Shown here: positions 1 through 32,449 of the stretch, piece by piece
Position numbering within the stretch: the stretch's first letter is position 1
How the letters are laid out: the number at the start of each line of letters is the position of its first letter
Source of the DNA: an uncultured Candidatus Saccharibacteria bacterium
Lineage (GTDB): Bacteria > Patescibacteriota > Saccharimonadia > Saccharimonadales > Saccharimonadaceae
DNA: 32,449 bases
Assembly (NCBI GenBank): GCA_964649505.1
Contig: CAZYRC010000001.1
Span: forward strand, 1 to 32,449
Reading direction: 5' to 3'
The notes under the pieces: model-generated
What the model saw: only the letters and a program-made list of their open reading frames with translations
What the model was told of the DNA's origin: nothing
Databases searched by the model: none
Position numbers and translations under genes: made by a program

Positions 1-149
1 CTCGGCGGGGGAAATCTCTAAAAAATAATGCACAAGGAGGTGGGTTTTTCGGCTAGGCGGGGCGTCGCCCCGCCCGCCTTTCAGACTTTTGCGAGAAAAT
101 GGGTTCGAGATCGGTTGTAGAATTGCGGCAGGGAAAATTCCCCGACGGG
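1..149. repeat. GC-rich imperfect palindromic element, probably truncated by the window edge
   Basis: Perfect 8-bp stem GGCGGGGC(56-63)/GCCCCGCC(67-74); imperfect outer pairing of 1-12 with 138-149; lies downstream of the minus-strand ABC operon. Confidence 0.45.
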
Positions 150-196
150 CTTGTCCGTTGGGAAATTTTCTTTCGATGGAATCGAAAGGGCGAGAG

Positions 197-510
197 TTAT
201 TTAGTAGACCAACTGGGGTCATTCAGGCTTTTGGCCTCGAATGTGTCGTTTGGATGGGCGTCGTTCCATTTCCAGATCTCGTCGTCGCTACAGGGGATGA
301 CCGAGCGTTCGTGGCAGAAATTTTGTTTGTCCTCGAGGTATTGTGATTGCACTGAGTAGATCTCATTGGTGCCGAACCTGCCTCTGACTTCGAGCTGGAA
401 AGAGAGAAATTGAACGGTGAAAACGATGATAGCAATGACTACAACCGCCCACAGGAAGCGCAATTGTAATTCTACGTTTGATAATTTGTGTTTTGATGTT
501 GCTTGCTCAT
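197..510 (-). pseudogene. Small single-TM hypothetical protein, apparently frameshifted near its start
   Basis: ATG at 510 follows the permease stop (TAG-t-ATG, same spacing as TAA-t-ATG at 1733-1727) but is out of frame. One extra A gives MSKATSKHKLSNVELQLRFLWAVVVIAIIVF... joining ORF 197..463. Confidence 0.55.
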
Positions 511-511
511 A

Positions 512-1729
512 CTATTTCCTCCCAAAAATCTCTTTGACACTCAATTTTCGTGAGTATTCGAGGGCGCCAAAGCGGAAAATGCGCACAGCGATCAGCATCG
601 TGATGATGCCAAAAATGATGAGCAGCGCTATCCCCACGGCGTATTCCCACGGTGCGAGGTTGCCCAGGGCATTGCGTAGCATCAGCGGGATTGGCGCGGT
701 GAAGGGAAAGAGCGACAGGCCGCGCACGAGCGGGCTCTCAGGGCTCGAGACGAAGAGGCTTGCTGCGTAGAGTGGTCCAAAAATCAGCATCATGATGAGC
801 CCGATGAAACCACCGGCTTCTTTTGCGGTCGGCACGGCAGCACCGATCGCCACCATGAGACCGGTAAACAGCATGAAGCTCGCAATGAAAATCACCGCAC
901 CCATCCCGACGCGGAACGGATCGAACGGAATTGATGACAGATCGAGTGCTGGGAGTTTGAGACTATCGTGGAAGAGAATGTAGCCAATCAGCGCCGGCAA
1001 AATCACCAACAACCCCTGGATCATCGAGAGCAGCACCAGCGAGATAATTTTGCCGATGATCAGCGTGCGCGCCTCGATCGTCGTCAGGATCATCTCGATC
1101 ACGCGATTTTCTTTCTCCTCGGTGGTACTGGTGAGCATCTGGTTGCCAAAAAAGCTGATCAGGAAATAAAACAGGACCAAAAATACCGCCGGAAAAATCA
1201 TTTGCTTGAACGCATCGTACGGTTTGCCGTCGCGATAAACCGTCGTTTTGACCTCTGTTTTCCCTTGGACAATCGTCTTGATTTCGGGGCTCACCGACGT
1301 CTCGACCGACATCGAGAGCAGATTCGTCGCAACGCCCTCGTACCGCCCGTTTTCAAACAAGCTCACGTCGCGGCCATAGACCTCGATCGGCGCCTTGCTC
1401 ACGTCCGTCGGATAATAGTAATACGCATCGAGCGACCCCTGTTCAACCGCCTTGATTGCCGCCTCTTTCGACGCCGCAGGTGTCGCTTTCATAGCCGCGA
1501 CGAGCGTCGGATTCAATAGATGAGAATCGTCGGTATACTGGATCGAAAAGTGTTGTTTGCTGAGGTCTTCGGCGGCGTTATTGGTTGTTTTGTTTGAGAG
1601 AAAAATAATCCCAAAAATCAGCCCAAACATCAGTGGGAATCCAAATGCCATGATCCAAAACGATTTTTTCTTCAGTGCACGGACAACTTCAAATCGAATC
1701 ACCGTGCCGAGGTTGTGTGGTCGGCGCAT
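512..1729 (-). CDS. ABC-2 type exporter permease (NatB/YhaP-like)
   Basis: N-terminal TM, extracellular loop, EEKENRVIEMILT motif, several C-terminal TMs; ATG at 1729 is 1 nt after the ATPase stop. Confidence 0.9.
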   Translation of the reverse strand: MRRPHNLGTVIRFEVVRALKKKSFWIMAFGFPLMFGLIFGIIFLSNKTTNNAAEDLSKQHFSIQYTDDSHLLNPTLVAAMKATPAASKEAAIKAVEQGSLDAYYYYPTDVSKAPIEVYGRDVSLFENGRYEGVATNLLSMSVETSVSPEIKTIVQGKTEVKTTVYRDGKPYDAFKQMIFPAVFLVLFYFLISFFGNQMLTSTTEEKENRVIEMILTTIEARTLIIGKIISLVLLSMIQGLLVILPALIGYILFHDSLKLPALDLSSIPFDPFRVGMGAVIFIASFMLFTGLMVAIGAAVPTAKEAGGFIGLIMMLIFGPLYAASLFVSSPESPLVRGLSLFPFTAPIPLMLRNALGNLAPWEYAVGIALLIIFGIITMLIAVRIFRFGALEYSRKLSVKEIFGRK

Positions 1730-1730
1730 A

Positions 1731-2468
1731 TTAGTTTTCCTCCGTTTCGTTTTCGTCACCATATACTGCTAAGAAAATATCATCGAGCGATTTGCCGCCG
1801 AATTTTTTTCTCACCTCGGCGACGGTGCCATAGGCGTACGCTTTGCCGTCGCGCAGTAGCGCCACGCGGTCGCACAGGCGCTCGACCTCCTCCATCTGGT
1901 GGGTAATCATCACGACGGTCGCGCCGCGAGCTTGGTGCTCCTCGATAATATCCATGAGCAGGCGTCGGTTGACTGGGTCAAATCCTTTGGTTGGTTCATC
2001 GAGAATAAGCAATTCTGGATCATCCATCACCGTGATACCAAGCTGAATTTTTTGTTGCTGACCACCACTCAATTTGTCGATTCGCACGTTTGCTTTGTCC
2101 GCCAATTTCACTCGTTGTAAAAATGACAACGATTTCTCTCTGGCGTCAGTTCGCGTCATACCTTTGAGCTGGCCAAAGTACGTCATAACGTCGATCACAG
2201 ATTCTTTTTTGTACAACCCACGCTCCTCAGGAAGATAGCCGAGTTTGACGCCGCTACTGACAGAGTACGGCTCGCCGTCAATCAGTAATTCGCCGCCAGT
2301 TGGCTCATAGATTCCGAGCAGGGCACGGATCGTCGTGGTTTTGCCGCTTCCGTTGCTGCCGAGGAAGCCAAATGTCTCGCCGCGTTTGACGTCGAAGCTG
2401 AGATCGTGGATGACTTCTGTGGCGCCAAAGCGCATCGTAAAGTGTTTGATCGAGATAATTGTATCCAT
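1731..2468 (-). CDS. ABC transporter ATP-binding protein
   Basis: Walker A GSNGSGKT, signature LSGGQQQ, Walker B LILDEPT; TGCTATACT 6 nt upstream of ATG 2468. Confidence 0.95.
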   Translation of the reverse strand: MDTIISIKHFTMRFGATEVIHDLSFDVKRGETFGFLGSNGSGKTTTIRALLGIYEPTGGELLIDGEPYSVSSGVKLGYLPEERGLYKKESVIDVMTYFGQLKGMTRTDAREKSLSFLQRVKLADKANVRIDKLSGGQQQKIQLGITVMDDPELLILDEPTKGFDPVNRRLLMDIIEEHQARGATVVMITHQMEEVERLCDRVALLRDGKAYAYGTVAEVRKKFGGKSLDDIFLAVYGDENETEEN

Positions 2469-2613
2469 CTTTTCAGTATAGCAGAGGTCATCAGCGGGCA
2501 AAAACGCGCCATAAAAGGATGAGTAAAAAAGTATTTCGCTGTATGTAGCAAAAAATACTACATCAGGCTAAGGTGTTGGGCGTGGGATTGTAAAAAATAC
2601 ATGGCAAAAAGGC

Positions 2614-2667
2614 TTGAAAACGGCATATATAGTGGTTATATTTATGTACAGACACTACATGTGTAGT
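2614..2667 (+). promoter_or_regulatory. nrdA sigma70 promoter with tandem NrdR-box-like sites
   Basis: TTGAAA(2614-2619)-17 bp-TATATT(2637-2642); ACGGCATATATAGTGG (2620-2635) and ACACTACATGTGTAGT (2652-2667) partially match acaCwAtATaTwGtgt and start 32 bp apart. Confidence 0.65.
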
Positions 2668-2816
2668 AGTTCAGCAAAATAGACACCACCGCAAGATTAT
2701 CGTAAAGCTAGTTCACGTTGAGGTGAGCGTGTTCTTGTGGTCGATTTTACAACGCTTTAAGGGAGGTGTTGTGTCGGATGAAGGTGCTACCTAACAGTCA
2801 ACAAAGAGGGGAATAT

Positions 2817-5228
2817 ATGAGTACGATTCATGTCGTGAAGCGCGACGGCACAAAAGAGCCGTTTGACGCGAACAAAATCAATCTCGCACTCGTCAAAGCG
2901 AGCGAGGGGCTGCCAGATCAGATTTCAAAAGTCGTGCAGGTCGCGACCGAACTGCAGCTGACGCTTTTTGACGGCATCACGAGTGAACAGCTCGACGAGG
3001 CGGTCATTCATACGGCGCTCCAAAACGTCAAAGACGATCCAGATTTTGATACGATCGCGGCGCGTTTGCTCCTCAAAAATATTTACAAAAATATCCTCGG
3101 CGACTACACGACTGACGAAGAGCTCAAAAAACTGCATGCAAAGCATTTTCCGGTCTATATCAAAGAAGCGGTGCGTGATGGGCTGCTCGACAAACGTATG
3201 GCCGAGACAAAACGATTTGATCTCAAAAAACTCGCCGCTGCACTCGCCCCAGAGCGCGACAACCTCAGCAAATACCTCGGTGTGATCACTAACAAAAACC
3301 GCTACGCACTACGCAAACAAAATGGCCAGCCGATCGAGACGCCACAGTACACCCACATGCGTATTGCGATGGGACTGAGTTTCAATGAAAAAGACCCGAC
3401 GGCGGCAGCACTTGATTTTTATGAGCACATGAGCCGACTCGAATATCTTCCGGGCGGTAGTACCCGTGTGAACGCTGGTGGCTCGTTCCCGCAGCTTAGC
3501 AACTGTTTCGTCATCGACGTCGAGGACGACATGGAATCGATCGCAAAATCGGTTCGCGACACAATGTGGATCGCCAAAGGCACTGGGGGTATCGGTATCA
3601 GCATGAACAAACTCCGCGCGGCGGGCAGCCCGGTGAAAACGACGAATACAGTTTCGACCGGTCCACTGCCATTTATGAAAATGATTGACACGGCGCTCTT
3701 TGCGGTGAGCCGCAAGGGAAAAAAAGCGGGCGCAGCAGCGATTTATATGGAAAACTGGCACCTGAATTTTCCACAGTTCATGGATCTGCGTGAAAACAAT
3801 GGAGACCCATACTACCGCACGCGTTTTGCAAATATCGCCGTCTACATCTCTGACGAATTCATGAAACGTGTCCTCAAAGAGCAGGACTGGTATATGTTCG
3901 ATCCAGCTGAGACGCCTGATTTGTCGGAGCTGTACGGTGAGGCGTTTAGCAAGCGCTACGCAGAATACGTCAAACTCGCCGAGGCGGGCAAATTGCGCAC
4001 ATTCGAAAAAACGCCAGCACGTCAGCAGTGGCGCCAGATTCTGATCCGTTTGCAGGCAAGCAGTCACCCGTGGATCACTTGGAAAGATTCGATCAATCTC
4101 CGCGCGCTCAACAACAACATGAGCACCATCCACTCATCGAACCTTTGCACCGAAATCACACTGCCAAACGACAGCAAAAACATCTCTGTGTGTAATCTCG
4201 TCAGCATCAATCTCAGCGCATTTCTCGATCTCGAGACAAAAACATGGGATTGGGATCGCCTCGAAGTCGCGACGCGCAGCGCCATCCGCCAGCTCGACAA
4301 CCTCTGTGATATCACTGACACGCCGATTCCTGAAGCGCTGCACAGCATCCAGACCACGCGCGCACTCGGCCTCGGCATCATGGGCTTCACCGATATCGTC
4401 GAAAAACTCGGTTTTAGCTACGAAAGCGAAGAAGCCTACGACACGATGGACCAACTCGCCGAATACATCAGTTACTACGCCATCGACGAAAGCGCCGAGC
4501 TTGCCAAACAAAAAGGCAGCTACCCAGATTTCAAAGGAAGCGGCTGGAGCAAAGGGCTATTGCCAATCGACCTCGTCGACATCCAGGCAAAAGACCGCAA
4601 AGTTAAAGTCGATGTCACGCGCAAAAAACGTCTCGACTGGGACGCGCTTCGTAAGAAGACGACCAAAGGCATGCGCAATGCAACCCTGATGGCGGTCGCG
4701 CCAACTGCGAACATCGCGCACGTTGCCGGCACGACGCCGGGGATCGATCCGCAATTTAGCCAGATTTTCTCGCGCAGCACGCTGAATGGCAAATTCCTCG
4801 AAGTCAACGCCAACCTCGTCCGCGACCTCAAGGCGCTCGACCTCTGGGAAGAAGTCAAAGACCAGCTGCTCGTCGAACAAGGCGACCTGACAAACATCGA
4901 CGTCGTGCCGCAACACCTCAAAGACGTGTACAAGACTTGTTTCCAACTCTCACCGCTGGCCTTCATCGAAGTCGCGACACGAGCGCAGAAATGGGTCGAC
5001 CAGGCAATCAGCCGCAACATGTACCTCGAGAGCCGCAGTGTCGACGACATGGAGCACGTCTACATGGAGGCGTGGAAACGCGGTCTCAAAACGACGTACT
5101 ATCTGCATATGAAACCACGCCACCAGGCCGAACAGAGCACGACGCGCGTGAACAAAACCGAAGATATTGCCAAAAATTCCGGCGCCAAAAAAGTTGGGTT
5201 CGGATTTGCGAAAAAACAAAGTGTATAG
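2817..5228 (+). CDS. nrdA: Ribonucleoside-diphosphate reductase alpha subunit (class I, N-terminal ATP cone), lacking the C-terminal Cys pair
   Basis: ATP cone VVKRDG; SNCFV, SSNLCTEI, SVCNL, APTANI and KTTYYL motifs; SD GAGGGG before ATG 2817. Confidence 0.97.
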   Translation: MSTIHVVKRDGTKEPFDANKINLALVKASEGLPDQISKVVQVATELQLTLFDGITSEQLDEAVIHTALQNVKDDPDFDTIAARLLLKNIYKNILGDYTTDEELKKLHAKHFPVYIKEAVRDGLLDKRMAETKRFDLKKLAAALAPERDNLSKYLGVITNKNRYALRKQNGQPIETPQYTHMRIAMGLSFNEKDPTAAALDFYEHMSRLEYLPGGSTRVNAGGSFPQLSNCFVIDVEDDMESIAKSVRDTMWIAKGTGGIGISMNKLRAAGSPVKTTNTVSTGPLPFMKMIDTALFAVSRKGKKAGAAAIYMENWHLNFPQFMDLRENNGDPYYRTRFANIAVYISDEFMKRVLKEQDWYMFDPAETPDLSELYGEAFSKRYAEYVKLAEAGKLRTFEKTPARQQWRQILIRLQASSHPWITWKDSINLRALNNNMSTIHSSNLCTEITLPNDSKNISVCNLVSINLSAFLDLETKTWDWDRLEVATRSAIRQLDNLCDITDTPIPEALHSIQTTRALGLGIMGFTDIVEKLGFSYESEEAYDTMDQLAEYISYYAIDESAELAKQKGSYPDFKGSGWSKGLLPIDLVDIQAKDRKVKVDVTRKKRLDWDALRKKTTKGMRNATLMAVAPTANIAHVAGTTPGIDPQFSQIFSRSTLNGKFLEVNANLVRDLKALDLWEEVKDQLLVEQGDLTNIDVVPQHLKDVYKTCFQLSPLAFIEVATRAQKWVDQAISRNMYLESRSVDDMEHVYMEAWKRGLKTTYYLHMKPRHQAEQSTTRVNKTEDIAKNSGAKKVGFGFAKKQSV

Positions 5229-5240
5229 GAGGGAAATACA

Positions 5241-5414
5241 ATGAACGCATCAACTATTTTAAACGACAACATGACACTCGAAGAAAAACTCAAAGCGATC
5301 TCTGACGCAATGGAAGAAGCGCAGACAACTGCAAACGAACAAGCCGCGCAGCGCGGTGAAGTCGCGGCGCCGATCGACCCAGCCGACCTCACGATGTGCG
5401 AGGGGTGCCAGTAA
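5241..5414 (+). CDS. 57-aa acidic protein ending in CEGCQ; putative stand-alone NrdA C-terminal redox tail
   Basis: MNASTILNDNMTLEEKLKAISDAMEEAQTTANEQAAQRGEVAAPIDPADLTMCEGCQ*; SD AGGAGG; absent from the ORF track (<60 aa); same frame as nrdA. Confidence 0.85.
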   Translation: MNASTILNDNMTLEEKLKAISDAMEEAQTTANEQAAQRGEVAAPIDPADLTMCEGCQ

Positions 5415-5659
5415 TGGAATTTATCCACACATATGGTCGCCCGCTCGAGGATCAGGAAATTCTCGCCGCACTATCGGCGCAGCATCCTGAAAAAAAGTTT
5501 TCGATTGGACCTGGTGGCACGATCGTTGAATCATACCGCGAGCAACCAGTGTATCCAGAGCGAACATCTATTGTTGTAGATCCTACAACGAAAGTCGAAC
5601 TCGGAAATCGTGCTGCTGACGCCGTCGCGCTCGAGCGCATGATGTCGTCTGAGCTGTAG
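5414..5659 (+). CDS. 81-aa hypothetical protein in the nrd operon
   Basis: TAATG stop/start overlap with the CEGCQ ORF; translation MEFIHTYGRPLEDQEIL... Confidence 0.6.
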   Translation: MEFIHTYGRPLEDQEILAALSAQHPEKKFSIGPGGTIVESYREQPVYPERTSIVVDPTTKVELGNRAADAVALERMMSSEL

Positions 5660-5674
5660 AAATTGCGATTTTTT

Positions 5675-5706
5675 TCACAGCCACAGATGCGCGTGGCTGT
5701 GATAAT
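5675..5706 (+). promoter_or_regulatory. Inverted repeat overlapping a candidate nrdB -10 element
   Basis: TCACAGCCAC-N8-GTGGCTGTGA (5675-5702), a perfect 10-bp IR; TGT-GATAAT at 5698-5706. Confidence 0.45.
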
Positions 5707-5744
5707 GATAGGTAGATTATGAGACATAAACGAAAGAGGTAAGT

Positions 5745-6803
5745 ATGGCAGGAATTTTAGGTGCAGGTGTCCAGGACGGACTGTTGCTTAAGCCAATCAA
5801 GTATCAATGGGCGATGGATCTCTATGATCAGGCGGTCGCAAACACGTGGTTTCCGAACGAAATCCAGCTCGCGCAGGATCTCGCTGACTGGGAAAAAATG
5901 AGCGACGAAGAGCGCCACGCCGTGACGTTCCTCATGAGCTATTTCAACCCAAATGAGCTGCTCGTGAACAAAGCGCTGGCGTTTGGCGTCTATCCGTACG
6001 TCAACGCAGCCGAGGCGCATCTTTACCTCGCAAAACAGATGTGGGAAGAGGCCAACCACTGTATGGCGTTCGAATACGTCCTCGATACGTTCCCGATCGA
6101 CCGCGACGCCGCGTACGAAGCACACGTGACGGTGCCGGAAATGGCGCGCAAGGAAGAGTTCGAGACCAAATTTATCAAGCGTATGACTGAGGATACGCTC
6201 GACATTACGACGACCGAAGGCAAAAAAGATTTCATCCGCAATATGGTTGCCTATAACATCATTCTCGAGGGAATTTGGTTCTACAGTGGGTTCATGGTTG
6301 CGTTGTCGTTCCGACAACGAAATCTCTTGCGTAACTTCGGTAGCCTCATCGACTGGATCGTGCGCGACGAATCACTTCACCTCAAATTTGGCATCAACTT
6401 GATTCTCACCACGATGCAAGAAAACGAAGACCTCCAGGACCCTGAATTTGCCGAAGAAATCCGCCAAATGATTCTCGATGGCGTCACGATGGAAGAAGAG
6501 TACAACAAGGCGCTCTTGCCAAATGGCATCCTCGGTCTCAACGCCGACTACATCAACCAATATGTCAAATATTTGACTGATCGCCGCCTCGAAGAGCTTG
6601 GATTTGAGCCAGAATACAATGTCTCTAACCCTGCGAAATGGATGGCCGCGGCCAATGACACCTACGAGCTGGTGAACTTCTTTGAAAGCACCAACACCAG
6701 CTACGAAGTCAACGCTGGCAACGCCGAAGGTACACTCAAAGGCACCGGCCCTGAAGACGGCCAAAGCCCAAGCGCTGACCGCGGCGAAGACGAGCCGAAA
6801 TAG
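5745..6803 (+). CDS. nrdB: Ribonucleotide reductase beta subunit, class Ic (R2c, Mn/Fe)-type
   Basis: Ferritin-like ligands FNPNE, EEANH, LEGIWFYSGF, DESLH; Glu as first ligand and Phe at the radical-Tyr site (EEANHCMAF); C-terminal NFFESTNTSY. Confidence 0.93.
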   Translation: MAGILGAGVQDGLLLKPIKYQWAMDLYDQAVANTWFPNEIQLAQDLADWEKMSDEERHAVTFLMSYFNPNELLVNKALAFGVYPYVNAAEAHLYLAKQMWEEANHCMAFEYVLDTFPIDRDAAYEAHVTVPEMARKEEFETKFIKRMTEDTLDITTTEGKKDFIRNMVAYNIILEGIWFYSGFMVALSFRQRNLLRNFGSLIDWIVRDESLHLKFGINLILTTMQENEDLQDPEFAEEIRQMILDGVTMEEEYNKALLPNGILGLNADYINQYVKYLTDRRLEELGFEPEYNVSNPAKWMAAANDTYELVNFFESTNTSYEVNAGNAEGTLKGTGPEDGQSPSADRGEDEPK

Positions 6804-6820
6804 CACCCTAATCGATACAG

Positions 6821-6860
6821 GTCCCCGGGGCCGGTGACAATAGTCATGCCCCGGGACTTT
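6821..6860 (+). terminator. Hairpin terminator after nrdB
   Basis: GTCCCCGGGGC...GTGAC-AATA-GTCAT-GCCCCGGGAC followed by TTT. Confidence 0.7.
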
Positions 6861-6892
6861 CGTGCTATCTATGGCCCTTCAGATTGGGCGCT

Positions 6893-6923
6893 CACACTAG
6901 CAGTAGCGTGTGTGATATTTTAC
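6893..6923 (+). repeat. 31-bp direct repeat, copy 1
   Basis: CACACTAGCAGTAGCGTGTGTGATATTTTAC, identical to 8316-8346. Confidence 0.95.
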
Positions 6924-6975
6924 GCGTAGACACCAGCAGGCTATCTCTGTATACTACGGGTGGAAGGAAGTTGTT

Positions 6976-7785
6976 GTGTCAATTGATTCTGAAAAGCTAA
7001 AGCGTAATCGTCTAATTGATGCGCGTCGGGTTTTAGGTGGGATTGGTGCCTGTGCTATATTTTTTATGGCTAGCCCAACATCCCCTGCTAGTGCTGCCCC
7101 AGACGGACCTCATCAGTACCCTATTGCATTTACAGGAGAATACGGCGGTGTTTACCCTCGTGAAAATGCCGATCTCACCTCTGAAAAAATAGGTGAAGTT
7201 TTGGCTGAGGGAAATATAGTGAGTATTGCCTGTGAGTATGATGGACAAGAAGTCAGTAATAGCCTGGGCACAAGTTCTCAAGTTTGGGAAAAGCTCGATA
7301 ATGGAACGAGTATCCCAAATGCTTTTGTCAATACGGGGGTTAATGGATATACACCTGGAATAGATAAATGCGGTTCCAGCGACCATGAAACGAATGAGCA
7401 GGAATTATTTATTAAATACAGAGTTGGTGAGTTGTATGGCTATGAGCTCCTAAGTCATTACTATGATGCAACTGGGAAGCCGGCACGCATTGATTGGGAA
7501 TTCTTGAAAAAAAGTGCAGATTTTAGGGCGTTTCTAAACAAAATAGAGAAGGACGGTGTCAATTCGAGGGTATTCGAACCAAATCCGGCCAGTGACCCGG
7601 ACATACTATTTGCTATGGGTGCGTTTGGGGTTGATCGTATATCTCCAGGCTGCTATAAGATTGTAAATACTTATGATTTCAAACCAGACAAGCTAGTTAA
7701 CGCGGCTATGTATAAAAAAGAGTATCAAGACGAGCTTGACGGTAAGGCAAAATCCTTTGAAATGAGGGCATCGAATTGTGAATAA
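6976..7785 (+). CDS. Secreted protein: signal peptide, SH3-like cell-wall-binding domain, C-terminal domain distantly resembling colicin M
   Basis: Signal ending in PASA; IACEYDG...WEKLDNG..IPNAFVNTG...C module; HYYDATG...FAMGAFGV...NTYDF...GKAKSF; TATACT at 6950-6955; AT-richer codon usage. Confidence 0.6.
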   Translation: MSIDSEKLKRNRLIDARRVLGGIGACAIFFMASPTSPASAAPDGPHQYPIAFTGEYGGVYPRENADLTSEKIGEVLAEGNIVSIACEYDGQEVSNSLGTSSQVWEKLDNGTSIPNAFVNTGVNGYTPGIDKCGSSDHETNEQELFIKYRVGELYGYELLSHYYDATGKPARIDWEFLKKSADFRAFLNKIEKDGVNSRVFEPNPASDPDILFAMGAFGVDRISPGCYKIVNTYDFKPDKLVNAAMYKKEYQDELDGKAKSFEMRASNCE

Positions 7786-8281
7786 GAAGAAACTAGCGGC
7801 GATACTAGCAGTATTGATGAGCATCAGCGTGGTGGTTGTATTGGTCGCGACATATGGGCGCTCGAGCGAGGCTACAAAGATCATCCGAGAGGAAACATCG
7901 AATTTTCCGCAACAAGCCGCCCGTACCGGAGAGGATAGCGATACGGCTCAGCGCGGTGTAGCAACCTCATTCTCGACGTGGAGTATATCGCGTGAGGAAG
8001 CGAGTAGCGTAGTGAAAAATACAACATTTAATAATTGCGGAGAATACACGTGTTCTCAAGGGTTTGTTGACGCGAAATCAATTAATTTTCAGGGGGTATA
8101 TAGCTCGTCTTCGAATAGTGGCAGGGAAATATCGGCTGCATTAGAACGATCAAAAACCGCGCCATATCGATGCTCGTACCGAATCAAGGGCTCGTTTGGA
8201 ATTGGGTCGTATAAACACCTCGACATGCTCTGTATCGATACAGAGTCGGGGCAGGCGACCTACCGGCATATTCTTCGGTGA
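7778..8281 (+). CDS. Membrane-anchored exported hypothetical protein (candidate immunity/partner)
   Basis: KKK plus hydrophobic anchor, four Cys, overlaps the upstream gene by 8 nt. Confidence 0.65.
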   Translation: MNKKKLAAILAVLMSISVVVVLVATYGRSSEATKIIREETSNFPQQAARTGEDSDTAQRGVATSFSTWSISREEASSVVKNTTFNNCGEYTCSQGFVDAKSINFQGVYSSSSNSGREISAALERSKTAPYRCSYRIKGSFGIGSYKHLDMLCIDTESGQATYRHILR

Positions 8282-8315
8282 CAAAGGCACATTCTAGGTG
8301 TGTAAGCCAGGCGTA

Positions 8316-8346
8316 CACACTAGCAGTAGCGTGTGTGATATTTTAC
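8316..8346 (+). repeat. 31-bp direct repeat, copy 2
   Basis: Identical to 6893-6923; upstream of the pyrG promoter TGCTATAAT (8381-8389). Confidence 0.95.
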
Positions 8347-8415
8347 AACATGCTACAGCTAGCGTGGGGAGAGCGAGGCGTGCTATAATGGAATCCGAGG
8401 GAAGAGGAATCAAAC

Positions 8416-10005
8416 GTGGGCAGACGGACAAAATTTATCTTAGTGACGGGGGGAGTTCTCTCAGGGGTAGGTAAGGGAATTACCGCGGCTAGCATCGGTG
8501 CAGTGTTGCAGGCCAAAGGACTCTCTGTTTCGATACAAAAATGTGACCCGTATCTCAATGTAGATGCGGGTCTTTTAAATCCAGCGGAGCACGGTGAGTG
8601 TTTTGTGACCAAAGATGGGGCGGAGACGGACCTCGACCTTGGGCACTATGAGCGATTTCTCGATATCGAGCTGACGCAAAAGAACGCGACGCTTTCGGGG
8701 CGGCTGCTACGTGATCTGATCGCCGACGAGCGTGCGGGCAAATTTGGCGGCAAAACGATCCAGCTCGTGCCACACCTCACCGGTTCGATCCAGCGTGCGA
8801 TCAGAGAAGCGAGCATCGGTAGTGATGTACATATCGTCGAAATCGGCGGCACGGTCGGTGACTACGAGGGGCTGAGTTTTGTCGAAGCTATTCGCGAATT
8901 TGGCAGCAAAATTGGCCGTGAAAATGCGTTGTATATTCATGTCGTGTATGTGCCGTTCATTGGCACGAGCAAGGAATTCAAGAGTAAACCGGCACAAAAT
9001 GCGCTCAACGATCTGCGTGGATTTGGTATCGTGCCAGATGCGGTGATCGTGCGTACAGACGACCCAGCGCCATCGGCGATCGCGCGCAAGATCGCGATGT
9101 TTGGCGGCGTACCAGAGGAAAATGTCCTGATGATGCCAAATGTTGCGAGCGTATTTATGATCCCAGAAAAGGTCGCGACAAGTTCGCTGATGCCGCTGCT
9201 CGAACGATTTACGGACAATCGCGTAGTGCCAGAGCTCGGGCCGTGGCACAATCTCGTCACACGGCAGACAGCGCAACACGCGCAGTCGGTGCGGATCGGG
9301 CTGGTCGCGAAATATATGGACAACGAAGATACGTATATCAGTGTGCTCGAGGCGCTCAAGAGCGCCGGATGGGGTGAGGGCGTCGACCTGACGATCACGT
9401 GGATCAATGCGGAAACGGCGACAGAAGAGGATTTCGCGGCGGTCGATGGGCTGCTGGTGCCGGGCGGATTTGGTGCGCGTGGTGTCGAGGGCAAAATCGC
9501 GGCGGCGCGCTACGCACTCGATCACCAGGTGCCGTACCTCGGGATTTGTCTCGGACTGCAAGTGGCGGTCATCGCGGCGGCGCGCAGAAGCGGGCTTGCG
9601 GATGCAAACAGCACAGAATTTGACTCCGCGACCCCTCACGACGTCGTCTACATCATGCCTGGACAAGAGGGCAAAGAGAGCACTGGTGGTACGCTGCGCC
9701 TGGGTGATTATCCAGCGCACCTCGCGCCGGAATCTTTGGCGCGTTCGGTCTACGGCGCGGATGATGTCACTGAGCGCCACCGTCACCGCTACGAAGTTAA
9801 CCAAACGTATCGCGAGGCGATCGAGCGCGGAGGATTGTCAATTAGCGGTACGAGCCCTGATGGCACGCTTGTCGAATACGTCGAGGCGCACGATCACCCG
9901 TATTTCATCGCGACCCAGGCGCACCCAGAATTTCGTTCACGTCCGATGCGTGCGCATCCGCTGTTTTTTGGTTTGATCAAGGCAGCACGACCGAAGGATA
10001 TTTGA
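8416..10005 (+). CDS. pyrG: CTP synthase
   Basis: TGGVLSGVGKG, KCDPYLNVDAG, ETDLDLGHYERF, GICLG, ERHRHRYE, QAHPEF. Confidence 0.98.
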   Translation: MGRRTKFILVTGGVLSGVGKGITAASIGAVLQAKGLSVSIQKCDPYLNVDAGLLNPAEHGECFVTKDGAETDLDLGHYERFLDIELTQKNATLSGRLLRDLIADERAGKFGGKTIQLVPHLTGSIQRAIREASIGSDVHIVEIGGTVGDYEGLSFVEAIREFGSKIGRENALYIHVVYVPFIGTSKEFKSKPAQNALNDLRGFGIVPDAVIVRTDDPAPSAIARKIAMFGGVPEENVLMMPNVASVFMIPEKVATSSLMPLLERFTDNRVVPELGPWHNLVTRQTAQHAQSVRIGLVAKYMDNEDTYISVLEALKSAGWGEGVDLTITWINAETATEEDFAAVDGLLVPGGFGARGVEGKIAAARYALDHQVPYLGICLGLQVAVIAAARRSGLADANSTEFDSATPHDVVYIMPGQEGKESTGGTLRLGDYPAHLAPESLARSVYGADDVTERHRHRYEVNQTYREAIERGGLSISGTSPDGTLVEYVEAHDHPYFIATQAHPEFRSRPMRAHPLFFGLIKAARPKDI

Positions 10006-10036
10006 CATTTCATACCGCATATGCTAATATAGCGAT

Positions 10037-10195
10037 ATGGCAGAAGAAAAACAAACACCAGACGACACACTAAACAAAGATGACATGGATGTACTCCGTG
10101 CCGTGCTCGAAGACGAGCACAGTCGTGGCATCGTCCCAGTTTCGATCTATCGTCAAGAAGATTTCGTCCCCGAAGAATCGGGCTACGAATTATAA
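10037..10195 (+). CDS. 52-aa acidic hypothetical protein (not in the ORF track)
   Basis: MAEEKQTPDDTLNKDDMDVLRAVLEDEHSRGIVPVSIYRQEDFVPEESGYEL*; TTGACA(10002-10007)-17 bp-TAATAT(10025-10030)-6 nt-ATG. Confidence 0.7.
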   Translation: MAEEKQTPDDTLNKDDMDVLRAVLEDEHSRGIVPVSIYRQEDFVPEESGYEL

Positions 10196-10236
10196 TATTT
10201 CGCTCCGTTTCTCGCCTCTGATATAATAGAGGTGAT

Positions 10237-11919
10237 ATGGAGAAACTTGCACAAAAAATTTCGTCGATTGTCAATGAGAAATTTAGCGAAGATGTGACGG
10301 TCGCCCTCGAGCGACCCGATCCGCAGTTTGGTGATTTTGCGACGAATGTTGCGATGCAATTGGCGCGACCACTGCAAAAAAATCCGCGCGAAATCGCCGA
10401 AACGCTTGCTACAGCACTCCAAGAGAGTGGCGAATTCGCTGACGTGCAGGTCGCGGGTCCGGGGTTTATCAATCTGACCCTGAGCTCAGAGGCGCTTCTC
10501 GAACAGCTTGAGCAGCCTTTCGCACCACACAAGACGGGGCAAGATTTCGTCGTCGAATATAGTTGCCCTAATGCGTTCAAAGAGCTCCACACGGGGCATC
10601 TCTACCAGACGATTTATGGCGATATTCTCTGTAAATTGCTCGAAAAAACCGGCGCGAAGGTCTCGCGGACGAGTTTTGGTGGTGATGTCGGGCTGCATGT
10701 TGCGAAATGTCTCTGGGGCATGGTTGCGACGCTTGGTGGAGAATCGCCAGAAGCGCTCGATACGGTCGAGGCGACACCGTTTGCGCGGGCTCGCTGGATC
10801 AGCGAATGCTATGTCCGCGGAGCTGGTGTGTATGAGGAAGATGAGCAGGCAAAATCCGCCATTGATGAACTCAACAAAACAGTTTACGGATTTCACGAAT
10901 CAAATGACCACGAGTCGTCGCTTGCCCAGCTTTATTGGACGACGCGCCAATGGAGTTATGATTATTTTAAGGCGTTTTATGAGCTCATCCAGGTCGATTC
11001 GATGCGCTACTATCCCGAGAGTAGTACCGCGCCGGTCGGCATGAAGATCGTGCGCGAGCAGCTCGCGAAAGGTAATTTGAAGGAGTCTGAGGGCGCGATT
11101 GTATTTGAGGGCGACGAGAAAAAGCACCTTCACACTCGCGTGTTTGTCACGAGTAAGGGCTTGCCGACCTACGAGACCAAAGACATCGGCGTGATTTGGA
11201 TGGAGCGCGAGGAATATCAGTTTGATCGCCGCGTGCTCATTACCGGGAATGATCAGCGTGAGTACATGCGTGTGGTGTTTGCAGCGGCTGAGACGTTCGA
11301 TCCGACACTCGCGGGCATGATGACCCATCTCACAAATGGCACCGTGCGCTTTGCTGATGGCAAAAAAATGAGCTCGCGGCTCGGCAATGTCGCGCGCGGC
11401 ATCGACGTCGTCGACTTGGTGCGCGAAAAAGTACGCACGGTAGTGACGGACGAATCGATTGTCGAAGCAGTGACGCTCGGCGCGATCAAATATGCGTTTG
11501 CGAAGTATCGGATCGGTGGCGACATCGCCTTTGACATGGAAGAAACCGTCTCGCTCACGGGCAACAGCGGTCCTTATATCCAGTATGCGTATGCGCGGGC
11601 GCGCTCGATTTTGCGCAAGTCTGCGCAGCAGGAATTACCAAAGCTATTTGACTATGAATTAAACGAATCAGAGCGACTGCTCGTGCAAAAAATGACGCAA
11701 TTTCAAGAAGTCGTCGATCGATCGGCTGATGAATTTGCACCACATCACATCTGTAATTATATGTACGAACTTGCGCAGGAGTTTAATCGTTTTTATGAAA
11801 AAAATCGCGTCATAGGTGACCCGCAAGAGATCAGTCGTGTCACGCTTGTGTCGAGATACGCGGCGATTTTGCGCGAGGGTCTCGCGATCCTCGGTATCGT
11901 TGCGCCGGAGAAAATGTAG
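10237..11919 (+). CDS. argS: Arginine--tRNA ligase
   Basis: FGDFATN, AGPGFIN, HIGH-like HTGH, KMSSR, GNSGPYIQYAYAR, canonical end PEKM. Confidence 0.97.
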   Translation: MEKLAQKISSIVNEKFSEDVTVALERPDPQFGDFATNVAMQLARPLQKNPREIAETLATALQESGEFADVQVAGPGFINLTLSSEALLEQLEQPFAPHKTGQDFVVEYSCPNAFKELHTGHLYQTIYGDILCKLLEKTGAKVSRTSFGGDVGLHVAKCLWGMVATLGGESPEALDTVEATPFARARWISECYVRGAGVYEEDEQAKSAIDELNKTVYGFHESNDHESSLAQLYWTTRQWSYDYFKAFYELIQVDSMRYYPESSTAPVGMKIVREQLAKGNLKESEGAIVFEGDEKKHLHTRVFVTSKGLPTYETKDIGVIWMEREEYQFDRRVLITGNDQREYMRVVFAAAETFDPTLAGMMTHLTNGTVRFADGKKMSSRLGNVARGIDVVDLVREKVRTVVTDESIVEAVTLGAIKYAFAKYRIGGDIAFDMEETVSLTGNSGPYIQYAYARARSILRKSAQQELPKLFDYELNESERLLVQKMTQFQEVVDRSADEFAPHHICNYMYELAQEFNRFYEKNRVIGDPQEISRVTLVSRYAAILREGLAILGIVAPEKM

Positions 11920-11947
11920 TATACTACCTCTAGAAAAAGGAGAATAT

Positions 11948-12379
11948 ATGGCAAAGAAAAAACCAGCAGTATCACCCCAAAAAGAGGCGACAATTCGCGC
12001 TGATGAGGATCGCAAACTCGTCGCGGCCGCACGACTCAAATCAGTCGCAAAGGCTGCGAAGGGCCAGAGCTCTGGATTTATGAATTTCATTCGTGAACAA
12101 GGTGTGGTCGGGCTCGCCGTCGGTTTGGCGATCGGTACCGCGGCCGGTGCCAGTGTCAAAGTGATTGTCGACCAACTCATCAACCCACTCGTCGCGCTGA
12201 TGACGCAGGGTGTTGACCTGAGTAAACTCGCGTGGACTGTTAAGGCCGGCGAAAAAGCCGTGACATTTGGCTGGGGCGCTGTCGTCAGCTCACTCATCAC
12301 CCTGACTGCAACTGCTTTTGTCGTGTACCTGGTGATCCATTTTGCCAAACTCGACCGTTTGGACAAGAAAAAAGACTAA
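11948..12379 (+). CDS. mscL: MscL-family mechanosensitive channel
   Basis: FMNFIREQGVVGLAVGLAIG TM1, LINPLV, WGAVVSSLI TM2; SD AAGGAG. Confidence 0.8.
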   Translation: MAKKKPAVSPQKEATIRADEDRKLVAAARLKSVAKAAKGQSSGFMNFIREQGVVGLAVGLAIGTAAGASVKVIVDQLINPLVALMTQGVDLSKLAWTVKAGEKAVTFGWGAVVSSLITLTATAFVVYLVIHFAKLDRLDKKKD

Positions 12380-12395
12380 TACTGTCGTAAAGAAT

Positions 12396-12433
12396 AGCAA
12401 ACCATCCTGTACCTGCGTGCAGGATGGTTTGCT
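12396..12433. terminator. Long hairpin terminator
   Basis: AGCAAACCATCCTGTAC-CTGC-GTGCAGGATGGTTTGCT. Confidence 0.75.
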
Positions 12434-12469
12434 TGGTCGGCCCGCGTACAGGGGTGGTATAATAGAGCT

Positions 12470-13027
12470 ATGACAAAACCAGCATTTAAACCAAAACAAA
12501 TTCTCTGGGTGGATATGGAGATGACGGGGCTTGACCCAGTGAATGATTATCCGCTCGAGATTGCGGCGATCGTGACGGATTGGAATTTCAAAGAAATCGC
12601 GACGTATGAGGGCGCGGTGCACTGGGGTAGCAAGCATAGCGAGGAGCGGTTAGACAAAAACAAGAGCTGTTGGAGCGGCGAGGGTGGGGTGTCGCGGGAT
12701 CAGTGGCGCGCGCAAAACAAAGCGACCAAGAAAACCAAGGCGGCGGTGGAGCGTGAACTCATCGCGTTTCTTGACGAGCATTTCGACGAGGGGCTGGTGC
12801 TGCTTGGAGGGAATTCGATCCATCAGGACCGCAAGTTCATCGACCAGTGGTTCCCGAAATTTGCAAAACGTTTGCACTACCGCATGCTCGATGTCAGCGC
12901 CTGGAAAGTCGTGATGGAAGGAAAATTTGGCAAAAAATTTGCAAAACCCGAACAACATCGCGCGCTCGATGACATTCGCGGCAGCATCGAGGAGCTGGAA
13001 TATTACCTGAAAAAGGTGAAGGCATGA
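12470..13027 (+). CDS. orn: Oligoribonuclease (DEDDh)
   Basis: WVDMEMTGLD, GNSIHQDRKF, LHYRMLDVS, HRALDDIRGSIEELEYY. Confidence 0.93.
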   Translation: MTKPAFKPKQILWVDMEMTGLDPVNDYPLEIAAIVTDWNFKEIATYEGAVHWGSKHSEERLDKNKSCWSGEGGVSRDQWRAQNKATKKTKAAVERELIAFLDEHFDEGLVLLGGNSIHQDRKFIDQWFPKFAKRLHYRMLDVSAWKVVMEGKFGKKFAKPEQHRALDDIRGSIEELEYYLKKVKA

Positions 13028-13365
13028 CGCACAAGGAGCTTGAAACGTATCTGTTGAGCATGCCGGGCGCGTGGCTAGATTATCCATTCGACGAAACAAC
13101 GGCGGTGTACAAAGTCGGACACAAGGACGCCCCAGGCGAAGAAGAAAAAATGTTCGCTCTGATCGCTGAGGGTAGTCAGCCGGTGCGGGTGAGTTTGAAA
13201 TGCGATCCGCAACTGTCGTCAAATTTACAACAAAAGTACGAGACGGTTTTGCCAGGATACCATCTGAACAAAAAACATTGGATCACGGTGATTTGTAGTG
13301 GGCAATTGAGTGATGACGAAGTCAAAGATTTGGCACGCTTGAGCTACCGTTTGGTCACCGAATAA
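13024..13365 (+). CDS. MmcQ/YjbR family protein
   Basis: DYPF, VYKVG, KMFAL, LKCDP, PGYHLNKKHW. Confidence 0.9.
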   Translation: MTHKELETYLLSMPGAWLDYPFDETTAVYKVGHKDAPGEEEKMFALIAEGSQPVRVSLKCDPQLSSNLQQKYETVLPGYHLNKKHWITVICSGQLSDDEVKDLARLSYRLVTE

Positions 13366-14118
13366 TTACGATTTTGTTGCTTCAAATTTGGCGTAGGTGT
13401 CGAGAATTTTGTTGAGGTTGCTGATTGATGTGTCGCAAAAATCAGAGAGCTCTTTGTTTGCAGTCGAGCGATTGAGTTTGGCGATTTGGCTTTTGAGGAG
13501 GGTTAATTGGTAGGTCATCTGCGTGGTGTAGGTGCGGTCGAGGGTGCCTTTTTGGTAGGCGTCGTCGAGTGTCTTTTTGAGGGCGGCGAGGTAGGCCTCT
13601 TCTTCTTTGGTGGAATTTTTGCTTTGTTTGATTTTTCGAGGTTCCATGGTTTTGGTCAGCTCGGTGTGCATGGTGGTGAGCGTCGAGGTGAGCGCGGCGT
13701 TTGCCTCGGAAATTTGCGTCTCAGTGAGGTGCGATTGCTGCTCGCTGGCGACAGTTTTGAGGGTTTCGACGCGTGAGGCGAGCGTTGGGAGTTGATTATT
13801 CGTGCTCGGTGCCTGCGTGCTGAAAAAGATCACGACGGCAAAAATAATTGCAGCGACAATGCCGCCGATAAACCCGATGATCGCAACACGGTTGACGGTT
13901 TTTTGCTCTTGGGGTGCGATGCGGTTGAGGTAGTCGATCGAATATTCGGCGCGCTGCTCCTGGGAAACGCCACCCTGGTAGTCGACTTGCGGCGTTGCGG
14001 GGTTGGCATAGGGCTGTGGCCAGGTTTCTTGCGGTGGGGCAGGATTTGGCCGCTGTTGGTAGCCCTGTGTCTGCGCAGGTTGTTGGGGTGATTGGCGATA
14101 GGGGTCCTGAGGATTCAT
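13366..14118 (-). CDS. Hypothetical membrane-anchored helical protein
   Basis: P/Q-rich N-terminus, IDYLNRIAP, one TM, helical C-terminal part; TGGTTAAAT 8 nt before ATG. Confidence 0.8.
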   Translation of the reverse strand: MNPQDPYRQSPQQPAQTQGYQQRPNPAPPQETWPQPYANPATPQVDYQGGVSQEQRAEYSIDYLNRIAPQEQKTVNRVAIIGFIGGIVAAIIFAVVIFFSTQAPSTNNQLPTLASRVETLKTVASEQQSHLTETQISEANAALTSTLTTMHTELTKTMEPRKIKQSKNSTKEEEAYLAALKKTLDDAYQKGTLDRTYTTQMTYQLTLLKSQIAKLNRSTANKELSDFCDTSISNLNKILDTYAKFEATKS

Positions 14119-14173
14119 ATGCTTCTATTTAACCACAAGCGATAACAGGGGTCAATGATGATATAATAGTTTT

Positions 14174-15919
14174 ATGCAGGACGCAAAAGAGGAGGTACGT
14201 TCACGACTCAACATCGAAGATGTGATTGGGGAGTATGTTCACTTGAAGCGTGCGGGGCGGAATTTCAAGGGGTTGAGCCCGTTTACTGGCGAAAAAACAC
14301 CGAGTTTTTTTGTTAGTCCAGACAAAAATATTTGGCATGATTTCAGCTCAAACAAGGGTGGAGATGTCTTTGCATTTGTGATGGAAGTCGAGGGGCTGGA
14401 TTTTCGCGGGGCGCTCGAGCATCTCGCGCGAAAAGCAGGTGTCGAGCTGAGTGATTTTGAGTCGGCGCAGGCCAAGCAAATTGCGGCGCGCAAAAAACGA
14501 CTTCACGAGGCCAATGAACTCGCTGCGCGCTATTACCAGCAGTGTTTGCTACGCAACCGTCATGCGCTCGAATATGTGTTCAAGCACCGGGCGCTGAGCA
14601 AGACAGTGGTCGAGGAATTTCGCATCGGCTATGCGCCTGACACGGGGCAGGCGCTGGTCAATACGTTGAAAAAACGTGGGTTTTCGGCGCGCGAATTGAG
14701 TGACGCGGGGCTCACCAATCGATACGGTGGCGATATGTTCCGTGGGCGGATGATGGTGCCGTTGATGGACCCAAGTGGGCAGGTGATTGGCTTTACGGGA
14801 CGGATCATTGGTGAGGTGGAAAACGCGCCAAAATATCTTAATACGCCCCAGACACTGCTCTACGACAAAGGCCGGCATATTTTTGCGCAGAGCCAGGCAA
14901 AAGAAGCGATTCGCACACAAGATCGCGTGGTGGTGGTCGAGGGGAACCTCGATGTAGTGAGTTCGCATCAGGTCGGTGTCAAAGAGGTGGTGGCAACCGC
15001 TGGGACGGCGATGACGGAGCGACATCTGAGCGCGATCAAACGGCTGACGGGAGATGTGCGACTGGCGTACGACGGTGACAAAGCAGGCGTGGCGGCGAGT
15101 GAGCGTGCAATTGCGATTGCGGCGCAAGTGGGTGTCGAGCTAACAATCGTCAGTTTGCCGCGCGAGTACAAAGACCCTGACGAAGCGATTCAGGCTGATC
15201 CGAACATCTGGAAACGCGCGATTGACCAAGCCCTTCCAGCGGTGGAATGGGTACTGAAACAGTATCAAGGGCGTGTCGACATGTCGAGCGCGGCAGGGAA
15301 GCGGGCGTTTACGACGGCGGGACTGGCTGTCGTAAAAAGTTTGCAGGACCCGGTCGAGCGAGAATATTATGAGCGCATGATCGCAGAAATGGTAGGGACG
15401 ACGCTCGAGGCGGTGCAGGCGAAACTTGCACAATCGCCACGTGAAACGGTGCCGCTCAAACCAGTCAAAACACAGTCGAGTGAGCGAGACGAGGAGTAGC
15501 TTCACGAGGACAATGCACTGGCGATCGCGCGGATCGATGAAGCATGCGCGGAACTTTTGACACATAGCGACCCGGCACTATTTCACGGTGAAGCGCGCCA
15601 AGCACTCGCGCGGACGATTCCAAAACTACCAAAACGCCCTATCACCGACACATCAGAGGTGTTGCAAAAATTTGATACCTATGTAAAAATAGTACTATTG
15701 AGAGCTGAACAACGCTACGCCGAGTGGGACGGAAATGATCGCTACTATGAAATGGCACGGTTGTTACGGCAAGTAGAACACGAACACAAGAAACAAACCC
15801 GAGACGAATTAACGACAAAACTTCGCGTGGCCGAGGAGGCAGGTGATGAGCCCGCCGCCGAAGCATTGCGCGTCGAACTAAATGGATTGATAAAGGAGAT
15901 CGCACGTGGCAAACGATGA
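14174..15919 (+). CDS. dnaG: DNA primase, interrupted by an in-frame TAG at 15497-15499
   Basis: N-terminal domain with zinc-ligand substitutions ([18 protein letters not shown]), [27 protein letters not shown]; ORF 15557..15919 continues in the same frame and overlaps rpoD. Confidence 0.92.
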
Positions 15920-16919
15920 TCAATTGCAAAATACAAGCCCAGACCCAGACGAAGAAGTGGTAGTGCCGGATATCGACGAACCAGATATTGATGAACTCGA
16001 GGAAGAGGAGGACACCCCTGAGGATATCCTGAATTCGGGGCAGTATTTTGATGATATTTCGGATGACTCTGTACGTTTGCACCTGCGTGAAATTGGAAAG
16101 ATTCCGCTGCTGACGGCTGACGAAGAATTTGCGCTCGCGCAGCGCGTGGTAAAGGGCGACAAACGCGCAAAAGACAAAATGGCTGAGGCGAATATGCGCC
16201 TGGTGGTGTCGATTGCGAAGCGATATTCGGGGCGTGGACTTGATTTTCTCGATTTGATCCAAGAAGGCCACACTGGATTACTGCGCGCAGTGGAAAAATT
16301 TGACCCAGACAAAGGGTTCAAATTTAGCACGTACGCAACATGGTGGATTCGCCAGGCGATCACGCGTGCGATCGCTGACCAGGCGCGTACCATCCGTATT
16401 CCGGTGCACATGGTCGAGACGATCAACAAATTGCTGCGCACCCAGCGCCGCATGACACAAGAGCTCAACCGCGAGCCGACGAATGAAGAATTGGCCCAGG
16501 AACTCTTCGGCGAAGAAAAAAACATGACCAAAGAGCAACGCGTGAACAAAGTCGAATATATCATGAAAATCAAACAAGACATCAGCTCGCTTGACGCTGG
16601 TGTGGGCCGAGATGGCGAGGATGAAGATTCGGTGCTCGGTGATTTCATCGAGGACGAAGATAGCGCAACACCAGAGGAATCGGCATCGAGCCAGCTACTG
16701 AAAGAGCAGGTGCAGGGCGTGTTGTCGGCACTTTCTGAGCGCGAACAAAAAATCATCAAAATGCGTTTTGGGCTCGAAAATGGCAAAAGCCACACACTCG
16801 AGGAAGTTGGTCAGGAATTTGCTGTGACGCGCGAGCGCATTCGCCAGATCGAGGCAAAGGCGCTTGCAAAACTTCGCAAACACAAAGACGCGAAGAAATT
16901 GTACGAATATCTACAATAA
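15906..16919 (+). CDS. rpoD: Primary sigma factor (SigA/RpoD)
   Basis: [66 protein letters not shown]. Confidence 0.97.
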
Positions 16920-16923
16920 TATC

Positions 16924-17475
16924 CTAGAAATCAGAGCAGGTACTCGCGCCATCGCCGAGATATGAGGTGGTGGGGCGTTCTGCGAGTAATTTTTTGTAGG
17001 AAATGCGCGCGCCAGTGCCTTCGCCACACATAACGTACTGGATTGTCGTTTCGTCGACGGGCGCGTATTCGACGAGAGAGTAGGTGTCATTTTTGACGGA
17101 AATTTCCGAGGCGTATGCAGGATAGCTGCCATTGGTTTTGTGGTATTCTTCCGCTTTGTCGCTGATCATTTGGACAAATGCTTGTTGGTCTTTTTCGACG
17201 CCATCCATGCCGAAACGAAACAGCGCGGTGCCAAAGATAACGGCCAAAATCATCGCGACGATGGCGAGGGAATTGAAGATAATTCCGAGGATGCCGAGGG
17301 TTTTTGAGCTCTGTGATTTGGATGCCTGGACGGTCGAAATGATCGAGAGCACAAGGCCAAACGGCGCGAGTGCGATGAACGCAAAAACTAACCCAATAAC
17401 ACCGGTTACGGTGCCGGTTGAGCGAGCAATTGGTGTTGGGGGAGCGGTCGGTTGTCCGTGCGATGATGTCGCCAT
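16924..17475 (-). CDS. DUF4190-like membrane protein with a pilin-like exported C-terminal domain
   Basis: GVIGLVFAF..GLVLSIIS..LGILGIIFN TM pattern, then AEEYHKTNGSYP and a Cys pair. Confidence 0.6.
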   Translation of the reverse strand: MATSSHGQPTAPPTPIARSTGTVTGVIGLVFAFIALAPFGLVLSIISTVQASKSQSSKTLGILGIIFNSLAIVAMILAVIFGTALFRFGMDGVEKDQQAFVQMISDKAEEYHKTNGSYPAYASEISVKNDTYSLVEYAPVDETTIQYVMCGEGTGARISYKKLLAERPTTSYLGDGASTCSDF

Positions 17476-17484
17476 AGAGACTCC

Positions 17485-18066
17485 TTATGAATAAAATTTT
17501 GCTTCGTGTGCGAGCGCATCGACGGCTTTGTGGAGCGCGGCAACATCACCATCATTGTGGAGAAAATAATCGGCAATTGCAATAGGCCCGCCTTTTTCGA
17601 GGTTTTCGATTTCTGCCCAATCGCGTAGGTTGGCCTCTTCGTTTGTTAGCGGTCGAACAGGGCGAAGTGTCAGGCGGTGATGACGCAGACGTTTCGGCGC
17701 AACGACAGCGGCGACGACGAGTTCACCAGGAAATTCCCGTTTGAGCATTTTGTATTCGGTCCAGGTGTAGAGACCGTCGGCGACAATGCGGTGCTGGCCG
17801 GCGTCGATGAGGTCATGGAGTTCTTTGATGATGCGTTTGACGACGAAATCTTTGCCTTCGCGCTCTCGGATTTCCTCGCGGTATTGTTTTTCGTTGGCTT
17901 CGGTCCATTCGATGCCGGCTTCTTTCATCGCGCTGAGGATGACGCCGCCGAAATATACTTTTGGATAGCCTTTTTCGGTGAGATAGGAGGCGGCTTCGGA
18001 TTTGCCGCTACCAGAGAGGCCGACAAAAGCGAGAATTTTCGCACCGTCTGTGTGTAATTCTGTCAT
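17485..18066 (-). CDS. P-loop nucleotide kinase (dephospho-CoA kinase-like/UPF0200-like)
   Basis: GLSGSGKS, VADGLY, RDWAEIE, IAIADY. Confidence 0.75.
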   Translation of the reverse strand: MTELHTDGAKILAFVGLSGSGKSEAASYLTEKGYPKVYFGGVILSAMKEAGIEWTEANEKQYREEIREREGKDFVVKRIIKELHDLIDAGQHRIVADGLYTWTEYKMLKREFPGELVVAAVVAPKRLRHHRLTLRPVRPLTNEEANLRDWAEIENLEKGGPIAIADYFLHNDGDVAALHKAVDALAHEAKFYS

Positions 18067-18130
18067 ATATATAGTGTAGCAGACGGTGCGGAGTTTTGGG
18101 TTCGTTCGTCAGATACCGTATACTAGTAGT

Positions 18131-20674
18131 ATGACGAAACGACTCGTGATCATTGATGGCAAAAGCGTGTTTTATCGAGGCTATTATGCGATGCCAAATC
18201 TTTCGACGGCGGATGGAACGCCGACGGGTGGCGTGTTCGGATTTGCGTCGATGGCGCTCGAGCTACTGCGATCGATCAAACCGGATTATGTCTGTGTCGC
18301 GTGGGACAAACCAAAAACGAATATCCGCAAACGGCTCGAAATATATCCGGAGTACAAAGCAGGGCGCAAACCGGCGCCGGCGGATTTTTATGCGCAGATT
18401 CCGATACTGCACGAACTGCTCGAGGCGTTTTCGTGGCCGCTGTATGAACTGGACGACTACGAGGCTGACGATATCATGGCGACGCTTGATCGTCAGGCCG
18501 AGCAGCACGGCGATATCGAAACTTATCTGATCACGAGCGATCTCGATGCGCTGCAAATTCTCGATAACAATACTTTTTTGTATGCACTCAAAAAAGGCGT
18601 TTCAAATATCGAAAAATTCGACATTGCTGCGTTTGAACAAAAATATGGCATCCGGATCGATCAGTTTCTCGACCTCAAATCACTCAAAGGCGATAGTAGC
18701 GATAACATCCCTGGCGTCGCGGGTGTTGGCGAAAAAACAGCCGTTTCGCTGCTGCAACAGTTCGAAACGCTCGATGGAATTTATGACAACTTGCCGTCGA
18801 TCAAAGAAAGTGTCCGCAAAAAATTAGAGGCGGGGCGAGCGTCGGCGTATATGAGCAAAGAAGTTGCGCAGTTGTGGTTTGATGCTCCGGTGGCGCTCGA
18901 CCTACCAGCGATGGACGTGCGCGATCTCGACACAGAAAAACTCAAAAAACTCCTTATACAGCTCGAATTTCGGTCATTGCTGCGCAAGCTTCCTGAGCAC
19001 ATGCGCGTGACTGATGTCGAAGCCGAGGCACAGCCCGACATGGCTATCGAAGCAGTCACGGAGCTGACGCCGTCGGCTGCGAAGGCGACTCTTTTGATGG
19101 CGACGCGACTGCTCGTGTGGGCGGATGGCGATGATTTGTGGCTCAGCCATGAGCGTGGAAAAGCTGCGAAATTGACACTCGAGCAAGCACTCCCGATTCT
19201 CGAACAGGCGACTATCGTCGGGCATGATACGAAGGTATTGCTCAAACGATTGCTCGCTGCTGGTGCGACGAAGTTGCCAACGGTCGTGCACGACACAGCA
19301 CAAGGATCGTTTTTGCTCAATCCACTGCGCAAAAGTCGCGCACTCGCAGATCTTGCGGGCCTTGATTCGACTGACGATCCGCACGTTGCGATGAGCGCGC
19401 TGTGGGCGGTTTACGATGAACAAGTCCAGGCGCTCGATGCGCTGCCCGAGCTCAAAAACGTTGCGCAGACGATGGATTTTCCACTCATTTCGGTCCTCGC
19501 GCGAATGGAATTTCGCGGTATCAAACTGGACAGTACAAAACTCGCCGATATGGACGCGAAACTAACTGCTGATATCGCCGATATCCAGCAGCAGATGTTT
19601 TCGATGGCGGGGTATGAGTTCAATATCGCGAGTCCTGCGCAGCTGGCGGAGGTTTTGTTCACAAAACTGCAGCTTCCGACATTCGGGATCAAAAAAGGCA
19701 AAACCGGCTATAGCACCGGCCAAAAAGAGCTTGATAAACTTCGTGGTCAACACCCAATCATCGAACTCATCGAACAATTTAGGGAGCTCACAAAGTTACA
19801 AAATACCTACGTCCAGACTCTACCGATGCAGGCGGATGAGCATGGTCGAGTGCACACAACGTTTAACCAAGACGTTGCGGCGACGGGACGTCTGAGTAGT
19901 ACCGATCCGAATCTCCAAAACATCCCGATCCGTACCGAATTGGGACGCCAAATCCGCGATGCATTTGTGCCCGAAGAGGGGAATGTGTTTGTGAGTGCCG
20001 ACTATAGTCAGTTTGAGCTTCGTCTTGCGGCCGTGCTGAGTGGTGACGAAAAAATGATCAATGACTTCAATGCTGGTACGGATATCCACGCAAAAACGGC
20101 GAGTGAAGTTTACCACGTACCGCTCGATGATGTCACGAAAGAGCAGCGCCGTCGCGCAAAAGTTGTGAATTTTGGTGTGCTGTACGGCATGAGTCAGCAC
20201 GGGCTGGCGGCAGCGGCAAACATGAGCTTTGCCGAGGCGCAGCATTTCATCGACGAATATTTCAAGGTCCGTCCAAACGTCAAACACTTTATGGAAGAGA
20301 CAATCAAAAGGGCGCACGACGATGGATTTGTCGAGACGATGTTTGGTCGTCGCCGCTGGACGCCAGATGTAAAATCGAGTAATTTTGTTGTTCGCTCGGC
20401 TGCCGAGCGTGCTGCGGCCAACATGCCGATTCAGGGGACGGAAGCCGATCTCATGAAGCTCGCGATGATCAAAGTACAGCAGATAATCGACCATGATTTT
20501 CCGGCAGCGATGCAATTGTTGCAGATCCACGACTCGATTTTGATTGAGTGTCCAAAAGGCCAGTCGGAAGCGATCGCGGCAATGCTGAAAGAAACGATGG
20601 AACAAATTTGCCCGAAACTCGGCGTGCGTTTGCAGGTCGATGTCGCCAGCGGCGAGAATTGGGGAGAGGTATAG
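18131..20674 (+). CDS. polA: DNA polymerase I
   Basis: 5'-3' exo IIDGKS, YEADD, GDSSDNIPGV; TGRLSS, ADYSQFELR, AKVVNFGVLYG, QIHDS; middle 3'-5' exo region looks short and degenerate. Confidence 0.98.
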   Translation: MTKRLVIIDGKSVFYRGYYAMPNLSTADGTPTGGVFGFASMALELLRSIKPDYVCVAWDKPKTNIRKRLEIYPEYKAGRKPAPADFYAQIPILHELLEAFSWPLYELDDYEADDIMATLDRQAEQHGDIETYLITSDLDALQILDNNTFLYALKKGVSNIEKFDIAAFEQKYGIRIDQFLDLKSLKGDSSDNIPGVAGVGEKTAVSLLQQFETLDGIYDNLPSIKESVRKKLEAGRASAYMSKEVAQLWFDAPVALDLPAMDVRDLDTEKLKKLLIQLEFRSLLRKLPEHMRVTDVEAEAQPDMAIEAVTELTPSAAKATLLMATRLLVWADGDDLWLSHERGKAAKLTLEQALPILEQATIVGHDTKVLLKRLLAAGATKLPTVVHDTAQGSFLLNPLRKSRALADLAGLDSTDDPHVAMSALWAVYDEQVQALDALPELKNVAQTMDFPLISVLARMEFRGIKLDSTKLADMDAKLTADIADIQQQMFSMAGYEFNIASPAQLAEVLFTKLQLPTFGIKKGKTGYSTGQKELDKLRGQHPIIELIEQFRELTKLQNTYVQTLPMQADEHGRVHTTFNQDVAATGRLSSTDPNLQNIPIRTELGRQIRDAFVPEEGNVFVSADYSQFELRLAAVLSGDEKMINDFNAGTDIHAKTASEVYHVPLDDVTKEQRRRAKVVNFGVLYGMSQHGLAAAANMSFAEAQHFIDEYFKVRPNVKHFMEETIKRAHDDGFVETMFGRRRWTPDVKSSNFVVRSAAERAAANMPIQGTEADLMKLAMIKVQQIIDHDFPAAMQLLQIHDSILIECPKGQSEAIAAMLKETMEQICPKLGVRLQVDVASGENWGEV

Positions 20675-21081
20675 TGAAAGTCTTGTTTGTATGCGAAGGC
20701 AACAAAATGCGCAGTCCGATGGCCGAGGCGTTTTATAATCACATGACGAATTCGTCGGACGCCGTGAGCGCAGGTGCCGATCCATACCCACTCGGCGGAT
20801 CATTTGCGGAAACGCCGCAGGTGCTCAAAGAACGAGGTATCGAATACACTCACGGCAGCCAGCTCGTGACACAGGAAATGGTCGACGCTGCCGATCTCGT
20901 GGTGGCGTTTCCGACGCCGATGATGCCGGATTTTGTGATGGACAGCCCGAAGACGGAGCTCTGGGAAATCGATGATCCGTTTTACAAAAAAGGCGATCGT
21001 GTGGCACTGCTTCGCCAAGCGCGTGATGAAATCGAAGTTCGCGTGATGGCGCTCGTGCAGCGCTCAGAGGAGTGCGCATGA
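20674..21081 (+). CDS. Low-molecular-weight phosphatase (LMW-PTP/ArsC fold)
   Basis: GTG overlaps the polA stop; VLFVCEGNKMRSPMAEA CX5R loop; WEIDDP. Confidence 0.85.
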   Translation: MKVLFVCEGNKMRSPMAEAFYNHMTNSSDAVSAGADPYPLGGSFAETPQVLKERGIEYTHGSQLVTQEMVDAADLVVAFPTPMMPDFVMDSPKTELWEIDDPFYKKGDRVALLRQARDEIEVRVMALVQRSEECA

Positions 21082-21422
21082 GCCCGAAGGAATTTTTGTC
21101 ACAGCTCACGGTCATGACGATTGCCGTCATCGACGAAGAGGGCAAGCCGTGGGCGGTTCCCGTGAAGATTCAGACCTATCAAAACGGCGAAATCACGTGG
21201 GTTTCAAAAACAACAACGGTGCATAGTCGTGCAATCGAACGCAGTCCAGAAATCATGATCAATGCGTTTGACGAAGCCGGGATGCGCGCGATCTACGCGC
21301 GAGCGATGGCAGAAAAAACACTTCCGACTCCTGGTGTCGGTACGTATCGTGCACGGATTTTCGAGGCATGGTATACGGATGCAACACACAAAAAATCGCC
21401 AGTCGACATGGAGGATCTCTGA
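21078..21422 (+). CDS. Pyridoxamine-5'-phosphate-oxidase-like (split-barrel) protein
   Basis: MTIAVIDEEGKPWAVPV..WVSKTTTVHSRAI..P; ATGA overlap. Confidence 0.7.
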   Translation: MSPKEFLSQLTVMTIAVIDEEGKPWAVPVKIQTYQNGEITWVSKTTTVHSRAIERSPEIMINAFDEAGMRAIYARAMAEKTLPTPGVGTYRARIFEAWYTDATHKKSPVDMEDL

Positions 21423-22387
21423 TGCGACACCGTTTTCGAGACCGTTGGAGACATTTTGCGCCGCGTCGCAATCGTCGGCTGCGGCCATATCGTCGTCGCG
21501 ATGTGTCGCTTGACTACAAACACACGTACGAGCCGCAGCCCGTGCAATTTGTCTGCAATAGCACGGATTTTTTTGACTGTGCCGAAGAAGAAGTTGTCTC
21601 GTATTTGCAGCGCCGCCCAGAGATCCACGCGCTCGACGGTCGTATCGATGCGCTCCGTGCGCGATTTGAAAAAACGTGGCTCGCCCACGACGGCATGGTA
21701 GCACTGCTCGCGCAGGTGCCGCGCGCGGTCCTCGCACAGATGCAGATGGATCGGTTTGAACACGGCTATCGCAACAAAAAAGAGCGCTTGTATGAGCTGA
21801 TTGATTTCAACGACACGCTCGTGAGTCTCGTTCTCGTGATGGATGATTCGCTGCGCTGTCAGCTCGATGAGCGCGGCAAACAAGCGGCGGATCGCATCTG
21901 TTTGCGCGTTGGTGCGCCGTGTTTTAGCAACGAACAATGGCGCGCGATTATCCGCGGCCTCACGCGTGAAGTTGCAGTATTTTTGGCTGCAAAAGAGCAG
22001 GGATTTCGCGTACTGATGACGGACCGTGCACATGATGCGCTCGGCATCGATATGCAGGTGCAAGATCCCGAGGACGGCCGGTATATCAATATCGATGTCA
22101 AAACGCCGAGCTCGTTTCGGCATCGCATGGAGGAACTGGTGCGCGAGGGTCGTTTGAGTGAGCGCGAATTGTACGAGGGTGATCAGCAAAGTTATATTAT
22201 CGAGCACAATGGCCATGGATTGGCGCGCGCCGAGGTGGTGGTGCTGTGTATTTTGCCAGATCTTTTTGGTGACTTGGCAGACTGGCGGTTCGTCGATCCA
22301 GATCCGATGCGCCACAAGCTCAACCAACTCATTCGCGATCACGGACAGACCGATGGCAAATTTGGACGGCTTGCGAAGCTAAACTGA
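21422..22387 (+). CDS. Hypothetical protein with a PD-(D/E)xK-like motif
   Basis: TGATG coupling; REVAVF...DALGIDM...INIDVKT; Arg-rich N-terminus. Confidence 0.6.
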   Translation: MRHRFRDRWRHFAPRRNRRLRPYRRRDVSLDYKHTYEPQPVQFVCNSTDFFDCAEEEVVSYLQRRPEIHALDGRIDALRARFEKTWLAHDGMVALLAQVPRAVLAQMQMDRFEHGYRNKKERLYELIDFNDTLVSLVLVMDDSLRCQLDERGKQAADRICLRVGAPCFSNEQWRAIIRGLTREVAVFLAAKEQGFRVLMTDRAHDALGIDMQVQDPEDGRYINIDVKTPSSFRHRMEELVREGRLSERELYEGDQQSYIIEHNGHGLARAEVVVLCILPDLFGDLADWRFVDPDPMRHKLNQLIRDHGQTDGKFGRLAKLN

Positions 22388-22423
22388 TTGACAAACAACC
22401 CCGAGAGATGACAAAATAACAAT

Positions 22424-23026
22424 ATGTATAGAGGATCTCGCCCACGAATTTTGCCGCTCATCATTGTGATTATTGTGGTGGCGCTGGTGATTGCGTCGAT
22501 TGTGACAATCGGTCGCATGATTTTTGGTGGAAATGCGTCAAAAGATACTCAGAAAACGCCGGAAACCACAGTGGTTGATTCGGTGCTCAACCAAGACGGC
22601 GCGCGAAGCGTACGCTGGACGGTCCGCGGGCCGATCGTTGCCGACGAAAAATATCGCTCCTATCAGATCACTGTGAGTCCGACGAAGCGCAGTTTCGTGT
22701 CGTATTCGGGATATCTCGAGCAAGTCCTCGACAGCAAAACATATGAAAACAACGCAAAAGCCTACGAAGAATTCACCTATGCGCTGCGCAATGCCGAGGT
22801 CGGCAAGGCGAACAAAGCCGATGATGAAGATTTTCGTGGTGTGTGCGCAACAAATGGTATCGCGTACAAATTCGAAACGCTCAATGGGGGTAGCGCTGAT
22901 CACACGCTCTGGAGTAGCACCTGCGAAGGCTCAAAAGGTACGCTTGCAGCCGATCCACTCAAAATCCAAGCGCTTTTTGTGAATCAAATTCCTGATTTTG
23001 AACCAATGTTCAACAAGGTATTTTAG
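22424..23026 (+). CDS. Membrane-anchored exported hypothetical protein
   Basis: N-terminal TM, VRGPIVADE, two Cys; TTGACA-18-CAAAAT-6 nt-ATG. Confidence 0.8.
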   Translation: MYRGSRPRILPLIIVIIVVALVIASIVTIGRMIFGGNASKDTQKTPETTVVDSVLNQDGARSVRWTVRGPIVADEKYRSYQITVSPTKRSFVSYSGYLEQVLDSKTYENNAKAYEEFTYALRNAEVGKANKADDEDFRGVCATNGIAYKFETLNGGSADHTLWSSTCEGSKGTLAADPLKIQALFVNQIPDFEPMFNKVF

Positions 23027-23028
23027 CA

Positions 23029-23601
23029 GTGGCAGTACGCGCAGTTATTTTTGATTGTTTTGGCGTGTTGTATGGTGGAAGCATCGACGCGCTTCTCGCG
23101 ATGAGCCCCAAAGATCAGGTTCAAGTGGTCAAGGACCTCAATAAACAATCCGATTACGGATTTATTTCAGGCGACGAATATGTCGCAGGGCTCGCGGCGG
23201 CGCTTGGCAAGACACCTGCCGATATCCTCGAAATTTTGCGCCAGCACCATGTGCGCAACGAGCCGCTGGTCGAATACGTTCGCTCTCTCAACGGCTCGCG
23301 CCGATTGGGACTGCTGTCAAATGTGTCGAGCGGGACGATGGATCGGCTTTTTTCGCCGGACGAGCGCGCAGAGCTTTTTGATGTCGTTGTACTGTCGTAC
23401 GAGGAAAGTATTGCGAAACCAAATCCTGAGATTTTCACATTGATTGCAGAGCGGCTTGGCGTCCCGGCAGGGGAGTGTGTGATGGTCGATGATCGTGCTG
23501 AAAATTGCGAGGGTGCAGAAATTGCGGGGATGCAGAGCGTCCAGCACAGCTCGAACGAATCGACAATTGCGCACCTGACGCGGCTTTTTAAGGAAGCCTA
23601 A
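23029..23601 (+). CDS. HAD-family phosphatase
   Basis: VIFDCFGVL, LLSN, KPNP, MVDD. Confidence 0.9.
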   Translation: MAVRAVIFDCFGVLYGGSIDALLAMSPKDQVQVVKDLNKQSDYGFISGDEYVAGLAAALGKTPADILEILRQHHVRNEPLVEYVRSLNGSRRLGLLSNVSSGTMDRLFSPDERAELFDVVVLSYEESIAKPNPEIFTLIAERLGVPAGECVMVDDRAENCEGAEIAGMQSVQHSSNESTIAHLTRLFKEA

Positions 23602-23602
23602 T

Positions 23603-24484
23603 ATGCCAGAATTACCAGAGGTCGAGACGATCAAAAAAGGCTTGGGGCGGCTCATCGTCGGCAAAACGATCATGCAGGTTGAAGTGCACGATTCGCCAAA
23701 AAGCTTCCCGAACGACCCCGTGCTGGTCGAGGAGTTTATGCATGGCGCGCAGATCATTTCGGTGCGTCGCCGCGCAAAAGTTTTGCTCATCGAGCTCTCG
23801 ACGAACTATTCACTCGTGATTCATTTGCGTATGACGGGACAATTAATTTATGCGGATCAGACGAAGCATTTTGGAGGCGGGCATCCGACAGATAGTTTGG
23901 TGGGTGCGCTCCCCGACCGATTTACACGCGTTGTTATTTCGTTTCGTGATGGGGGAAAGCTTTTTTTCAATGATCTGCGTAAATTTGGGTGGATCAAATT
24001 ATACCCGACGCCCGAGGTCGAGTTGATCGATTTTATGAAACGCGTCGGTCCAGAGCCGCTCGAAGATGCGACGACCGGAGAGGTGCTCTACGAACGCCTT
24101 CAGCGGCGCAAAAATACGTTGATCAAAGCCGCGCTGCTTGATCAATCGGTGATCGCTGGGGTGGGAAATATCTACGCCGACGAAGCGCTCTGGGGCGCGC
24201 AGATTCACCCGTCGACACGTGTACGCGATGTCACAAAAGCGCAAGTCATACGCCTTATGGACGAGATTAAAGCAATCTTGACGCTTGCTATCGACCAGGG
24301 AGGTAGTACCGATCGTAATTATACTGACGCCGAGGGAAATCGGGGGAATTATTTGCAGTTCGCGCGTGTTTTTCGTCGTGAAGGCAAGCCATGCCCGCGC
24401 CATCCGGACGTGCTGATTGAGAAAATCCGTGTCGCCGGGCGTGGTACTCATGTTTGCCCCGTCTGCCAGCCTGTGACACAATAA
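23603..24484 (+). CDS. mutM: Formamidopyrimidine-DNA glycosylase
   Basis: MPELPEVET, HLRMTG, DLRKFG, GVGNIYADE, zinc finger CPRH...CPVC. Confidence 0.97.
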   Translation: MPELPEVETIKKGLGRLIVGKTIMQVEVHDSPKSFPNDPVLVEEFMHGAQIISVRRRAKVLLIELSTNYSLVIHLRMTGQLIYADQTKHFGGGHPTDSLVGALPDRFTRVVISFRDGGKLFFNDLRKFGWIKLYPTPEVELIDFMKRVGPEPLEDATTGEVLYERLQRRKNTLIKAALLDQSVIAGVGNIYADEALWGAQIHPSTRVRDVTKAQVIRLMDEIKAILTLAIDQGGSTDRNYTDAEGNRGNYLQFARVFRREGKPCPRHPDVLIEKIRVAGRGTHVCPVCQPVTQ

Positions 24485-24488
24485 CAGA

Positions 24489-25436
24489 GTGATATATTTT
24501 CTCACGGGTACAAATTCGTATCAAATCGAGCAAGAGCTTCGCAGCATCGCGGCAAAAACCGACGCGCCGATCGAGCGTATCGATGTGGCAAATCTTGACG
24601 TGTCTGCATTGGCTGACCTCTTGCGGGGTCAATCACTTTTTGCGGCACTGCGGTATATTGTGCTCTCAGGAGCGTCGGGAAATACAGCGGTGTGGAATGA
24701 GCTTGCCGACACGATTGAACACGTGAGTGATTCGGTGACTCTCGCAATTGTCGAGCCAAAGCCCGATCGCCGCACGAAAGCCTATAAAACAATCGCCAAA
24801 TACGCAACCGTGATCGCGTCAGATCGCTGGAAAGAAAAAGACGCAGGGCTCGCTCGCGAGTGGCTTGCAGTGCTCGCGCGCAAAAAAGGCGTGACGCTTT
24901 CGCCGGCGCAGATTCGCGACATGGTGGCGCGGTCGGTGGTGGGTGGGGAACAGGATCGGACGCGCGAGGTTGATCAGTGGCTGCTTGTGCGCGCCGTGAA
25001 TTCTCTCAAACAACTCGAGTCAATCGACGATGCGGCGATTGCGACTGTGCTGCCGCCCGCGACGAGTGAGACGGTTTTTGCGCTGCTTGATTATGCTGCG
25101 GCCGGCAAAAAAGATGAGCTACAACTCGCGCTCGATGAGCTACAACTCGCGCACGATCCATATCAGGTATTTGCGACGATTTCGAGCCAGTGGTCGCAGC
25201 TCGCGCTATTACAGTACGCTCGTGACCCAAAAACCGCGACGGTGCTGGGCGTTCATCCATTTGTTGCGCAAAAACTTACGGCGCTTTCTCGCGCATTTTC
25301 GTCGGCAGATATCGTGAAAATTACAGAGTTTGCAGCAACAATTGATCGCCAATTGAAGCACTCTGATGTTTCGCCGTGGGAGGCAGTCGAACGCCTGCTC
25401 GCCGCTATCGTCGCCCACACAAAAACTCCCGCATAG
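24489..25436 (+). CDS. holA: DNA polymerase III delta subunit (divergent)
   Basis: IYFLTG, SLF, KPDRRTK, LGVHPFVAQK, D.QLK; convergent with rpsT as in many bacteria. Confidence 0.8.
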   Translation: MIYFLTGTNSYQIEQELRSIAAKTDAPIERIDVANLDVSALADLLRGQSLFAALRYIVLSGASGNTAVWNELADTIEHVSDSVTLAIVEPKPDRRTKAYKTIAKYATVIASDRWKEKDAGLAREWLAVLARKKGVTLSPAQIRDMVARSVVGGEQDRTREVDQWLLVRAVNSLKQLESIDDAAIATVLPPATSETVFALLDYAAAGKKDELQLALDELQLAHDPYQVFATISSQWSQLALLQYARDPKTATVLGVHPFVAQKLTALSRAFSSADIVKITEFAATIDRQLKHSDVSPWEAVERLLAAIVAHTKTPA

Positions 25437-25449
25437 GACGGGAGTTTTT
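25421..25449. terminator. Bidirectional terminator between holA and rpsT
   Basis: AAAAACTCCCG-CATAGGA-CGGGAGTTTTT. Confidence 0.85.
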
Positions 25450-25463
25450 CGTCAGTCGAGTGA

Positions 25464-25838
25464 CTATTTTTTCGCAGCTGGCTTTTTGGCAGCTGTTTTT
25501 GCTGGTGTAGCTTTTTTTGCTGCGGGTTTTGCCGTCGATTTTGCAGCTGGTTTCGCAGCGGCTTTTGGTGCAGCTTTTTTCGTCGTTGCGAGTTTCACGC
25601 CTGCTTCTTTTGCAACTTTAGAGAGGGAAGCTTTGCGGCGTGCGGCAGTTGCTTTTTTGAGCAGGCCTTTTTTCACTGCGGTGTCGATTTCACTCTGTGC
25701 GGAGCTCAGAGCGGCTGCGGTTGGTTTCGCCATAAATGCTTTGACAGCTGATTTGATATCGCGTTTAGTTGCGACATTGCGTTCGCGACGCTTCGCGGTC
25801 TGCTTCATGCGTTTGACGGCTGATTTGATGATGGGCAT
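25464..25838 (-). CDS. rpsT: 30S ribosomal protein S20 with a Lys/Ala/Pro-rich tail
   Basis: MPIIKSAVKRMKQT, IDTAVKKG, AARRKASL; tail of AAKP/AAKK repeats. Confidence 0.95.
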   Translation of the reverse strand: MPIIKSAVKRMKQTAKRRERNVATKRDIKSAVKAFMAKPTAAALSSAQSEIDTAVKKGLLKKATAARRKASLSKVAKEAGVKLATTKKAAPKAAAKPAAKSTAKPAAKKATPAKTAAKKPAAKK

Positions 25839-25892
25839 ACGGTTCCTTTTCTTCGTTAAAGCCTATATTTCTAATCAATAGTTGATTATAGC

Positions 25893-26748
25893 CTAGATAC
25901 CTCTGTTTGTAAAGTGGCAAGGTACGGCGATCGTTTCATCATTGTGGACGAGTTCAATCCGCATATCGTCCAGGACCGATTCGAGCGTGAATTGTGACAC
26001 GGCCTGCGACCATCCTTTTGCGCCGAGGAGCAAATGTGTACTATGAACGAGATTGTTCAAACCGGGCGCCTCGTCAGGGTGGCTACTATAACTAATGGTA
26101 GCAAGATAGCTTCGGAGTCGTTTGAAAGGTTCGTCGTGAAAGATTTGATCACAAGCTGAGGAGATCGTCTCTGAAATCTGGTCGATTTTCTGCGAAGCGA
26201 GAGACTCTATAGTGCGAAAAGGCTGGCTATAACGGTTTTGATGACTCGCATCTCGGTCTATATCGCCTGGGTAAAGTCCATGTGCGATGGTGAAGTAATC
26301 GCAAAGATTTCGTAGGAGAATCTCACTTATCACGTAGAACAAGGCAGTCTGGTAGGGAGTATCGTTAATCTTTGAATTTCGCGGAGCAAGGTGTAGTGTA
26401 ACAGAGATTGTCTCTTGTTTCGCCGCTTCGTCAGTAAGATAGATTGGTGACAAGTCGTTGTCTTTAGGTGGTGCGATATAATCGAGATCATCGATTTTTT
26501 GCCACTTCGCGTCCGCAAGCTCTGTGAGCTGCGATAAAAGCGCATTTTTGTCCGAAATATATGGATTTGATAGCTCTTCGGCGGCAATACGCATCAATTC
26601 TATTCGAATGTCATGGGTAACGATTGGCGTTTTTGACGAAAAGCCCCTTCTCGTGGAGAAGTTGATTCAAGTTGCGCATAACAAGATGCTCATAAAAATG
26701 GGCTAATTGGATGTTGCGATGGTGTTTTACAAAGTAATAACTTCTCAT
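25893..26748 (-). pseudogene. Frameshifted hypothetical gene with an N-terminal HxxEH motif
   Basis: TATGAT-7 nt-ATG(26748) gives MRSYYFVKHHRNIQLAHFYEHLVM...YP* (stop 26611); the remainder (ORF 25893..26597) is in another frame. Confidence 0.55.
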
Positions 26749-26769
26749 AAGCATCATCATAGGAAAAAC

Positions 26770-26798
26770 GAGTCAGTTTTGCGACTTGACTCAGGTCG
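26770..26798 (-). other. Compact H-type pseudoknot/3' structure followed by a U-tract
   Basis: Minus strand CGAC-CT-GAGTCA-A-GTCG-CAAAAC-TGACTC-GTTTTT: S1 CGAC/GTCG, S2 GAGTCA/TGACTC. Confidence 0.5.
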
Positions 26799-26807
26799 TG
26801 TGGAGGG

Positions 26808-26962
26808 TTAGCGCCTCGGCTTACCGCCGCCGTTGCCACGGTTGCCCTTGACGCTGTCCGTATGAGGACCCGTCCATTGCTTGGGCCGCGATTGCCACCC
26901 TTCTTCGAAGTACCGCCGTTGAGGCAGCGCGGACAGAAGCATAGGAATCCATGAGAAGACAT
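26808..26962 (-). CDS. Small Cys/Gly/Arg-rich peptide, probably with a 1-nt frameshift
   Basis: MSSHGFLCFCPRCLNGGTSKKGGNRGPSNGR, then one added G gives GPHTDSVKGNRGNGGGKPRR* (stop 26810-26808) just before the 3' structure; GGAAG SD-like, TTGACA at 27055-27050. Confidence 0.45.
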
Positions 26963-27125
26963 GGTCGTTTCTTCCAGTAGTAGCCAGATAGGCTGCGGAC
27001 GCTGAACAATTGAACAGCTTGTCTATATGACCACATGCAGCGGATATTATGTCAATACCATCTTTGTTTTTCTGCCAGATATGAAAAATAAAACAATTGA
27101 CAATGTGCGAGAGTTATAAAAAATG

Positions 27126-27155
27126 TTGACATCCCCAAACCTCTTATGGTATAGT
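27126..27155 (+). promoter_or_regulatory. sigma70 promoter
   Basis: TTGACA-18 bp-(TGG)TATAGT. Confidence 0.75.
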
Positions 27156-27193
27156 GGTCGTGAAACTCGATAAAAAGAAAAACAGGAACCACC

Positions 27194-29011
27194 ATGGCAG
27201 AAACAAATGCGCTCAACCAAATCGTTGACAAGGTCAAAGATAGCAACAATATCTTGGTGACGGTCAACACAAATCCGTCAGTCGACGAATTGAGTGCTGC
27301 GCTCGGGATTACACTTTTGCTGAACAAGCTCGACAAGCACGCGACTGCTGTGTTTAGCGGTGACGTACCTCCTGCAATCGATTTTCTCAAACCCGACAAA
27401 ACGTTCGAAAACACGGTAGATAGCCTGCGAGATTTCATCATCGCTCTCGACAAAGAGAAGGCCGACCACCTCCGCTACAAAGTGGAAGGTGACATGGTGA
27501 AAATTTTTATCACGCCGTATCGTACGACAATCAATGACAAAGATCTTGATTTTAGCCAGGGAGACTACAACGTTGAAACAGTGCTCGCTATCGGTGTCAA
27601 AAGCGAAAAAGATCTCGATCACGCGCTCGAAAGTCACGGCAAGATTCTGCATGATGCGACGGTGACATCGATTTCACTGTCGGCGCCGTCAAATCTTGGT
27701 GGGATTGAATGGACCGACGCGTCAGCGAGTAGTTACAGCGAGATGCTGTATTCGCTCGCCGAAAAAGTCGTGGCAGGACGTGGTGATATCGACGAACAGA
27801 TTGCAAATGCATTTTTGACGGGAATTGTCGCAGCGACGGATCGATTTTCAAACTCGAAAACGTCCTCAAATGTCATGACGATTGCCGCGCAGCTCATGGC
27901 AGCGGGCGCAAACCAGCAACTGATCGCCACAAAGCTCGAAGAAGAGCACCAAATCACCGAAAAACCACAAAAAATCGAGAAAGCAAAAGAAGTCTCGTCG
28001 GAAAAAATCACCAAAAAGGACGCCGACGAGCCGAAAAAAGAAGAAAAATCTGACGATGGCGGCGCCGGTGCACTTGTCATTTCACATGTCCCCGAGGGAG
28101 ATGTGGATGAGGTTGCCAAACAAGTTGCAACTGACAAATCTGATGACGCGTATGATCACGCTCAGGAGGCCCTCGCAAAGCAATCTTCGACGGACGCCGC
28201 CGAGGCGGCAGAGCAAAAACTCGCCGAACAGCTCGCAACATCAACCAAGGCGGCACCTGCAACAAACGGTCTGCCAAGTGTTGCCGACCTCCAAAAAGAC
28301 ATCGCACGCGCCAGCGAAACAGCTCCTGTCGCACCCGCTCCATCGCCAGCTCCAGCACCAATGCATGGTGCGGTGAGCGATGATGCCTGGAAAAAATCTC
28401 GCACCGAAGAAGAGGCATCTGCGCCGTCGCTCGGGGGCACGCTGAATGCAACGACCGAGCAGGCCGAAGAGGACAAGCGTCGCCAGATCGAAGAGGACCG
28501 CAACCGCACGATTTTGACCCATGGCGGCTCCTACACCGCTGACACTCCAGCATTTCAGGCACCGCTCAATGCGACCGCCGCACTGAGCCAGACTCCTGAC
28601 GAACCAGATATTCATGATGTTTTCGAGGGTCAATCGACCGTCTCGACAAATAGTCACGCCGCTGCTATCCAGCCGCCAGCGCCAAATGCGCCGACCCCAA
28701 CGCTCGCCGAAATTGACGCGCAAAATCGCGTTGCGCATACGGATGCTCGTGATGCCGTCAGTGCTGCGCTCGATGGCGCCGCACCACAGCCCGCACCAGA
28801 GGCAGCTGCTGCGGATATGCCACCGCTGCCACCGCTTCCTCCGATGCCAGATTTTTCGACGTTGCCGCCGCTTCCAGGTGCTGAGCAGCCTCCACAAGTT
28901 TCGATTCCAGACAATCTCGGCGCACAGCTCGCTCCACCAGCAACACCTGTCCAGCCACAACCTGCACAGACCGGGGATCCTGCCCAATTCAAAATTCCTG
29001 GCCAGCCATAG
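27194..29011 (+). CDS. Degenerate DHH/NrnA-like domain plus a long acidic/Pro-rich disordered region
   Basis: NILVTVNTNPSVDELSAALG, ASSYSEM, ANAFLTGIVAATDRF, AAQLMAAGA; no DHH triad; ends DPAQFKIPGQP; upstream of truB. Confidence 0.75.
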   Translation: MAETNALNQIVDKVKDSNNILVTVNTNPSVDELSAALGITLLLNKLDKHATAVFSGDVPPAIDFLKPDKTFENTVDSLRDFIIALDKEKADHLRYKVEGDMVKIFITPYRTTINDKDLDFSQGDYNVETVLAIGVKSEKDLDHALESHGKILHDATVTSISLSAPSNLGGIEWTDASASSYSEMLYSLAEKVVAGRGDIDEQIANAFLTGIVAATDRFSNSKTSSNVMTIAAQLMAAGANQQLIATKLEEEHQITEKPQKIEKAKEVSSEKITKKDADEPKKEEKSDDGGAGALVISHVPEGDVDEVAKQVATDKSDDAYDHAQEALAKQSSTDAAEAAEQKLAEQLATSTKAAPATNGLPSVADLQKDIARASETAPVAPAPSPAPAPMHGAVSDDAWKKSRTEEEASAPSLGGTLNATTEQAEEDKRRQIEEDRNRTILTHGGSYTADTPAFQAPLNATAALSQTPDEPDIHDVFEGQSTVSTNSHAAAIQPPAPNAPTPTLAEIDAQNRVAHTDARDAVSAALDGAAPQPAPEAAAADMPPLPPLPPMPDFSTLPPLPGAEQPPQVSIPDNLGAQLAPPATPVQPQPAQTGDPAQFKIPGQP

Positions 29012-29056
29012 CGCCCTCACCGCAATTCCTCTCTGTTTTCGTGTATAATACCACTT

Positions 29057-29818
29057 ATGGATGAGGTGCTTTTGATCGACAAACCCGCCGAGATGACGAG
29101 TTTTGGTGTGGTGGCGCGAATTCGCCGCGTGTTGTCGAAGCAGGCCGGCAAAAAGGTCAAAGTCGGACACACCGGTACACTCGACCCCTTTGCGACGGGG
29201 CTGATGATTATAGTGACCGGCAAAGAAGGCCGCAATGCGGGGATGTATACTAAACTCGACAAGGTGTATGAGGCGACGTTTGTGCTGGGGCAGACGAGCA
29301 CGACGGGCGATCCGGAGGGGGAGATAACACCATATTTCCGGCTGGACTCGGCTCCCGCCTCTCAGGAACGGCTTCGCGCGGGAAATGTTTCGAGTACGCA
29401 TCGTTACATTTCACCGGCTACAGATGTTGCTGAGAAGCAGGAACCGAGCCAGCCTACATTAGCGCAAGTTCAAGAGGTGTTACGCCAATTCACCGGAGAA
29501 ATCAAGCAGCGCCCGCCGATTTTTAGTGCAATCAAAATCGATGGCCAGCGCGCGTACAAACTCGCCCGTGATGGCAAAGAGGTAGAGATGCCCGAGCGCA
29601 CTGTCTCGATTTATTCGCTCGAACTCATTGATTACACGTATCCTCAGATCAAAATTCGCACGCACGTCAGTAGCGGCACGTATATCCGGAGTCTCTGTGT
29701 CGACATCGGTGAAGCGCTCGGGACGGGTGCGTATTGTAGTGAGTTACGTCGGACGCGAATTGCTGATTTTGATGTGGCGGATGCGCGACAATTGAGTGAT
29801 TTTGGGATCACAGACTAA
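29057..29818 (+). CDS. truB: tRNA pseudouridine(55) synthase with an internal ~35-aa insertion
   Basis: IDKP, KVGHTGTLDPFATG, QRPPIFSAIKIDGQRAYKLAR, SSGTYIRSL, LRRT. Confidence 0.96.
   Translation: MDEVLLIDKPAEMTSFGVVARIRRVLSKQAGKKVKVGHTGTLDPFATGLMIIVTGKEGRNAGMYTKLDKVYEATFVLGQTSTTGDPEGEITPYFRLDSAPASQERLRAGNVSSTHRYISPATDVAEKQEPSQPTLAQVQEVLRQFTGEIKQRPPIFSAIKIDGQRAYKLARDGKEVEMPERTVSIYSLELIDYTYPQIKIRTHVSSGTYIRSLCVDIGEALGTGAYCSELRRTRIADFDVADARQLSDFGITD
29340..29454. mobile_element. ~115-nt imperfect palindrome inserted in frame in truB
   Basis: GGCTGG-A-CTCGG/CCGAGCCAGCC, TCTCAG/CTGAGA and GAAATGT/ACATTTC nested stems coincide with the extra peptide. Confidence 0.7.
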
Positions 29819-29827
29819 GGGGCAGCG

Positions 29828-30526
29828 ATGGATATTGAACTATATACAGGTGCGACAAAAGCAATTATTTCGACCAAAGGTGGCTACGTCACCAATCTTT
29901 CGGACGACCGGGGTGATATTTTGTTCCCGAAACGGACGCTTACGACGCCCGATGGCAGTGAAAAAACGCGCGGCGGGTGCCATGTCTGTCTGCCAAATTT
30001 TGGACCCGGTGGGGCGAGTGGCCTCGAGCAACATGGCTATGGACGCACGTCAGAATGGCGGGTTGTCGAACAGTCTGAGACGCGTGTAGAGCTCACCTGT
30101 GAGGGCATGGATGAGTATATGAGTATGGATTCGTTTTTGACCTACGAAGTGCATGAAACGGGCTTTACGATGCAATTACGGCTAAAAAACAAGGGGGAAT
30201 CACCCCTAAATGTCGCGCCAGCCTTTCATCCGTACTTTTATCGTAATGACCAGGCACCCGTGATCGACGGTGAGGCAATTCAGGATCTCGTGCCACTCGC
30301 TGCGACAGAATTTATCGACGGTCCGACGCATCAGGTTGATTTTGGCCGGGGACTGCGCCTCCACTCTAGCGAATTGACCCATTGGGCGGTCTGGACCGAC
30401 CAGCTCGGCGCTTATCTCTGTGTCGAGCCGACTCAGAGTGGCAACGCATTCGCAGATGACATCTCGCGCGCTGATACACTGGCGCCAGGCGAGGAAAAAA
30501 CATACAACTTCACGATCAAATGGTAG
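29828..30526 (+). CDS. Aldose 1-epimerase/galactose mutarotase-like protein
   Basis: RGGCHVCLPNFG, QHGYGR, FHPYF, VWT...LCVEP. Confidence 0.85.
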   Translation: MDIELYTGATKAIISTKGGYVTNLSDDRGDILFPKRTLTTPDGSEKTRGGCHVCLPNFGPGGASGLEQHGYGRTSEWRVVEQSETRVELTCEGMDEYMSMDSFLTYEVHETGFTMQLRLKNKGESPLNVAPAFHPYFYRNDQAPVIDGEAIQDLVPLAATEFIDGPTHQVDFGRGLRLHSSELTHWAVWTDQLGAYLCVEPTQSGNAFADDISRADTLAPGEEKTYNFTIKW

Positions 30527-30567
30527 TGACTTGAAATTTCAGAGGTAGTCTGGTAAAATAAATCACT

Positions 30568-30834
30568 ATGATATCAAAAGATGACAAAGCGAAAGCTATT
30601 GCTTTGACTCAGGTCAGCAAAAACGACGTTGGCAGCCCACAGGCGCAGGTGTCGATTTTGACGGCTCGTATCAAAGAGGTGACTGAACATCTCAAGACCA
30701 ACAAAGGCGACCACATGGCGCGCCGCGGTCTGATTCAGATGGTAGGGAAGCGCAAAAAGCTCCTGAAATACCTCGAGACGACTGACTTTGAGGCTTACAA
30801 AGCCACGCTGGAAAAATTAGGCTTGCGTAAATAG
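30568..30834 (+). CDS. rpsO: 30S ribosomal protein S15
   Basis: NDVGSPQAQVSILT, HLKTNKGDHMARRGL, LGLRK. Confidence 0.97.
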   Translation: MISKDDKAKAIALTQVSKNDVGSPQAQVSILTARIKEVTEHLKTNKGDHMARRGLIQMVGKRKKLLKYLETTDFEAYKATLEKLGLRK

Positions 30835-30838
30835 CCGC

Positions 30839-30869
30839 CAGAATCTCCCCTCCAGTAGGGGAGATTCTG
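30839..30869 (+). terminator. Hairpin after rpsO
   Basis: CAGAATCTCCCCT-CCAGT-AGGGGAGATTCTG. Confidence 0.75.
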
Positions 30870-30954
30870 TTATACTATAGATATCTCACCATGCGCACAT
30901 CCGGACGAGCCGGATCAATGGCAATCTAGCAACAGCAATATGCGAAGGAGAACC

Positions 30955-31416
30955 ATGCCGCACGAGGTTTATTTACTACCCGAAGATAGAGAGTATGCCG
31001 AGAAACGAATCCTCGAGCTTGAACAGATGATTCAAGATCTCGGGGTAGACTTTAACGATGCGTTTACACAAAGTAGCGAAACGTGGCACGATAATTCACC
31101 GTTCGAAGCAGTACGCGATAAGCAGTCTATGTATGCCGCCGAGCTCCATCAGCTTCGCACGCTGATTCGCAACAGTACCTTGGTGCCGCCGCGTCGTAAA
31201 CGGGGAGTGATTAATATCGGAGATCGAGTAACCCTCGATAACGGCAAACACTATCGCTTAGCAGGCGACTGGACGCACAAGGCCGGCCAGCATCGCGATG
31301 GCGTGATTTGGGTGAGCGCGGGGGCACCTTTGGCGCAACAACTTTGCGGAAAACAAGTTGGTGAAGTAGTTTTGCTTGCAGGGAAGCAGCACAAGATAAC
31401 GGAGATAATAAAATAA
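30955..31416 (+). CDS. GreA/GreB-family-like protein (divergent)
   Basis: Coiled coil with ETWHDNSPFE tip; IGDRV, VSAGAPLAQQLCGKQVGE C-domain; SD AAGGAG. Confidence 0.75.
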   Translation: MPHEVYLLPEDREYAEKRILELEQMIQDLGVDFNDAFTQSSETWHDNSPFEAVRDKQSMYAAELHQLRTLIRNSTLVPPRRKRGVINIGDRVTLDNGKHYRLAGDWTHKAGQHRDGVIWVSAGAPLAQQLCGKQVGEVVLLAGKQHKITEIIK

Positions 31417-32006
31417 AAGAATTGATATTTGCTACATCGAATCCAGGGAAGGTCGCGACACTTCAGCGATATTTCGATGCGGCGGACGTCGCGGTGACAG
31501 TTGTCGCGCGGGCGCTGGATATCGTCGAGATCCAGGCCGACACCGCACTCGAAGTTGCAAGAGCAAAGGCAGCTGAGGCCTATCGTCAGCTCGGTCACCA
31601 GCTTGTTGTCGACGATAGCGAGCTACGCATCGTCGCATTGAACGGCTTTCCCGGCCCCTACCAAAAAGCGATGACCGAAAAGCTCGGTCCCGAAGGGTTT
31701 GTGCGGCTACTTCAAGGTTATGACGACCGTCGCGCCTACTTCATCAGCAACCTCGTGTTTGTCGATGATGCGGGCAACCAACATGAGTTTAGCGATGACC
31801 CATACTGGGGCGAGATTGCTGGTAGTGTCGACACTACTGAGCGTGAAAATTCATGGGGTCCTCTCTGGAAGGTCTTTATCCCAAAGGGACTTAGTGTGAC
31901 GATTTCTCAGCTCTCTGCACCCGAGAAGAAAGCCTACGACGAATGGCGGGAAGATGTCGATGCCTATGAGAAGTTTGTTGACTGGTACAAGGAAAGACAT
32001 GCCTAG
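31413..32006 (+). CDS. Ham1/RdgB-family non-canonical NTP pyrophosphatase (divergent); start at ATA 31413 or TTG 31422
   Basis: FATSNPGK, EIQ, VARAKA, VDDSEL, LNGFPGPY; no SHR motif. Confidence 0.85.
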   Translation: MKELIFATSNPGKVATLQRYFDAADVAVTVVARALDIVEIQADTALEVARAKAAEAYRQLGHQLVVDDSELRIVALNGFPGPYQKAMTEKLGPEGFVRLLQGYDDRRAYFISNLVFVDDAGNQHEFSDDPYWGEIAGSVDTTERENSWGPLWKVFIPKGLSVTISQLSAPEKKAYDEWREDVDAYEKFVDWYKERHA

Positions 32007-32373
32007 GCGGTGGCAATCGGGGCGCGAGACGCACCTGCTTGATGATATTATTGCCGGTCGCAAAACTATTGAAGGGCGGCTCAATAAGGGAAAGTTCTCA
32101 GAGTATCGACCGGGCGACACCGTGAGCTTGCGGCGTGACTATCGCGACGAGAGTGGCGTTCTGCATGACGGCGAGCCAGACGCAGCGCGCGTTGAGATTG
32201 TGGCGATTCGTCATTATCCGACGTTTCTTGACATGGTAAAAACAGAGGGTTACAAAAAGGTCATTCCGTCCGCAGCCAATGCGACGGCCGCCGCCGATGA
32301 GTATAATCGCTACTACAGTACTGAGGACCAAGCGCTCTATGGTGTCCTCGCGATTGAGGTACGACCGATATGA
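31999..32373 (+). CDS. ASCH-domain protein
   Basis: IIAGRKTIEGRLN, PGD, HYPTF, YGVLAIE. Confidence 0.88.
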   Translation: MPRRWQSGRETHLLDDIIAGRKTIEGRLNKGKFSEYRPGDTVSLRRDYRDESGVLHDGEPDAARVEIVAIRHYPTFLDMVKTEGYKKVIPSAANATAAADEYNRYYSTEDQALYGVLAIEVRPI

Positions 32374-32449
32374 TAGTACTGACACGTGATGAGTTCGCTA
32401 CTCGCGTAAAGATGGTTGGTATAAAACCTCGCTTGAGGCGTAGCTTGCG
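32370..32449 (+). CDS. Partial hypothetical CDS running off the window
   Basis: ATGA overlap with the ASCH stop; open frame MIVLTRDEFATRVKMVGIKPRLRRSL. Confidence 0.6.
   Translation, partial: MIVLTRDEFATRVKMVGIKPRLRRSL

Follow-up and report, generated by a model that had tools for sequence, protein, structure and literature searches.

A detached C-terminal redox tail of class I ribonucleotide reductase is encoded as a separate small gene in Saccharibacteria

We find that in Candidatus Saccharibacteria the C-terminal redox tail of a class I ribonucleotide reductase (RNR) is no longer part of the alpha subunit NrdA but is encoded as a gene of its own, a conserved gene fission that is confirmed by comparison of related loci. 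In the window, i.e. the whole analysed stretch of 32 449 nt, nrdA (2817..5228, forward strand) is followed by a gene for a 57-aa peptide (5241..5414, forward strand) with the C-terminal motif DPxxxxxCxxCQ. With a probability of roughly 0.7, we regard this peptide as the detached CxxC tail of NrdA, which likely acts in trans, as a third enzyme component, to re-reduce the disulfide in the active site. The original prediction, made from the window alone, had proposed gene fission with a tail acting in trans; homology to fused tails and co-occurrence across genomes both speak for this reading. A detached tail is, within the literature searched, new for class I, while the principle of a tail in trans is already known from class II.

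The nrdA ORF starts at ATG 2817, and an alternative GTG frame begins upstream at 2766. Its product consists of an ATP cone and the barrel and belongs to the PRK06539 family (1282 bits against the NCBIfam model; cut-off 988), with the Pfam domains PF03477, PF00317 and PF02867 and 5im3 as the closest solved structure. Against the class II model NrdJ_Z it reaches 380.8 bits, which is under the cut-off of 399.95, and nrdB adjoins. As anticipated, NrdA retains its catalytic residues: an alignment of 40 rows shows no variation at C230, N442, C444, E446, C459, Y761 and Y762, which by E. coli numbering would correspond to the active-site cysteine trio, the Asn/Glu pair and the YY radical path. The C-terminus reads KTTYYL...AKKVGFGFAKKQSV and is terminated by a TAG at 5226..5228. 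No cysteine follows the YY pair in the translation of the window, so that NrdA itself lacks a C-terminal Cys pair, and the net charge of the tail is +6, in agreement with the basic, Cys-free end described before. Residues G794-F795 are the same in every one of the 40 rows, of which 6 are split and 34 fused; since this includes the fused relatives, the GFGF motif must be older than the split, and the docking of the peptide on this end, suggested in the original prediction, is speculative. No second nrdA or nrdB was matched in the genome (G000), and the tail Cys pair can therefore only come from the peptide.

The peptide ORF shares the frame of nrdA and begins 12 nt downstream of its stop, with the single TAG between them. 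A Shine-Dalgarno-like AGGAGG (5227..5232, forward strand) overlaps the nrdA stop, and purine-rich stretches ahead of the start are also seen at homologous loci. The peptide has a net charge of -8 and ends with PIDPADLTMCEGCQ, the last residues being CEGCQ; C53 and C56 are its only two cysteines and are invariant among homologues. The AlphaFold2 prediction shows a single helix spanning residues 13-37 (mean pLDDT 70.8) and a loose end. Thus the separate acidic, helical ORF with its own Shine-Dalgarno sequence was correctly recognised from the window. A match was found in 36 of 36 other genomes of the same genus that were searched (the copy in one of them, G036, is frameshifted), which argues against a chance ORF. 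Compared with 67 distinct gapless homologues, differences at the three codon positions amount to 1045/616/2167, pN is lower than pS in all 67 cases and both cysteines are retained, confirming at the level of codon comparison a genuine gene under purifying selection. A named family was not found for the peptide in Pfam or NCBIfam (no hit over the cut-off) or in the ESM Atlas, and the sole match in PHROGs, phrog_14482 (function unknown), covers residues 5-27. There is no thioredoxin-fold Pfam match on the peptide, and its CxxC is C-terminal, not N-terminal, which sets it apart from Trx, Grx and NrdH redoxins. In one further genome (G171; L123 1578-1700, reverse strand), nrdB is followed by a second paralogue of 40 aa, whose helix starts in the same way at the N-terminus and whose Cys end differs.

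The origin of the peptide can be read from NrdAs that still carry their tail. A search with the tail-bearing region as query, which can show the existence of fused forms and not their frequency, gave 134 matches; the 120 listed are all NrdAs of the same family, 51-65% identical over the barrel, and all show a G-F-G-like motif, a low-complexity linker and a terminal [DN]P...CxxC. Fused relatives include Aeromicrobium, Jiangella, Nocardioides, Tessaracoccus, Nomurabacteria and Parcubacteria. Because the relatives from Aeromicrobium, Nocardioides and Parcubacteria carry the motif fused, the peptide is identified as the detached redox tail. Among 250 other Patescibacteria genomes drawn, 2 encode a fused-tail PRK06539 NrdA, and one of these two had supplied the query for the search above. 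In a profile-profile comparison, the peptide aligns through its last 21 columns to the end of the NrdA alignment (E 3.8e-5) and to no other part of it, which places the cut just behind the GFG motif; the N-terminal helix of the peptide has no detected counterpart in fused tails. When longer forms were sought with the 57-aa profile, none of the 7991 candidates scored was an NrdA fusion, which is weak evidence. In a quick tree of 84 rows, the split NrdAs of the bacterium's own family form one clade (16 rows) and those of family f42 a second (3 rows); both share one unresolved node with fused sequences of actinobacterial type, inside the fused relatives. This nesting suggests that the fused state is likely ancestral, and the quick tree fits one fission event as well as two.

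The fission is not a peculiarity of one assembly or of one frame. A scan of GTDB confirmed 352 loci, selected by the peptide, of which the best 80 were retained. Among these best 80 of 352, the gene order is nrdA-peptide(-nrdB) at 46 loci and nrdA-nrdB-peptide at 30, while nrdB-peptide with nrdA outside the locus and the peptide alone occur at 2 each; the peptide thus lies within the nrd operon at 78 of the 80, and in this peptide-selected set NrdA ends Cys-free in 76 of 76 readable cases. Partial readthrough or recoding of the stop codon, giving a fused NrdA-tail protein, had been considered as an option beside fission and would fit the window itself, where the ORF follows in frame behind one TAG, as well as 9 of the 46 adjacent loci, the only ones in which the peptide lies in the nrdA frame without a further stop. 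Across these 46 loci, however, the gaps vary from 8 to 175 nt, the three frames are used 18, 18 and 10 times and the nrdA stops are TAA (21), TAG (13) and TGA (12); the frame relation is hence not conserved. Moreover, nrdB intervenes in 30 of the 80 loci, and every peptide gene has its own start and an SD-like stretch. Frames and gene order refute readthrough as a general mechanism, and we consider it very improbable. An assembly error or a recent pseudogenisation could be suspected for an assembly of 76 contigs with 88.7% completeness. Against this, contigs of five runs, drawn from four studies, cross 5226-5228 with no difference listed there (two more runs did not reach this position), so that the stop stands where a sense codon would have restored one continuous NrdA, and in every one of the 76 related loci that could be read the genes are split; both results refute such an artefact, whose remaining probability is negligible.

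To put co-occurrence on a set not chosen by the peptide, we used a single draw of 200 genomes of the class (at least 85% complete). This NrdA (E<1e-170) occurs in 42 of them, 39 from f1, the bacterium's own family, and 3 from f42, and the peptide is present in all 42, as expected if peptide and Cys-tail-less NrdA belong together, although the genomes compared are kin and not independent tests. The NrdA ends read for 6 of the 42 are all Cys-free. In the other 23 of the 62 f1 genomes there is no peptide, and the RNR is either distant or missing. One peptide match, in the genome G216, fell within a frame of 1095 aa and disappeared with the tail profile. Other Saccharimonadia (G099, L124; G039 and G192, L125 and L126) use other kinds of RNR, whose Cys ends are fused; the distribution of RNR types over the class is thus patchy.

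A less strict picture emerges from a second NrdA lineage (~40% identity), for which 51 ends were read: 30 are Cys-free, 20 are fused and one has a degenerate tail plus the peptide. Nineteen of the 30 Cys-free NrdAs are accompanied by a free, unlinked peptide of roughly 30-45 aa; for the remaining 11, searches by profile, protein and pattern gave no peptide, and this is the main result against a strict requirement. For the 20 fused NrdAs, a free peptide was found in 5 cases and not found in 15. Among these 11 are all 6 genomes read from the genus g92 (G090, G094, G106, G144, G175 and G207; 92-98% complete; L382-L384), which means that some tail-less NrdAs may work without one. The peptide hunts in g92 and in G159 were empty, although empty pattern searches are weakly informative, and because peptide ends vary (that of G087 is CAG) misses are possible. 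An internal CxPC of the g92 NrdA was weighed as a possible replacement for the shuttle and dismissed: fused relatives have it as well, and the NrdA of the window lacks it. In family f40 (including L127 1947-2057, reverse strand, and L168-L193), 24 of 28 genomes encode a short free tail peptide at a distance from nrdA. Five f40 genomes contain both a fused tail and the peptide, 16 have lost the fused tail and 4 are tail-less without a peptide found; in G150 the fused tail is degenerate, with CxxY for CxxC, and the peptide is present. The f40 genomes G183 and G189 (86% complete) have the peptide and no NrdA match listed. The free peptide of f40 is of a CPIDP type, different from the NrdA tails that are still fused there.

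Copies of the peptide are also found in viral sequences. In IMG/VR, 34 loci match the long peptide and 28 the tail profile, with one contig in both sets (L138-L165, L317-L350). The fetched flanks of these loci contain no nrdA, and nrdB in one case. Five whole viral records, two of them rated complete, lack an RNR barrel, and complete phage genomes carry peptide copies of 26 and 53 aa and no nrdA. Terminase or portal genes lie beside two viral loci, another copy (G251) is located between an integrase and an endolysin, and two loci (L325 and L338) encode two tail peptides in tandem; some of the viral peptide loci may be host DNA. Among cultured phages, Pan2 (L166 3001-3081) has a 26-aa tail peptide at a place where the record annotates another frame, and CN1A (L167 2983-3054) has an unannotated one of 23 aa. 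A phage gene of 23-57 codons, missed or called in the wrong frame by annotators, could steer the nucleotide supply of the host. As the peptide stands beside intact fused tails and in phages without nrdA, it is not only a missing part. The difference in type between free and fused tails in f40 and the phage copies without nrdA led us to a broader, tentative reading, to which we give somewhat less than even odds: detached tails might be exchangeable, mobile micro-redoxins of multiple origins, which complement NrdAs of other subfamilies so that the fused tail decays, and which, borne alone by phages, tune the dNTP synthesis of the host.

How the detached tail would work can be outlined from known RNR chemistry. 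In class I enzymes, the active-site cysteines become oxidised in turnover and are reduced by the tail pair of the alpha subunit, which in turn is reduced by thioredoxin (available text of PMC11903788). Accordingly modelled, each turnover of the enzyme described here would leave C230 and C459 of NrdA as a disulfide; the flexible end of the peptide would enter the active site and move the disulfide to C53/C56; and thioredoxin or a glutaredoxin/NrdH-like protein, fed by thioredoxin reductase, would re-reduce the peptide. The likely electron route would thus run from NADPH via TrxR and Trx or Grx to C53/C56 of the peptide and on to C230/C459 of NrdA, every step being conjectural. The genome encodes a thioredoxin (WCPPC) and a glutaredoxin-like protein (WCAFC); its thioredoxin-reductase-like protein scores under the TIGR01292 cut-off. 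The acidic N-terminal helix might replace the covalent tether by binding NrdA, perhaps at its basic tail, or by self-association. The peptide may be a stable subunit or a diffusing shuttle: the structure model suggests such a tether in Saccharimonadia, and the short phage and f40 forms have no helix. A complex prediction of NrdA residues 100-803 with the peptide gave a score of 0.03 (mark 0.32), which we count neither for nor against binding.

The beta subunit bears on one of the alternatives. NrdB (5745..6803, forward strand) is of class Ic type, with Phe109 at the position of the radical Tyr (motif EEANHCMAF) and Glu71 as first ligand (motif NELL), both aligning with 1syy, the best NrdB match, which we take to be the class Ic NrdB of Chlamydia trachomatis. 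The alignment thus points to a likeness to the Chlamydia enzyme, for which, however, a detached tail is not described in the literature searched. In related, partly overlapping loci, Phe occupies the radical-Tyr position in 113 of 113 NrdB motif matches. The RNR of this bacterium is therefore probably class Ic by its motifs, and its NrdB suggests a Mn/Fe RNR in Saccharibacteria. Class Ic beta subunits (R2c) are defined by a Mn(IV)/Fe(III) cofactor (PMC8463856, in the text available), and Group 3 of the RNR survey PMC9669993 contains many beta subunits with such a replacement of the radical Tyr (likewise).

Two other roles for a tail-derived peptide have to be weighed. By now it could regulate or inhibit RNR or thioredoxin, or serve as a decoy for them, with the tail-less NrdA being reduced directly by Trx/Grx or small thiols. 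The 11 of 30 tail-less NrdAs without a detected peptide, the 5 genomes with a free peptide alongside a fused tail and the phages that carry it without nrdA would all be compatible with this, as would the direct reduction of RNR active sites by small dithiols in vitro (accessible part of PMC4520616). We nevertheless consider it unlikely, given the 42/42 co-occurrence with the tail-less PRK06539 NrdA, the invariant Cys pair and the position within the nrd operon at 78 of 80 loci; a dispensable regulator would also be more easily lost from a reduced genome. Alternatively, the CxxC peptide might bind metal and help to assemble or maintain the Mn/Fe cofactor of NrdB. Its acidic character together with the CxxC, its frequent position next to nrdB (behind it in 30 of 80 loci) and the class Ic-like NrdB make this conceivable, but in fused NrdAs this motif forms the terminal tail, and it tracks the loss of that tail; moreover, peptides of this family have only two cysteines, so that we judge a metal role to be quite improbable.

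Re-reduction in trans by a detached tail has relatives among known systems. In the fused class I enzymes, e.g. NrdE of B. subtilis with the tail pair C695/C698 (PMC11903788, as far as its text is available), barrel, catalytic residues and the terminal DP...CxxC[QE] are the same; here, by contrast, the tail is an independent chain of 57 aa that has a start of its own and a helix not alignable to fused tails, and its gene is free in position, before or after nrdB. A precedent for the same logic is the class II RNR of P. aeruginosa, where NrdJb, a separate chain, supplies the C-terminal cysteines: as here, the catalytic chain NrdJa lacks them and a second gene provides thiol-disulfide exchange in trans (PMC4520616, available portion). 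NrdJa/NrdJb is, however, a B12-dependent class II enzyme without a beta subunit, whereas the present system is class I with NrdB and a small two-Cys peptide. A class I alpha subunit encoded by two genes is also known from phage NrdA-a/NrdA-b, in which new terminal tails serve as interaction domains; there, the insertion of the mobE endonuclease gave two large fragments (PMC3045599, text available in part), while here the barrel is whole, nothing but the redox tail has been split off, and the cut between nrdA and the peptide holds no element. In the accessible parts of RNR surveys, Cys-free ends and splitting are reported for class II, and CXXC as the consensus of class I (bioRxiv 2022.04.23.489257, PMC9669993). 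A detached class I tail is not reported in the literature searched, which comprised few subscription papers and no supplements. The claim that no characterised RNR is built this way thus holds for class I within that literature, but not in general, in view of the NrdJb precedent (PMC4520616, part available).

The class I redox tail is treated as part of the alpha chain in reviews and structures. A free tail parts catalysis from re-reduction, so that the re-reduction step, of which little has been seen, becomes titratable, mutable and trappable as a two-component reaction. Tail-less NrdAs in genomes should not be labelled broken, and the peptide gives an identity to a family of hypothetical small ORFs (781 matching protein clusters at E<=0.01, the named relatives being Saccharibacteria).

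Between the peptide gene and nrdB lies an ORF of 81 aa (5414..5659, forward strand), which overlaps the peptide stop (TAATG) and matches no family over the cut-off. It is present in only 1 of 80 related loci and is thus not a core component. Upstream of nrdA, at 2618-2668, two AT-rich near-palindromes resemble NrdR boxes by eye; a pattern search did not match them. The genome encodes NrdR. A scan for promoters and terminators remained at chance level. Contigs from RNA libraries cover the operon and its flanks at similar depth and are therefore no demonstration of transcription; the raw-read runs gave 0 and 2 reads. Downstream, inside a 269-aa ORF (6976-7785), 231 nt (7325-7557; a multiple of three) are skipped in the contigs of two runs, and this gap is a strain indel.
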